DNA of 56,818 nucleotides from positions 371,771-428,588 of the forward strand of contig JAUSJO010000002.1 of NCBI GenBank assembly GCA_030647205.1, given 5' to 3'. This DNA is from a bacterium (GTDB lineage: Bacteria > Patescibacteriota > CPR2 > UBA1875 > JAJYID01). Position numbers and translations under genes: made by a program. The notes under the pieces were generated by a model. It saw nothing but the letters and a program-made list of their open reading frames with translations, was not told the origin of the DNA and did not search any database. Below are positions 1-56,818 of this stretch, one piece after another (the stretch's first letter is position 1; each line of letters begins with the position of its first letter).

Positions 1-1
1 T

Positions 2-241
2 ATTTCAGATCTTGATATTTTTATCGACCTTAACTTTCAGGGAAAAGGTCTCGGAAAGATACTCTTAAAAAGACATTTAGAGGAAGCAATCGAAAAATAC
101 GGTATCGAATCCGTGGAAACATCTGCCGCATTAAAGACGGAGTTCCCACTCAGCTGGTATAAAAGAATAGGTTTGCAGCCAATCACCAAGGCTGTCTATA
201 TAGAGGGCAAAGCAGAAGAGATACTTAAGAAAATAAAGTAG
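2..241 (+). CDS. GNAT-family N-acetyltransferase, C-terminal fragment (5' end outside window)
   Basis: Frame is open from the window edge to TAG 239-241. Translation ...DLNFQGKGLGKILLKRHLEEAIEKYG... carries the Q/R-x-x-G-x-G/A acetyl-CoA motif. Confidence 0.6.
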   Translation: MSDLDIFIDLNFQGKGLGKILLKRHLEEAIEKYGIESVETSAALKTEFPLSWYKRIGLQPITKAVYIEGKAEEILKKIK

Positions 242-378
242 CCATGGGGCGAAAATAATATTTTTTGTGGTATAAGCGTCCAAGAATGGTATAATAGTTT
301 CAATGGAGGGAGCACAAAGCTGTCTCTTCTTTTTGTTCAAAGTAATTCCTACAACGAATAGTAAAGGAGAACAGAAAC

Positions 379-714
379 ATGATTGATGCGATGTCAAACT
401 ATGCCGGCTTCGAAGAGGATCTTGAATCGCCGAGAGACGGACTCATGCACATGGCTTGCGCGGCGCTGGACTACACAGGATTTCCCATGTTTGCATGGAG
501 CAGCCCTGTTTACCAAGAAATGGGCAAAGCGTTTGATGCCTGTCTCTCAGCACGGCTTCAGCCAAGAGTTGTAATGGCTCTCATTATGTCAGAAAAAAGA
601 GAGCCGGTCTGTAACGATCTGGATGAGACCATCAACTTCGCCAAAAGCATAAATAAGCAGATCGAAGAGATTATAGACCAAATGGCCGATAATCACATGA
701 ACAGTCATCTCTAA
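379..714 (+). CDS. hypothetical protein (111 aa)
   Basis: AAAGGAG Shine-Dalgarno 9 nt upstream of ATG. GC hairpin terminator (GCGGGG...CCCCGC, 724-753) follows the stop. No motif recognised. Confidence 0.5.
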   Translation: MIDAMSNYAGFEEDLESPRDGLMHMACAALDYTGFPMFAWSSPVYQEMGKAFDACLSARLQPRVVMALIMSEKREPVCNDLDETINFAKSINKQIEEIIDQMADNHMNSHL

Positions 715-802
715 AATACAAAGGCGGGGTGCCGAAAGGTTCCCCGCTATTTTCTTTGGATAATTATGGGTCGAGGGAAGTTGGGGTTTTTGTGATATAA
801 TT

Positions 803-2305
803 TTGGCTATGGACATGAAAGAAATACCATCAAATGAGCCGGAGAAAGAGGCGGATTTAGTTGCATCGGAAAGTGATAATCTTTTGGAAGAGGTGTCTCA
901 AAATGAAGGCGTGGATATTCCCATTGAAAGCGATGAAACAGCGAAGGAAATAGAAAAGTACAGACAGGAACTTTCAGGCGGCGGAAGTAAAGTTGAGGGA
1001 ACTGAACAGCTTAGGATTAAGCATCAAAAAGATATTACTCCTGTTAGCATTGCAGAAAAAGACAGGGAGGATATAGAGTCATTTTCTGCAGAAAGTTTGA
1101 AGGAGCTGGAGAAAACCTATGAGCCGGGATTTGGTATTTTCCCTGCGTCTGACCCTAAAGAAAACTTCTATGAACAGATCTGGACTCGTGACTTTGCTCA
1201 TGCCTCGGGAAATTTTTTTGAGACCCAAAATCCACAAGCGGTTAAGGATTCTTTGGAAACTATTTTTTCTCACCAAAAAGAAAATGGTATGCTTCCCCTA
1301 AGGGTTGAGAAGCAGTACATGATGTTAAAACTCACACCGTTTCTCAGAGGACTTGCAAAACCAATGTTCAATATCATTGAAAGGAAAATCAAAGGTAGGG
1401 AGGAGAGGCCTGTTTATGAAGGCCAGGATTTTTCAGGAGCGGAAGATACAGTGCCGGCAGCTATTATCGCAGCTGGTGAATTTTTCGTTACTTCACAAGA
1501 AGGAAGAAAGTTTGCGGAGGAAAACTTTGATAAGCTAAAACTGGCTCTTGATTTCTTTGAAACGAAAGTGGATCCGGCAGACGGTCTTGCATCTGTAAAA
1601 ACAAAGAATTCTGACTGGTTGGATAGTATAAAAAGGACAGGGAAACTTGGTGGGATCAATGTTTTATGGGCGAGATCCCTTAAGATGATGAGTTTCATGG
1701 CTTCCCAGCTTGGTAAAGATGAAGATGCGCATGAATACCGAGAGAAATTTCAGAAAACAAAGGCTGTAATTATGGAAAAACTTTATGATAAAGAGGGGGC
1801 TTACTTTCGAGCGGAGGAAGGGACAAACAGGATCGAAGCTACAGCATCTATTTTTGGGTCTCTCTATCTTTTAGGTCCAGCAGAATGCGCAAGGGTTCAA
1901 GAAACTTTAAAAAGTAGGCTCAAAGCACCCTCAGGATTAAAAAATTTTGATCCGCCGTATCCGCGGAAACAGGTTCTCACCCCTCACAAACTTATAGGAC
2001 TTTCCGGTTATCAGAACGAGTTTGTCTGGCCATGGGTGACATGTCAGAATATCCAAGCGAAGATAAAAATTGCCCGAGAACATCAGGACAGTGTTGTAAG
2101 GGATCGGTTCAAGAAAGAGGCTGTTGAAGATCTTTTGGATATGACCAAACTTTTTAAAGATGCGGGTGGGGCTTATGAGATTTTTGAGCCCGATAGCAGA
2201 AAGCCGGCAATAAAAAGATTTTACAAACCGCCAAAAAATATTATGGGAAACCTTGCCGCATATGAGGGTGCTCATCTTCAGATGAAAGAACTGGGCTGGA
2301 TTTAG
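803..2305 (+). CDS. (alpha/alpha)6-barrel glycoside hydrolase, GDE_C / amylo-alpha-1,6-glucosidase-like, with acidic N-terminal extension
   Basis: 500-aa ORF. IWTRDFAHASGNFF, SDWLDSIKRTGKLGGINVLWA and FVWPWVTCQ fit the six-hairpin glycosidase fold. First ATG is 809, with TATAAT 796-801 lying 7 nt upstream (leaderless candidate). Confidence 0.6.
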   Translation: MAMDMKEIPSNEPEKEADLVASESDNLLEEVSQNEGVDIPIESDETAKEIEKYRQELSGGGSKVEGTEQLRIKHQKDITPVSIAEKDREDIESFSAESLKELEKTYEPGFGIFPASDPKENFYEQIWTRDFAHASGNFFETQNPQAVKDSLETIFSHQKENGMLPLRVEKQYMMLKLTPFLRGLAKPMFNIIERKIKGREERPVYEGQDFSGAEDTVPAAIIAAGEFFVTSQEGRKFAEENFDKLKLALDFFETKVDPADGLASVKTKNSDWLDSIKRTGKLGGINVLWARSLKMMSFMASQLGKDEDAHEYREKFQKTKAVIMEKLYDKEGAYFRAEEGTNRIEATASIFGSLYLLGPAECARVQETLKSRLKAPSGLKNFDPPYPRKQVLTPHKLIGLSGYQNEFVWPWVTCQNIQAKIKIAREHQDSVVRDRFKKEAVEDLLDMTKLFKDAGGAYEIFEPDSRKPAIKRFYKPPKNIMGNLAAYEGAHLQMKELGWI

Positions 2306-2390
2306 TTACTCAAAACAGGACGTTTAAACTTTCCGAACTTCTGCCAAATTGTTGGTTCTAAAAATGGGCTAGGGAAGAGGGGGATAGATT

Positions 2391-2843
2391 TTATCTCAAT
2401 AAGTCTTCGAGGGTTTTTATTTTTTCTTTATATTTTTCAATCTTTTCTTCCCAAACCTCTACAGTTTTCCTATACGAAGCAAGGTATTCTTCCGCTTTCA
2501 ACTCCTTAAACTCTACGTTGTCGACTTGAGTTATATTAAAATTTTCAGGATTTATATCGGCATATAGATCCGCGTCAGATTCAAATCCGACTCGAGTACC
2601 CCCATTTACAAATTCATGCGGAAAAGTCGAGTCTTGTTTGTACCCGGCCTCTGCCATAATTTCTATCAACTCATCCCATTTATCGCTCAAATATATCGCC
2701 GGGATAATGATATCTATATCGTTTACTTCTCCGGTCTGATCCAAAACTCTATAAAGGCCAAGAGAGCCATATAGAGTCGGCACTATCTGGTGGCTATTAA
2801 ATGCTTTTGCGATTTTTAGAAAAGATTCAAATTTTTTGTCCAT
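2391..2843 (-). CDS. nucleotidyltransferase-fold protein (150 aa)
   Basis: LYGSLGLYRV...NDIDIIIP matches the minimal G-S/G ... D-x-D nucleotidyltransferase signature. Family assignment is tentative. Confidence 0.45.
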   Translation of the reverse strand: MDKKFESFLKIAKAFNSHQIVPTLYGSLGLYRVLDQTGEVNDIDIIIPAIYLSDKWDELIEIMAEAGYKQDSTFPHEFVNGGTRVGFESDADLYADINPENFNITQVDNVEFKELKAEEYLASYRKTVEVWEEKIEKYKEKIKTLEDLLR

Positions 2844-2935
2844 GAATCTATTTTAGCACAAAAATAAAAACTGGAACGGAAAAGGGGAGAAGTTTTTTGA
2901 AATATTTATGTCAGAAAAGTTGTATTATATAGTGT

Positions 2936-3502
2936 ATGAATCTTTCAAAACTTTCAGACGAAGAGCTAGCATCGTATATGCAGAAAAAAAGTGGTGAAGG
3001 TATCGAATATCTCATAGATAGATATGAGAAGTCACTTTTGAGGTATGTAGGATATTTAATCAAAGATGCCGACACATCTCAGGATGTAGTGCAGGATACA
3101 TTTTTGGCTGTTTATGAAAACATTAACTCCTTTGACACAAAAAAGAAGTTTTCATCTTGGATATATAGAATAGCTCACAACAAATCCATTGATGAAATCA
3201 AAAAAAGGGCAAAGACTATTACCTTGGGAGAGCGCGAGATTGTAGACGAAAGAAATGATGCACAAAGAATTGATAAAAGTATAGACATGATAAGAACTAA
3301 GCAGATTGTAGGAGAGGCCGTAGAACAGCTTTCTATAAAGTATAAAGAAGCCATAATTCTCAGATATTATGAAGAAAAGAGCTATGAAGATATTTCTGAT
3401 ATATGCCGTTGTCCGGTAAGTACTGTCGGGGTAAGGATAAGGCGGGCACTTGAAATGATAAAGACCAAAATAAATATAGATAATATTGAGGAGTATCTAT
3501 GA
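2936..3502 (+). CDS. ECF-type sigma-70 family RNA polymerase sigma factor
   Basis: Region 2 (DVVQDTFLAVYENINSF, SWIYRIAHNKSIDEIKK) and region 4 HTH (SYEDISDICRCPVSTVGVRIRRA) are recognisable. ATGA overlap with the next gene. Confidence 0.85.
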   Translation: MNLSKLSDEELASYMQKKSGEGIEYLIDRYEKSLLRYVGYLIKDADTSQDVVQDTFLAVYENINSFDTKKKFSSWIYRIAHNKSIDEIKKRAKTITLGEREIVDERNDAQRIDKSIDMIRTKQIVGEAVEQLSIKYKEAIILRYYEEKSYEDISDICRCPVSTVGVRIRRALEMIKTKINIDNIEEYL

Positions 3503-4032
3503 AAAAGAAAGAAAAAGATATAAAGAAAGAAGTGCTTAAGAAAATTGATTTAGGCGAAGTAAAGATGAAGTCAAAAGCACACTTTGAAGTCCTTAAGGTT
3601 TTATGGGCTATACTTATGACGGCATCTGTATTAGTTGCTATATTTCTCATAAATCTTGCTCTTTATTTGCCTAAAAGGGCAGGCGTGTTTCAGGGGGTTC
3701 GCCCTGAAAGACTAAATGTCATGCTATCATCAATCCCTTGGTGGTTGGTTGTATTTGGGGCTATATTTATTGGCATAGCAGTTTATATCTATAAAAATTA
3801 TGAAGGGGGATACAAAAAACATCTTTCGGCAATTATTATTACGATAGCTGTTTTAGTTATAACTATCGGGGGAGTATTGGCTGTTACTAATATTAATGAA
3901 AATATAGAGAGACGTCCGGGGATGAAGCAGTTCTATCAGTGGAACGAAAAAAGATTTGGTCCGCCCGGTATGAGATCTCCTATGCATAGGGACCGTTTGA
4001 ACCAAAAGCCGGACAATTTTAAGAGATTTTGA
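3499..4032 (+). CDS. membrane protein translationally coupled to the ECF sigma factor (candidate anti-sigma factor)
   Basis: Start overlaps the sigma-factor stop (ATGA). Lys-rich N-terminus is followed by several hydrophobic helices. No motif of a known anti-sigma family, so the role is inferred from position only. Confidence 0.5.
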   Translation: MKKKEKDIKKEVLKKIDLGEVKMKSKAHFEVLKVLWAILMTASVLVAIFLINLALYLPKRAGVFQGVRPERLNVMLSSIPWWLVVFGAIFIGIAVYIYKNYEGGYKKHLSAIIITIAVLVITIGGVLAVTNINENIERRPGMKQFYQWNEKRFGPPGMRSPMHRDRLNQKPDNFKRF

Positions 4033-4093
4033 AATATTTTTCTCCCCCTACCGTATTATAGGTGTAAGACGGTAACTTAACGAAAGGAGAAAA

Positions 4094-4570
4094 ATGAAAA
4101 CGAAAACTTTAGCAGTCACAGCGGTAGCCCTCGGTACGTTTGCCTTAGCGGGCATATATGGAGTGGGTGTTATCAAGGCAGAAACCGCCGAAAATGGTCG
4201 TGATACTATTGTCCAGAAGATAGCAGATAAGTTCAAGCTGAACAAAGATGAAGTAAAAGCAGTCTTTGATGAAAACAGAGCGGAGAGACAGGGAAAAATG
4301 GAGGAACGTTTTGAGGCCAATCTTAATAAAGCCGTAGAAAGTGGCAAGATTACAGAAGCACAGAAAAGTGCCATCTTGACTAAACATAAAGAGATACAAG
4401 CCAAGCGTGACGGGCTTAAGGATTTGCCACAAGAAGAAAGACATGATGCTATGCAGAAGATTCATGAAGAAATGGAAAACTGGGCTAAAGACAACGGTAT
4501 AGACATGAGCCAGATTGCCGGTCCAAGAGGAGAGGGACACCACGGAGGAAACTTCGGTCCAAGACTCTAA
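4094..4570 (+). CDS. secreted coiled-coil protein (158 aa)
   Basis: GGAG SD. Signal peptide MKTKTLAVTAVALGTFALAG, followed by charged helical sequence. Confidence 0.55.
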   Translation: MKTKTLAVTAVALGTFALAGIYGVGVIKAETAENGRDTIVQKIADKFKLNKDEVKAVFDENRAERQGKMEERFEANLNKAVESGKITEAQKSAILTKHKEIQAKRDGLKDLPQEERHDAMQKIHEEMENWAKDNGIDMSQIAGPRGEGHHGGNFGPRL

Positions 4571-4594
4571 ATAATAGAATAATATAGCCCCATA

Positions 4595-4623
4595 AAAGAA
4601 TGCTCCTCGAGGAGCATTCTTTG
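4595..4623. terminator. bidirectional rho-independent terminator
   Basis: 10-bp stem AGAATGCTCC/GGAGCATTCT with TCGA loop, A-run before and T-run after. Lies between convergent genes. Confidence 0.75.
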
Positions 4624-4650
4624 TTTGATAAAATAGAGTCGAGGAACAAG

Positions 4651-5985
4651 TTAACTTACAAAGGTAAGTGCTGTTCCGCGTTTGTTTGCGCGTCCTGTTC
4701 TGCCGATTCTATGCACATAATCTTCATAGTTTTCCGGCAAATCGTAGTTTATGACGTGAGTGACATCATCGATGTCTAGTCCTCGAGCAGCTACATCTGT
4801 AGCAACTAGGATATTCACATGATTTTCTTTGAATAGTCGGAGGGCTTTCTCTCTTTTGTTCTGTGCTTTGTCACCATGAATAGACGAGCTTTTGAAACCT
4901 CGTTTTTCCAGGTCATTTGAAAGATTTTCCACTCCTCTTTTTGTACGGCCAAAAATAAGTACTTTTTCGCATTCCGGTTTATTTAGAATGTCGTGCAGAA
5001 CTTCTATTTTTCTCTGATCGAAGCTGACCTTCACGATGTCTTGTTCTACGTTGTCGGATGTAACGGTAGTTTTTACCGAAACGGTGACAGGATTGTTTAG
5101 GAATGTCTGGATCAAACCGCTAATTCTTGTAGAAATGGTAGCGGAGAAGAAGAGCGACTGTTTGTGATTTGGGAGGGTAGAAAGGATGGTTTTGATATCG
5201 TTAATAAATCCCATATCGAGCATTCTGTCTACTTCATCAAGAACGATGTTTTGAGTTCCCTCAAGTCTGAGGCGACCACGTTTGATAAGGTCATTTATTC
5301 TACCCGGTGTGCCGATGACAAACTGAGGATTTCGGGAAAGTTCTGATATTTGTCTGCCGATACGTGCTCCACCGATACATTGGACAGAGCGAATTCCCAT
5401 ACCTTTTGCGAACTCTCGAAGTTCGATATCAATTTGTGAAGCAAGTTCACGGGTAGGAGTGATTATTAAAACCTTTTGGTTCTTGCCCATAAAGACTTTG
5501 TTTATCAAAGGGATGATAAAAGCGGCGGTTTTACCCGTGCCTGTAGCCGCAACGCCGATGATATCCCGGCCGTTTAGGGCTTCAGGGATAGCCTGATCCT
5601 GGATAGGAGTCGGGGTTTCATATCCCTTGGTGATAATGTTATTTTTGAGTTCTTGGCAAACGTTAAAGTCGGCGAACTTATGTTTTGATACATACTCTTC
5701 CACTTCTGCAACCGGAACTGCTTTTTTGATAAATTTATTTTGATCTATAATGCTCTTTTTTACGCCGCGAAAACGTTTCGGGCCTCTTCCGAAGCTGGAA
5801 CGTGAACCGCCAAAAGAAGCGGACTTCCTTGGGGCGCTGCCAAAAGGAACATAAGGACCTTCAGACCGCTGTGGTCCGCCGGAGCCATTTCTTTTTCTTG
5901 AGCCCTGTGAGGCAGGTTTGCCTCGGTTTTTATTAAATGAGTTGCCCGATTTAGTTCGGACAGAACTAGAAGATTTCTGGTACAT
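4651..5985 (-). CDS. DEAD-box ATP-dependent RNA helicase with Arg/Gly/Ser-rich N-terminal extension
   Basis: Motifs AATGTGKT (I), PTRELA (Ia), DEVD (II variant), SAT (III), HRIGRTGR (VI). The first ~90 aa are RG/SG-rich low complexity. Confidence 0.9.
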   Translation of the reverse strand: MYQKSSSSVRTKSGNSFNKNRGKPASQGSRKRNGSGGPQRSEGPYVPFGSAPRKSASFGGSRSSFGRGPKRFRGVKKSIIDQNKFIKKAVPVAEVEEYVSKHKFADFNVCQELKNNIITKGYETPTPIQDQAIPEALNGRDIIGVAATGTGKTAAFIIPLINKVFMGKNQKVLIITPTRELASQIDIELREFAKGMGIRSVQCIGGARIGRQISELSRNPQFVIGTPGRINDLIKRGRLRLEGTQNIVLDEVDRMLDMGFINDIKTILSTLPNHKQSLFFSATISTRISGLIQTFLNNPVTVSVKTTVTSDNVEQDIVKVSFDQRKIEVLHDILNKPECEKVLIFGRTKRGVENLSNDLEKRGFKSSSIHGDKAQNKREKALRLFKENHVNILVATDVAARGLDIDDVTHVINYDLPENYEDYVHRIGRTGRANKRGTALTFVS

Positions 5986-6359
5986 TTATACTCTTTCTTT
6001 CTTCGGCTGTTAGCCGGTTATTCATACTATTTTTCGGTCGCAAGTATGAATCTTTGAGTATAATCTTTCGACTAGTCTCCGTTTGGAGTCTCGTGTTCAT
6101 AAAAACAACTGATTAACTATATCATAAGGAAATAAGTTTGTCCAGGGTTTTATTTATTCTGGGCTTACGATTATGTTTGAAAGATGCTCTAAAATCCTTT
6201 ATAATAGAAAATTCTGGTTTGGGCAGACCGGAGGAAGTACCTTTTTATAAAAAAGCTTGAGGAGGTGACAAACACCTTGCCCAAAGAGCAGATGATTTAT
6301 TGGATATCTGCTTGTTATGCAAACTAGTCCAGAAGGCTCCAGAAGGCCGGAAAGGATGC

Positions 6360-6875
6360 ATGCAATATGTCCGTTACTTGGTTATCGTTGTTGGACTGCT
6401 GGTCTTAAGCATAGCCGGAACTGCTTTCACCATGAAAGCATCAGCTACTCAGTCTGGATCTATGGTTGTTGGGTTAAGCCCCCAGCTAATGAAAACTATA
6501 GATTTTGGTGAGTTGGAGAAAGCTCATAATGCCTACTTGGTGCTCAAGGAAGAAGAGAGAAAGCGCCAGGAGGCAGAGCAAAAGAGAATCAACGCAATAA
6601 ATCAGTTTGGTCCTTGGGGACCGGACCTCGTTGGGGCGGCAGAAACGTATGGCCAAAGACCCTCAGATCTATATGCGGTGATGTTCTGTGAAAGTAAGGG
6701 CGATGAGTACGCCGATAATGGCATCGATCTGGGCCTCTTCCAGTTCCATCCGGATACTTTTGCCGGTACGCCTTATGGCGGCGCGAGTATTTATGATGGG
6801 CATGCGCAAATCTATGCAGCCGCATGGATGTGGTCGCAGGGAAGAAGAAGTGAATGGCCCGTTTGCGGCGCCTAG
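6360..6875 (+). CDS. secreted lysozyme-like transglycosylase (SLT/Rpf-type domain)
   Basis: Signal anchor MQYVRYLVIVVGLLVLSIAG, coiled coil EEERKRQEAEQKRI, C-terminal FCESKGDEY...GLFQF catalytic-Glu context. Start is uncertain (TTG 6300 or ATG 6360). Confidence 0.6.
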   Translation: MQYVRYLVIVVGLLVLSIAGTAFTMKASATQSGSMVVGLSPQLMKTIDFGELEKAHNAYLVLKEEERKRQEAEQKRINAINQFGPWGPDLVGAAETYGQRPSDLYAVMFCESKGDEYADNGIDLGLFQFHPDTFAGTPYGGASIYDGHAQIYAAAWMWSQGRRSEWPVCGA

Positions 6876-6881
6876 TAAATC

Positions 6882-6915
6882 AAAGGGCGCGGATATAATC
6901 CGCGCCCTTTTTTCT
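6882..6915 (+). terminator. rho-independent terminator
   Basis: AAAGGGCGCGG-ATATAA-TCCGCGCCCTTT hairpin followed by a T-run. Confidence 0.8.
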
Positions 6916-6989
6916 ATATAAAGTTAGTGATATTGGCTTGGATATTCTAAGGAAAGAGGGCGATAGTTTGAACCATTTTAATAAAAGTG

Positions 6990-7038
6990 TTGACAAGACA
7001 CTAACTATGATATAGTATTAGTGTAGTAATAACACTAA
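6990..7038 (+). promoter_or_regulatory. pnuC-nadR promoter with overlapping inverted repeat (candidate operator)
   Basis: TTGACA 6990-6995 and TATAGT/TAGTAT 7011-7018. ACACTAA 6998-7004 is mirrored by TTAGTGT 7018-7024, with a third ACACTAA at 7032-7038. Confidence 0.5.
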
Positions 7039-7052
7039 GGAAGGAGAAAAAG

Positions 7053-7757
7053 ATGAAAAAAACAAAACAAAACAAACAAAACTGGCTCGTTACATCGATA
7101 ATGGCCGCGGTATCATTAACCCTAATAGCTTTAAGTTATTTTAAAGTAGTACCCATGAGTATGACGGAAGTTTTCGGATTTATCACAGGTGCTACTTGCG
7201 TCTGGCTTGTCGCCAAAGATAACATTTGGAACTGGCCGATAGGTATAGCAAACTCTATCTTCTATGTAATTGTTTTCTTTAATGCCCGGCTTTTTGCGGA
7301 TATGTCTCTTCAAGTCATATATATCATTCTTGGTTTCATGGGATGGTACTGGTGGCTTCGAGGTGGGGAGAACAAAACCAGACTCAAGGTTTTAAAGGTT
7401 AGTAAAAAAGAAGTAGTTACTTTGCTGGCGATCGCTGTTGTTAGTACCTTTGTAATGATGCAATATCTGACCAAAATTAATGACTCAGCTCCATTCCTTG
7501 ATGCATTGACTACAGTAATGAGCTTGGTCGCCCAGTATATGCTGACGAGAAAGTACATCGAAAACTGGTTTGTCTGGTTAAGTGTTGATGTCATATATGT
7601 AGGTCTATACGCCTCAAGAGGTCTTTATCTCACCTCTGTTCTCTATGCACTTTTCTTCTGCATGTGTTTAGTAGGTTTAAAAGAATGGCGAAAGCTAGTC
7701 ACAAAGAAACATACGGAGAAAAACCTTGTTTTAGCCGAGAAGGGACAAAATGTATGA
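7053..7757 (+). CDS. pnuC: nicotinamide riboside transporter PnuC
   Basis: Multi-pass membrane protein with NIWNWPIGIANSIFYVIVFF and GFMGWYWW, typical PnuC motifs. AGGAGAAAAAG SD. Confidence 0.85.
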   Translation: MKKTKQNKQNWLVTSIMAAVSLTLIALSYFKVVPMSMTEVFGFITGATCVWLVAKDNIWNWPIGIANSIFYVIVFFNARLFADMSLQVIYIILGFMGWYWWLRGGENKTRLKVLKVSKKEVVTLLAIAVVSTFVMMQYLTKINDSAPFLDALTTVMSLVAQYMLTRKYIENWFVWLSVDVIYVGLYASRGLYLTSVLYALFFCMCLVGLKEWRKLVTKKHTEKNLVLAEKGQNV

Positions 7758-8745
7758 TACAGGACTCATTGTCGGAAAATTCTATCCGCCACATAAAGGT
7801 CATGGCTATCTCATAGAGACTGCCCTTTCCCGGGTCAAAAAATTGACTATCATAGTTTGCGGGAAAAAGAAGGAGGACAAAATTGATCCCGATCTACGTG
7901 GTGCGTGGCTGAGAGAGCTTTATCCGAAAGCACAAGTAATGGTTATAGAGGACACTTTAGACCAAGATGACTCAAAAGCTTGGGCAGAAGCATCTATAGC
8001 TTGGTTGGGGTACAAACCGGATGTTGTTTTCACTTCTGAGGATTATGGGGATCCGTGGTCCCGTTACTTAGGATCTGAGCACACACAAGTAGACAAAGAA
8101 AGAAAGACAGTCCCAATCTGCGCCACTTTGATTCGTGCAAACCCGTATAAGTACTGGCAGTTTTTGGAGGATCCGGTTAGAGCTTACTTTGCAAAAAGGG
8201 TTTGTCTAGTTGGTGCAGAGTCAACTGGCAAGAGCACTCTTTCTAAAGACTTGGCCAAACACTATAAAACGACATGGGTGCCTGAGTTTGGCAGGTATCA
8301 TTGGGAAGCCAGACTTACCAAGGGTGAAGATTTCATCTGGTCAGAAAAAGACTTTATAAGGATTGCTAATTTTCAAAATGAATGGGAGGACGAGCTTGCA
8401 AAAGAGGCAAATAGGGTACTTATTTGCGATACCAACTCTTTTGCCACGGGCATTTGGTTTGAGCGATATATGGAAGAGAAATCAGAGAAAGTTGAGAAGT
8501 CAGCTGAGGGTAGAAAATATGATCTTTATATAGTGACAGATGTCGATGTTCCTTTTGAAGATGACGGGACGAGAGACGGAGAGCATATAAGAGAATGGAT
8601 GCACAAAAGATTCATCCAAGACCTAAAAAAGAGAAAAGAGAAATATGTCGTAGTGAGCGGTTCAGAGAAAGAAAGAATTAAAAAAGCTGTTCGAGAAATA
8701 GACAAGCTGTTTGATGTTGTCTATTTAGACAAGGGAAACGGTTAA
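7750..8745 (+). CDS. nadR: NadR-type NMN adenylyltransferase / ribosylnicotinamide kinase (no N-terminal HTH domain)
   Basis: GKFYPPHKGHGYLIE (H-x-G-H nucleotidyltransferase motif) at the N-terminus and P-loop GAESTGKST in the second half. Overlaps the pnuC stop by 8 nt. Confidence 0.85.
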   Translation: MYDTGLIVGKFYPPHKGHGYLIETALSRVKKLTIIVCGKKKEDKIDPDLRGAWLRELYPKAQVMVIEDTLDQDDSKAWAEASIAWLGYKPDVVFTSEDYGDPWSRYLGSEHTQVDKERKTVPICATLIRANPYKYWQFLEDPVRAYFAKRVCLVGAESTGKSTLSKDLAKHYKTTWVPEFGRYHWEARLTKGEDFIWSEKDFIRIANFQNEWEDELAKEANRVLICDTNSFATGIWFERYMEEKSEKVEKSAEGRKYDLYIVTDVDVPFEDDGTRDGEHIREWMHKRFIQDLKKRKEKYVVVSGSEKERIKKAVREIDKLFDVVYLDKGNG

Positions 8746-8746
8746 A

Positions 8747-9076
8747 TTATTTTTCGAGGCAGGGACAGTTCTTTGAATTTAGTTCAGAAATGCCACCGAC
8801 CAGATTGCACACATCTTTTCCGGCGCTAGATAGAAGTTTTGCAATGTGCGAGCTTCTGGCGCCGCTTTTGCAAACCAAAACAACCTTTTTGCTCCAGTCA
8901 ATTTCGTTTATTTTAAGCGGAATCATAGAAAGGGGAATGAGTTTTGACCCTTTGATTTTGACAACCGCGTATTCGTCCTGTTCGCGAACATCTACGACCT
9001 CTAAACTATCCGGATTTTCCGCAAGCATTTCTCTAAATTCATTCGATGAAATATTTTTGATAGCCATAGGGAACAT
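8747..9076 (-). CDS. single-domain rhodanese-like sulfurtransferase
   Basis: 109 aa with active-site loop VCKSGARS (C-x-x-G-x-R). Confidence 0.7.
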   Translation of the reverse strand: MFPMAIKNISSNEFREMLAENPDSLEVVDVREQDEYAVVKIKGSKLIPLSMIPLKINEIDWSKKVVLVCKSGARSSHIAKLLSSAGKDVCNLVGGISELNSKNCPCLEK

Positions 9077-9166
9077 TCAAACAAATATTCGCGCACCTGT
9101 CCAGCATAAACGTAGTGTTTAAGTTTATTTGTTAGTCGGTTCTGTTTTTGCTATGATAGGCAGAGG

Positions 9167-9436
9167 ATGAAAATATCAATGAGGGATATAAAAAAACAGC
9201 TTCGGGAAAATAAGTACTTAAATCCGATAGTAACGGCAATCGGACTATTTTTTATATTTCTCGCTATTTTGGGAGCTTTCCTTCCTATCATTCCGGGATT
9301 TGTATTTTTATTTATTGGGCTTATAATACTGGGAGAAGAGTTCTTCCTGACAAGATGGATTCTCAAAAGATCACCGAAATCATTAAGAGATAAGCTGGAA
9401 AAAAGAAAAAACGGAGGGAGCAACAATGATAAGTAA
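9167..9436 (+). CDS. small membrane protein (89 aa)
   Basis: Two hydrophobic helices (LPIIPGFVFLFIGLIILGEEF). Family not assigned. Confidence 0.45.
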   Translation: MKISMRDIKKQLRENKYLNPIVTAIGLFFIFLAILGAFLPIIPGFVFLFIGLIILGEEFFLTRWILKRSPKSLRDKLEKRKNGGSNNDK

Positions 9437-10175
9437 ACAACTTCTCAAATATATAGAAAAAGAAGACAAACTTGGAAAAAAGAAAAAAGAAGTAGAGGAT
9501 ATTCTGCTTGCAGCGGGCTGGCATGAAGACGCTGTTTCTGATGCTTTTGACGTCTATTATGAGAAGGATAATAAAGAAAAAAAGAGTGACGAGGCAAAAA
9601 AGATTGCGGTTTCGGTAAAGCAAGAAAAAAAGAAGCCAGCTAAAGAAACCAAAAAAACAGAAGTTCTGCCGGAACCGGAAGAAGAAATAGTTAAGTATAA
9701 AATCGAGACAGCCCAAGAGAATGTGGTACTAGAGAGTGCGGTTCCCGAGGCCAAGGCAAAGAAGTCAAGAGTGAGGCCTATTTTTCTTATCATGCTAAGT
9801 TTTGTTTTGGGTGCGGCTATCATGATGGCTGTCTCAATGTTCTTCCTAGATAAGATCAACACATCCGTAATTTCGCAAAATAATGCGACTGGTTTTGAGG
9901 CGCAAAAGCTCGATGATGGTAAAAGAATCGCCGATGTTCTGAAAATTCAGGAAGAGTTAGAGAATTATTATGGTGAGCACAAAAGCTACCCGGACAGTCT
10001 AAAATCTTTAACAGATATTCCGGCAGTATCAGATGAGATAAACTATACATATACTCCGATCGGTTCGCCGCCACAAAGCTACACTCTCAACATAGAAATG
10101 AAGAATACAAGTGACGGCGCCTTCAAAATTGATAGAGGATTTCTTACCTTAAAGAATAAGCAAGGTACTAAATAA
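9426..10175 (+). CDS. membrane-anchored protein with Lys-rich linker and C-terminal type IV pilin-like globular domain
   Basis: Single TM (IFLIMLSFVLGAAIMMAVSMFF). C-terminus KRIADVLKIQEELENYYGEHKSYPDSL...YTYTP...YTLNIEMKN...LTLKNKQ resembles pseudopilin domains and the C-terminus of 28458-29330. Confidence 0.5.
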   Translation: MISKQLLKYIEKEDKLGKKKKEVEDILLAAGWHEDAVSDAFDVYYEKDNKEKKSDEAKKIAVSVKQEKKKPAKETKKTEVLPEPEEEIVKYKIETAQENVVLESAVPEAKAKKSRVRPIFLIMLSFVLGAAIMMAVSMFFLDKINTSVISQNNATGFEAQKLDDGKRIADVLKIQEELENYYGEHKSYPDSLKSLTDIPAVSDEINYTYTPIGSPPQSYTLNIEMKNTSDGAFKIDRGFLTLKNKQGTK

Positions 10176-10597
10176 TGCTTGTAACGACACATACTCTTGT
10201 TGCCTCAACCATTGCTATAAAGACAGGAAATCCTTACCTTTACTTACCATTTGCCGCAGTTGATCACTTCGTTCTTGATACTTTTCCGCACTTTGATGCT
10301 CCATGGGTAAGGAAAAACTATTACAAAATGGCGGCAATTGATGCGTTTTTTGGGATTACGATATTTCTGGTATTGGCCCGCTATACAAAGTTTTCTGTTT
10401 TAATCCTTTTTGCGGTTTGTCTTCTTGCCGGCTGGCCAGATCTGGTTACACTTTTCAAAAAATTAACAGGAATAAAATCAAAGAAAGTAACTAAATTCAT
10501 AAACTTTCACGAAGATATACAGCGGCTTGAGTTCCCGGCAGGGATATTTATTGAGATAGTGATAGTTGTGGGGTGTTTGTTGTTGATATTTTTATGA
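10175..10597 (+). CDS. membrane protein (140 aa)
   Basis: Start overlaps the upstream stop (TAATG). Several hydrophobic helices. No family assigned. Confidence 0.45.
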   Translation: MLVTTHTLVASTIAIKTGNPYLYLPFAAVDHFVLDTFPHFDAPWVRKNYYKMAAIDAFFGITIFLVLARYTKFSVLILFAVCLLAGWPDLVTLFKKLTGIKSKKVTKFINFHEDIQRLEFPAGIFIEIVIVVGCLLLIFL

Positions 10598-10608
10598 TAT
10601 AAAAAAGC

Positions 10609-10637
10609 TTGATTTATTTTTTGATATTTGTTAAACT
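10609..10637 (+). promoter_or_regulatory. candidate rRNA promoter
   Basis: TTGATT 10609-10614, 17-nt spacer, TAAACT 10632-10637. Lies about 310 nt upstream of the 23S 5' end. Confidence 0.4.
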
Positions 10638-10946
10638 CTATAAAGCTAATAAACGAGGCCTTAGTATGAAGGACGGCGGTGACATCTAAATAATAAGCGG
10701 ATCTAGTTAACAAGCCTAATTTTTGAGCATGTAAGTCCGCGGTTAAGGCGGATTTTTAAATTGTCTTGGCAGATGGGTGTAGAAAACATTCTGTATCGAT
10801 TCACCCAAGATAAAAAGGACTTTGACAACTAAATAACGATATGACATACCAGCCTTGAGTGTATGTATATCGTGATGGGTAAATGAATTATTGCAATTCA
10901 AATCGAACGAAAAAAAATCCAGTTGATGATTACTGGTTAAAAAAAT

Positions 10947-14180
<3,234 letters not shown>

Positions 14181-14264
14181 AAATTTTTTTCAACCAGTAA
14201 TCAGTGATTGGATTTAAAAATAATTCAATTTGCACCATCAAAATGTATAAGTGTATTAGGCAGT

Positions 14265-14384
14265 GTTCTGGTGGCTTTTGCGGAAGGGTCACACCTGTTC
14301 CCATCCCGAACACAGAAGTTAAGCCTTCCAGCGGCGATGATACTTGAGTCATCAAGCTCTGGGAAAGTAGCGCGTCGCCAGAAC
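14265..14384 (+). rRNA. rrf: 5S ribosomal RNA
   Basis: CCTGTTCCCATCCCGAACACAGAAGTTAAGCC core. Terminal helix GTTCTGGTGGC / GTCGCCAGAAC. Confidence 0.9.
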
Positions 14385-14400
14385 ATTGCCTGATACACGC

Positions 14401-14436
14401 AAAAAGGCACATTAAATTTATTTAGTGTGCCTTTTT
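14401..14436 (+). terminator. rRNA operon terminator
   Basis: AAAAAGGCACA...TGTGCCTTTTT hairpin plus T-run just after 5S. Confidence 0.75.
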
Positions 14437-14458
14437 GTATTTGGTATATAATTAGTCC

Positions 14459-14947
14459 ATGCAAAAAGAAAATTTTTCAATCAGGGCTGTCGGAATCGTA
14501 ATTCATAACGGTCAACTCCTTGTTATGCAACGGGAAAGGGGGGAAGATATGTATTTTGTTTTTCCCGGCGGAGGAGTTGAAGCCGATGAAACCGTAGAAG
14601 AAGCTGTTATCAGAGAGATAATGGCGGAAACATCTATTGATGTTGAGGTAGACAAACTTATCTATAAACATTATCTTGATCACGGCGAAAGAGGAAAAAG
14701 TGAGCAGCATTTTTATCTTTGTAGATATTTAAAAGGTAAGCCCGAGCTGGGAGATGATAATGAAAGGGAAGCTATGGAAAAAGGCGAAACATATTATAAA
14801 CCGCAATGGATGGATTTAGATAAAATATCAGAGTTACTTTTGTATCCATTGGAAATCCGTGGCTGGCTTTTAGAAGATATAAAAAATAATTTTATAAATA
14901 CGCCAAGAGAAGAACATTTAAAGGTTTCTGACCTCAGACAAATTTAA
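14459..14947 (+). CDS. NUDIX hydrolase
   Basis: Nudix box GGGVEADETVEEAVIREIMAETSI. TATAAT 14447-14452 lies 6 nt before ATG. Confidence 0.85.
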   Translation: MQKENFSIRAVGIVIHNGQLLVMQRERGEDMYFVFPGGGVEADETVEEAVIREIMAETSIDVEVDKLIYKHYLDHGERGKSEQHFYLCRYLKGKPELGDDNEREAMEKGETYYKPQWMDLDKISELLLYPLEIRGWLLEDIKNNFINTPREEHLKVSDLRQI

Positions 14948-14960
14948 TTAAAAAAGAAAA

Positions 14961-14985
14961 GAGGCGCGGAAAGTTTCCGCGCCTC
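14961..14985. terminator. bidirectional terminator
   Basis: GAGGCGCGGA-AAGT-TTCCGCGCCTC between convergent genes. Confidence 0.7.
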
Positions 14986-15010
14986 GTGCAGGCACTTCTT
15001 TGCGGGCTTT

Positions 15011-16045
15011 TTAGGACGGGATTTCTACGGCCTTTGTCCTTGGCTGCAGTTTCCTTGTCCTTTTACCGCTGTTGATGTGACCAACAATCAGGTTATAAAG
15101 TATTTCCTTGGCTTTTCCGGTCGCAGAGCAAAGGCTTGCTACATACGGATCGGAAGAGACAGGAAACAGTTTTATTTTCCTGACAAGGGGGGCTTCGATG
15201 AAAAGCCTGTTTTCCTTCCAGAAGTTCGTGTGGTTGGAAAGCACAGTAGCCAGAACCATCAGGTATGACGACCGGATGTACGGTGCGCCACCTGAGTACG
15301 TGATACACTGGATACCCCAACACTGGTCCACTAGATGGAAGAAGGTCTTCACATTGTCCCGGAAAATATTTTTTCCGGTCCTGCCCATTATTTTTTGGGC
15401 ACCAGCACCCAGCTCCTTGATCCCGCTTGATTTGCCGGGACCAATGTGAGCATGCAGTGCTCCTGAAACCTTCAGGAGCGTGACTGCTGAAATGAGCTCT
15501 GATCTTCTCATCCGCTGTTGCCAGTTAACCCTGCCGTGAAGCACAAAGGTTTTGTCTTGGCACAAACGATAGAGAAGATCAACCACTTCTATATCATAGC
15601 GCATATTCCGGAGCAAAACGTTTGACGATAGCTTTGTCCGGTCAGCGTTTAGGATCTTGAAGCGGTCTCTTTCCCATTCTTCGTTGGTACCGAAATGAAC
15701 GGTGGCACCTAGCCTGGGAAGTCTCCCTCCATTTTCCTGCATAATCTGCCTAGCGGCACTGACGCGCTGAAGGCCGTCGATGATATAGACCGGGTTTTGA
15801 AGGTAGAAGCCGGAACTTCTCTCCATATACTTCTCTCCGCGCATTCCCAGGTCAATATCGGGAATAGAACCCTCATGAAATCCCTCTATGATAGAGGTGA
15901 TTGTCGTAAGGGGAAGAACTTCTCTCTGGTAGTCTGCTACCTGGAGAAGCGGTAGGGAGTCGGGATCGATCCTCCCTCGAAGGATGATTTCTCCTTCAAG
16001 TGTCTCGTCGAGCGCTGCGTGGTTCATTTTGATGCTCTCACTCAT
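15011..16045 (-). CDS. DGQHR/DndB-like (DUF262-type) ParB-nuclease superfamily protein
   Basis: ADYQRE ... VYIIDGLQRVSAARQI ... RDRFKILNADRTKLSSN matches the YQR / DGQ(H/Q)R / F-x-x-N layout of ParB-like DGQHR and DUF262 domains. AGGAGG SD 9 nt before ATG 16045, so the longer ORF to 16105 is rejected. GC-rich. Confidence 0.6.
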   Translation of the reverse strand: MSESIKMNHAALDETLEGEIILRGRIDPDSLPLLQVADYQREVLPLTTITSIIEGFHEGSIPDIDLGMRGEKYMERSSGFYLQNPVYIIDGLQRVSAARQIMQENGGRLPRLGATVHFGTNEEWERDRFKILNADRTKLSSNVLLRNMRYDIEVVDLLYRLCQDKTFVLHGRVNWQQRMRRSELISAVTLLKVSGALHAHIGPGKSSGIKELGAGAQKIMGRTGKNIFRDNVKTFFHLVDQCWGIQCITYSGGAPYIRSSYLMVLATVLSNHTNFWKENRLFIEAPLVRKIKLFPVSSDPYVASLCSATGKAKEILYNLIVGHINSGKRTRKLQPRTKAVEIPS

Positions 16046-16345
16046 ATAGAGCATCCTCCTTTGGATAGTAGGTCTAGCTCCCTTAGGATAGCGACCTTTT
16101 TTCAAAGTGCCTGCCGATGGATTATAACATAACTTGTATCATATGGAAAGAGTTTGTGCTTATTACTGTGTTTTCAGGCTTTTCTCAGCACCACTCGTTA
16201 GTATTCATAAAAAAGCTACAAAAAATCGTCCGAATATTCTTTGTTTTGACCAATGCTTTCAAACCCCAGTAGCTTTAGACTTGAATCAAACACAAACAAA
16301 AGCAGGATGTTGTGTAATAAAATTTAATTGAATGGAGGTGGGAAA

Positions 16346-16543
16346 ATGGCTGGAACAAAAAAAGGCGGGCTTATGGCTGCCAAAACCAACAAGGAAAGAT
16401 ACGGCACCGATTTCTATGAGAGAATCGGACGTATCGGCGGCAGGCGCGGCACCACTGGTGGTTTTGCTGCAAATCCTGAGCTGGCAAAGATAGCCGGCAG
16501 AAAAGGCGGCAAAGCAAGTGCTGCAAGCAGAAAGAAAAAATAA
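16346..16543 (+). CDS. KGG-repeat general stress protein (YciG/GsiB-like)
   Basis: MAGTKKGG...FYERIGRIGGRRG...GGFAANPELAKIAGRKGGKAS repeats. GGAGGTGGG SD. Confidence 0.65.
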   Translation: MAGTKKGGLMAAKTNKERYGTDFYERIGRIGGRRGTTGGFAANPELAKIAGRKGGKASAASRKKK

Positions 16544-16605
16544 TCAAAATCTCGGCTCAAGTAGTGCTACCACGACAAAGAGCCGAGATGAGAGGTACAT
16601 ATAAA

Positions 16606-16770
16606 ATGGGTAAAACTATTCGATTTGGAGAGCGTAGAGGAGAGAAGTTTAAAACGTATTCAAAAAAATACCCCGAGCTTGTTTCACCGAGGGTTTTCTA
16701 TAATAAACTAGATACAAAAGGGCCGAGGTCTAAGCAGTTAGCCAAGAAAAGGCGAACAACCTATAAATAG
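16606..16770 (+). CDS. small highly basic protein (54 aa), uncertain
   Basis: GAGAGG 10 nt before ATG. K/R-rich. 3' end overlaps the convergent gene by 10 nt. Confidence 0.3.
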   Translation: MGKTIRFGERRGEKFKTYSKKYPELVSPRVFYNKLDTKGPRSKQLAKKRRTTYK

Positions 16771-17327
16771 TGAATTGCACTATTTATAGAGGCCACAAGT
16801 GACAAAACGCAAGGGACAAGTTGTTTTGTGTTTTGGGATTTGATTATTGTTTGTGTCTTGTCGCCTGCATCTTGTATTTTTGAGATAATTCTCTTCCTGA
16901 CTTCGCGGTCTTTTCTTTCATTTACTTTCCAGTGGCAGTCACAGGCAAAACAGCCAAATGTGCTTCTGTCTTTTTGCAGTGAGTATTCGCCGCACTTCGG
17001 GCAGGTTGCACGCTTGTCGAGCCATTTATCATAACTTTCGAGGCACTCTGTGATGTGGTCCTCGTCAACTTCTATATTATATTCGTGTGCCAATCTGCGG
17101 GTTTCTTCCCACGCCTCGTGCTCCAGCCCCAAAAGCTCTACATCATAGTTGTAGGAGTAGTGACCCAGTCTCATGTGGGCTATTTCATGAAGCAATGCCA
17201 AAGAACCATCACTGTTTTCCAGCTCCTCAGGGACATAGGTGATAGTCTTGGTATTGGCGTTAAACGAAAACACTTGCCCCGGGAGGCAGTTGTTTTCATC
17301 GATGAATTGTTTTATGGCGACATTCAT
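16761..17327 (-). CDS. ImmA/IrrE-like HExxH zinc metallopeptidase with C-terminal zinc ribbon
   Basis: LLHEIAHMRLGH followed by LEHEAWEETRRLA (H-E-x-x-H ... E-x-E-A layout of COG2856 proteases), then CPKCGEY...CFACDC. Confidence 0.55.
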   Translation of the reverse strand: MNVAIKQFIDENNCLPGQVFSFNANTKTITYVPEELENSDGSLALLHEIAHMRLGHYSYNYDVELLGLEHEAWEETRRLAHEYNIEVDEDHITECLESYDKWLDKRATCPKCGEYSLQKDRSTFGCFACDCHWKVNERKDREVRKRIISKIQDAGDKTQTIIKSQNTKQLVPCVLSLVASINSAIHYL

Positions 17328-17380
17328 TGGTTCCTATTTTATCCTTCAAGTTATCCCCATGTAAAGCATGAGGGGAATGA

Positions 17381-17412
17381 AAAACACCCCATTCAGTAAT
17401 GAATGGGGTGTT
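17381..17412 (-). terminator. rho-independent terminator of gene 17455-17835
   Basis: 12-bp perfect stem ACACCCCATTCA/TGAATGGGGTGT. T-run on the minus strand. Confidence 0.8.
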
Positions 17413-17454
17413 GTATAGTTGTTTGCTCGAAGCTATAGAAAAGTGTCAGGATGT

Positions 17455-17835
17455 CTATTCCCCGAAGTTACAACAGGAAATATTTCCACCATCGACAATG
17501 CGAACCTTGTCCAGTCGCCCTTCAATGAGCATTGGATACTCACCGTCGGGAACACCTACCGGCATACCGGGCTTGTTGGGATCTTCAGGATAATCGAGTT
17601 TGTCGATGAAATACCTTTGAACCTTCCGGATATAGTCAGACATCCATAGGGGAGCCGGAGGATAGATGACTTTGCGAATTTCAACCGGCGTTTCCTCATT
17701 GGCGTAGAAGGTTGCCTGACCGACATACTTGATGGCGGTCTGGACTTCTTCTTTGAAGGTATCAAAAACGATTTGGCTGTATTTTACCCTACGCATTCCC
17801 GGCTTTAGGTCTTCAGGACCAAGTTTTAGCTTCAC
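17455..17835 (-). CDS. hypothetical protein (126 aa)
   Basis: GGAGG SD (AACAGGAGGTAATACTGTG context). Has its own terminator. No motif recognised. Confidence 0.5.
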   Translation of the reverse strand: MKLKLGPEDLKPGMRRVKYSQIVFDTFKEEVQTAIKYVGQATFYANEETPVEIRKVIYPPAPLWMSDYIRKVQRYFIDKLDYPEDPNKPGMPVGVPDGEYPMLIEGRLDKVRIVDGGNISCCNFGE

Positions 17836-18043
17836 AGTATTACCTCCTGTTGTCTAACGGTTTAAAGTGCTAATTTTAACAGGCTTCTGTGTTCTCTTTT
17901 CCTACCTGACTTAAAAAATAATATTAACATTATATAAGAAATTTGTAATATAGTCAATATTTTTCGCTTGAGTTATTTTGTTCGTAAAGCATAAGCATGA
18001 AATAATTTACCATTAAGGTCTAATATATGATAAAATTTTAAGT

Positions 18044-18643
18044 ATGGAGAAAAGCCAGGAAAACAAAATAGCCGATTTTCTATTTGAAATTGGGACCATG
18101 AGAAAACTGCCCAGAATGCATCAACAGATGTTTCTGACTCAGGATTTATCGGATAATATTGCCACTCATTCATATAGAGTTGCGATGATAGCTTGGTTTC
18201 TGGCAAAAATGGAAAAGGTCGATCCTTACAAAACAGTAATGATGGCCATGTTGCATGATGCTGGCGAGATAAGAAGTGGTGACCATAACTATGTACATAA
18301 AAAATATATAAAAGTTTACGAAGATGAAATTGCTGAGGATCAGTTTGGGGACCTACCGTTTGATGATTTTCTTGAAATGAATAAAGAGTATGAAAAAAGG
18401 GTAAGCAAGGAAGCGATAGTCGCTAAAGACGCCGACCTGATAGATCAAATACTGCTTCTAAAAGAATATGTTCAACAAGGGAATACTGAAGCTCAAATAT
18501 GGCTCAGGGGTAAGGGGAGCTTAAATAAGAATATTCAATACAATAGCCTAAAAACAGTTTCGGGTAAGAAGCTGGGAAGAGAGATTATCTATTGTAAGGT
18601 CTCAAAATGGTGGGAAAATATCTGGACTTCTAAAAACAGGTAG
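18044..18643 (+). CDS. HD-domain phosphohydrolase (YfbR-like 5'-nucleotidase family)
   Basis: HSYRVAMIAWFLA ... LHDAGEIRSGDHN. TAAAAT lies 7 nt before ATG. Confidence 0.75.
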   Translation: MEKSQENKIADFLFEIGTMRKLPRMHQQMFLTQDLSDNIATHSYRVAMIAWFLAKMEKVDPYKTVMMAMLHDAGEIRSGDHNYVHKKYIKVYEDEIAEDQFGDLPFDDFLEMNKEYEKRVSKEAIVAKDADLIDQILLLKEYVQQGNTEAQIWLRGKGSLNKNIQYNSLKTVSGKKLGREIIYCKVSKWWENIWTSKNR

Positions 18644-18733
18644 ACCTCTTTATTCAGTACAATTTCGCTCTGATTTTTATAATAAATTGTAAAGATGAGG
18701 GTCCCTTTGCTCTGAGATTTAGATAAAAGCCTC

Positions 18734-18762
18734 TTGCCAAAGTATTTATGGTATGGTATAGT
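18734..18762 (+). promoter_or_regulatory. promoter of secreted-protein cassette 1
   Basis: TTGCCA-17 nt-TATAGT. Homologous to the promoter at 19687-19715. Confidence 0.55.
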
Positions 18763-18891
18763 AAACGCGATAGGAAAAATACCCAGAAACTTGGGAGAAC
18801 ATTTATAACGATAAATAATTTCCATTTTCCCATCTGTTAGCCAATGCTGGCAGGTGTAGTTTGCAAATCCAAAGACTAAAGGAGAGGTGAA

Positions 18892-19599
18892 ATGCGATCA
18901 GTTATGATAGGGATAATTGCTGCATTGCTCGTGTTTTCTGCATCCTCGGGGGTTGCGGTTGCGAGCGAGGTACCGGAGTGCTACATTACGTATAGCGGAT
19001 ATCCGGGTGTGCTCCATGGGAGTGCCGGAGAGACGGTGTATATGGGAGTCTCTACCGCTTGCCCCGCCACAGCGACGATCTACTGGGGAGGAACAAATAC
19101 GCAGGTCATCGACATCGATCAGGCTGCGGGTGGTGTTTATCTGGACATTCCGATGTCGGTGAAGAACAACTCGACTCGCATAGTTGAATTAGACGGTACC
19201 AATGGCACGGCCTCGTATCATACTGAGGCACGTTTGGTAATCGGCAATCCTCCGGAGTTACATCTCCAGCTGGACTTCTATCATCAGATGGCCTACTGGA
19301 GGAGCTATGCAGACTACTGTGCGAGGACTTTGTCCGCTGACTATGTTCTGTATAACCCCGGAGACAATGACGCATATGCTATTATGGTAGGCGAGAGAGC
19401 GTCATGTAGTAATGGCGTGGAACCAATCGGTCACTCATTGAGTCTGGTGTCAGACAAAATCCCCGCAGGGGGAATGATCAATATCACCAGGCAATACAGG
19501 GTATCCCAAGGTGTCACTTACTTCAGAACTTACCTGGGGATTCGGGCCGAGGACGTGAACGGATATGTACATGACTTCGGGGTTTTGCCCGAGGAATAA
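18892..19599 (+). CDS. secreted protein, paralog 1 (235 aa)
   Basis: AGGAGAGG SD and a signal peptide. Shares PPELHLQLDF..AYWRSYADY..YVLYNPGDNDAYAIMV..YFRTYLGIRAEDVNGYVHDF with 19844-20650. GC-rich. Confidence 0.6.
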   Translation: MRSVMIGIIAALLVFSASSGVAVASEVPECYITYSGYPGVLHGSAGETVYMGVSTACPATATIYWGGTNTQVIDIDQAAGGVYLDIPMSVKNNSTRIVELDGTNGTASYHTEARLVIGNPPELHLQLDFYHQMAYWRSYADYCARTLSADYVLYNPGDNDAYAIMVGERASCSNGVEPIGHSLSLVSDKIPAGGMINITRQYRVSQGVTYFRTYLGIRAEDVNGYVHDFGVLPEE

Positions 19600-19620
19600 C
19601 ACATATGGAAATGAAAAACA

Positions 19621-19647
19621 AAAGGGCGCTCCGCTGGAGCGCCCTTT
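19621..19647 (+). terminator. rho-independent terminator
   Basis: AAAGGGCGCTCC-GCTG-GAGCGCCCTTT. Confidence 0.75.
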
Positions 19648-19686
19648 CTCATTTACATAATTAATTTTAGTAAACAGAAAAACCCT

Positions 19687-19715
19687 TTGTCAAAGCGCTT
19701 ATTTTAAGATATAAT
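19687..19715 (+). promoter_or_regulatory. promoter of secreted-protein cassette 2
   Basis: TTGTCA-17 nt-TATAAT, followed by stem-loop AGAGGGAT...ATCCCTCT (19727-19758). Confidence 0.6.
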
Positions 19716-19843
19716 GTCTTTACTGCAGAGGGATTACCGTGAAAACGGGTATCCCTCTTTGCATGCAACATTTATTTCCTTTCCATCTGCTAGACATCAG
19801 GTCGGTGGGTGTATCCTATAAAGCTCGAGTCAGGGAGGTTAAA

Positions 19844-20650
19844 ATGTCGAAAAGGGTAATGCTAGTCTTGTTGCTTATTAGCTTAATGATTCTTGTGCCA
19901 GTGAGCGAGGCGCTCTCAGGCGGCGGCCCTGGGGCCGGAGGACCGGGTCCGGAAGGTTGCTGGGCCTACTTCATAGGCAACGATCCGAATGTGCATCTCG
20001 GGTCGGTTACTGATATCTACGCCGGTCAGGTGCTCGACTTCAACGTCATGGCCAACTGTCCCGTCGCGATTAGCAACACATGGAACAGCGAGATCGCTGC
20101 AGTAACCCAGTATGACATCGACAATAGCCCATATGGGTGGAGCGATTTCCCGATGATGTTCACGACTGACCCGAATATGGCTCCGTCTGCCGGCCATCAC
20201 ATCAATCTAACCTTTGAGGTTGATCCGACGGTAACCTATCAGTACATCCGGGTCATCATTGGTGAGCTGCCACCGCTGGATTTGCAACTTTCTTTGGCGA
20301 TGAGGGGAGCGAGATGGGCGAGCTATGCTGACTACCAGTCGAGGCACCTAACTGTAGGCTATCGCATCACAAACACTGGCACCAATGAAGCGTATAATGT
20401 GATGCTAACTGGAGCGACAGCGACGAATGGAGTGACCCTCTCGACAGAGTGCTCCTATGAGAACCAAGGCGATTGTTATCCGAGGTATCTGATGGACACT
20501 TTGTCTGGCGGAGCCACTGTCGACTTCTCGTCGAGGTTCGTTGTGCCGCCAGGTACGGCGAACTTCAGGACAACCGTCACTATGGAAGCAGTCGACTATA
20601 ACAATCAGTTGCACTACTTCCCTCCAGGAAGTCCGCCTCCCACTCCGTAA
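19844..20650 (+). CDS. secreted protein, paralog 2 (268 aa)
   Basis: GGGAGG SD 5 nt before ATG 19844, so the GTG 19739 extension is rejected. Signal peptide MSKRVMLVLLLISLMILVPVSEA. LPPLDLQLSL..ARWASYADY..YRITNTGTNEAYNVML..NFRTTVTMEAVDYNNQLHYF. GC-rich. Confidence 0.6.
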   Translation: MSKRVMLVLLLISLMILVPVSEALSGGGPGAGGPGPEGCWAYFIGNDPNVHLGSVTDIYAGQVLDFNVMANCPVAISNTWNSEIAAVTQYDIDNSPYGWSDFPMMFTTDPNMAPSAGHHINLTFEVDPTVTYQYIRVIIGELPPLDLQLSLAMRGARWASYADYQSRHLTVGYRITNTGTNEAYNVMLTGATATNGVTLSTECSYENQGDCYPRYLMDTLSGGATVDFSSRFVVPPGTANFRTTVTMEAVDYNNQLHYFPPGSPPPTP

Positions 20651-20686
20651 AGCATCGCTCGGAATAAAAGGAAATAAAAAACTATC

Positions 20687-20710
20687 GGGGCGCGCCGCAA
20701 GGCGCGCCCC
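20687..20710 (+). terminator. rho-independent terminator
   Basis: GGGGCGCGCC-GCAA-GGCGCGCCCC. Confidence 0.7.
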
Positions 20711-20826
20711 TTCCTACGTTTAAAATAAAAAAAGTGTAGGGAAAAGGCTTCAAATGAGGCCTTTTTGGTGGTATAATATCAAAACTTGTTTACAGGGCAA
20801 ATGTACTTTGGATAAAAGGAGAGGAA

Positions 20827-21168
20827 ATGCCGACTGTCAATATCTACTATAAGAATCATTCAGAAGAAGAAACCGTGGTCAAGATTTATGGTGCCATAGA
20901 TGAACTGCAGTCATTTATTGCAAAGGAGTTAAGTTGCAGTAGTATCTTTCTGAGTTTAAGTGAAATCAGTATTCGCTTTATAAAGGTTGATTATCTGAGC
21001 AAGATGATAGGCGACATCGAGATTGAGGTAAATGCCGCCGCGTTTCCCGAGAGAGTCGAGAAACAGGATGAGTTCTGCCGTAATCTAGATAAGTTTCTAG
21101 AGCAAGAAACTGGGATTACCAACACCAAAACATGGCTAATTCTCTCAGAATTGGGGCATAGCATGTGA
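20827..21168 (+). CDS. hypothetical protein (113 aa), possibly tautomerase-superfamily-like
   Basis: AAAGGAGAGG SD. Begins Met-Pro (MPTVNIYY) with a beta-alpha-beta-like pattern. Assignment is tentative. Confidence 0.45.
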   Translation: MPTVNIYYKNHSEEETVVKIYGAIDELQSFIAKELSCSSIFLSLSEISIRFIKVDYLSKMIGDIEIEVNAAAFPERVEKQDEFCRNLDKFLEQETGITNTKTWLILSELGHSM

Positions 21169-21176
21169 AGGAGTGA

Positions 21177-21386
21177 TTGAGATTGGCCGATGAAAAGCTA
21201 GTAGCAGTGCAGATAGGCAACATGATAGTCGGGCCGGTTAACCCTAAGCAGCTTGCAATCCTGAAAAAACGGGAAGAAGTTGTCCAGAGGTGGTGCGAGG
21301 AGCATGGTAAGAAAATTGAGGAGTTAGGTCTGAAAGAGATCCTCGAAATTCGCTCACTTCCCGAATGGAAAAACCCGGTGACTTGA
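21177..21386 (+). CDS. hypothetical small protein (about 67-69 aa, TTG start)
   Basis: GAAGGAG overlaps the upstream stop. Only TTG starts are available (21177/21183). Terminator follows. Confidence 0.35.
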   Translation: MRLADEKLVAVQIGNMIVGPVNPKQLAILKKREEVVQRWCEEHGKKIEELGLKEILEIRSLPEWKNPVT

Positions 21387-21394
21387 TGAAGTTT

Positions 21395-21422
21395 AAAGTC
21401 CGCTTTTAAAAAGCGGACTTTT
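21395..21422. terminator. hairpin terminator
   Basis: AAAGTCCGCTT-TTAAA-AAGCGGACTTT. Confidence 0.7.
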
Positions 21423-21425
21423 CCT

Positions 21426-21458
21426 TTATATCTTTTTTCTCATCAATGACATTTTGTG
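21426..21458 (-). repeat. diverged remnant of the U32 peptidase gene 3' end (copy C)
   Basis: Minus strand reads CACAAAATGTCATTGATGAGAAAAAAGATATAA = HKMSLMRKKI*. This is the same terminal peptide as the U32 gene, with about a quarter of the nucleotides changed. Confidence 0.6.
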
Positions 21459-21463
21459 ACAAT

Positions 21464-21492
21464 AAAAAAGTCCCGGTTTAAATCCGGGACTT
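21464..21492 (-). terminator. terminator of gene 21520-21897
   Basis: GTCCCGG-TTTAAAT-CCGGGAC. T-run on the minus strand. Confidence 0.65.
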
Positions 21493-21519
21493 GTGTCTGT
21501 ATAGTGTGCCGCTTGTTTT

Positions 21520-21897
21520 TTAGAGGACCGCAAATACCTCTTTGAAGATCTCGCCATGAAAATGGCTGTTTCTTCCTTTGGGATCATCGGGCAACCGGAA
21601 GAAAATCTGATCTCCTGAGAGGCCGTTTTCATCTCTCAGCTCAACGAATCCGCCCCCAGCGAAGTACTTGTGGCCGTGTTTTACCTGATGGATCTGCATT
21701 TCCTCGTTCTCGTCGCCGATAGCGACCAGCGCATCAAACATCTCGGCACTGCCGCCAACCTCAAGGGGGATGCATGACGTGGCCGGTCCGAAAATCACAC
21801 AGTATTTAGCGCTTTTCCTTTGCCCGAAGAATAAAACCACATCTCCATCTGGCAAACCTTTTAATACTGGTTTATCTTCTTCTATTACAATGTGCAA
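21520..21897 (-). CDS. hypothetical protein (125 aa, TTG start)
   Basis: GAGGAGG SD 5 nt before TTG 21897. The longer ORF to 21963 lacks an SD. No motif recognised. Confidence 0.45.
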   Translation of the reverse strand: MHIVIEEDKPVLKGLPDGDVVLFFGQRKSAKYCVIFGPATSCIPLEVGGSAEMFDALVAIGDENEEMQIHQVKHGHKYFAGGGFVELRDENGLSGDQIFFRLPDDPKGRNSHFHGEIFKEVFAVL

Positions 21898-21981
21898 GAT
21901 CGCCTCCTCGTGTTGTGTGTAATCTGATAAGCAAATTATAGCACTTCTAAGCCAAATTGTCAATCAATAGGAGTTACTAAT

Positions 21982-22020
21982 TCTTTTTCCTCATTAAACT
22001 CATTTCGGGGTAGAGATTTT
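21982..22020 (-). repeat. exact 39-bp copy of the U32 peptidase gene 3' end (copy A)
   Basis: TCTTTTTCCTCATTAAACTCATTTCGGGGTAGAGATTTT is identical to 22318-22356. Reads NLYPEMSLMRKKN* on the minus strand. Confidence 0.85.
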
Positions 22021-22072
22021 GTGTTTTATATCAATCTATTGATTCTAATTATTCTTATGTTAGTATAAATTT

Positions 22073-22312
22073 ATGCAAAAGAATTTAATTCTAATAATAG
22101 TAGCAATTGTTATTATTGTTATAAGTAGCCTAATCTTTGTCTTTTTTTACTACGGTCCCGTGTGGAGTGAAAAACCGCAAATTTCTAGTAAACAGTGTGC
22201 ACATCTAGGCGGAAGATCGGTGAATACCTTAAATGGTGCAACTTGTTCTGGAAAAAAATTTCTCGGAGAGCTTACAGGTATGAAGTGTCCTTGTATTTGT
22301 TGTAAAGAATAG
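22073..22312 (+). CDS. small membrane-anchored Cys-rich protein (79 aa)
   Basis: N-terminal TM LILIIVAIVIIVISSLIFVFFYY. C-terminal CAHLGG...CSGKK...CPCICC. Lies between repeat copies A and B. Confidence 0.45.
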   Translation: MQKNLILIIVAIVIIVISSLIFVFFYYGPVWSEKPQISSKQCAHLGGRSVNTLNGATCSGKKFLGELTGMKCPCICCKE

Positions 22313-23650
22313 TTAAATCTTTTTCCTCATTAAACTCATTTCGGGGTAGAGATTTTTTAGTTTGAGATATGCCATTTGGCCTGTTTTACCGGGATTTATA
22401 ACTTCTAATTCTTTTCCCGACTCATCAAGAATGCCGAGGACTCTTTCTTTGTAAACTTTGTTGGGAGTTATGACGTCCATGTTATCTCCGACTTTGATTT
22501 GATTTCTGACTTCAATGTAGTTCCAGTTGTCATCAGGATCACTATTTTTGTCATCCTGAGGTACGAAGGATCTCGAGATTCTTCCTTCGTCAGAATGACG
22601 GGAGGGTAGGTCTGAATGATGGGGAGATAGAGCAGAATGCCGCTTTGGGATAGGGCGAACTACGGCTATGAAATTATAGTTTCTCACTGGTTGGCGGGAA
22701 GGATAGGTTTCGCCCTTTTTCGCATTTCCGAATGCAAAGCCTGTGGTATATCCGCGGTAGTTTAATGTGACAAGTTCTTTCATCAGCTCCTTTTTCAGTT
22801 TCGCATCATATTTTCCCGATTCGACCGCATCTAGGGCAGTTCGGTAGGCGCGCGTGACGACACCGAGATAGTAGATAGATTTATTTCGGCCTTCTATTTT
22901 AAGTCCTGAGATTCCGGATTTTTGGATTTCATCCAAATGTTCTATAAGGGCTAAATCTTTAGAATTCATTAAATATGTGCCGTCACCGTTTTCTTCGACA
23001 GGGAAATACTCTCCGGGGCGGAGCTTTTCCTCTAGATAAACTTTATAGTTCCATCTGCATGGCTGGGCGCAGTCGCCGAGATTTGCTTCGCGGCCTGTTA
23101 TATAGGCGGACAGGAGACAACGGCCGGAGTAGGAGATACACATAGCGCCGTGGACAAACATCTCGAGTTCTATGTCCGGTACTGCATCATGAATCTTCTT
23201 TATTTCTTTCAAGGATAGTTCGCGCGCCAATATCACTCTTTTCACGCCAAAATCCTTCCAGAGCTTCACTGCCTCTGCATTTACCGTATTTTGTTGTGTT
23301 GAAACGTGAATCGGGATTTTTGGTGCATTATCCTTGACTAGCTTTAAAACTCCCATGTCGGCGATGACAAATGCATCGGGATTTAGGGCTGCAATTTTCT
23401 TAATGTCAGAAGCTAGGGTTTTGAGATGTTTATCGTGAGCAAAGATATTGAAAGTGATGTAAACTCTTTTACCGAGTTTGTGTGCGTACTGAATCGTTGA
23501 TTTAATTTCGCTAATTGTGAATCGTACCTCTGTCTTTCGCATACTATATTTCGCCATGCCGAGATAGACGGCATCCGCGCCATACTCAAAAGCAAAGCGC
23601 GCTTTCTCCGGATCTCCGGCGGGTAAAATTAGTTCTGGTTTTATCTTCAT
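22313..23650 (-). CDS. peptidase U32 family protein
   Basis: ELILPAGDPEKARFAFEYGADAVYLG and EMFVHGAMCISYSGRCLLS signatures. ATG 23650 has TATAAT 7 nt upstream, so the longer ORF to 23725 (which runs through a hairpin) is rejected. Confidence 0.85.
   Translation of the reverse strand: MKIKPELILPAGDPEKARFAFEYGADAVYLGMAKYSMRKTEVRFTISEIKSTIQYAHKLGKRVYITFNIFAHDKHLKTLASDIKKIAALNPDAFVIADMGVLKLVKDNAPKIPIHVSTQQNTVNAEAVKLWKDFGVKRVILARELSLKEIKKIHDAVPDIELEMFVHGAMCISYSGRCLLSAYITGREANLGDCAQPCRWNYKVYLEEKLRPGEYFPVEENGDGTYLMNSKDLALIEHLDEIQKSGISGLKIEGRNKSIYYLGVVTRAYRTALDAVESGKYDAKLKKELMKELVTLNYRGYTTGFAFGNAKKGETYPSRQPVRNYNFIAVVRPIPKRHSALSPHHSDLPSRHSDEGRISRSFVPQDDKNSDPDDNWNYIEVRNQIKVGDNMDVITPNKVYKERVLGILDESGKELEVINPGKTGQMAYLKLKNLYPEMSLMRKKI
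22318..22356 (-). repeat. 39-bp repeat copy B (functional 3' end of the U32 gene)
   Basis: Identical to 21982-22020. Encodes ...NLYPEMSLMRKKI*. Confidence 0.85.
22591..22653 (-). repeat. 3 x 21-bp tandem repeat inside the U32 gene
   Basis: CAGAATGACGGGAGGGTAGGT / CTGAATGATGGGGAGATAGAG / CAGAATGCCGCTTTGGGATAG. Encodes heptads KRHSALS-PHHSDLP-SRHSDEG. Confidence 0.7.
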
Positions 23651-23746
23651 AGAGAGAATTATAACATTATTTTTTTCTTTATAATAAAAAAGACCCCGCG
23701 TTTCAGCGGAGCCTAGGTAAAACATGAATTTCAGAGATTGGGCTTG

Positions 23747-23902
23747 CTAACTTCCTTGTCTAAGTATAATCCACTTAGAAAGATAGTAAGCCGCTGCCAC
23801 ACAGGCGATAGCCACGAGTGCACTATGTATAAAATATGCAATCGTTCCGGCACCAAGCCAGGATAGGGCAATCCCCAATACATCGGTCATACTAAGGTGC
23901 AT
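23747..23902 (-). CDS. small membrane protein (51 aa), not in ORF track
   Basis: AGGAGG SD 6 nt before ATG. MHLSMTDVLGIALSWLGAGTIAYFIHSALVAIACVAAAYYLSKWIILRQGS. Hairpin plus T-run downstream. Confidence 0.5.
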   Translation of the reverse strand: MHLSMTDVLGIALSWLGAGTIAYFIHSALVAIACVAAAYYLSKWIILRQGS

Positions 23903-23938
23903 AACGGTCCTCCTTTGCTCTGGACTAGTTACTTGGCT

Positions 23939-24100
23939 TTACTGCCGGTTTTCTTTCAGATTCCATGCGTGGGCGGGGTCAGGATAGAACGTTATCGCAA
24001 CGTTACCGTGCCCAATTTCTTTTATACGTACGAGCCAGCCTCCGGGGACTTCCATGCGCTCGGTAATACAACCATTCTCGTCTGGTACGATCTGCCACAT
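23939..24100 (-). CDS. small protein (53 aa), not in ORF track
   Basis: AAGGAG SD 5 nt before ATG. MWQIVPDENGCITERMEVPGGWLVRIKEIGHGNVAITFYPDPAHAWNLKENRQ. Confidence 0.5.
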   Translation of the reverse strand: MWQIVPDENGCITERMEVPGGWLVRIKEIGHGNVAITFYPDPAHAWNLKENRQ

Positions 24101-24235
24101 AATGTCTCCTTAAAAGTTTCGTGGTCATCTTCGTGATGACGCATATAACGATTATTATAACACTAACGTTTATATATGTCAACTATATTTTACATTTTTT
24201 GCCAAGTGTCAGCTAAAAGAGGTATAATTAAAACC

Positions 24236-24688
24236 ATGATTATTAGAGAAGCTAAGATTAGCGACATTGCTGAGATTCGAAAGCTTGGTGCAAATGTCTA
24301 CGAGTTTAGTACTACTGAAGAAGTGGTTACTTTTTGGCCTGAGCATATTCTTCGTAATTGTGTCGAGAGCAAAACCGACTGGCTGCTAGTAGCTGAAAAG
24401 GATTCGGAAATCATTGGATTTATCATTTGCAACAATAGCCGGGTATTTAAAAAAGCCGTTATTGAGAATGTATTTGTATCTCCCCTCCATAGGAAAAAAG
24501 GGGTAGGGAAAAAGCTGCTGGAGTCTTTGCTTGCCAAAATTCAGTTAACTGACTGTGAATATGTCGCCGTTGCTACCGGGGACAACAACAATACAGCAAT
24601 TAGCTTCTATGTAAAAAATGGTTTCAACAGAGGTGGGAATTTTGCATGGATGGATAAAGTGCTTTCAGAAAAATTTAGTAAGTTATGA
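24236..24688 (+). CDS. GNAT-family N-acetyltransferase
   Basis: VSPLHRKKGVGKKLLE acetyl-CoA motif. TATAAT 24223-24228 lies 7 nt before ATG 24236. Confidence 0.75.
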   Translation: MIIREAKISDIAEIRKLGANVYEFSTTEEVVTFWPEHILRNCVESKTDWLLVAEKDSEIIGFIICNNSRVFKKAVIENVFVSPLHRKKGVGKKLLESLLAKIQLTDCEYVAVATGDNNNTAISFYVKNGFNRGGNFAWMDKVLSEKFSKL

Positions 24689-25206
24689 GTAAGAATATGA
24701 GTTCTATAAATGATGAAAAATTCATGAAGGAGGCGCTCAAAGAAGCAGAAACTTCTTTGAGGGAAGGTAATTGGCCGATAGGTTGTGTGATTGAGCTTGA
24801 TGGTAAAATTATCGCGCGTGCACACAATCAGGTTTATACCCAAAACGATAAAACGGCTCATGCGGAGATGCTGGCAATAAAGCAGGTTCAGGACGTCTTG
24901 ATGAAGAACGTGAGAAAAGCTACTCTTTATACGACATATGAGCCATGTCCTATGTGTTTTGGCGGAATAATTCTCAGCAAAATAAAAAGGGTCGTTTCCG
25001 GTATAGACTTAGATAAAAGTGGCTCAATGTATTTTAAGGAAAATCTTCCGATTCTCTTTAAATCAGATAAGTTTGATGTGAAATTTGAAACGGGAATTCT
25101 TGCCGATGAATCGTATGAAATTTTTATTCAAGGAGAACCAACCAAAAAACTACTAGAAAATGGGTTAATAAGAAAAAAGCCGCCGATTGCCCGGTTGCAA
25201 TCGTGA
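24685..25206 (+). CDS. CDA-fold nucleoside/nucleotide deaminase (TadA / guanine deaminase-like)
   Basis: HAEMLAI and PCPMCFGGI zinc-binding motifs. ATGA overlap with the GNAT stop. Confidence 0.8.
   Translation: MSKNMSSINDEKFMKEALKEAETSLREGNWPIGCVIELDGKIIARAHNQVYTQNDKTAHAEMLAIKQVQDVLMKNVRKATLYTTYEPCPMCFGGIILSKIKRVVSGIDLDKSGSMYFKENLPILFKSDKFDVKFETGILADESYEIFIQGEPTKKLLENGLIRKKPPIARLQS
25167..25198 (+). repeat. direct repeat copy 1 (degenerate hairpin) inside the deaminase 3' end
   Basis: AATAAGAAAAAAGCCGCCGATTGCCCGGTTGC compared with 25893-25923: about 28 of 31 positions identical. Confidence 0.7.
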
Positions 25207-25228
25207 GGATAAAGATTATAGTGAGGCA

Positions 25229-25879
25229 ATGATAAACGTAGACACAGAACTGAGAAATCAGCTAATAAAAATTGCGAAAGAGAAGATCCCGGATGTTGAT
25301 GCTTCCCATGATTTTGAGCATGCTCTTCGGGTTTTGACTAATGCGCAGAACATTGTAAAAGGAGAGGGTGGAGACCTTGATGTTATCGTCCCGGCTGCCT
25401 TATTCCACGACTTGGTTGTCTACCAGAAAAACCATCCTGAAAAACATAAGTCTCAGGAAGAAAGCGCTGAAGAAGCGCAGAAGATATTAAACTCTCTTGA
25501 AGGATTTCCAAAACAGAAAATAGAAGAGGTAAAAAATTGTATTTTAGAATGTTCCTTTAGTAAAAGTATTCAGCCTAAAACTCTGGAATCAAAAATAATC
25601 CAAGACTCTGATGGGCTTGAGGCAACGGGAGCTATCTCCATAATGAGAACATTCTCTTCGACAGGACAAATGAAGAGGGCTTTCTATAACTCGAACGACC
25701 CTTTTTGTGAAAATCGTGAAGTTGATGCGCTTACTTTTGGGCTAGATCTGTTTTTTGAAAGACTGCTGATGGTTGCAGATAGAATGCACACCAAGACGGC
25801 TAGAAAGATCGCGGAAAGAAGAACTGAGTTTTTGAAGGTTTTCTTGGAGGAGCTCAAGATAGAGTTAGAAGGGAAATAG
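25229..25879 (+). CDS. HD-domain metal-dependent phosphohydrolase
   Basis: HDFEHALRV, LFHDLV, QDSDGLEATGA. TATAGT lies 6 nt before ATG 25229. Confidence 0.7.
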   Translation: MINVDTELRNQLIKIAKEKIPDVDASHDFEHALRVLTNAQNIVKGEGGDLDVIVPAALFHDLVVYQKNHPEKHKSQEESAEEAQKILNSLEGFPKQKIEEVKNCILECSFSKSIQPKTLESKIIQDSDGLEATGAISIMRTFSSTGQMKRAFYNSNDPFCENREVDALTFGLDLFFERLLMVADRMHTKTARKIAERRTEFLKVFLEELKIELEGK

Positions 25880-25892
25880 TTTAGGTCTAGTG

Positions 25893-25923
25893 AATAAGAA
25901 AAAACCACCGATTGCTCGGTGGC
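25893..25923. terminator. direct repeat copy 2, forming a perfect hairpin terminator
   Basis: AATAAGAAAAAACCACCG-ATTGCT-CGGTGGCTTTT between convergent genes. Confidence 0.7.
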
Positions 25924-25964
25924 TTTTAAAGAAAAACGTTGAGATTGGTCCTTTGCCGGACCTG

Positions 25965-26402
25965 TCAGGCCGGGAATATTTCGGCTACGCCGTGATCGAC
26001 TACCACGACAGCGACCTCAGTCATGTCGTGCAACTTTTTAGCCGCCTCCTCATCGAACTTATCGAGGGCTTCCTCGACCCAACTGCGATCTACCATGCCG
26101 CGAGCGAAAGGAATCTCACCCTGGTCACGGATCTCTTGCCAATCAAATCCCGGCATCAAAATATCTGCCAGGGGGCCACCGTGCGGATCGTCGACATTGA
26201 GTACTACTATAACGTACTCAGATGCATCTAGCTGGCGGTCTTTCATACGAACCTTGAAGTGGGCGACACGATCGGCGTTGATCTCCAGGGTGTTTTCGCA
26301 GTTGTGTTTGTCTATCGCACGGATTACTTCCAGTGCTTGAGGGTCGTCCAGGACGATCTCCCCGCCTATTTCTCGTACAACTGCTCTCGGTTCATCGTTC
26401 AT
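25965..26402 (-). CDS. hypothetical acidic protein (145 aa)
   Basis: TAGGAGGAGAAAGC SD before ATG. GC-rich. No motif recognised. The plus-strand ORFs overlapping it lack SDs. Confidence 0.55.
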   Translation of the reverse strand: MNDEPRAVVREIGGEIVLDDPQALEVIRAIDKHNCENTLEINADRVAHFKVRMKDRQLDASEYVIVVLNVDDPHGGPLADILMPGFDWQEIRDQGEIPFARGMVDRSWVEEALDKFDEEAAKKLHDMTEVAVVVVDHGVAEIFPA

Positions 26403-26441
26403 GCTTTCTCCTCCTAGGGTTGAAGTTGTTTTGCCGAGAAT

Positions 26442-26651
26442 TTATCGGTCGTTTGTTTGGGACAGAATGTTGTTAATTTTGTCGAGGTTTGTTTCCAGTA
26501 ATTCTTCCTTGGCTTCGGGATCGTCGATGATTTCATCCTAGTCGAAGCCACTTCTCCCGAAGATATCATCTGCTATCGTGAACAAAATATTCTTTGCGAT
26601 GTCTAGTCGCGGTGTTTCATATCTATTTTCGTATTCGTCTAACAATGACAT
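26442..26651 (-). pseudogene. 69-codon reading frame interrupted by an in-frame TAG (26538-26540)
   Basis: Consensus promoter and AAAGGAA SD. MSLLDEYENRYETPRLDIAKNILFTIADDIFGRSGFD*DEIIDDPEAKEELLETNLDKINNILSQTNDR*. Confidence 0.4.
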
Positions 26652-26713
26652 GTGAATTCCTTTCTTGATTTGTTGGGGTTCGTGGTCACCTTTATGATGA
26701 CACATAGATTTAG

Positions 26714-26742
26714 ATTATATCACTTATGTTTAAAAACGTCAA
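26714..26742 (-). promoter_or_regulatory. consensus sigma-70 promoter (minus strand)
   Basis: On the minus strand, TTGACG-17 nt-TATAAT. Confidence 0.65.
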
Positions 26743-26900
26743 TATACTTGGCTTCTGTAAGCTAGAGTAAATGATTAAATTATAGAAAAAACAGCCGCTT
26801 ACGGACTAAAAAATTAGAAAAAACACCAAAACTTGGTAGTCACAAAGTGTTAATATTGTTAAGATAAAGAGAATAATAATTAAATAAGTAAAGGGGAAAC

Positions 26901-27401
26901 ATGGGAGATAAAACTACCAAGAACTTAAAAGATGCATTTGCCGGTGAGTCGCAGGCATCGAGAAAATATGCAAGTTTTAGTAAAAAAGCAAAAGATGAGG
27001 GTAACGAACAGGTTGCCAAACTTTTTAAGGCTGCATCTATCGGTGAGGAACATCATGCTAGGAATCATTTGAAAGCAATGAAGGGCGTTGGGAGTATAGA
27101 AGAGAACTTGCAAGCAGCATATGCCGGTGAGACGGAAGAGATAGACAACATGTATCCGGGGATGATTGACTCGGCTAAAGAAGAAGGAGCGAGTGAGGCT
27201 GAGGAGTCGTTTACTTGGGCGATGACTGTAGAGAAAGAGCACCAGGGGTTTTTCAATAAGGCTAGTGAACAGTTAGGGAACAATGAAGCAGTGGAGTATT
27301 ATGTTTGCGGAAACTGCGGGCATGTTCACCTAGGTGAGGCGCCGGAGAACTGCCCTGTATGCGGATTCCCCAAAAGTCAGTTTGACCATATCGAAATATA
27401 A
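26901..27401 (+). CDS. rubrerythrin
   Basis: AFAGESQASRKY, EEHHARNH and EKEH di-iron ligand motifs plus C-terminal rubredoxin-like CGNCGH...CPVCG. Confidence 0.9.
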   Translation: MGDKTTKNLKDAFAGESQASRKYASFSKKAKDEGNEQVAKLFKAASIGEEHHARNHLKAMKGVGSIEENLQAAYAGETEEIDNMYPGMIDSAKEEGASEAEESFTWAMTVEKEHQGFFNKASEQLGNNEAVEYYVCGNCGHVHLGEAPENCPVCGFPKSQFDHIEI

Positions 27402-27438
27402 CAAAAATGGCTACAAAAAGATTATCTCAAAAAAACAC

Positions 27439-27467
27439 TTGACAAGGGAGTATAAGCGTGATATACT
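27439..27467 (+). promoter_or_regulatory. consensus promoter with no ORF for about 300 nt downstream
   Basis: TTGACA 27439-27444, 17-nt spacer, TATACT 27462-27467. Confidence 0.55.
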
Positions 27468-27768
27468 GTTGCATCACGGTAAGAAAAGACAGTAACGGTT
27501 GAGTGAGCCACGCTAACGAGCGGGGTAAGAAATTTGACAAAATAGATTGTAGTTGGAGCAACTGGGTCCGCGCCACTAATATCTTTTGAAGGGACACGTA
27601 CCGTGTCAAAGCGGGATATATCATTAATTTGATCCCAAAGCTTTTCGGAAGATAGTTGACCTTTCTCGGTTGCTCTTTTTGTTTCATAAATTTAAACGTT
27701 CTAATTATTCTAGTTGGTATACAAGTCTAACGACTATAGCAATTAAAACATTTAAAGCGGAGTTTAAG

Positions 27769-28341
27769 ATGGAAGATTTAAATTGGAAGATGTTAATAGT
27801 CCCCGTCATAATCCTTTTTGTATTTATTGGCGGAATCATCGGTATAGTGAACTGGCAGAAGTCAAAAAAAGAACTTCCTGTCGTTACGACTGTAAACCTG
27901 CCGGAAGGCGAGGTTCAAAGTGCTGAAAAAGAGCTTACAGTGAGTGGTAAAGTAAGCAAGGGCGACGAAGTTTTTATCAATGATCAAGAAGCAAACGTTG
28001 AAAAGGACGGTTCATATTCAAAGGTGGTCACTCTAAATGAAGGCGAAAACAAGATCGTGGTTAAAGAGAAGAGAAACGGAAAAGAAGTTAGTACTATAGA
28101 GAGGACTGTTAAGTATACTGCTCCTGTAGCACAAACTCCTGCTACTCCTAGCGTCCAAAATCCTGTAGTCGGGCAACCTTCTACTCCTGTAGCACCAACT
28201 GCTATGCAAGCGCCATCAAACCTGTCTACATCCGGTCCGGAGGAAGTAATAATTCCGGTAGTCGGCATGGGTGGGGTGGTATTGGTAGTAGCATTTTATT
28301 TCAAAAGTAAAAAACAGCTTGCATTGAACTTGAGAAAATAA
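27769..28341 (+). CDS. surface protein with N-terminal anchor, Ig-like domain, Pro-rich linker and C-terminal sorting-signal-like tail
   Basis: GGAG SD before ATG 27769. N-terminal TM. VSGKVSKGDEVFINDQEANVEKDGSYSKVVTLNEGENKIVV. The C-terminus has LSTSG, then a hydrophobic helix, then KSKKQ. Confidence 0.6.
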   Translation: MEDLNWKMLIVPVIILFVFIGGIIGIVNWQKSKKELPVVTTVNLPEGEVQSAEKELTVSGKVSKGDEVFINDQEANVEKDGSYSKVVTLNEGENKIVVKEKRNGKEVSTIERTVKYTAPVAQTPATPSVQNPVVGQPSTPVAPTAMQAPSNLSTSGPEEVIIPVVGMGGVVLVVAFYFKSKKQLALNLRK

Positions 28342-28358
28342 ATTCAAATTAAATTCAT

Positions 28359-28389
28359 AAAATAACGGCCCGCTTGGGCCGTTATTTTT
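28359..28389 (+). terminator. rho-independent terminator
   Basis: AAAATAACGGCCC-GCTT-GGGCCGTTATTTT. Confidence 0.8.
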
Positions 28390-28457
28390 AATTGCATGGA
28401 CAAAATACTTTTAAGAAATTATAGTATAAGCATTATTTTAAGAAAGGTATAAAAAAG

Positions 28458-29330
28458 ATGTATTGCATGAATTGTGGAAAAGAAAACGAAGATACGGCTC
28501 AAGCGTGCGTTGCTTGCGGGAAAAGTCTGGTAAATCAAGAGCTACCGGCTCAAAATACGCACCAAGTTTATAATGGACAGGCTCAGCAACAGAGTAATGT
28601 TGGCGTAACTCCTCCTGGTGGGAGTCAAAATATCAGCAATGAACTACCGCCGGAACTAAAGAAATTTAACTGGGGCGCATTCTTTTTTAGTTGGATTTGG
28701 GGGATAGGGAACGGAGTTTGGATAGCTCTCTTGGTTTTTCTTTTCCAATCTATTCCGGCTTTCGGAAGTCTTGTAGGTATTATCACGGGCAGCTTTTCGG
28801 AGCAAGCAGGAGCGGTTATAACGAGCATAATTACCTTTGTGGGGGTTATTGGCCAGATCGGTTTTCTCATATGGCTTGGGATAAACGGAAACAGGTTGGC
28901 ATGGAAAACCGGGAGGTGGGCAGATATAGAAAAATTTAAAGCGACACAGAAGAAATGGGCGATTGCAGGTTTGGTTTTTGTTGGCGGGTTTATCATAATC
29001 CCCATACTGATGCTTATAGTCATTGGTGCTACAGGCGGGGCTAAGGATAAAGCCGATGATGCAAAACGAAGTGCGGATTTATCAAGAATTCAGTATTCTC
29101 TTGAGGATTGCTATGATCCAAGCACTGAGTCATATCCGGTGGATTTGAACGATAGATGTATCACAAGTAAGTTTGATAATGGAGTAGTGCCAAAAGATCC
29201 TGCTACCGGCTTTGAGTATGAGTATAAAGTTGTTGGTACGCCCCCAAAGTCATACGCTTTAACCGCTAAAATGAAAAGTGCTGGTATTGGCGTTGAGAAC
29301 GGGCTCTTAATTTTAAAAAACAGGCAATAA
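28458..29330 (+). CDS. zinc-ribbon / multi-pass membrane protein with C-terminal type IV pilin-like domain
   Basis: N-terminal CMNCGK...CVACGK. NWGAFFFSWIWGIGNGVW membrane module. C-terminus KRSADLSRIQYSLEDCYD...YPVDL...PKDPATGFEYEYKVVG...YALTAKMKS...LILKNRQ. Confidence 0.6.
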   Translation: MYCMNCGKENEDTAQACVACGKSLVNQELPAQNTHQVYNGQAQQQSNVGVTPPGGSQNISNELPPELKKFNWGAFFFSWIWGIGNGVWIALLVFLFQSIPAFGSLVGIITGSFSEQAGAVITSIITFVGVIGQIGFLIWLGINGNRLAWKTGRWADIEKFKATQKKWAIAGLVFVGGFIIIPILMLIVIGATGGAKDKADDAKRSADLSRIQYSLEDCYDPSTESYPVDLNDRCITSKFDNGVVPKDPATGFEYEYKVVGTPPKSYALTAKMKSAGIGVENGLLILKNRQ

Positions 29331-29342
29331 ACCCAACTCATA

Positions 29343-29371
29343 AAAATAACGACCCATCTGGGCCGTTATTT
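29343..29371 (+). terminator. rho-independent terminator (homologous to 28359-28389)
   Basis: AAATAACGACCC-ATCT-GGGCCGTTATTT. Confidence 0.7.
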
Positions 29372-29444
29372 GATTTTTATGCTTTAAAAAAGTATAATTT
29401 AGCTTAATGAGGGTTTTGTTCCTTTCATCTAATAGGAGGCGGGA

Positions 29445-29693
29445 ATGTCTGTTACTATCGAACAGCTTGCAGATGAGATGTATGAGGCGGTCAAGGAGGC
29501 TAACGGTGTGAAGAAGTTAAAGCCCGGCGAGGTCATGAAGGCTGCTCAGCAAAAACATGGAGACGGAGAAGTATCAAAGAAAGATTGCAAGGCAGCATTG
29601 AAGCTGCTTATCGACTCCGGTCGCTGCGTCTATGAGTACTTTGGGGGAACCTTCATCGGGATTCCTCGCGTAGAGGCAGCAGCGAACGAGTAA
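29445..29693 (+). CDS. small protein (82 aa), possibly DsrD-like winged helix
   Basis: AGGAGG SD. SKKDCKAALKLLIDSGRCVYEYFGGTFIGI resembles, from memory, the recognition-helix/wing region of DsrD-type proteins. GC-rich. Tentative. Confidence 0.5.
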   Translation: MSVTIEQLADEMYEAVKEANGVKKLKPGEVMKAAQQKHGDGEVSKKDCKAALKLLIDSGRCVYEYFGGTFIGIPRVEAAANE

Positions 29694-29718
29694 CAGTAAA
29701 AGAACCTATAAACGGTTA

Positions 29719-29747
29719 GGGCGGGATTTGCTTCGCAAATCCCGCCC
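29719..29747. terminator. bidirectional terminator
   Basis: GGGCGGGATTTGC-TTC-GCAAATCCCGCCC. Confidence 0.8.
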
Positions 29748-29761
29748 ATTTTCTCTGTTTT

Positions 29762-29959
29762 TTATTTCGCTTTACGTTTCGAGAAGATGAAGATATAGAA
29801 GAGTTCTAGAATTGCGAGAGTGTTCACGATTAGAAGCACTATAAACCATGCTTTGTCGTCATTACGAGCTGCTTTCCAGAGTGCGAGGCCTTTCCATGGA
29901 ATAGTCCAAATAGCTAAAGCTACCAGAATCCATGAGTTATTTAAAATAAATTGATCCAT
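29762..29959 (-). CDS. small two-helix membrane protein (65 aa)
   Basis: WILVALAIWTIPWKGLALWKAARNDDKAWFIVLLIVNTLAILELFYIF. Confidence 0.5.
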   Translation of the reverse strand: MDQFILNNSWILVALAIWTIPWKGLALWKAARNDDKAWFIVLLIVNTLAILELFYIFIFSKRKAK

Positions 29960-30148
29960 AATATCCTTTCATAAATTAGTTATGTTAATATTTTACCCTA
30001 AAAATATTAACGTGCAATAGCCATTCAAACTAATTATTCTTTACAGAAGGGGGATTTTTTGGTATCATTTTATAGTCTTTGAAAAAGGACTAAATCAAAA
30101 GAAAGCCGTTCTGCATACAATACGATGCGGAATGATAGGAAAAGTGAA

Positions 30149-31351
30149 ATGGCGAAAGCTAAAGAAATGACAATGGAAGACTTGATGGCCGCATGTGGGG
30201 ACATCAATGTGCCTAAAGAAGGAGACGTTCTTGAAGGCGCTGTTATTAGTGTTACGAAAAATGGTGTCTGGCTCGATCTGGGCACATATGGAACCGGACT
30301 TGTTGTAGGGCCGGAGGTAACTGACGTTGAAGACGGCGCGAAAGTCGGTGATACGATGAGCGCGTCTGTAATTTATCAGGAAACTGATGAAGGGTACGTG
30401 CTTTTATCTCTCAGAAAAGCAACTCGCGAGAGAGTTTGGGAGAAACTAACCCGAATGATGAACGAGGGTGAAGTTTTCAAGGTAAAGCCGTTTGATGCAA
30501 ACAAGGGCGGACTTTTAATAGAATATGAAACAGTTAGGGGATTTTTGCCGGTATCACAACTTTCAACCGAGCATTATCCAAGAGTATCTGACAAGGATGA
30601 AATATTACTACGATTAAACGAACTTATCGGACAGGCGCTGGATGTGGTTGTGCTTGACGTAGACAAGCCTGAGAGTAAACTTATATTCTCAGAAAAAGCT
30701 GCGATGAAAGACAAAACTGAAGCGCTTCTGGGCAAGTTCAATATCGGTGAAAAAGTTAATGGTAAAGTTACCGGAGTTGTAGACTTTGGAATTTTCCTAA
30801 ACGTTCAGGGTGTTGAAGGTTTGGTTCACATTTCAGAAATATCATGGGACAGAGTTGATAATCCTTCAGACTTTGTAAAAGTCGGTGATGAAGCGGAAGT
30901 TCAGATTATTGGGATTGAAAATGAGAAGATTTCCTTGTCAATGAAGAGGCTGACTGACGATCCTTGGGTAAAGAAAGTTAAAGATATCAAGGTTGGAGAC
31001 AAAATCAAAGGTGAAGTATCAAGAATTACTCCGTTTGGAGCATTCGTGAAGTTGCCTGAAGGTATCGAGGCGCTTGTACATATTTCAGAACTTTCAGAAA
31101 AACACATAGCATCACCTGATGAGGTAGTCGCAGAAGGCAAGAAGTATGACTTCAAAGTGATTTCACTTGATATTGATAATCATAAGTTGGCGCTTTCTAT
31201 GAAAGAGTCAAAACCGGCTTCAAAAGAAAAACCTGTGAAGGATTCAGCTGAAAAGGGAGAGGAGAAAGCGGAAGCAAAAGAGAAAAAGGCAGTGAAAGAA
31301 GCACCGAAGAAAAAAGAAGTGAAAAAAGACACAGAAAAGGCTGAAAAGTAA
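30149..31351 (+). CDS. rpsA: 30S ribosomal protein S1 with Lys/Glu-rich C-terminal tail
   Basis: Repeated S1 domains (G.V.G.V..V...G.FV.L, HISE). Start is ATG 30149 (AGGAAAAG SD) or 30125. Confidence 0.85.
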   Translation: MAKAKEMTMEDLMAACGDINVPKEGDVLEGAVISVTKNGVWLDLGTYGTGLVVGPEVTDVEDGAKVGDTMSASVIYQETDEGYVLLSLRKATRERVWEKLTRMMNEGEVFKVKPFDANKGGLLIEYETVRGFLPVSQLSTEHYPRVSDKDEILLRLNELIGQALDVVVLDVDKPESKLIFSEKAAMKDKTEALLGKFNIGEKVNGKVTGVVDFGIFLNVQGVEGLVHISEISWDRVDNPSDFVKVGDEAEVQIIGIENEKISLSMKRLTDDPWVKKVKDIKVGDKIKGEVSRITPFGAFVKLPEGIEALVHISELSEKHIASPDEVVAEGKKYDFKVISLDIDNHKLALSMKESKPASKEKPVKDSAEKGEEKAEAKEKKAVKEAPKKKEVKKDTEKAEK

Positions 31352-31450
31352 GACGATGTAAAGCAAGTCTTCTTAAATTTTGAAATTTCAAAAAATCCGC
31401 CTTTTTGAGGGGATTTTTTGATGGGAACGAAAATTATTTAAAGTAAAAAC

Positions 31451-33214
31451 ATGACAGAAGTAACAAACAAAAAAATAATACCTGAGGTTGTGACAGTAGG
31501 CGATTTTGCGCATGCTCTAGGTGTTCCCGTGGCCAAAGTCGTTGCCGAACTGATGAAAAACGGCGTGATGGCAACTATTAACGAATATATAGACTTCGAA
31601 ACAGCGGAGATTATCGCTGAATATCTGGGCTTTGAGGTGGAAAAAGAAGTAACAGATAAGCCGATCAAAGAAGAAAAGAAAACGGAAGTTCACAAGGGCG
31701 ATATGGTACCAAGACCTCCTATCGTTGCTGTTCTTGGTCATGTTGATCATGGTAAGACTTCCCTTCTTGACGCGATCCGTGAGACAGATGTAGTTGGCAA
31801 AGAGTCAGGCGGGATTACTCAGCACATCGGTGCTTATCAGGTAGAGAAAAATGGCCGGAAAATAACATTTCTAGATACTCCCGGTCATGCCGCATTTGAA
31901 AAAATGAGGCAGCAGGGTGCGGAAGTTACAGATATTGCATTGATCCTTGTTGCAGCCGATGACGGTGTAAAACCGCAGACAGTTGAAGCGATAAATCATG
32001 CAAAAAAAGCCGAAACACCGATGATTGTAGTGATAACAAAGATAGATAAACCCGATGCTGATATAACAAGGGCGAAACAGCAGGTTGCAGAACTTGGGCT
32101 AAATCCTGAGGAGTGGGGTGGAGATACTCCGGTGGCAGAGGTATCAGCAAAGACAAAAGAGGGGCTAGACGATCTTCTTGAACTAATACTTGTGATGGCT
32201 GATGTCAGCGACTTCATGGCTGATCCTAAAATGCCGGCATCCGGCATAGCTATCGAAACTCATATGGACTATGGAAAGGGTCCGGTCGCTACAATTTTGG
32301 TAAAAAACGGAACTTTGAGAGTCGGTGACTATGTTTCGGTAGGTGAAACCTATGGAAAAATCAGGGCGATGGAGGATCATAAGAAAAAGAGACTAAAAGA
32401 GGCCCCGCCTTCTATGGCCGTCAGGGTATCGGGCTTGAAAGGTGTACCAAAAATTTCTGATTTACTACAGGTATTTTCAGATGAAAAAGAAGCTAGATCC
32501 GAGATAGAAAACATCAAGAAGACGAGAAAAATAAGTTCACTAGCGAACGTAAAGAAAATCGGATTTGAGGAACTTTCCGAGTCAATGAAAGATTCTGAGA
32601 AAAAAGAGCTGACCGTGGTTCTAAAAACTGATGTTCGGGGCTCACTTGATGCTATCAAGGAAGCTTTCAAGAAGATTTCAAACAATGAGGTAGCCATCAA
32701 GGTTGTTTCCGGGAAAGTCGGCGATATTACAGAAAATGATATACAGATGGCAAAGTCTGCTGGCAACATCATTATCGGTTTCAATGTCTCAATCCCTTCG
32801 AATATTTTGACTCTCTCCAAGCAGGAAAAAGTTAAAATTTATACTTATAAAGTTATTTATGAACTCCTTGATGATGTTAAAAACTTGCTTTCAGATCTTC
32901 TTCCGCCGGAAATTAAAGAACTAACCCTAGGCAAACTTACAGTTTTAAAGATTTTTAAGTCGGGTAAAGGCCAGATGGTTGTTGGCGGGGAAGTGAAAGA
33001 GGGTAAAATAGAGAAAGATACGGAAGTGCGGGTTATGCGCAGCAAGGAAGAGATTGATAGAGCGCACATTACCTTGGTAAAGAAGGAAAAGGATGAGGTC
33101 CGGGAAGCACAAGTCGGCACTCAGTGCGGTATCAGTCTGGATAAAGAAATCCCAATCGAAGAAGGTGATATTATCGAGTCATTTAGAATAGAAAAAGTAA
33201 AAAGAACGCTCTAA
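31451..33214 (+). CDS. infB: translation initiation factor IF-2
   Basis: GHVDHGKTSLLD, DTPGH, TKID G-domain motifs. Short N-terminal region. Confidence 0.95.
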   Translation: MTEVTNKKIIPEVVTVGDFAHALGVPVAKVVAELMKNGVMATINEYIDFETAEIIAEYLGFEVEKEVTDKPIKEEKKTEVHKGDMVPRPPIVAVLGHVDHGKTSLLDAIRETDVVGKESGGITQHIGAYQVEKNGRKITFLDTPGHAAFEKMRQQGAEVTDIALILVAADDGVKPQTVEAINHAKKAETPMIVVITKIDKPDADITRAKQQVAELGLNPEEWGGDTPVAEVSAKTKEGLDDLLELILVMADVSDFMADPKMPASGIAIETHMDYGKGPVATILVKNGTLRVGDYVSVGETYGKIRAMEDHKKKRLKEAPPSMAVRVSGLKGVPKISDLLQVFSDEKEARSEIENIKKTRKISSLANVKKIGFEELSESMKDSEKKELTVVLKTDVRGSLDAIKEAFKKISNNEVAIKVVSGKVGDITENDIQMAKSAGNIIIGFNVSIPSNILTLSKQEKVKIYTYKVIYELLDDVKNLLSDLLPPEIKELTLGKLTVLKIFKSGKGQMVVGGEVKEGKIEKDTEVRVMRSKEEIDRAHITLVKKEKDEVREAQVGTQCGISLDKEIPIEEGDIIESFRIEKVKRTL

Positions 33215-33215
33215 G

Positions 33216-33545
33216 ATGTCAGACAGGATTCGAAAAGTTAATGAACTCATAAAACATGAAGTGGCTGAGGCCTTAAAAAGGGAAGGTGTCGGCGGTTTTG
33301 TGACCGTGAAAGCAGTAGAAACGACCCGGGATATGAAGCATGCGGATGTTTGGGTGAGTATAATCGGAGAAAACGAGGAAGAAACGTTAACCGAGATTGA
33401 AGAGAAAAGGCGAGAGGTTCAGCAAGCCGTGAGTGCCAAACTAACGTCAAGAAATGTGCCGGCAATAAAGTTCCGCTTAGACCACTCCGGCGCATATGCT
33501 CAAAAGATAGAGGAGTTACTGAAAAATGGCAGCTCAGAGAGTTAA
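33216..33545 (+). CDS. rbfA: ribosome-binding factor A
   Basis: RIRKVNELIKHEVAEAL...VTVKAVETTRDMKHADVWVS. Immediately follows infB. Confidence 0.9.
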   Translation: MSDRIRKVNELIKHEVAEALKREGVGGFVTVKAVETTRDMKHADVWVSIIGENEEETLTEIEEKRREVQQAVSAKLTSRNVPAIKFRLDHSGAYAQKIEELLKNGSSES

Positions 33546-34500
33546 TCCAAAAGAAATAGCCAAACTTTTAGAGGAAGCAAAAAGTGTGGCTATTTTTGGT
33601 CATATACTACCGGATGGCGACTGTTATGGTGGCGTCTTTGCCCTAAAAATAGCTCTGGAGGGTATTGGCAAAGATGTTTTTTCTTATATTTCTGATGTTG
33701 TCCCCGAGTACTTAACTTTTCTCGAGGATTATGAAAGCTTAAAGTCGCAAAAAGAGTTTTGTTCAGCTGACTTGGCCCTGGTTCTTGACTCGTCAGACTT
33801 AAAAAGGACGGAAAATAGTGACTTTCTTTATGAATACAAAAAAACGGGGGCGAAAATATGCTTGGTTGACCATCACACAACCGGAGATTTGATAGATTTT
33901 GTCGATTATGCATGGCAGGATACGGCGAAAAGTTCAACCAGTGAAATGGTTTTAGATGTCTTGAAAGAAATGAATTTGAAAATAAAAAAAGAAGCGGCAA
34001 CCTTGCTTTTGACCGGGATAGAAACGGATACATCAAGTTTTCAAAACCAGAATACAACAGTTGAGGCACTTGAGGCGTCAGCATTTTTGATGTCGAAGGG
34101 TGCCCGGCTTGCCCGCATAGTAAACAACACTTTTCATGCGAAGGATATGGATACGATCAAACTATACGGACTTGTCCTTGAGAGGCTGGTTTATAATGAG
34201 AAATATGGAACGATTGTCGGCTATCTTACCCAAAAAGACGCGCGCGATCTTGGGATAGAAGGGGATATTTCAACTGGCGTTGCCAACTACCTAAATACTA
34301 TAGAAGATGCGAAGATGATTGTTTTTATTACTGAAGTGGAGGAAGGCGTGCTGAAGGTAAGCTTGCGGACCAGGGATGAGGGTGTCGATGTTTCTACTTT
34401 AGCCAAAGCGTTTGGTGGTGGCGGGCATGTTAAGGCTAGCGGGTTTACAGTAAGGGGGAAAGTTACAAACATTGACGGTAAAATAAAAATCACTTGTTGA
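33526..34500 (+). CDS. nrnA: DHH/DHHA1 phosphoesterase (NrnA-like oligoribonuclease / pAp phosphatase)
   Basis: GHILPDGDCYG, VDHH, C-terminal GGGH. Overlaps the rbfA 3' end. Confidence 0.8.
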   Translation: MAAQRVNPKEIAKLLEEAKSVAIFGHILPDGDCYGGVFALKIALEGIGKDVFSYISDVVPEYLTFLEDYESLKSQKEFCSADLALVLDSSDLKRTENSDFLYEYKKTGAKICLVDHHTTGDLIDFVDYAWQDTAKSSTSEMVLDVLKEMNLKIKKEAATLLLTGIETDTSSFQNQNTTVEALEASAFLMSKGARLARIVNNTFHAKDMDTIKLYGLVLERLVYNEKYGTIVGYLTQKDARDLGIEGDISTGVANYLNTIEDAKMIVFITEVEEGVLKVSLRTRDEGVDVSTLAKAFGGGGHVKASGFTVRGKVTNIDGKIKITC

Positions 34501-34557
34501 TAAGATATTTTTTGTGTTACTATTAGTTTAAATTGAAATTAGTTACGAGGAGGCGAT

Positions 34558-34941
34558 ATGGAGGGAGATAAAAAGGAAAAAATCCTTATTATCGAAGATG
34601 ATAGATTTATAGCCAAGATGTACCAAACAAAGCTGGATCTTGAAGGCTATAATGTTGAGGTTGCAGAAAATGGTGCGGTTGGTGTGGAAAAGATTAAAAG
34701 TTTTGAGCCGGACTTGGTTTTACTTGATATTATAATGCCGGAAATGGACGGATTTGGCGTACTTGAAGCTATTCGAGATGACGATGCTATAAACTCAACG
34801 CCGGTAGTTGTAATGAGTAACCTTGCTCAGGAAGACCATTTGAAAAGAGCCAAGGCATTAGGTGCAAAAGATTACATAGTAAAGAGTCAGTTTACGCCGA
34901 TGGATGTAGTCAAAAAGATAAAAGAAGTTTTAGCGCGCTAG
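34558..34941 (+). CDS. stand-alone response regulator receiver domain (CheY-like)
   Basis: ILIIEDD, LVLLDIIMPEMDG, VVVMSN, KDYIVK. GAGGAGG SD. Confidence 0.85.
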   Translation: MEGDKKEKILIIEDDRFIAKMYQTKLDLEGYNVEVAENGAVGVEKIKSFEPDLVLLDIIMPEMDGFGVLEAIRDDDAINSTPVVVMSNLAQEDHLKRAKALGAKDYIVKSQFTPMDVVKKIKEVLAR

Positions 34942-35909
34942 CTCAAGATCTCGCCGATAATTTTAGAGTTACCAAGTAGGAAATCGCTTGTTTTGAGCGG
35001 TTTTTTGCCTTCTAGCTGAACTTTATTTACGAGTAAAGTACCTTTAATGGTTTGAACGCCATAAAGTCCTGTCATTTCGGACCCCGATCCGGAATCTAGT
35101 TTTATAAATGTACCTGGTTTTTGGCCAGAATTTATATCCGAAGCAGTTGCCTCGATTATTTTTAGCATCTTACCATCCCAGAAAGTATAGGCGCTTGGCC
35201 ACGGGGCGTATGCCCGTACTTTGCGTTCAATTGTTTCAGCCGGTTCGTTCCAATCAATCTTGCCATCTGATTTTTGTATAATTTTAGAGAATGTGGCTTT
35301 TGAATGATCCTGCGTCTTTGGTGTTATTTTGCCATCAATATAATCCATAATAATATCCGGAAGTTTAGCTGCGGCCATGTTAAGCAGTGTTTCGCCGAGA
35401 GTCTCTGTTGTTTCTCTGCCATTTAGGTCAAGTTCGTCTTTATATATAATATCCCCAGCGTCAACCTCCTCTGCGACCTTTTGGATAACAAATCCTGCTT
35501 TTTTATCACCGCTTAATATCGTTGACTGTACAGGTGATGAGCCGCGGTGGAGAGGGAGTAGGGAGTAGTGCACATTTAGAAAGCCATATTTAGGCATATC
35601 TAGCGTTTTTGGGGTAATAATAATACCAAGAGAAGAAACTATCACTAAATCTGGATTTATCTGTTCAGTCACCTTCTCAAACTCTAGCTTGTTTTCCGCT
35701 TCAAAGATGGGTATATCTTTAGATTTAGCCAGTTTTTTAAGAGCAGGCTCTAAAGAAGCGCCACCTCTTCCTCTTGGCTTGTCTTTTTTTGTGACCAAGT
35801 TAAGATTATCGAAATTTTCGACCAATGCTTTAAAAATAGGTTCGGCAAAAGGTCCAGAACCGGCAAAGGCGATTTTAACGTTTTTTGTTTCTCTCGGCTT
35901 TTCTGACAT
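34938..35909 (-). CDS. fmt: methionyl-tRNA formyltransferase
   Basis: IAFAGSGPFA and LNVHYSLLPLHRGSSPVQ motifs. Downstream of def. Confidence 0.9.
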   Translation of the reverse strand: MSEKPRETKNVKIAFAGSGPFAEPIFKALVENFDNLNLVTKKDKPRGRGGASLEPALKKLAKSKDIPIFEAENKLEFEKVTEQINPDLVIVSSLGIIITPKTLDMPKYGFLNVHYSLLPLHRGSSPVQSTILSGDKKAGFVIQKVAEEVDAGDIIYKDELDLNGRETTETLGETLLNMAAAKLPDIIMDYIDGKITPKTQDHSKATFSKIIQKSDGKIDWNEPAETIERKVRAYAPWPSAYTFWDGKMLKIIEATASDINSGQKPGTFIKLDSGSGSEMTGLYGVQTIKGTLLVNKVQLEGKKPLKTSDFLLGNSKIIGEILS

Positions 35910-36426
35910 CTATATCTCCGCCCTTTGTTAACTTCGATTTATCAGTAATCAGGTCAATGAAAAGTATCCCATCCAAATGGTCAACCTCATGCTGCACAAT
36001 CCTAGCCAAGAGGCCGGAAGCGTTCATTTTTTCCCTTTTGCCCCCTATGGTTATCGCCTCAAAGCGTATTTTTTTCGGTCGTTCTACTGGTCCGAAATAT
36101 CCGGGATAGCTCAAGCACCCTTCATCCAGGATCACCTTATCTTTAGATAACTTGGTGATGACAGGATTAATAAAGGCGGTTAAGGGGATGGCTTTTTGGA
36201 TCAATTTTCCGTCTTTATCCCTTGCTTCGTTAACGCGTACAAGAATAATCCTCACACTTTCACCTATTTGCGGCGCAGCAATGGCTAATCCTTCAATTTC
36301 AGATGCCTCTAAGGCTATGGTCATATTCTCTATGACTGTTTTTATCTTTTCATCTATTTTTTCTACTTCCTTAGATTTTTTCCTTAAGATTGGGTTGGGG
36401 GAAGCCAGAATTTCTACTTTCTTCAT
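35875..36426 (-). CDS. def: peptide deformylase
   Basis: GLAIAAPQIG, EGCLSYPG, HEVDHLDG. ATG 36426 overlaps the priA stop (ATGA). Confidence 0.9.
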   Translation of the reverse strand: MKKVEILASPNPILRKKSKEVEKIDEKIKTVIENMTIALEASEIEGLAIAAPQIGESVRIILVRVNEARDKDGKLIQKAIPLTAFINPVITKLSKDKVILDEGCLSYPGYFGPVERPKKIRFEAITIGGKREKMNASGLLARIVQHEVDHLDGILFIDLITDKSKLTKGGDIDVRKAERNKKR

Positions 36427-38384
36427 ACTATTCCTATGGGGTTTATATCTACTTTCCACTTTTTACTAGTATATTTTACCATTTTTTTGGCTATCTCTTC
36501 AATATTTTCGTTCGGGCCGACTTTCAAAATAATTTGCCAGCGATATAGGTTATTGATTTTGGGAAGGAATGCAGGGGAGGGGCCGACCAAAACTATGTTT
36601 TTATTGGTCCCGATAATTTCCTGAGTAATTTCTTTACTCAAAGTGTCAGATTCTTTTTCGCATTTCTCAGGATCCTTGTTTGAATACAGCAAGTGAATTA
36701 TCTTTGAGTACGGAGGGTAGAAAAGCTCCTTTCTCTTGGGCAGTTCGCTCTCATAGAATGCTTCGTAGTCGTGCTTGGCTGCCATAGCTAGGATAGGACT
36801 CTCGGGATTATAAGATTGTAGGATAACTTTGCCTCTGTTCTTCCCGCGTCCGGTTCGACCTGATACTTGCGTGATGAGAGAGAAGGCGTGCTCAGAGGCG
36901 CGAAAATCGGGGAGATTGAGCATATTGTCGGCACTCACTATTCCTACGAGATCCACGTCGGGCAGATCCCATCCTTTGGCTATCATCTGAGTTCCAATAA
37001 GTATATCAAAGCTCTTATTTTTAAACTCCTCATAGATGTTTTTGTGGTCTTTTTTGACAGAGTCGGCATCCATCCTTTTTACCCGCGCTTTTGGGAAGAA
37101 TTGTCGGATCTCAGACTCTATTTTTTGTGTGCCTTTGCCGAAGTACTTTATGGCGTGAGATTTGCACTCAGGGCAGACGTTTGGCACCAGCGTCTTGTAG
37201 TCGCAGTGATGACAGTATAAGCCTGTTTGATTTCTGGTTTCGTGGTACACAAGAGGGATGTCGCACTTTGGGCACATGACCACATACCCGCAGTCTCGGC
37301 AGGAAACGAAAGTGGAGAATCCTCTTCGGTTCATGAATAAAACAACTTGGCGCTTTTCATCTAGAACCTTCTTTATCTCTTGCTGCAGTTTCTCAGAAAA
37401 AATGGACTTATTTCCATACTTAAACTCATTTCTCATGTCGACTATGATCGTTTCCGGCATTTTTTCCTGGACATATCTTTCCTCAAGTTTATGGAGATAA
37501 TACTTCCCGCTCTTTGCATAAAAAAATGACTCAAGTGACGGCGTGGCGCTTCCCAAAACTAAATGGGAGTCAGTCATTTCACTGAATTTCCCCGCAACCT
37601 CACATGTCAGGTATTTCGGATTACTATCTTGCTTGTAGCTTGTTTCGTGCTCCTCATCGATTACTATTAAACCCAAGCTATTAAATGGCAAAAAAAGCGC
37701 GCTTCTAGAGCCGATGACGATATTCTTACGACCCTCAGAGATATCTTTCCACACTCCAGCCCGTTCCGTTTCCTTCAGATAGCTGTGATACAAGGCGACT
37801 TGACCGGTAAAACGTTCCTCAAACCTCAAAACGGTTTGTGGCGTTAGGGCGACTTCAGGCACCAAAATTATAGCCTGTTTACCCGACTCTATGACTTTCT
37901 CTAGTACATCGAGGTAAACTTCGGTTTTCCCTGAACCGGTAACACCGAAGACCAGATGTGGTCTATCGGTTTTGCTCAAAATATCTTTGACGATTTTTGT
38001 CTGATTTACGGTTAGTTCAGGTCTTTTTCGTATCTGGCCATGGATTTTCTGCGGAGCAATTTCTCTTCTTTTCTTCAAAACCCCGGTTGGCAGGATAGTC
38101 TTTATAATTTCAGAAACGGGTGAGGCATAGTAGTCGCGCATCCATGGAATTATTTTCACCAAATGATCCGGAAGCGGACCCTCTAGAATCCCCGTAATAG
38201 CCTTGGTTTCAAAAACGGGTATATCTTCCGATCTAATCACAATTCCTGCTGATTTTTTTCCGCGGAAAGGCAAAGAGACAACGTGCCCGACTTTGATTTC
38301 ATTTCTCAAATCTTCAGGCACACTGTAAGTAAAAAAATCCTTGCTTCCGCTGCCGCCAGAGACGGCGCATAAAACGTATTCCAT
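36423..38384 (-). CDS. priA: primosomal protein N' (replication restart helicase PriA)
   Basis: GVTGSGKTE Walker A, DEEH, Cys4 zinc-binding insertions (CRDCGY..CPKC, CHHCDY..CPEC). ATG 38384 has TATAAT 7 nt upstream. Confidence 0.9.
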   Translation of the reverse strand: MEYVLCAVSGGSGSKDFFTYSVPEDLRNEIKVGHVVSLPFRGKKSAGIVIRSEDIPVFETKAITGILEGPLPDHLVKIIPWMRDYYASPVSEIIKTILPTGVLKKRREIAPQKIHGQIRKRPELTVNQTKIVKDILSKTDRPHLVFGVTGSGKTEVYLDVLEKVIESGKQAIILVPEVALTPQTVLRFEERFTGQVALYHSYLKETERAGVWKDISEGRKNIVIGSRSALFLPFNSLGLIVIDEEHETSYKQDSNPKYLTCEVAGKFSEMTDSHLVLGSATPSLESFFYAKSGKYYLHKLEERYVQEKMPETIIVDMRNEFKYGNKSIFSEKLQQEIKKVLDEKRQVVLFMNRRGFSTFVSCRDCGYVVMCPKCDIPLVYHETRNQTGLYCHHCDYKTLVPNVCPECKSHAIKYFGKGTQKIESEIRQFFPKARVKRMDADSVKKDHKNIYEEFKNKSFDILIGTQMIAKGWDLPDVDLVGIVSADNMLNLPDFRASEHAFSLITQVSGRTGRGKNRGKVILQSYNPESPILAMAAKHDYEAFYESELPKRKELFYPPYSKIIHLLYSNKDPEKCEKESDTLSKEITQEIIGTNKNIVLVGPSPAFLPKINNLYRWQIILKVGPNENIEEIAKKMVKYTSKKWKVDINPIGIV

Positions 38385-38545
38385 ATAACTTATTATACGT
38401 GAAGGAAGACAGTTTGTCATTTTATGCGGTTCTTGATCTTTTAGCGCAATCATGCTATAATTTGCGCAAGCGTTAGAAAAATCAGCCGGAGGAATCCGGC
38501 TTTATTTATCAACAACGGGAAACTTGAAAGGAGGAGGAAAGTACG

Positions 38546-38836
38546 ATGAGAGACTTCATCATCACCGGTCTTACCGCTGTCGATATTTTTGCTACCGGTC
38601 TGGCTAGTATTGTCATACTCTTGGTTTCGTTTAGCTCGGTAGTTAAAAAACAGGCAGTGCCGCATGGCAAAGACATACTGTTTTTTGCTATGTTGCTCTT
38701 CGCGGGAACGATACTAACATCGGGCATGCTTCTCAGTCTCGGGCATTATGGATACATACAGGTTGTGATGTCGTGTGCCCTAAGCCTCTTGGGTTGGTAT
38801 TGCTGGAAATTTGCGCCCAAAGAGATTGCAGGATAA
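38546..38836 (+). CDS. membrane protein (96 aa)
   Basis: GGAGGAGG SD. Three hydrophobic helices. Confidence 0.5.
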   Translation: MRDFIITGLTAVDIFATGLASIVILLVSFSSVVKKQAVPHGKDILFFAMLLFAGTILTSGMLLSLGHYGYIQVVMSCALSLLGWYCWKFAPKEIAG

Positions 38837-38901
38837 GGTTAACCACTGTACGGGTTTTTGAGAGATGCATATAAAAAATCAGATGCGAGAGGAGAGAGAA
38901 T

Positions 38902-39330
38902 ATGGCTTTTTCCGATACACCCATGATTTTCCTGATAGACAGCTTCATCCGATGCATAACGTCTTTTTTCTACAAAAAAGACGAAGGTGTCTCGAGAGAT
39001 ATCGCCCGGCAGATACTCGTTGGGACTGAGAACCCCTTGCTGCTTGTACATTTGCAGCACGCTGAGTGCTACACTTATCCCGGTACAGAAAGTACCGAGG
39101 CTATCCTCAGGAAAAAAGTAAAAAGATCGCTGAAATGGCGTTACGTTTTCTTCTATCTGGTCCCCGGTTTCTTTGTAAGGATATTTGCCAAAGGCAAGTA
39201 CCCTTCCTGGGTAACGACACGAAGTGAACGGCTTACGCTCTTTGCCGTAACAAGGATGGAGAGTATGCTAAAAGGCGAGGAGAAGCGTGAAATGGCTATA
39301 CCTGTTGCGCGCCGCGCCATCATCTACTAA
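38902..39330 (+). CDS. hypothetical protein (142 aa), weakly supported
   Basis: AGGAGAG SD 5 nt before ATG and a plus-strand terminator at 39390-39419. Composition is unconvincing and a competing minus-strand ORF (38839-39060) exists. Confidence 0.3.
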   Translation: MAFSDTPMIFLIDSFIRCITSFFYKKDEGVSRDIARQILVGTENPLLLVHLQHAECYTYPGTESTEAILRKKVKRSLKWRYVFFYLVPGFFVRIFAKGKYPSWVTTRSERLTLFAVTRMESMLKGEEKREMAIPVARRAIIY

Positions 39331-39389
39331 CCGAAACTGCCGTTAAGCTGTTGGCCGAGAGCCACAAACGGTAAAACCGCTTAAACTAT

Positions 39390-39419
39390 AGGCGGCGCGA
39401 ATGCGCCGTCTATTTTCTT
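39390..39419 (+). terminator. rho-independent terminator
   Basis: AGGCGGCGC-GAAT-GCGCCGTCT followed by ATTTTCTTT. Confidence 0.65.
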
Positions 39420-39470
39420 TACTTTATTCAAAACTTAAGCTACAATTTTTCTGAAAACAGAAAACTCAAA

Positions 39471-40820
39471 ATGAGCAAAAAAGAAAAAATCATTATTATT
39501 ATCACCACGGTCATTTGTGTACTGGCTTTGATCAGTATTTCGACTTTTTTTATTTATAAATCTATAAAAGATAAAAAAGCTAAAAAGCCGCAGACAACTT
39601 TAGATATGGCTCAGTTTGCTGAGTATGAAGAAGATTCGTTTGGTTTTGTCCGCCCGGAGGGGGCATACGGGGTAATGAAGGATGCGAATGTTCACTGGTC
39701 AAGGCCATACCCTGGGCCATTTATATGGGGTCAGATGGAAAAGCAAAAAGGACAGTATGATTTTGGTGAGACAGATAGCTATGTAAAAAAGGCCCAAGAA
39801 AACGGCGTAGTTCTTTTGGCGACGATTTGGCCGTATGCTGAATGGGATCAAACAGTTTGTCATGAAAAGCTTGACCCTAAGATAGTAAAAGATTTTCCCC
39901 AACTCGGAGAGTATAGGCAAAATCCATGTGATATGGAAGCGTATAAAAACTTCATTAAACAGATGGTAGAGAGATACGATGGTGACGGCATGAACGATAT
40001 GCCCGATCTTAAATACCCGGTAAAATACTGGGAGCTTAACAACCAGCCGGATATAGACTGGGACAACAGACCTGAGGGCTATATCGCCGTTCTTAAGGCT
40101 ACTTATGAATCATTGAAGTCTGCTGATAACGGATCAAAAGTCTTAAATGGCGGGATATCATCGTTAACTGACCGGAATCTTCTCTTTTGGAAAAAGGTTT
40201 TGGGCGAAGGAAGCGCTTATATAGATATTGTTGCAATGAATGCTCCACAAGACTTAAACTTACAGCCGCTACTTTCATTTATGAAAGAGATAAAAAACGA
40301 AAAGCCTATATGGCTGACTAGTATCCAGTTTGGAATAGCCAGTAACAGTGCTTCAGAAAAAGGAATCTCCGAAGAAAAATGGTCTGAATATTTGGTGGAA
40401 TCATACATACAAGCATTAGGATCGGGAGTCAAAAAGCTTTTCTATTTTGGTGTTGATAATACTTCCCCGTCAGCGCAAACGGCCCTTGTAGTAAACTGCA
40501 AGAAAGATAATGAATCATCTAGTAGTGGTAGTACAAACGTTACTGACTCAAACGGATGTCCTAAGCAAAAGATGTTTGATGCTTATAAAACAATGGTAAA
40601 AAAGCTGGACAACTTTGATCGCATAGAGCAAATCGCGGAAGGGCAGTATAGGTTCTACCATGGAGATAAGTCGACATATGTGGTTTGGAAGGGTCGTATC
40701 CCGAATAGTTTAGTTGAAAATGTAAGGCTTACTGATGTTTTCGGGAATGAATACATAAGGAATGCGTCAGATCTCACAGACTTCAATGCTCCTCTCTATG
40801 TCGAGGATATTGAGAACTAG
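39471..40820 (+). CDS. membrane-anchored clan GH-A-like (TIM-barrel glycosidase fold) protein with Gln at both catalytic Glu positions
   Basis: N-terminal TM. YWELNNQPD stands where GH-A enzymes have W-E-x-x-N-E-P, and KPIWLTSIQFG where they have P-I-x-I-T-E-F-G. Confidence 0.6.
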   Translation: MSKKEKIIIIITTVICVLALISISTFFIYKSIKDKKAKKPQTTLDMAQFAEYEEDSFGFVRPEGAYGVMKDANVHWSRPYPGPFIWGQMEKQKGQYDFGETDSYVKKAQENGVVLLATIWPYAEWDQTVCHEKLDPKIVKDFPQLGEYRQNPCDMEAYKNFIKQMVERYDGDGMNDMPDLKYPVKYWELNNQPDIDWDNRPEGYIAVLKATYESLKSADNGSKVLNGGISSLTDRNLLFWKKVLGEGSAYIDIVAMNAPQDLNLQPLLSFMKEIKNEKPIWLTSIQFGIASNSASEKGISEEKWSEYLVESYIQALGSGVKKLFYFGVDNTSPSAQTALVVNCKKDNESSSSGSTNVTDSNGCPKQKMFDAYKTMVKKLDNFDRIEQIAEGQYRFYHGDKSTYVVWKGRIPNSLVENVRLTDVFGNEYIRNASDLTDFNAPLYVEDIEN

Positions 40821-40926
40821 GTTTCCCTTTGAGGGATGTAATCTAGCGTTTTTTATGGTATAATTTTTTTACTGGAGGAGTTTTTCTCCGGTTTTGCATT
40901 TTGACAACAAAATACTGGAGTTTGCC

Positions 40927-41163
40927 ATGAACTTACATGATTTTGAGGAAATCAAGGACAAAGAGTGTCAGGGGTTTTGCGTTGGACAGGAAGTCGTTCC
41001 AAAAAAATCAGAGCTTCAAAGGACGGGGACTATCCAGGGTTTTTTAAGAAATAAAGAAAAACCCGACGTTTTCGCAGCTTCGCTAAAGTGGGGTTTCGTG
41101 AGTAGCGGGAGCTCCGGGATGAACTATCAGTTGCTTTCAACCCTTGATCCGAAAGGAGGGTAA
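40927..41163 (+). CDS. hypothetical small protein (78 aa)
   Basis: GGAG SD before ATG 40927. First gene of a tightly packed four-gene cluster. Confidence 0.45.
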   Translation: MNLHDFEEIKDKECQGFCVGQEVVPKKSELQRTGTIQGFLRNKEKPDVFAASLKWGFVSSGSSGMNYQLLSTLDPKGG

Positions 41164-41164
41164 G

Positions 41165-41785
41165 ATGTCTCTTGCGTGGCATGAAAAGATAATGGCCGGA
41201 TGCGGTTCCTTCTTGATCGGCACTGGAGTCTTTTTTGGGATAAGGTCAGGGATAGTCTATTCAATAGTTCCTATCCTCATTGGGATCTTGGAGATTATTT
41301 TCATCAAGATCTATCGCAAAATAGATAAAAGGACAGATGTTATCTGGGGGACAAAGGTCCTTATGACAGGATTATCAGATCAAGACGGAAAAATGTCATA
41401 TATTTGTCCCCAGTGCGGACGTGTAGAAGTTGACAGGGATACGCTTTACAAGAACGAGGAGGGGATACCCTATTGTACTCAATATTGCCGATATCCCGTC
41501 AAAGAGTTTGATGAAGCACAAGGGGAAGTAAAAGAGGCCATATATCGTGTTTGCATCGAGTTTCAAGGTGGGTTTGTCGACACGATCTATCTCTGGAATG
41601 TTCAAATATCTCCTAAGCAGGTTGTTCATCGGGTTACCAAGAGGCTGCCGTTTTATCCTAAAAGTTATGGGCAATGTCTGGAAATAAAGCTCTATAAAAA
41701 AACCGGGATGATTCCCGGTCTCAAGAAATGGTGCTATAGCCCCATTGAAGTAAAGAACTTTACCGATAAAGCTCTGGCGAAATAA
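41165..41785 (+). CDS. membrane-anchored zinc-ribbon protein (206 aa)
   Basis: AAAGGAGGG SD. Two N-terminal TM helices, then CPQCGRV...CTQYCRYP. Confidence 0.55.
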   Translation: MSLAWHEKIMAGCGSFLIGTGVFFGIRSGIVYSIVPILIGILEIIFIKIYRKIDKRTDVIWGTKVLMTGLSDQDGKMSYICPQCGRVEVDRDTLYKNEEGIPYCTQYCRYPVKEFDEAQGEVKEAIYRVCIEFQGGFVDTIYLWNVQISPKQVVHRVTKRLPFYPKSYGQCLEIKLYKKTGMIPGLKKWCYSPIEVKNFTDKALAK

Positions 41786-41795
41786 GGAGGGGGAT

Positions 41796-41951
41796 ATGTG
41801 TAACTTTTGTCACCCTGCGGAACTTTCAACAGGAGAAGAAGAGGCTGCGTTAGATACGATGAGGCTAGTGTTTTGGATCGGCTATATGACCACTATGGCT
41901 GCTATCGGTTACTATGCTATTAGGGTTCTTGTGGAATCTTTTCATTCCTGA
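41796..41951 (+). CDS. small membrane protein (51 aa), not in ORF track
   Basis: AAGGAGGGGG SD 3 nt before ATG. MCNFCHPAELSTGEEEAALDTMRLVFWIGYMTTMAAIGYYAIRVLVESFHS. Confidence 0.45.
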   Translation: MCNFCHPAELSTGEEEAALDTMRLVFWIGYMTTMAAIGYYAIRVLVESFHS

Positions 41952-42007
41952 CGCTGAGACTTAAGTCATTTCAAACTCTATATAGGTATCTTAAGGAGGA
42001 GATTGCA

Positions 42008-42409
42008 GTGAGACTTATTATCTCTATTATGTTGCTGATTATGATGGTTGTTCTAGTCTGGGTAGGTCACTCTGACGGCAACGATTCTCTGATCAAATGG
42101 TCTATTGGGATCATCTCCCCGCTTGGTACGCTAATAATGCTTACCTGGATACGGGATTTCGTAAGAGAAGACATCGATGAGTACAACAGGACAGATAAAG
42201 GCGGCAGGGCTATCAGCGGACTTTGGACCTTGATCGTTCTTCAAGACATTTTCCTGATAATGAAGGTTTTCGGATCTTTGGAATGGTCTTGGCCTTATAT
42301 CTTCCTTCCTCTGATTTCTACAGTCATAATCGTTGTGGCTAAGGTTATCTGGATGAATCCTCCGGAAGGGGGATGGTTCAAGAAAAAGACAAGTGATTGG
42401 GGCATGTAA
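42008..42409 (+). CDS. four-helix membrane protein (133 aa, GTG start)
   Basis: AAGGAGGAG SD. Hydrophobic helices. Terminator follows. Confidence 0.55.
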   Translation: MRLIISIMLLIMMVVLVWVGHSDGNDSLIKWSIGIISPLGTLIMLTWIRDFVREDIDEYNRTDKGGRAISGLWTLIVLQDIFLIMKVFGSLEWSWPYIFLPLISTVIIVVAKVIWMNPPEGGWFKKKTSDWGM

Positions 42410-42422
42410 GCATGCCTTCTCG

Positions 42423-42446
42423 GGCGGCGCAAAAGCGCCGCCTTTT
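42423..42446 (+). terminator. rho-independent terminator
   Basis: GGCGGCGC-AAAA-GCGCCGCC followed by TTTT. Confidence 0.8.
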
Positions 42447-42570
42447 AATTTGCAAAGAGTGGTATGGATTTAAAATAGCTTGCCTTTTAGGTAATAGTGT
42501 GGTATAACTGTGTTATAAAGTTTAGTTAGGGGGTACGGCTAATATTTTTGCACATTGTCTAGAGAAAGAG

Positions 42571-43008
42571 GTGATAGAAACGAAATTTTCTATAAACATA
42601 GGGGAGTTGATCAAAGGAAGAATAGCTATCGCTGTCGCGGAAGCTTTCATTGTAAGTACTGTTGAAAGCGAGAGGTTTGTTCAGGATTTCTTCGACGATC
42701 CAAATCCTTTCATCAAAGATCTCATGGCTTATGCCGGCAAGAAATCAGTTTCCGGCGATGAGGATAAGATCGAGAGAAGGATAGAACAAGCGATAGAGAA
42801 AAACATCAAGCACTACAAGACGCGTCCTTTCGATCAATATCGGGACCAAATGGTGTATGAGGCATACCAGGCGCTTCTAAAGGATGAGTTCTCTTCAATG
42901 GTAACGGGGGTACTCCTCGATGCTTTCCCGGCTTTTTGGGAATTTGTTGAAGAGGCTGCCAGGAAGAGGAAGCATATGGGTTTCATGATCGATGGGAGAT
43001 TCAACTAG
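42571..43008 (+). CDS. hypothetical helical protein (145 aa, GTG start)
   Basis: AGAGAAAGAGG SD-like sequence. Terminator follows. No motif recognised. Confidence 0.5.
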   Translation: MIETKFSINIGELIKGRIAIAVAEAFIVSTVESERFVQDFFDDPNPFIKDLMAYAGKKSVSGDEDKIERRIEQAIEKNIKHYKTRPFDQYRDQMVYEAYQALLKDEFSSMVTGVLLDAFPAFWEFVEEAARKRKHMGFMIDGRFN

Positions 43009-43030
43009 CAGTATCATCTCTGTAACTATT

Positions 43031-43055
43031 AAGGCGGCACATCTGTGCCGCCTTT
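43031..43055 (+). terminator. rho-independent terminator
   Basis: AAGGCGGCACA-TC-TGTGCCGCCTT. Confidence 0.75.
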
Positions 43056-43088
43056 CTATATGACTGTTTTTAAATATTTTAAATAAAA

Positions 43089-43124
43089 GAAGTGGCGCTT
43101 AACGAGTAAGCGCCACTTTGTTTT
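43089..43124 (-). terminator. terminator of gene 43157-43888
   Basis: AAGTGGCGCTTA-ACGAG-TAAGCGCCACTT. Confidence 0.75.
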
Positions 43125-43156
43125 GCATTGGAGCGTTGGAACCGGGGATGCCTAGA

Positions 43157-43888
43157 TCAGTCGTTCAGGTCCCGGTTATCTTTGCTATCGGGAGGCATCA
43201 TGCCGAAGCCCATCCCCTCACCGTCCATTGGGGACATGCCAGGGCCCATAATTACCATACCGCCACCCATAGGTGATCCGATGCCGCCGAGTGCCCCACG
43301 TAGTTCAGCCATCTTGGCCTTCATCAGTACCTCGCCGGCCAGACCCATATAGTATGAGACGATGCGCGATGCCAGTGTAATTTGCCTTTCATCTGCCTCG
43401 ATTCCCAAGACATCGAAAAGCATGCTCATTACTATGTATTTGTTGCTGCCTGCCCGCTCTTTCGGGATGAGATCGAGAAGTGCGGCGGTTTCTTTGTCAC
43501 ACTGTTCCCAGATTCCTTCAAACTGTTCATTGTCGATACCACTGGCGATGTGTTTCTCGAGAAGCTGCTTGTATTTCCGGTAAATCTGGACAAGTTCGGT
43601 ACCCGCGCCCTTCTGCACATCCACGATCTTGAACAGATCCCTTTCGCCGCCACCTTCAACGAAGATGCCGCCGTTACCGTCCAGATACATGTTATCATCT
43701 GTCGGCTGAAGGCGCCCAACAGGAGAGGGGAGGATCTTCTGATCATCACCTATCTCCAAGATGAGAATGTGCGCTTTATCGAGATCGTCGACATCCATGT
43801 CTCTGCAGTTTTCACAGGCACATACCATGGTCACAACATCTCCTTCTTCCACCAAAACATCTTGCGCTGTTTCGCTGCTGGCTTCCAT
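43157..43888 (-). CDS. hypothetical acidic protein with Gly/Met-rich C-terminal tail (243 aa)
   Basis: AAAGGAG SD. The C-terminus LGGIGSPMGGGMVIMGPGMSPMDGEGMGFGMMPP resembles the GGM tails of GroEL/DnaK-type chaperones. GC-rich. Confidence 0.6.
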   Translation of the reverse strand: MEASSETAQDVLVEEGDVVTMVCACENCRDMDVDDLDKAHILILEIGDDQKILPSPVGRLQPTDDNMYLDGNGGIFVEGGGERDLFKIVDVQKGAGTELVQIYRKYKQLLEKHIASGIDNEQFEGIWEQCDKETAALLDLIPKERAGSNKYIVMSMLFDVLGIEADERQITLASRIVSYYMGLAGEVLMKAKMAELRGALGGIGSPMGGGMVIMGPGMSPMDGEGMGFGMMPPDSKDNRDLND

Positions 43889-44146
43889 CTTTCGCTCCTT
43901 TGCTAAAAAGTTTCTCTCGGTCGCATCTTAAACAGATGAACCAAGCCGTCAATTCATAGATTATACCAAAACATAAAGGTTTTGTCAACAAATCTAATAT
44001 GGTAACAGTAAAGGGCTCTAGATTATTTAACGAAGTAACTGTTTCATAACTTTACTTGTTGGCAGAAATGAGATACAATTTTTGGAGCAAATTGAGGCTT
44101 TATTATATAGATTCCGGATCGAGTCCGGAATGACACATGAAATTTT

Positions 44147-45460
44147 ATGAAAAAAAGGCGAAACTGGATTAAAGTTGTTTTTATTTTGGCGCTTCTTGTG
44201 GTGGCGCTTCTTGTTGATTGGCCCGGGAAAGGGATTCATCTGCAATTTAAGCCCTTAAAAGTTGACTGGAAGGCGCCTGACTTTAAAATCAAAGAAGGGC
44301 TCGATTTGCAAGGCGGTACTCGCATAGTTTACTCTGCCGATCTATCAAAAACAGAAGGCGACAAGAAGAAAGATGCCATGGAGTCGCTAAAAAAAGTGAT
44401 TGAAAACCGCATCAATGCTTTTGGTGTTTCTGAACCGGTTATTCAAACCACTAAACTTGGGAGTGAGGATAGGTTAGTTGTGGAGCTTCCCGGTGTGAAA
44501 GATGTACAAGAAGCAATGGACTTAATGGGGAAGACCGCAGAACTGGAGTTCAAAGAAATTGGCACGGATCCAAGCGGTATGCCACAGGGATTTGGCTTAA
44601 CGGGTAAGGATTTGAAAAAGGCTACTCAATCATTTGACCAAAACACAAATGAGCCAAACGTCAGTATAGAGTTTAGTCCTGATGGAGCAAAGAAGTTTGA
44701 GGAAGCAACGGCCAGAAATGTGGGAAAGCCAATATATATAATTCTAGACGGTATACCAATCTCATCTCCAAATGTAAACGAGAAAATATCCGGTGGGAAA
44801 GCGGTGATCACTGGACAGTTTGACATAAAAGAGGCAAAGAACTTGGCAATTCAGTTAAACGCCGGGGCTTTGCCGGTACCTGTTAAGATTATAGAACAAA
44901 AGACGGTTGTTGCGACCCTTGGTCAGGAAGCAATAAAAAAGAGTATTTTTGCCGGAGTTATTGGAGTAGTCTTGGTGATGCTTTTTATGGCCTTATACTA
45001 CAGACTCCCGGGGATTTTAGCTGATATTGCACTTGTTCTATATACAATATTTGTTCTCGCTCTTTTTAAAATAATTGGCATCACGGTTACTTTAGCTGGT
45101 GTCGCGGCGTTTGTTCTATCTATCGGCATGGCGGTAGATGCCAATGTTTTGATATTTGAAAGGATGAAAGAGGAGATGAAGCATGGAAAAAGTCTGCAAG
45201 GTGCAGTCGAGGCAGGGTTCAAGCGGGCATGGACATCTATCCGTGACTCAAACCTGGCAAGCATTATTACCGCATCAATCCTTTTCCTTTTTGGGTCCGG
45301 CATTATCCGTGGTTTTGCAGTAGTTCTTATCATTGGTGTTTTAGTCAGTATGTTCACAGCCGTTAATGTGACGCGGACCATGCTTCGCATTACAGTCAAA
45401 AAGAAGATTTTTCAAAAACCTTTCATGTATTTTGGCGCGCAGAAGGAGACAGACAAATGA
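44147..45460 (+). CDS. secD: protein translocase subunit SecD
   Basis: LDLQGG, periplasmic domain, six C-terminal TM helices. ATGA overlap with secF. Confidence 0.95.
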   Translation: MKKRRNWIKVVFILALLVVALLVDWPGKGIHLQFKPLKVDWKAPDFKIKEGLDLQGGTRIVYSADLSKTEGDKKKDAMESLKKVIENRINAFGVSEPVIQTTKLGSEDRLVVELPGVKDVQEAMDLMGKTAELEFKEIGTDPSGMPQGFGLTGKDLKKATQSFDQNTNEPNVSIEFSPDGAKKFEEATARNVGKPIYIILDGIPISSPNVNEKISGGKAVITGQFDIKEAKNLAIQLNAGALPVPVKIIEQKTVVATLGQEAIKKSIFAGVIGVVLVMLFMALYYRLPGILADIALVLYTIFVLALFKIIGITVTLAGVAAFVLSIGMAVDANVLIFERMKEEMKHGKSLQGAVEAGFKRAWTSIRDSNLASIITASILFLFGSGIIRGFAVVLIIGVLVSMFTAVNVTRTMLRITVKKKIFQKPFMYFGAQKETDK

Positions 45461-46341
45461 ATATAATGAAGTATAAAAAAATCTGGTTCGGCATCTCGCT
45501 TCTCATTATTATTCCGGGAATTATTTCCATGGTTTTATGGGGGCTAAAGCTTGCCATCGACTTTACAGGCGGTTCTTCGATGGAGATAAGCGGGACTTCA
45601 GATAGCGCTAAGGTAATTGAAATTGTGAAAAAAGAAGGAGTTCAAGACCCGGTTATCCAGAAAGTCGGCGGTAATGCGCTGACAATAAGGAGCAAGGAAC
45701 TGCCTGAAGATAAGCACAGAAAAGTGAAAGCGGAGCTTGAAAAAGAGCTAAAAGTGACAGAGACGCAATATGAAATTGTAGGTCCGACAGTGTCAGCAGA
45801 CATCACAAAAAAAGCTTTTGAGCTTATAGCTTTTGCGTCAGTTCTAATTGTCCTCTTTCTTGCTTACTCATTCAGAAAAGTGCCAAAGCCTGTCAGTTCT
45901 TGGCAGTTTGGAGTTTGCGCTGTTATTGCTCTTCTCCACGATGTGCTTGTAATGCTTGGTGTTTTCTCCCTCCTTGGGCATTTCCTAAATATTGAGATAG
46001 ATAGTATGTTCGTGGTGGCAGCGCTCACCGTTATCGGTTTTTCCGTGCATGATACTATTGTTGTTTTTGATAGAATTCGCGAGAATTTAATCAAACGTGG
46101 TTCTGATGACTTTGAGCAGCTGGCAAACGATAGTGTGCTTGAAACTTTTTCGCGGTCTATAAATACATCATTTCTGACATTTTTGGTTCTTTTGACTTTA
46201 TATTTACTTGGTGGAGAATCGACAAAAATATTTGTTTTGGCGCTTCTTGTCGGTATTGCAACAGGAACATACTCATCAATATTCAATGCTTCGCCAATGC
46301 TTGTTGTCTGGCAAAACTGGAAAAACAAAAAGAGGAAGTAG
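45457..46341 (+). CDS. secF: protein translocase subunit SecF
   Basis: IDFTGG, VHDTIVVFDRIREN. Confidence 0.95.
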   Translation: MNIMKYKKIWFGISLLIIIPGIISMVLWGLKLAIDFTGGSSMEISGTSDSAKVIEIVKKEGVQDPVIQKVGGNALTIRSKELPEDKHRKVKAELEKELKVTETQYEIVGPTVSADITKKAFELIAFASVLIVLFLAYSFRKVPKPVSSWQFGVCAVIALLHDVLVMLGVFSLLGHFLNIEIDSMFVVAALTVIGFSVHDTIVVFDRIRENLIKRGSDDFEQLANDSVLETFSRSINTSFLTFLVLLTLYLLGGESTKIFVLALLVGIATGTYSSIFNASPMLVVWQNWKNKKRK

Positions 46342-46355
46342 TCTTACGAATAGGG

Positions 46356-46383
46356 AAAGGTCCCGCAACATGCGGGACCTTTT
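46356..46383. terminator. bidirectional terminator
   Basis: AAAGGTCCCGCA-ACA-TGCGGGACCTTT. Confidence 0.8.
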
Positions 46384-46400
46384 AAATTTGTGTAAATTGA

Positions 46401-46727
46401 CTAGGCTGCGGGAACAGTGCGACGGTTCTTGGACTTTTTGCTTTTGGTGACAATCAGTCGAAACAGAAGCCCTCTTTCAGTTATATATTCCCTCGAGACA
46501 TCGAAAGTAGATATCCTTAGTCGCTTGAGCCTGCTGTGGCTAGGTATCTTGCCATCAAAGGCCTTTAGGAATATTTGCTTAGTTGCGTTTGATTTTTCAT
46601 CGTAGTTTCCACTGCGGAACTGAAGCACAAGATCATCCTCTAGTAAGCATGGAGCGGGTCCAAGTCCTCTAATTGCGAAAAGGGATCTGGGACAGCGAAC
46701 TATGTAGTATTTAGCAGGCTTTTTCAT
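46401..46727 (-). CDS. hypothetical basic protein (108 aa)
   Basis: GGAGGTGGG SD 7 nt before ATG 46727. The longer ORF to 46901 runs through a terminator. Confidence 0.5.
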   Translation of the reverse strand: MKKPAKYYIVRCPRSLFAIRGLGPAPCLLEDDLVLQFRSGNYDEKSNATKQIFLKAFDGKIPSHSRLKRLRISTFDVSREYITERGLLFRLIVTKSKKSKNRRTVPAA

Positions 46728-46802
46728 AATCCCACCTCCATCAATTTTTTTTGGTACAAAGATGAGTGGATTATATCCCAATGCGAAAAATAATTGAAGA
46801 CT

Positions 46803-46842
46803 TTTTTTAAAAATAAAAACCCGCCTAGATAAGCGCGGGTTC
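46803..46842 (-). terminator. terminator of gene 46825-47175
   Basis: ACCCGC...GCGGGT hairpin with a long T-run on the minus strand. Confidence 0.6.
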
Positions 46843-47175
46843 TTTGCGCCGTGGCGGGAACTGTGTGGTGCGTTGAAAAGTGTCAATATTTCCGAGAGCA
46901 AGAGCTGCTTGCTCTATTTCTCCCGGTTGGGCGACTCTTTTCGGAGCTCTTCCCTTGAAGTTAGCCAGACTCAGATCCGTATAGCCGGTTTTTCTTTTAA
47001 TTATTGTATGGAGATAACCGGTTTTTAGGAAAATGAGCTCAGGGTTTTCCTGGGTTTCTTTCAGGGCAAGATATTCATACTCCTTAAGAAGGAGGGCCCA
47101 CGTTTCTTTCCTTACCTTTCCTGAGGGGAGAAAATTCACCAGAATCATTATATTATGCAAGGAACAAACCTCCAT
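46825..47175 (-). CDS. hypothetical protein (about 110-116 aa)
   Basis: Start is ATG 47175, or TTG 47160 with GGAGG 8 nt upstream. The extension to 47295 enters the upstream hairpin. Confidence 0.4.
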   Translation of the reverse strand: MEVCSLHNIMILVNFLPSGKVRKETWALLLKEYEYLALKETQENPELIFLKTGYLHTIIKRKTGYTDLSLANFKGRAPKRVAQPGEIEQAALALGNIDTFQRTTQFPPRRKEPALI

Positions 47176-47322
47176 ATTTATCCCAGGCTCAAAGAATCTA
47201 GGAATAATTTTTATGGCTAAACGAGTATATTTTAAAAGATGAAATTTGTAAAGAGTTTTTGAACATGTCTTTATAGAAAGGAGAAGCCCCGGCATGCATG
47301 AACGCGCGCCGGGGCCGATAGT

Positions 47323-47733
47323 TTAGGAACAGTTGGGACAAGCTGCGCCTTGTCCAAACCCATGGGGATCATAATGTCCGCATTTCGGACAAGTTCCCCA
47401 AGGAACACTTGCCTCTTCATCTTCTTCCTGCGGTAATCCGAGCTGTTCCCAGTCGATGAGATTTGCCAGTTCGGGGATCATTTCCCGAATCTTATCTTTC
47501 CCAACTGCTTTTAGAAACATGCAGCTTTTTGGAGGGAGTTTTCCTAGATTGTTGTAATCAAGGAAAATTTTCCTGGCAACCATTCTCCGGGAATGACCCC
47601 TGAGATGTTCCGAAAAGTCTTCTCGTATTGCGTTAAATACCATGTGTGCGTTCAAGCACACTTTGATGGTATATTTACGCTTCCCGATGAAGGGAATGCT
47701 AAACTGTTGATCTTCATCAAGACAGTCGATCAT
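47323..47733 (-). CDS. hypothetical protein with C-terminal zinc ribbon (136 aa)
   Basis: GGAAGGAG SD 5 nt before ATG 47733. C-terminus CPKCGHYDPHGFGQGAACPNC. GC hairpin 47287-47314 lies downstream. Confidence 0.5.
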   Translation of the reverse strand: MIDCLDEDQQFSIPFIGKRKYTIKVCLNAHMVFNAIREDFSEHLRGHSRRMVARKIFLDYNNLGKLPPKSCMFLKAVGKDKIREMIPELANLIDWEQLGLPQEEDEEASVPWGTCPKCGHYDPHGFGQGAACPNCS

Positions 47734-47841
47734 TCTTGCTCCTTCCGGGATCGATATGACAGGTACTGCCCGAGATAATACCATAAAATATCCAGAATGT
47801 CAACTGTTTTCTTATGCTCAAAAAAGACTATAATTGGTAGC

Positions 47842-49563
47842 ATGACAAAGCAGGATTTGAAGCAAAAAGAGAGATGGACTGTAAAAGAAAAATTTCCGAA
47901 AAGTTACCTTAAAGATTCGGATTTTTCTGATCTTGAGAAGCAGCTCCTTTTTACGCGTGGAATTCAAAACGAAAAGGAAGTTGGAGACTTCATAAATCCT
48001 AGGTACGATGCTCTCCATGATCCATTTTTGATGAAGGGGATGAAAGAGACTGTGGAGAGGATTAAAAAGGCTGTAGAGCTTAATGAGAAGGCTGTGGTGT
48101 ATGGCGACTATGATGTGGACGGTATAACCGCAACAGCCGTGCTTTTTGAGGTATTAAATGAACTAGGGATTAAAACCGAATATTATATCCCGAAGCGCAA
48201 CCTGGAAGGTTATGGGTTAAACACCGATGCATTGGACGAGATAGCTAAAAATGGCGCAAACCTAGTTATTACAGTGGATTGTGGTGTGACAGCGGTAGAT
48301 GAGGTTGAGTATGCAAAAAAGCTAGGACTGGATATTATTATCACTGATCATCACAGCATCCGAGAGGAAAAGGGTAAGGAAGCTTTGCCTGAAACGATTG
48401 TGATCAATCCAAAACAGAAAGCGTGCGGATATCCGTATAAGGAACTTTCCGGCTCAGGCATTGCCTTCAAGCTTGCGCAGGCACTGTATAAGGAAATTCC
48501 CGAAAAGTTGACCGAAGGACAGGAAAAGTGGCTTTTGGATTTGGCTGCGCTCGGGACGGTTTGTGATGTGGTGCCCTTAACAGGTGAAAATCGCACCATA
48601 GCTTACTTTGGTACTAAGGTTATCCAAAAGACAAAGAGGGCTGGAATAAAGATGCTGGCGGAGGTATCGAGAACGGATATGGAGAAAGTAGACTCATACA
48701 AGATGGGTTTTCAGCTTGGGCCACGCCTGAATGCCGCAGGACGGCTTGAAACAGCCGAGAAGGCCATACAACTACTGCTTACAAAGGATGTAAACGAAGC
48801 ACGGATGATGGCGCTTGAGCTCAACGAGCTAAACCAGCAGCGGCAGGAACTAACTCGCAGAATAGTAGCCGAGGCTATAACAGAAGTAGAGAAGAAAAAC
48901 CCTAAGTCGAAACTTTATCTTTTGAAGGGGGAAAGCTGGCCGGCAGGTGTTGTGGGGATTGTTGCTTCAAGGTTAGCCGAGAAATACTTCAAGCCGGTGA
49001 TAGTGTGCGAGGACAAAGGAAGTGAATGCCAGGGTTCTGCGAGGTCGCCAAAATGCTTTAATATTGTTGAAGCGCTCGAGGAAGCTTCCGAGTATTTGGT
49101 TCGTTATGGAGGGCATGCCAGAGCCGCCGGTATCACGGTCAAAAAGGAACATTTCGTGCTTCTGGAGAACAAGCTGCTTGAAATATCGGATGGGAAAATA
49201 AAAGAGGAGGATTTGGTCCCTGAATACAAAATTGATTCAGAAACTTCCTTGAGTGACATTTGCGAAAAAACATATGGGTTTTTAAGACGTCTAGAGCCGT
49301 TTGGGATGGGAAATCCGATGCCGGTACTCGTTTCAAGGGGAATCAAGGTGGATTCATTTAAAAAAGTGGGCAAGTCTTTTGAGCATTTAAAGGTTGTTTT
49401 TACTGATGGAAAGGAAAAAATAAACGGTATTTACTTCTCATTCACAGGTGATGGGATGGATTTACAAAAAAATGTGGATGTGGTTTTCAATGTTAGCGAG
49501 AATGAGTGGGCAGGGCGAAAAAGTTATGAAGCTAGATGCATCGCCATAAAGGAGTCAGAGTGA
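47842..49563 (+). CDS. recJ: single-stranded-DNA-specific exonuclease RecJ
   Basis: VYGDYDVDGITA, ITDHH, GGHARAAG. TATAAT 47829-47834 lies 7 nt before ATG 47842. Confidence 0.9.
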   Translation: MTKQDLKQKERWTVKEKFPKSYLKDSDFSDLEKQLLFTRGIQNEKEVGDFINPRYDALHDPFLMKGMKETVERIKKAVELNEKAVVYGDYDVDGITATAVLFEVLNELGIKTEYYIPKRNLEGYGLNTDALDEIAKNGANLVITVDCGVTAVDEVEYAKKLGLDIIITDHHSIREEKGKEALPETIVINPKQKACGYPYKELSGSGIAFKLAQALYKEIPEKLTEGQEKWLLDLAALGTVCDVVPLTGENRTIAYFGTKVIQKTKRAGIKMLAEVSRTDMEKVDSYKMGFQLGPRLNAAGRLETAEKAIQLLLTKDVNEARMMALELNELNQQRQELTRRIVAEAITEVEKKNPKSKLYLLKGESWPAGVVGIVASRLAEKYFKPVIVCEDKGSECQGSARSPKCFNIVEALEEASEYLVRYGGHARAAGITVKKEHFVLLENKLLEISDGKIKEEDLVPEYKIDSETSLSDICEKTYGFLRRLEPFGMGNPMPVLVSRGIKVDSFKKVGKSFEHLKVVFTDGKEKINGIYFSFTGDGMDLQKNVDVVFNVSENEWAGRKSYEARCIAIKESE

Positions 49564-51719
49564 ATATTAGTAAGTATCTAGAAAGAGCGAAAAAGAAGAA
49601 CCGGGAGGCAGATACCAAGCTTCTTGAAAAGGTTTATTTATATTCAAAAGAAGCTCACAAAGGGCAAAAAAGAGCCTCCGGGGATGAGTATTTTATTCAT
49701 CCTTTGGCAGTGTCTCTCATCGTGATGGATATGGGACTTGATAGTGAGACCATTGCCGCGGCGCTGCTGCATGATGTCATAGAGGATACGAAAATAACTA
49801 AAAGTAAGCTTGGAGAGACATTCTCAAAGAGCATTTGTGATCTGGTAGATGGCGTAACAAAGCTTGGTGAGGTTGACTTCGATAAGTACTCAACACCGGG
49901 AGAAAGCGAAAGGAATCTAGACAAAGAAGTAGAGTCGATGCGTAAGCTTTTCCTAGCCACGGCAGAAGATATAAGAGTGGTTTTCATTAAGCTTGCCGAT
50001 AGGCTCCACAACATGAGAACCTTATCGTTTTTAAAGGAGGAAGACAGGAAGAGAATAGCGAAAGAAACTCTGGATATTTTTGCTCCGCTTGCAGATCGCC
50101 TTGGTATGGGGCAGATGAAGGCCGAGCTTGAGGACCTATCTTTTCTATATTACTTGCCTGAAGAGTACAAAGAAGTTAAGAAGCAAGTAAAACGCAAAAT
50201 TACGGAAAGCAAAAAGTATTTACCAAAGATAAAAAGCTTCTTGAATAAAATATTAGATCAGGAGTCAATAGAAGCGGAAATAGATGGACGGGTAAAACAC
50301 ATTTATGCGGTATATAGGAAGCTGAAGAAACACGACGGAGATATAGATAAGATATATGACGTTATGGCCATAAGAATCATAGTTGATAGCATAGATGACT
50401 GCTATAAATCGCTAGGTATTGTGCACGCTCATTTCAAGCCGCTTATTTACAGAATTAAAGACTATATAGCGGTTCCAAAAACGAATGGATACAGGTCTCT
50501 TCATACGACCGTTTTTGGTTTAGACGGTAAGATTATAGAGATACAAATCAGAACAAAAGAGATGCATGAAGAAGCGGAAAATGGCGTTGCGGCGCATTGG
50601 AAATACTCGGAAAACAAAGAAAAAATATTTGCCGGAAGCGGTGTTTCTCTGGCAAAAAAGCAGGAGACCAAGGTTGTAGCAGAGCTAAAAAGCTTTTCAA
50701 CAGTTACTTCGGAAAGCTTCAAGGGTAAAACTTTTGATATTTTCAGAAACAGAATATTCTCCTTTTCCCCGACAGGAGACATATTTGAACTTCCGGAGGG
50801 CGCTACTCCTATTGATTTTGCCTATGCCGTGCACTCGGATATAGCGGAAAAATGTATCGGAGCCAAAGTAAACGGTAAGATAGTCACCCTTGATACAAAG
50901 CTAGAAAACAGAGATATTGTGGAAATTATCGCTTCTAAAAAAGCGTCAGGTCCCTCGAGAGATTGGCTTTATTTTGCTATCACCCCAAGAGCAAAGCAAA
51001 AAATCAGGGCATACTTAAGGAGTAAAGATAGAAGTCAAAATATAGAGCTTGGGCATGAAATTCTCGATGACGAACTCAAGATAATCGCAAAGTCCAAGGT
51101 TGATGCAATACCCAAAGAAACATGGCAAATTATCCTCGAGAAAATGCCGCAAAAAGGCAAGGATGATGTTTTGGCGGGTATTGGAGACGGTTCTCTATCT
51201 GTGAAGCAGGTTGCAAGGAAGCTCTTTCCTCTTGAGAAAAAGATTAAAGTAGTTGATGAGGAGAAAGTGGTTGAGAGAGTGCCGAAAGGTATGTCGGTGG
51301 GTCTTGTAGGGTCTAAAGGCATAAAGATTATTATTGCTCCCTGTTGCAGCCCGTCATCGAAGGACAAGATAGTTGGCTTCATCACAAGAGGCCGGGGAAT
51401 ATCCGTTCATAAAAAGAGCTGCAAAAATATCGTTGGATTGGATAAAGAAAGGATGATTGAGGTTGCTTGGGACGCTTCTGCTCCGGAGGTAAAGCCCGTG
51501 AACTTTTCCATGGATATTTCCGACAGGAAAGGGCTTCTCTCGGAGATAACCGCGATAGTCGCTGAAATGGGGATCAATATAGCGAAGCTTGAGACTAAAC
51601 TAGACGGCCTAGACAAGCAAATTCTTGTGAGCGTTGATGTTGATGATGTTTTCAAAGAGAGGCTCCTTAAGGATAAACTTTTAAAAGTGAAAGGGATGAA
51701 AAAAATCCAAGTGTTTTAG
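49560..51719 (+). CDS. rel: bifunctional (p)ppGpp synthetase/hydrolase (RelA/SpoT homolog)
   Basis: HD hydrolase (HPLAVS..LLHDVIEDT), synthetase (YRSLHTTV, EIQIRT), TGS and ACT regions. GTG 49560 has an AAAGGAG SD and overlaps the recJ stop. Confidence 0.95.
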   Translation: MNISKYLERAKKKNREADTKLLEKVYLYSKEAHKGQKRASGDEYFIHPLAVSLIVMDMGLDSETIAAALLHDVIEDTKITKSKLGETFSKSICDLVDGVTKLGEVDFDKYSTPGESERNLDKEVESMRKLFLATAEDIRVVFIKLADRLHNMRTLSFLKEEDRKRIAKETLDIFAPLADRLGMGQMKAELEDLSFLYYLPEEYKEVKKQVKRKITESKKYLPKIKSFLNKILDQESIEAEIDGRVKHIYAVYRKLKKHDGDIDKIYDVMAIRIIVDSIDDCYKSLGIVHAHFKPLIYRIKDYIAVPKTNGYRSLHTTVFGLDGKIIEIQIRTKEMHEEAENGVAAHWKYSENKEKIFAGSGVSLAKKQETKVVAELKSFSTVTSESFKGKTFDIFRNRIFSFSPTGDIFELPEGATPIDFAYAVHSDIAEKCIGAKVNGKIVTLDTKLENRDIVEIIASKKASGPSRDWLYFAITPRAKQKIRAYLRSKDRSQNIELGHEILDDELKIIAKSKVDAIPKETWQIILEKMPQKGKDDVLAGIGDGSLSVKQVARKLFPLEKKIKVVDEEKVVERVPKGMSVGLVGSKGIKIIIAPCCSPSSKDKIVGFITRGRGISVHKKSCKNIVGLDKERMIEVAWDASAPEVKPVNFSMDISDRKGLLSEITAIVAEMGINIAKLETKLDGLDKQILVSVDVDDVFKERLLKDKLLKVKGMKKIQVF

Positions 51720-51760
51720 CATTGATTATTATGCTAGGATATGGTAATTTAACCTCACAA

Positions 51761-53035
51761 ATGGGCAAAAAATTACAAAAACCGAGAGGGACAAAAGATA
51801 TTCTTCTGGAAGATCAGAAGTATTTTAAATATGTTCAAAATGTTTTTGAAACAGTAGCTGAGGAGGCTGGTTTTCAGAAAATCACAACTCCCGCATTTGA
51901 GGATACCAGTCTGTTTGTTCGTGGAGTTGGCAAAGAAACCGATATTGTTGGCAAGGAAATGTATACATTTAAGGATAAGTCCGGCAATTCGCTCACTTTG
52001 AGGCCTGAGGGCACAGCTCCCGTTGTGAGGGCATATCTTGAGGATGGTTTGCAATCTTTACCGCAACCCGTAAGTTTATACTATTTTTCTAATTTCTTTC
52101 GCTACGAACGGCCTCAGGCGGGTAGATACAGAGAGTTTTGGCAGTTTGGGCTGGAAGTAATTGGAGACAAAAGCCCGCTTGTTGATGCAAATGTTATTGC
52201 CACAGTCTCAAGAGCGTATAAGAAACTGGATATCAAGAATATTAGTATCCAGATCAACTCGATGGGGTGTCCGACTTGCAGACCTAAGTACGTTCAATTT
52301 TTGAAGAAATATTATGTGGGGAACTTGGGTAAACTTTGCCCTGACTGCAAAAAACGCTACAAAACCAATCCTTTGAGATTACTTGACTGCAAGAATGAGA
52401 AATGTATGACGTTGCAAGCTGATGCGCCTCAAATTATCAATAATCTTTGCAGCGGCTGTCACGAGCATTTCAAGACAGTACTTGAGTACATAGATGAGCT
52501 TGAAATTAACTACGAACTTAATCCTAAGATTGTGCGGGGACTCGACTACTATACGGGGACCGTTTTTGAGGTATGGAATGATCGTAGCGGAGCACAAAAC
52601 TCTATTGGCGGAGGTGGCAGATATGACGAACTTGTTGGTCTTTTGGGCGGGCCAAAGACGCCTGCGGTAGGGTTTGGGGCAGGAGTATCAAGGATTATCG
52701 ATGAAATGGAAAAAGAAGGAGTTGAGTTTGAAGCAAAGAAAAATGTGAACATATTTGTTGCTCAACTTGGCAGTAAAGCCCGTAAAAAATGTTTTAAACT
52801 TTTAAATGATTTGCTTGATGCCGGTATCGGTGCTGAAGCACGATTTGATAAAGGCGGTATAGGGGATCAGTTCAAAGTTGCTTCAAAGTTGGGAGTTGAA
52901 TACACACTCCTTATTGGTCAGCGAGAGGCTTTTGACGGAACGGTCATTATCAAAGATATGGCTTCCGGGAACCAAGAGGTATTTCCATATGAAAAGATAG
53001 TCAAAGTTATGGCTAGAAGGCTAAAGAAAGACTGA
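51761..53035 (+). CDS. hisS: histidine--tRNA ligase
   Basis: PRGTKD, LRPEGTAP, FRYERPQAGRYREFWQFG, GGGRYD. Confidence 0.95.
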   Translation: MGKKLQKPRGTKDILLEDQKYFKYVQNVFETVAEEAGFQKITTPAFEDTSLFVRGVGKETDIVGKEMYTFKDKSGNSLTLRPEGTAPVVRAYLEDGLQSLPQPVSLYYFSNFFRYERPQAGRYREFWQFGLEVIGDKSPLVDANVIATVSRAYKKLDIKNISIQINSMGCPTCRPKYVQFLKKYYVGNLGKLCPDCKKRYKTNPLRLLDCKNEKCMTLQADAPQIINNLCSGCHEHFKTVLEYIDELEINYELNPKIVRGLDYYTGTVFEVWNDRSGAQNSIGGGGRYDELVGLLGGPKTPAVGFGAGVSRIIDEMEKEGVEFEAKKNVNIFVAQLGSKARKKCFKLLNDLLDAGIGAEARFDKGGIGDQFKVASKLGVEYTLLIGQREAFDGTVIIKDMASGNQEVFPYEKIVKVMARRLKKD

Positions 53036-53045
53036 AGCAGAACTC

Positions 53046-54344
53046 ATGAAAAGAGAAGAAAAACAGGCAAAAAGCATCTTTTTTGCTACGCTTGGATGTC
53101 GGTTAAACCAGGCGGAAACGCAGAAGCTAAGGACTGATGCATTGAACCTGGGACTTACGATCGTGCCAGATGAAGATAAGGCTGACATTTTCGTGTTGAA
53201 CTCATGCTCGGTGACAGACAAAGCCCAAAGAGATACGGAAAAAATACTAAAAAGATTAAATAAGGAATATCCAAAAAAGCAAATCATTGTCACCGGTTGT
53301 GGGGCGCGTGATGAACACAAAAAGTATGCAGTTGTTGTCAAAAATGAAGAAAAGGGCAATTTGTTTTGTCCTCTCGAGCGAAATGAAATGGAGCCGAGAG
53401 ATCCCTTAAAAAATGCAGAGAATACGATTAGAGAAAGGGATTTCTCCACTCGTCCCGTTAGGAAGTCGGTCGAAATGACAGACAACCGGAAGACAAGATT
53501 GATGTATAAAGTCCAGGACGGCTGTAATAACTTCTGCTCTTACTGTATTGTTCCTTATGTCCGTGGTCGTGAACGCAGTATTGAAGTAGGGCGAATAGTA
53601 AATGAGCTTAAAATGGCCGAAAAATGTGGGTTTAAGGAGATTGTGCTGTGCGGAGTAAATATTGGGAGATATGAGCACAAAGACCTTAAACTAGCCGATG
53701 TAATCGAAGAAATACTTAAAAACACTAGATTCCCGAGAATACGCTTAAGTTCTATCAATCCTGATGATTTTACAGACGATTTGGTGGCTCTTTGGGCGCA
53801 AAATGACCGTTTATGCCCCCATTTTCATATCTCGCTTCAGAGCGGCTCAGATACGGTTTTGAAGCGCATGGGGCGCAAGTATAGCTTAAAACAATATGCT
53901 GATTTAGCTATAAAATTGAGGGAAAATATTCCCGAAGTTCAGATTACAACGGATGTTATAGTTGGATTTCCCGGTGAAACTGAGGCGGAGTTTGCCGAAA
54001 CGGTTGAGTTTGTAAAGAAGATGCAGTTCCTCAAAGTTCATGTATTTCGCTATTCACCTCGTGAAGGCACTCGAGCAGCAAAAATGCCGGATCAACTTAG
54101 CGGGAAAACCAAGAAGGAAAGAGCTATGCAGCTAAAGGAATTAGACTCAAAAATCCGCCAAGAAATCCTCAAAAGCTACATTGGGAAAGAAGCAGAAGTC
54201 CTTTTTGAGCAGGAAAAGAGTGGAGTTTATGCCGGATTCACCCCGAACTATATAAAAGTTTCTAAAAACAGCAAAAAAGATCTATCAAATCAAATTTTGA
54301 AGTTTAAAGTTACCGGTACCGGTAATGATGGTTTAACCGTCTAA
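53046..54344 (+). CDS. mtaB: radical-SAM methylthiotransferase (MtaB/MiaB family)
   Basis: LGCRLNQAETQ N-terminal domain, CNNFCSYCIVP radical-SAM cluster motif, C-terminal TRAM-like region. Confidence 0.85.
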   Translation: MKREEKQAKSIFFATLGCRLNQAETQKLRTDALNLGLTIVPDEDKADIFVLNSCSVTDKAQRDTEKILKRLNKEYPKKQIIVTGCGARDEHKKYAVVVKNEEKGNLFCPLERNEMEPRDPLKNAENTIRERDFSTRPVRKSVEMTDNRKTRLMYKVQDGCNNFCSYCIVPYVRGRERSIEVGRIVNELKMAEKCGFKEIVLCGVNIGRYEHKDLKLADVIEEILKNTRFPRIRLSSINPDDFTDDLVALWAQNDRLCPHFHISLQSGSDTVLKRMGRKYSLKQYADLAIKLRENIPEVQITTDVIVGFPGETEAEFAETVEFVKKMQFLKVHVFRYSPREGTRAAKMPDQLSGKTKKERAMQLKELDSKIRQEILKSYIGKEAEVLFEQEKSGVYAGFTPNYIKVSKNSKKDLSNQILKFKVTGTGNDGLTV

Positions 54345-54379
54345 AAGATAGTAGAATTGGAGCATCAAGAAAGGTTTTT

Positions 54380-55000
54380 ATGAGTAACAAAATATATATA
54401 GTAAGGCACGGCCAAGATGAAGATAACGCAAATGGGGTTTTAAACGGCCATAGAGACATGCCGCTAACTAAAATTGGCCAAATGCAAGCAGAGGAGATCG
54501 CCCAGAAGATAGAAGGGTCGGGCTTAACTTTTGATGTTATTTTGGCATCTCCCTTAAAAAGAGCTTTTTCTACCGCTCAAGCAATAGCGAAAAAACAAAA
54601 TATGGAGGTTGAAGTTGAACCGCTTCTTATAGAGAGAGAATTTGGTGTTATGACCGGAAAACCCGTGTCTTCAATCATTGAGATGTGTAGGCCCCATGTT
54701 CTAGAGACTGATCACATAAACTACTTTCTTTGTCCTGATGGTGCCGAAACTTTTCAGGATCTCATGGAAAGAGGCGGTGAGATGCTTGAAAAATTGGAGG
54801 GAAAGTACAAGAATAAGAGGATATTGCTTGTAACGCATGGGGATATGGGAAAAATGATTTATACGACTTATTACGACAAAAAATGGGAAGATGTTTTAAA
54901 GGACTTTCATTTTGGAAACTCTGAGATGCTTCTGCTGTCAGATGACTCTAATGATAAACATCATGTATTTAAGATAAAGCAATATCACAAATCTAAATAA
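54380..55000 (+). CDS. histidine phosphatase (phosphoglycerate mutase-like) family protein
   Basis: IVRHGQDEDN (RHG motif), LVTHGD. Confidence 0.75.
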   Translation: MSNKIYIVRHGQDEDNANGVLNGHRDMPLTKIGQMQAEEIAQKIEGSGLTFDVILASPLKRAFSTAQAIAKKQNMEVEVEPLLIEREFGVMTGKPVSSIIEMCRPHVLETDHINYFLCPDGAETFQDLMERGGEMLEKLEGKYKNKRILLVTHGDMGKMIYTTYYDKKWEDVLKDFHFGNSEMLLLSDDSNDKHHVFKIKQYHKSK

Positions 55001-55007
55001 ACACACT

Positions 55008-55034
55008 AAAAACCTCCCTTTCGGGAGGCTTTTA
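55008..55034. terminator. bidirectional terminator
   Basis: AAAAACCTCCC-TTTC-GGGAGGCTTTT. Confidence 0.8.
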
Positions 55035-55055
55035 GTAATTCGTTAGAATTTTAGT

Positions 55056-55637
55056 TTACCAGAGGATTCCACGTACGGCGTACCAAGGTGTCCAACCACG
55101 ACCTTTGTAGTAGTTGTTGTAGGCAAGAGAGATGTTAAACTCTGGGTCGTAAATCTTCTCACCATATTTGGCATAACCGCCATGAATCTGGAATAGACCG
55201 TGGTCGTCAGTAGCCGAGATTGCTCTCGGGTTACCGCCAGACTCACGTGACATAGTCAGCATAGCCTGGTCAACCGGCCAAGGATACTTAGCTACTATAG
55301 ATCTCCACTGTTCGGCGTTAGGTTTAACACCGGAAGTAGCTACCTTTTTAGCAAGTTCTTGTGCCTTAGCGGCCTCGATCTGTTTTTGTTCTTCTAGTTT
55401 TTTTAGGTTCTCGGCTTCAGCTTGTTTGGCCATTTCGGCCTGTCGCTGAGCTATCTGAGCCTTAGCAACCTCATCTTTTGTAGGCTCTGTTTTGGGAAGC
55501 TTCATTTCGACTACTTCCTCAATTTTTTGTAAGTTTTCTTTTTTTGTTTCTGGTACTACTGTAGGCTGGGCTACACCCACGCCTGTGCTCACTATCATTG
55601 GCATTAGCGCCGCGATAGCAAATATTTTGTTACGCAT
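55056..55637 (-). CDS. secreted lysozyme-like transglycosylase (SLT/Rpf-type domain)
   Basis: Signal peptide, Ala/Glu/Lys coiled coil, C-terminal MSRESGGNPRA...HGLFQIH. Confidence 0.65.
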   Translation of the reverse strand: MRNKIFAIAALMPMIVSTGVGVAQPTVVPETKKENLQKIEEVVEMKLPKTEPTKDEVAKAQIAQRQAEMAKQAEAENLKKLEEQKQIEAAKAQELAKKVATSGVKPNAEQWRSIVAKYPWPVDQAMLTMSRESGGNPRAISATDDHGLFQIHGGYAKYGEKIYDPEFNISLAYNNYYKGRGWTPWYAVRGILW

Positions 55638-55702
55638 TTGGTATGTTCTACCACCTTTCTACCCTCTAAACAAAATTCCTGATTTCTCAGGAACCGCGTA
55701 AG

Positions 55703-55731
55703 ATTATATCACAAGGAGTATTACTTGTCAA
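55703..55731 (-). promoter_or_regulatory. consensus sigma-70 promoter (minus strand)
   Basis: On the minus strand, TTGACA-17 nt-TATAAT upstream of 55056-55637. Confidence 0.65.
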
Positions 55732-55795
55732 TACTTTTCTCAAGGAAAGTGAAAATATGTCAATATATTCTTCTCTCAGATTTTTAGCTCAATTC

Positions 55796-55824
55796 AAAAG
55801 GGCAACCGCGGCGCGGTTGCCCTT
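55796..55824 (-). terminator. terminator of the M50 protease gene
   Basis: GGGCAACCGC-GGC-GCGGTTGCCC. T-run on the minus strand. Confidence 0.75.
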
Positions 55825-55838
55825 GTAGTTTCTCGCTG

Positions 55839-56630
55839 TTACTTTGCGTTGATGATGATATCAACCGGGTTAGCGTCGCCCAGTGAGATCAACATGAGAT
55901 ATCCCAGCAAGATGAAGGCAACCAGAGTTAGTGAGCTATATGCTATAGTTTTTCCAACTTCAGTTGCTGACATAGCCTGCAACAGGCTTTGAAGCCTATT
56001 CTCATACCTGATCTCGCTAAGGCTGAAGACCCCCACAAGCAAGAAAAGCGGGATATGGGTCAAGAAGTAGGCAATGAAAGCGAGGATAGGGCCGCCTATA
56101 AGCACACAGAGACCCATTGTCTTGCCACAGGAGTATGCGAACGACTTCATAATCCGGCCGCCATCCAGAGGATTGACCGGTAAAAGGTTAAAGACGTTGA
56201 TAACGCATACAAAAACCGTTATGCAGGCCAGATACTGGCTACGTGTCAAATATGAGACTGTAGCCATTGCCGCTGCTCCCAAAAGCCCCCAGATAGGTCC
56301 CATGATCGCCGTAAACACTTCTCGGAAATGGGTAGGAGAAGCATCTCTCACAAGTCCGATGGCCCCAATCGGTGTGAGCAAAAGGCCTCGTGTTTCAATA
56401 CCGAGCTTCTTTGCTGCCCAAAGGTGGCCGCTTTCGTGGAAATAGAGTGATGCGAGGATCAGTGTGGCGGTTTTCCAGCCTAATACATAGGTGAAAAAGA
56501 CAACTGTCACGCAAAACAAAAGGAATCGTAAAGGTGTAATGTGCCTGGGTGCGTCAAGTAGCGCATCCACGACTAACCATATGCCCTTTGCTCTATGCGG
56601 TGAGTTCACTGCAGAGGCTTCCATTGCCAT
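55839..56630 (-). CDS. site-2 protease family (peptidase M50) membrane metalloprotease
   Basis: HESGHLWAAKKLG (HExxH) and NLLPVNPLDGGR motifs in a multi-pass membrane protein. Confidence 0.8.
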   Translation of the reverse strand: MAMEASAVNSPHRAKGIWLVVDALLDAPRHITPLRFLLFCVTVVFFTYVLGWKTATLILASLYFHESGHLWAAKKLGIETRGLLLTPIGAIGLVRDASPTHFREVFTAIMGPIWGLLGAAAMATVSYLTRSQYLACITVFVCVINVFNLLPVNPLDGGRIMKSFAYSCGKTMGLCVLIGGPILAFIAYFLTHIPLFLLVGVFSLSEIRYENRLQSLLQAMSATEVGKTIAYSSLTLVAFILLGYLMLISLGDANPVDIIINAK

Positions 56631-56818
56631 CCTTTCTGTTGAGGTTCTTTTTGGTTTTTGTGCCTTACTGGTACCAAAAAATTTAAAGTAATTTTATAAC
56701 AAAAGTACTTTTATGTCAATGATATTCTGTCAACTGTTAGTAGTAAAAATTATTACTTTTTTAGAAAAAGTAATACAAAAATCGCGACTTATGGCGGCGA
56801 CAAAGTGTCGGATTTCAG

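Follow-up and report, generated by a model that had tools for sequence, protein, structure and literature searches.

The window, by which we mean the whole stretch of DNA that was analysed (56,818 nucleotides), carries on its minus strand a gene for a 445-aa protein of the U32 family (Pfam: Peptidase_U32, 1.5e-89; U32_C, 3e-09). Exact-protein look-ups returned no record for this protein, and its orthologues in Patescibacteria MAGs show 65-89% identity. On the U32 strand, the locus reads U32-A-cassette1-B-cassette2-C, in which A, B and C are copies of the 3' end of the gene, here called units. The features are listed below.

22313..23650, minus strand: U32-family gene, 445 aa (ATG at 23650, stop at 22313-22315)
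22313..22360, minus strand: unit A, the functional U32 3' end (...KNLYPEMSLMRKKI, then stop; nhmmer E 1.9e-13)
22317-22333, minus strand: core of unit A, TTAATGAGGAAAAAGA, placed by register alignment
22021..22312, plus strand: cassette 1 cargo (ORF 22073-22312, 79 aa)
21977..22022, minus strand: unit B, orphan copy (...KNLYPEMSLMRKKN, then a TAG stop; nhmmer E 6e-11; core 21981-21997)
21459..21976, minus strand: cassette 2 cargo (ORF 21897-21520, 125 aa), starting with ATTAGTAAC... and ending with ...CACAAAATGTCATTGATGAGAAAAAAGA
21963-21935, minus strand: cassette 2 promoter, TTGACA-17-TATAAT, 12/12 sigma-70 match
21897, minus strand: TTG start of the cassette 2 ORF, preceded by the SD GGAGG
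21492-21468, minus strand: intrinsic terminator of cassette 2
21426..21458, minus strand: unit C, short orphan copy (HKMSLMRKKI, then stop; nhmmer E 2e-7; core 21430-21446)
21395..21421, plus strand: perfect 13/13 hairpin followed by a T-run, immediately distal to unit C
17328..21394, no strand assigned: remaining variable interval, free of units, largely syntenic with the related locus L168
16761..17327, minus strand: "anchor" gene, 188 aa, with HExxH and a zinc ribbon

The stacked copies and their cassettes

The stacking of U32 3'-end copies was confirmed as real. A 39-mer, TCTTTTTCCTCATTAAACTCATTTCGGGGTAGAGATTTT, which spans the codons KNLYPEMSLMRKK, has exactly two occurrences, at 22318-22356 in unit A and at 21982-22020 in unit B, where 0 are expected by chance (100 shuffles). 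An earlier note on this DNA had described the repeat as the final 39 nt of the gene. The copy is exact, but it is not quite final, since the last codon and stop differ between the two occurrences (ATT TAA vs AAT TAG). Unit C was the sole further match in the window; it is U32-like only from about -26/-33, and it retains MSLMRKKI and the stop in spite of 7 mismatches in 30 nt, as had been noticed before. Within nine codons, all of its differences (6/6) are synonymous, including Ser AGT/TCA, and the TCA allele is the commoner one among the genuine U32 gene ends of relatives. The copies therefore derive from functional U32 ends, which bears out the earlier reading of unit C as a copy that had evolved under selection on the protein.

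Each interval between units holds one ORF, again as first described. The 79-aa protein of cassette 1 has an N-terminal TM helix and a Cys-rich tail (...CPCICCKE); its ORF had no match in Pfam or PADLOC, and a homologue with 42% identity (E 1e-17) lies between units 2 and 3 of the related locus L171. The cassette 2 segment differs from its background in GC content (~50% vs ~40%) and is an intact expression unit with promoter, SD, ORF and terminator, so that the suggestion of decayed cargo was not upheld. By the sequence comparisons given below, unit C travels with cassette 2 as that cassette's own site. A 48% homologue of the cassette 2 protein was also seen about 900 bp from a Phage_integrase gene.

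The hairpin at 21395..21421 marks the end of the array and could be the terminator for a 69-aa ORF at 21177-21386. Beyond it, the variable interval contains this 69-aa ORF, a 113-aa ORF, two GC-rich secreted paralogues and an HD_3 gene. The interval is closed by the anchor gene in the window as well as in L004, L088, L168, L169, L171 and L172.

Empty sites and shared cassettes in related genomes

Related loci were searched with a profile of the ~45-nt 3'-end unit (nhmmer), and L088-L090 were added among the matches listed in a metagenome scan. Arrays of two to three co-oriented units downstream of U32 were found at 8 of 14 related loci, which come from independent assemblies built with different pipelines from different samples. 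The 14 loci contain a total of 27 units, and 27/27 lie on the U32 strand, downstream of U32. In the loci and collections searched, the unit is restricted to this locus and clade. Distant U32 loci gave one marginal match among 128, and a scan by C-terminal-domain alignment listed about five Saccharibacteria/CPR loci, in most of which the downstream sequence is short, and no arrays were seen in them. No 5'-end repeats were detected upstream of U32 (12 loci), the exact 39-mer had no match in the genome contigs, and the unit had no phage or plasmid matches. Searches with degenerate core patterns returned 0 matches (pattern one) and 5 matches (pattern two) in viral contigs, from which the unit itself was absent. 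In the genome contigs, the second pattern found 56 stretches; the new matches covered the pattern only and did not extend over the unit, and they are chance matches. The concern that the repeat might be a generic element was thus removed.

The empty sites that the earlier note had proposed to look for were found in two relatives. In L002, the U32 stop abuts the SDR gene that comes after the last copy in L003 (89.8% identity over 869 nt at the SDR gene), and in L004, U32 is directly followed by the anchor gene, which is 5 kb away in the window. An apparent copy within the L004 U32 gene was set aside, as it sits in a MITE-like in-frame insertion. Synteny between the window and L168 holds on either side of the array, and the distal copy is common to the two, with different cassettes between. 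The right side of unit C is orthologous to the distal copy of L168, and the unit C core with the first 6 nt past the stop is 89% identical to L168 copy 2. In L172 and L089, the insertions lack a distal copy. The earlier note would have counted it against integration if all relatives had carried the same three copies; instead, they differ in the number and content of their arrays. The target gene stays intact after insertion: the window's U32 ends in MSLMRKKI and stop, and cassette-derived tails close the gene in L003 (KKLKTTH), L173 (KKINK), L087 (KKIKK) and L172 (KKIAP).

Cassettes are shared between lineages and occupy different positions. A VRR-NUC-like cassette found at position 1 in L168 and at position 3 in L170 is 95.4% identical over 483 nt (98% aa), with the U32 genes of these two loci at 78.8% nt and 86% aa identity; a 67% homologue in L232 was neither at a U32 site nor accompanied by a unit. 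Cassette 2 of the window recurs in the Microgenomates contig L243 (82.8% nt, 81% aa), flanked by units in both. Unit C is co-inherited with it (37/44 nt), the distinctive ATTAG ending of unit B is also present in the left unit of L243, and two more cassettes come after cassette 2 there. Further cargos recurring at different array positions were the 79/72-aa and 217/214-aa proteins, a nitroreductase, a Trp-repressor-like protein and an ABC-F protein. In L170, a recent cassette lies distal to an older, vertically inherited one, and between L169 and L170, copy 2 differs more in its left arm than does the ABC-F cassette that the two loci have in common.

The modules (about 25) measure 0.1-1.7 kb and are mostly single genes, with cargo ORFs in both orientations. 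The cargo pool includes HAD hydrolases, ABC-F, nitroreductase, a nuclease-like protein and a small Cys-rich membrane peptide. Beyond the last unit of one relative, a SMODS-SLATT defence pair was seen.

Properties of the unit and the probable mode of insertion

The only stretch common to 27/27 units is the core TTGATGAGRAARAAG (gene strand; L-M-R-K-K), and the identity blocks of different arrays overlap solely in ATGAGGAAAAAGA (-17 to -5). The right edge of the unit is always at the stop codon. On the left, by contrast, orphan copies extend to anywhere between -21 and -92; between 15 and 92 nt are duplicated, and a cassette site may be no longer than 21-26 nt. The copies farthest from U32 are long, at 74-92 nt, and match the resident gene at 92-95% identity. 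Together with the shifting left boundary, this is less suggestive of a fixed att core than of duplication or homologous exchange. Dyad symmetry in the unit did not exceed the chance level (6.74 vs 6.61 +/- 0.84 of 11 in shuffles, at inconsistent positions), and 12 folds on both strands gave no hairpin (z-scores -0.9 to +1.3), by which attC-like folding was rejected. The missing symmetry and hairpin are atypical for simple tyrosine-recombinase sites. A transposon, a casposon or a target-site duplication was ruled out by the variable repeat length and the lack of inverted repeats at the cassette ends.

Comparison of shared cassettes bounded the crossover to the unit and no further. A junction at -5 in copy B was discarded, as two point mutations of the last codons would explain it equally, and a 3'-replacement model with an upstream crossover was rejected, as nearly every event would need a different crossover point. 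Windowed identity, used to look for a 3' segment of U32 that had been imported, gave a mosaic and uninformative signal.

Inspection of the translated ORFs, Pfam searches of ten otherwise unidentified ORFs and a six-frame search with a tyrosine-recombinase HMM all failed to detect a recombinase in the 56.8-kb window, in line with the first inspection. Nor was one found in about 25 cassettes or in the flanks of any array-bearing locus. In three relatives (L244/245/246, L090 and L004), a co-oriented tyrosine recombinase gene overlaps the U32 start codon. L004 is the empty locus, and the L090 and L244-246 contigs end at or just after U32. The 270-aa product is integron-integrase/XerA-like (NCBIfam NF040815, 210-221 bits), and its best PDB relative is IntI4 (2A3V, 4.8e-48), to which it aligns over residues 10-210 and 242-317 with about 30 residues skipped; with TIGR02249 it scores 207-235 bits, under the cut-off of 265. 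L244 and L090 share a conserved region upstream of the recombinase gene, in which no convincing dif-like site was seen. This protein is the best candidate for a putative trans-acting enzyme.

The reading we consider probable is serial site-specific insertion, at the U32 3' end, of cassettes mobilised in trans, and the best reading of the last U32 codons is that they serve as a docking site for cassettes. The recombination site would be the last five or so U32 codons, around the core. A cassette would be a small circularisable DNA made of cargo and one site resembling the U32 3' end, the cargo, in either orientation, usually being a single gene that brings its own promoter and terminator. As recombination partner, such cassettes may use either the site in the gene or any orphan site already in the array, and every insertion would restore an intact U32 end and leave an extra orphan copy on the distal side. 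Repeated insertion with the U32 end rebuilt each time would yield the stack seen in the window. Since the cassettes contain no recombinase, the enzyme would have to work in trans, and the putative enzyme is the 270-aa recombinase that overlaps the U32 start in three clade members. The empty sites and the differing arrays support the serial integration that had been proposed from the window, and we infer that the recombination is conservative and site-specific with its crossover inside the core, as well as the enzyme and its chemistry.

Homology-driven shuffling without a dedicated recombinase is the rival that has to be weighed most carefully, although we regard it as rather unlikely. Here, rare illegitimate events would first have duplicated part of the U32 3' end, and RecA-mediated or homology-facilitated recombination of incoming DNA at the 20-90-nt units would later have added, replaced and looped out cassettes, with U32 or the distal flank as the long anchor. 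The variable left boundaries and the long distal copies close to the resident gene agree with this, as do the plain, unstructured unit, the lack of a recombinase in every array, the unit-cargo-unit block common to the window and L243, and a U32 gene that itself looks mosaic between lineages. On the other hand, repeats occur at the 3' end only, though both sides of U32 are variable, and some cassette sites (21-26 nt) are marginal for RecA. The same sharp unit, with its right edge fixed at the stop codon, has been reused in many lineages, the recent cassette of L170 sits distal to an older inherited one, and three lineages have a recombinase gene coupled to U32. That the modules are debris, eroded from larger integrase-bearing elements (prophages, IMEs) that used the U32 3' end as attB, is improbable. 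This is the classic account of stacked 3'-end fragments at tRNA/tmRNA genes (PMC3146451; bioRxiv 10.1101/2020.12.28.424599), and the long displaced distal fragments would fit elements with a long replacement 3' end. Against it stand the count of integrase, phage or conjugation genes and fragments among about 25 modules (0), the recurrence, across genomes and positions, of compact single-gene modules whose ends are the same, the intact expression unit of cassette 2, and a site that occurs in no viral contig.

A chromosomal dif-type dimer-resolution site, with the cassettes as Xer-exploiting elements (IMEX or pdif-like), is very unlikely to be what the unit represents. The recombinase next to U32 in L004, L090 and L244 is XerA-like, and in Xer systems with a single recombinase the gene can stay beside its site (XerS/difSL), which speaks for this account. 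The unit, however, lacks an imperfect palindrome, and its copies are all direct, unlike pdif modules, which alternate in orientation. GC skew is positive over all 57 kb, though coding-strand bias may dominate it, and rRNA and translation genes lie on the plus strand on both sides of the site. The site therefore does not look like a terminus, and with neither a skew switch nor a palindrome, a dif or terminus identity was rejected. Finally, we give next to no credence to chance similarity, an assembly artefact or a regulatory or terminator repeat unrelated to mobility. In favour of these, metagenome assembly can produce false repeats, and the sequence is rich in A/T and in purines. Yet the arrays recur across unconnected assemblies, E-values reach 1e-13 with none expected by chance, differences between copies preserve codons, and the units are unstructured and found nowhere else.

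Insertion in trans could also be extended, speculatively and with low probability, to a CPR-specific, integron-like capture platform, in which the IntI/XerA-like recombinase of the U32 operon would use the last U32 codons as the primary site and the cassette sites would be unstructured and double-stranded. If true, a cassette system would have evolved independently a second time, here without attC hairpins. CPR/Patescibacteria have genomes under 1 Mb with few recognisable mobile elements, and their gain and loss of accessory genes is poorly understood. The U32 3' end is a hotspot that is defined and recurrent, has a site both short and recognisable, and contains one-gene cassettes that move between lineages, and the unit profile provides a simple means to mine CPR metagenomes for flexible genes. 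If the link to the recombinase holds, a compact tool for site-specific integration and an evolutionary parallel to integrons might be gained.

Comparison with known systems

In its logic, the proposed mechanism resembles integron cassettes, psiSCC/CIME elements and Xer-exploiting modules. The SCC/psiSCC islands of staphylococci lie at the 3' end of rlmH (orfX). As in the U32 arrays, the elements target the final codons of a conserved protein gene, which is kept intact, direct repeats of the 3' end bound the elements, tandem stacks are formed, and some elements have no recombinase genes and rely on enzymes in trans. SCC elements, however, are 3-60 kb long and many carry large serine recombinases (CcrAB/CcrC), whereas the U32 modules are 0.1-1.7 kb, mostly single genes, none with a recombinase. 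The sole nearby candidate is a tyrosine recombinase, and the host is a CPR bacterium.

The ssrA-specific islands of Dehalococcoides are likewise tandem, downstream of a single-copy gene and bounded by roughly 20-bp direct repeats of its 3' end, with strain-variable content in a small genome (PMC3146451). These islands are about 10 kb or larger, 16/31 carry the serine integrase DsiB, and about half lack an integration module, for which cis-mobilisation by accretion is discussed (PMC3146451). The U32 modules differ in their coding target, as opposed to tmRNA, and in the presence of a recombinase in 0 of about 25. CIMEs are att-flanked elements without recombination or transfer genes that are mobilised by the integrase of a related element, and they share with the U32 modules this recombinase-less, att-flanked form and the growth of arrays by site-specific accretion (PMC5704250). 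They derive from known ICEs/IMEs with integrase-bearing partners at the same site, and no such partner was seen for U32. The fda 3' end of Streptococcus thermophilus is an example of a site of CIME/ICE/IME accretion. The tRNA-flanked islands of Prochlorococcus also lie in streamlined genomes, where repeated integration at one site pushes older elements inward, partial target-gene copies are scattered through the island and the cargo is adaptive or defensive; their tycheposons target tRNA genes and carry tyrosine recombinases and replication modules (bioRxiv 10.1101/2020.12.28.424599).

Integrons and CALINs resemble the U32 arrays in that most cassettes contain one ORF and every cassette has a recombination site of its own. 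The integron recombinase is encoded outside the cassettes, by the primary site, and the closest solved relative of the candidate enzyme is an integron integrase. Arrays without an adjoining integrase and an integrase beside an empty site (L004) complete the likeness. In contrast to integrons, the U32 units have no attC-type hairpin and mimic a protein-coding 3' end, and the candidate recombinase is without the IntI-specific insert. Integron cassettes are mostly promoterless and co-oriented behind a common promoter, whereas U32 cassettes have their own promoters (12/12 in cassette 2) and mixed orientation. IMEX and pdif modules are also recombinase-less, arranged in tandem arrays and bounded by copies of a host-recombinase site, a role that is putative for the U32 unit. 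The dif/pdif sites are 28-bp imperfect palindromes with a 6-8-bp spacer, and pdif modules alternate in orientation, whereas the U32 units are non-palindromic and all direct, at a locus away from any skew switch.

Repeated ends of the U32 gene

The window, part of a CPR/Patescibacteria genome, holds genes of the usual core set (IF-2, S1, PriA, SecDF, RecJ, RelA and HisRS) as well as one 23S and one 5S rRNA gene, at a GC content of ~40%. Its U32 gene is most closely related to genes of MAGs labelled Patescibacteria, and one of its cargo proteins to a protein labelled Candidatus Microgenomates. The 23S rRNA gene (10947-14183) exceeds the Rfam model by ~310 nt, perhaps through an insertion or intron, and is followed by the 5S gene (14267-14383); no 16S or tRNA gene was found anywhere in the 57-kb window. 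The U32 gene and the copies of its 3' end, here called units, are located as follows.

23650 to 22313, minus strand: U32-family gene, 445 aa (Peptidase_U32, 1.5e-89, and U32 C-terminal domain)
22313-22360, minus strand: unit A
21977-22022, minus strand: unit B
21426-21458, minus strand: unit C

The repetition described in the earlier note was confirmed. The 39-mer at 22318-22356 has an exact second copy at 21982-22020, where none is expected by chance, and a fuzzy search of the 57 kb returned just one further copy (21426-21455, 7 mismatches in 30 nt), the only other place in the window that translates to MSLMRKKI and a stop. The exact repeat therefore stands, but it is not the final 39 nt of the gene as had been stated, since the block stops 5 nt short (ATT TAA versus AAT TAG). 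The third copy holds six differences within nine codons, all synonymous and including Ser AGT versus TCA. This codon-preserving pattern, also pointed out previously, is explained by the genuine U32 gene ends of relatives, which carry both Ser alleles (TCN and AGT).

Relatives were gathered by protein-guided scans and exact-protein look-ups, and a profile built from ~58 nt surrounding the U32 stop codon was searched against these loci (L-numbers). All units were located downstream of U32, on the U32 strand, with E-values of 1e-15 to 1e-6.

Table. Units per locus in the profile search
Three units: window, L088/L001, L003, L170, L171
Two units: L168, L169, L173
Single unit: L002, L004, L086, L087, L089, L172
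Two clear units plus a third, decayed one: L243, a 1.2-kb Microgenomates contig without a U32 gene on it

The specificity of the unit is supported by three controls. No arrays were observed at 128 distant U32 loci, which gave one marginal 13-nt match; no U32 5'-end repeats occurred upstream of the gene in 12 clade loci, though the upstream neighbourhood is also variable; and viral contigs, like phage and plasmid records, did not contain the unit, while pattern matches elsewhere in genomes never reached past the pattern itself.

In-register alignment showed that TTGATGAGRAARAAG (codons L-M-R-K-K) is common to all units, most of which continue through ATATAA(TG), and that ATGAGGAAAAAGA is the sole overlap among identity blocks of different arrays. 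The right edge never lies more than a few nt from the stop codon. The left edge is variable (-21, -26, ~-33 and, as the mode, ~-45), and the most distal copies in L003, L088 and L168 measure 74-92 nt. Neither strand of the unit showed hairpin potential (z -0.9 to +1.3), its dyad symmetry did not exceed that of shuffles, and no GC skew switch was seen at the locus.

Empty sites and shared cassettes

A reverse-strand SDR gene lies immediately after the U32 stop in L002, and the same gene comes after the third, 74-nt copy in L003; the two loci are collinear (89.8% over 869 nt), beginning within the U32 3' end. In seven genomes the variable interval is bounded by a small HExxH/zinc-ribbon gene (window 16761-17327, the anchor), whose distance from U32 varies widely.

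L004: 161 nt
L172: one GNAT gene
L169: one ABC-F gene and a unit
Window and L168: ~5 kb

The window and L168 are syntenic on both sides (85-94%), and copy 2 of L168 matches unit C and the first 6 nt past its stop at 89%; L168 has one VRR-NUC-like cassette against two different cassettes at the same place in the window. Between this cassette and one in L170, identity reaches 95.4% over 483 nt (98% aa), against only 78.8% (nt) and 86% (aa) between the U32 genes of the two loci. The cassette occupies the first position in L168 and the third in L170, where it is distal to an ABC-F module common to L169 at host-like divergence.

Cassette 2, between units B and C, is a complete expression unit: a TTGACA-17-TATAAT promoter with an extended -10 (12/12) and GGAGG precede a 125-aa ORF that starts at TTG and is followed by an intrinsic terminator. 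Its counterpart in L243 (82.8% nt identity) is similar from the left unit's ATTAG ending to the right unit's end and no further; beyond it are a different cassette with a 130-aa ORF and another unit, whose tail ATCAACAAATAG matches the start of the Trp-repressor-like module after U32 in L173 and L087. Cassette 1, between units A and B, encodes a 79-aa protein with a TM helix and ...CPCICCKE, and a 42% identical homologue is located between units 2 and 3 of L171. A 217/214-aa protein and a nitroreductase likewise recur at differing positions, and the cargo is miscellaneous overall (HAD hydrolases, ABC-F, nitroreductase, a nuclease-like protein and small unknowns).

Several further features were noted around the cargo. 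The Trp-repressor-like gene is flanked on both sides by the 26-nt perfect palindrome GTTACACTAATATGTATTAGTGTAAC (L173 879-904 and 1335-1360; L087 4413-4438 and 4877-4902, reverse-complement coordinates), which could be an operator pair or nested-element ends. Directly beyond the last unit of L171 (3113-4502) is a CBASS-like defence pair, a SMODS nucleotidyltransferase with a SLATT-like 2TM protein. In JGI 3300075153, a 48% identical homologue of the cassette-2 protein (2339-2746) is ~900 bp from a 273-aa Phage_integrase-family gene (3648-4469) adjoining lepA. A 67% homologue of the VRR-NUC-like cargo in L232, where no unit is present, adjoins a 138-aa ORF (623-1039) whose weak match to Zn_ribbon_recom may point to a serine-recombinase fragment. 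Two paralogous signal-peptide proteins of the window (18892-19599 and 19739-20650) have a ...YADY..R.L... region in common, a segment GC of 50-55% against the ~40% background, no Pfam or PADLOC matches, and homologues in the same interval of L168 and L086. Just past the anchor, a 364-aa ORF (15011-16105) without a Pfam match contains ...IIDGLQRVSA..., which we take to resemble ParB/DUF262-type nucleases; in L168 a 344-aa ORF takes this place.

A recombinase and palindromes at the U32 gene

No recombinase was detected in the window, the arrays or their flanks by reading of ORF translations, Pfam on ten ORFs not identified otherwise or a six-frame HMM search, in agreement with the earlier note. 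Three clade lineages (L244/245/246; L090; L004) have a gene for a 270-aa tyrosine recombinase that runs in the same direction as U32 and overlaps the U32 start codon. The window's U32 has its closest relative in L090 (89% aa over 270 available residues). The catalytic HxLRHSFATHLL...GH...Y motifs of the recombinase are intact. Against NCBIfam NF040815 ('site-specific tyrosine recombinase/integron integrase') its score is near the cut-off, and against the integron-integrase model it is below. Among solved structures, the integron integrase IntI4 is nearest to it (4.8e-48), followed by XerA (~1e-37), and ~30 residues are missing where IntI proteins have their specific extra domain. The site is empty in L004; the remaining contigs break off at U32 or just past it. 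Three independent assemblies of the L244/245/246 lineage stop soon after the U32 stop (L244, 83 nt; L245, 37 nt; L246, 126 nt), as one would expect of contigs running into a repeat or strain-variable array.

The U32 gene itself holds palindromes. In the window a 50-nt palindrome, reading RHSDEGRISRSFVPQDDK, is inserted in frame into the ORF (22550-22599), and the L168 orthologue does not have it. L004 carries far longer in-frame MITE-like insertions at the same two positions (1440-1780; ~2160 onward), which give a 653-aa U32 protein with repeats of CTGTCATTCC...GGAAT, and one in L002 (~5690-5760) breaks the frame. This suggests that palindromic elements recurrently insert into permissive loops of a conserved enzyme. 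The unit-like stretch GGGAATGACATTAATGAGAAAAAGGGA within an L004 insertion mid-U32 (1553-1588, nhmmer E 2.4e-4) is probably a chance resemblance to a MITE arm.

Proposed serial insertion, its rivals and known systems

The most economical reading is that of the earlier note, in which small mobile modules serially reuse the site. We lean towards the U32 3' end being reused for serial insertion of cassettes that are intact but recombinase-less, each with its own site, the enzyme acting in trans. Each inserted module would restore the end of the U32 gene and leave an orphan copy behind; recombination would occur inside the ~15-nt core, or at least inside the unit, and any unit of an array is probably usable. 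An enzyme supplied in trans would be required, and the candidate that suggests itself is the U32-coupled IntI/XerA-like recombinase.

This cassette-insertion reading calls for caution because the arrays are tied to no enzyme, the site is without symmetry, the arm lengths are variable, the long distal duplications look like the resident gene, and L169 and L170 conflict in the left arm of copy 2. All five points fit a rival to which we give a distinctly smaller chance, namely that taken-up DNA recombines through the units via RecA or homology-facilitated recombination. It is less likely that the cassettes are eroded larger integrase-bearing elements; the decay of the cargo that the earlier note offered as one option was not borne out, as the modules are intact (for example, cassette 2). 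A dif/IMEX reading of unit and cassettes is also less likely, as is one of the units as artefact or regulatory repeats.

The literature searched contained no account of arrays of this kind in CPR bacteria. The arrays lack the defining traits of integrons. They resemble integrons in logic, with one site per cassette and a recombinase outside, beside the primary site, whereas the units are without an attC hairpin, the candidate recombinase is without the IntI insert, and the cassettes have their own promoters and mixed orientation. The architecture works like that of SCC/psiSCC stacks at the rlmH 3' end, Dehalococcoides ssrA islands (PMC3146451), CIME accretion (PMC5704250) and tRNA-flanked tycheposon islands (bioRxiv 10.1101/2020.12.28.424599).
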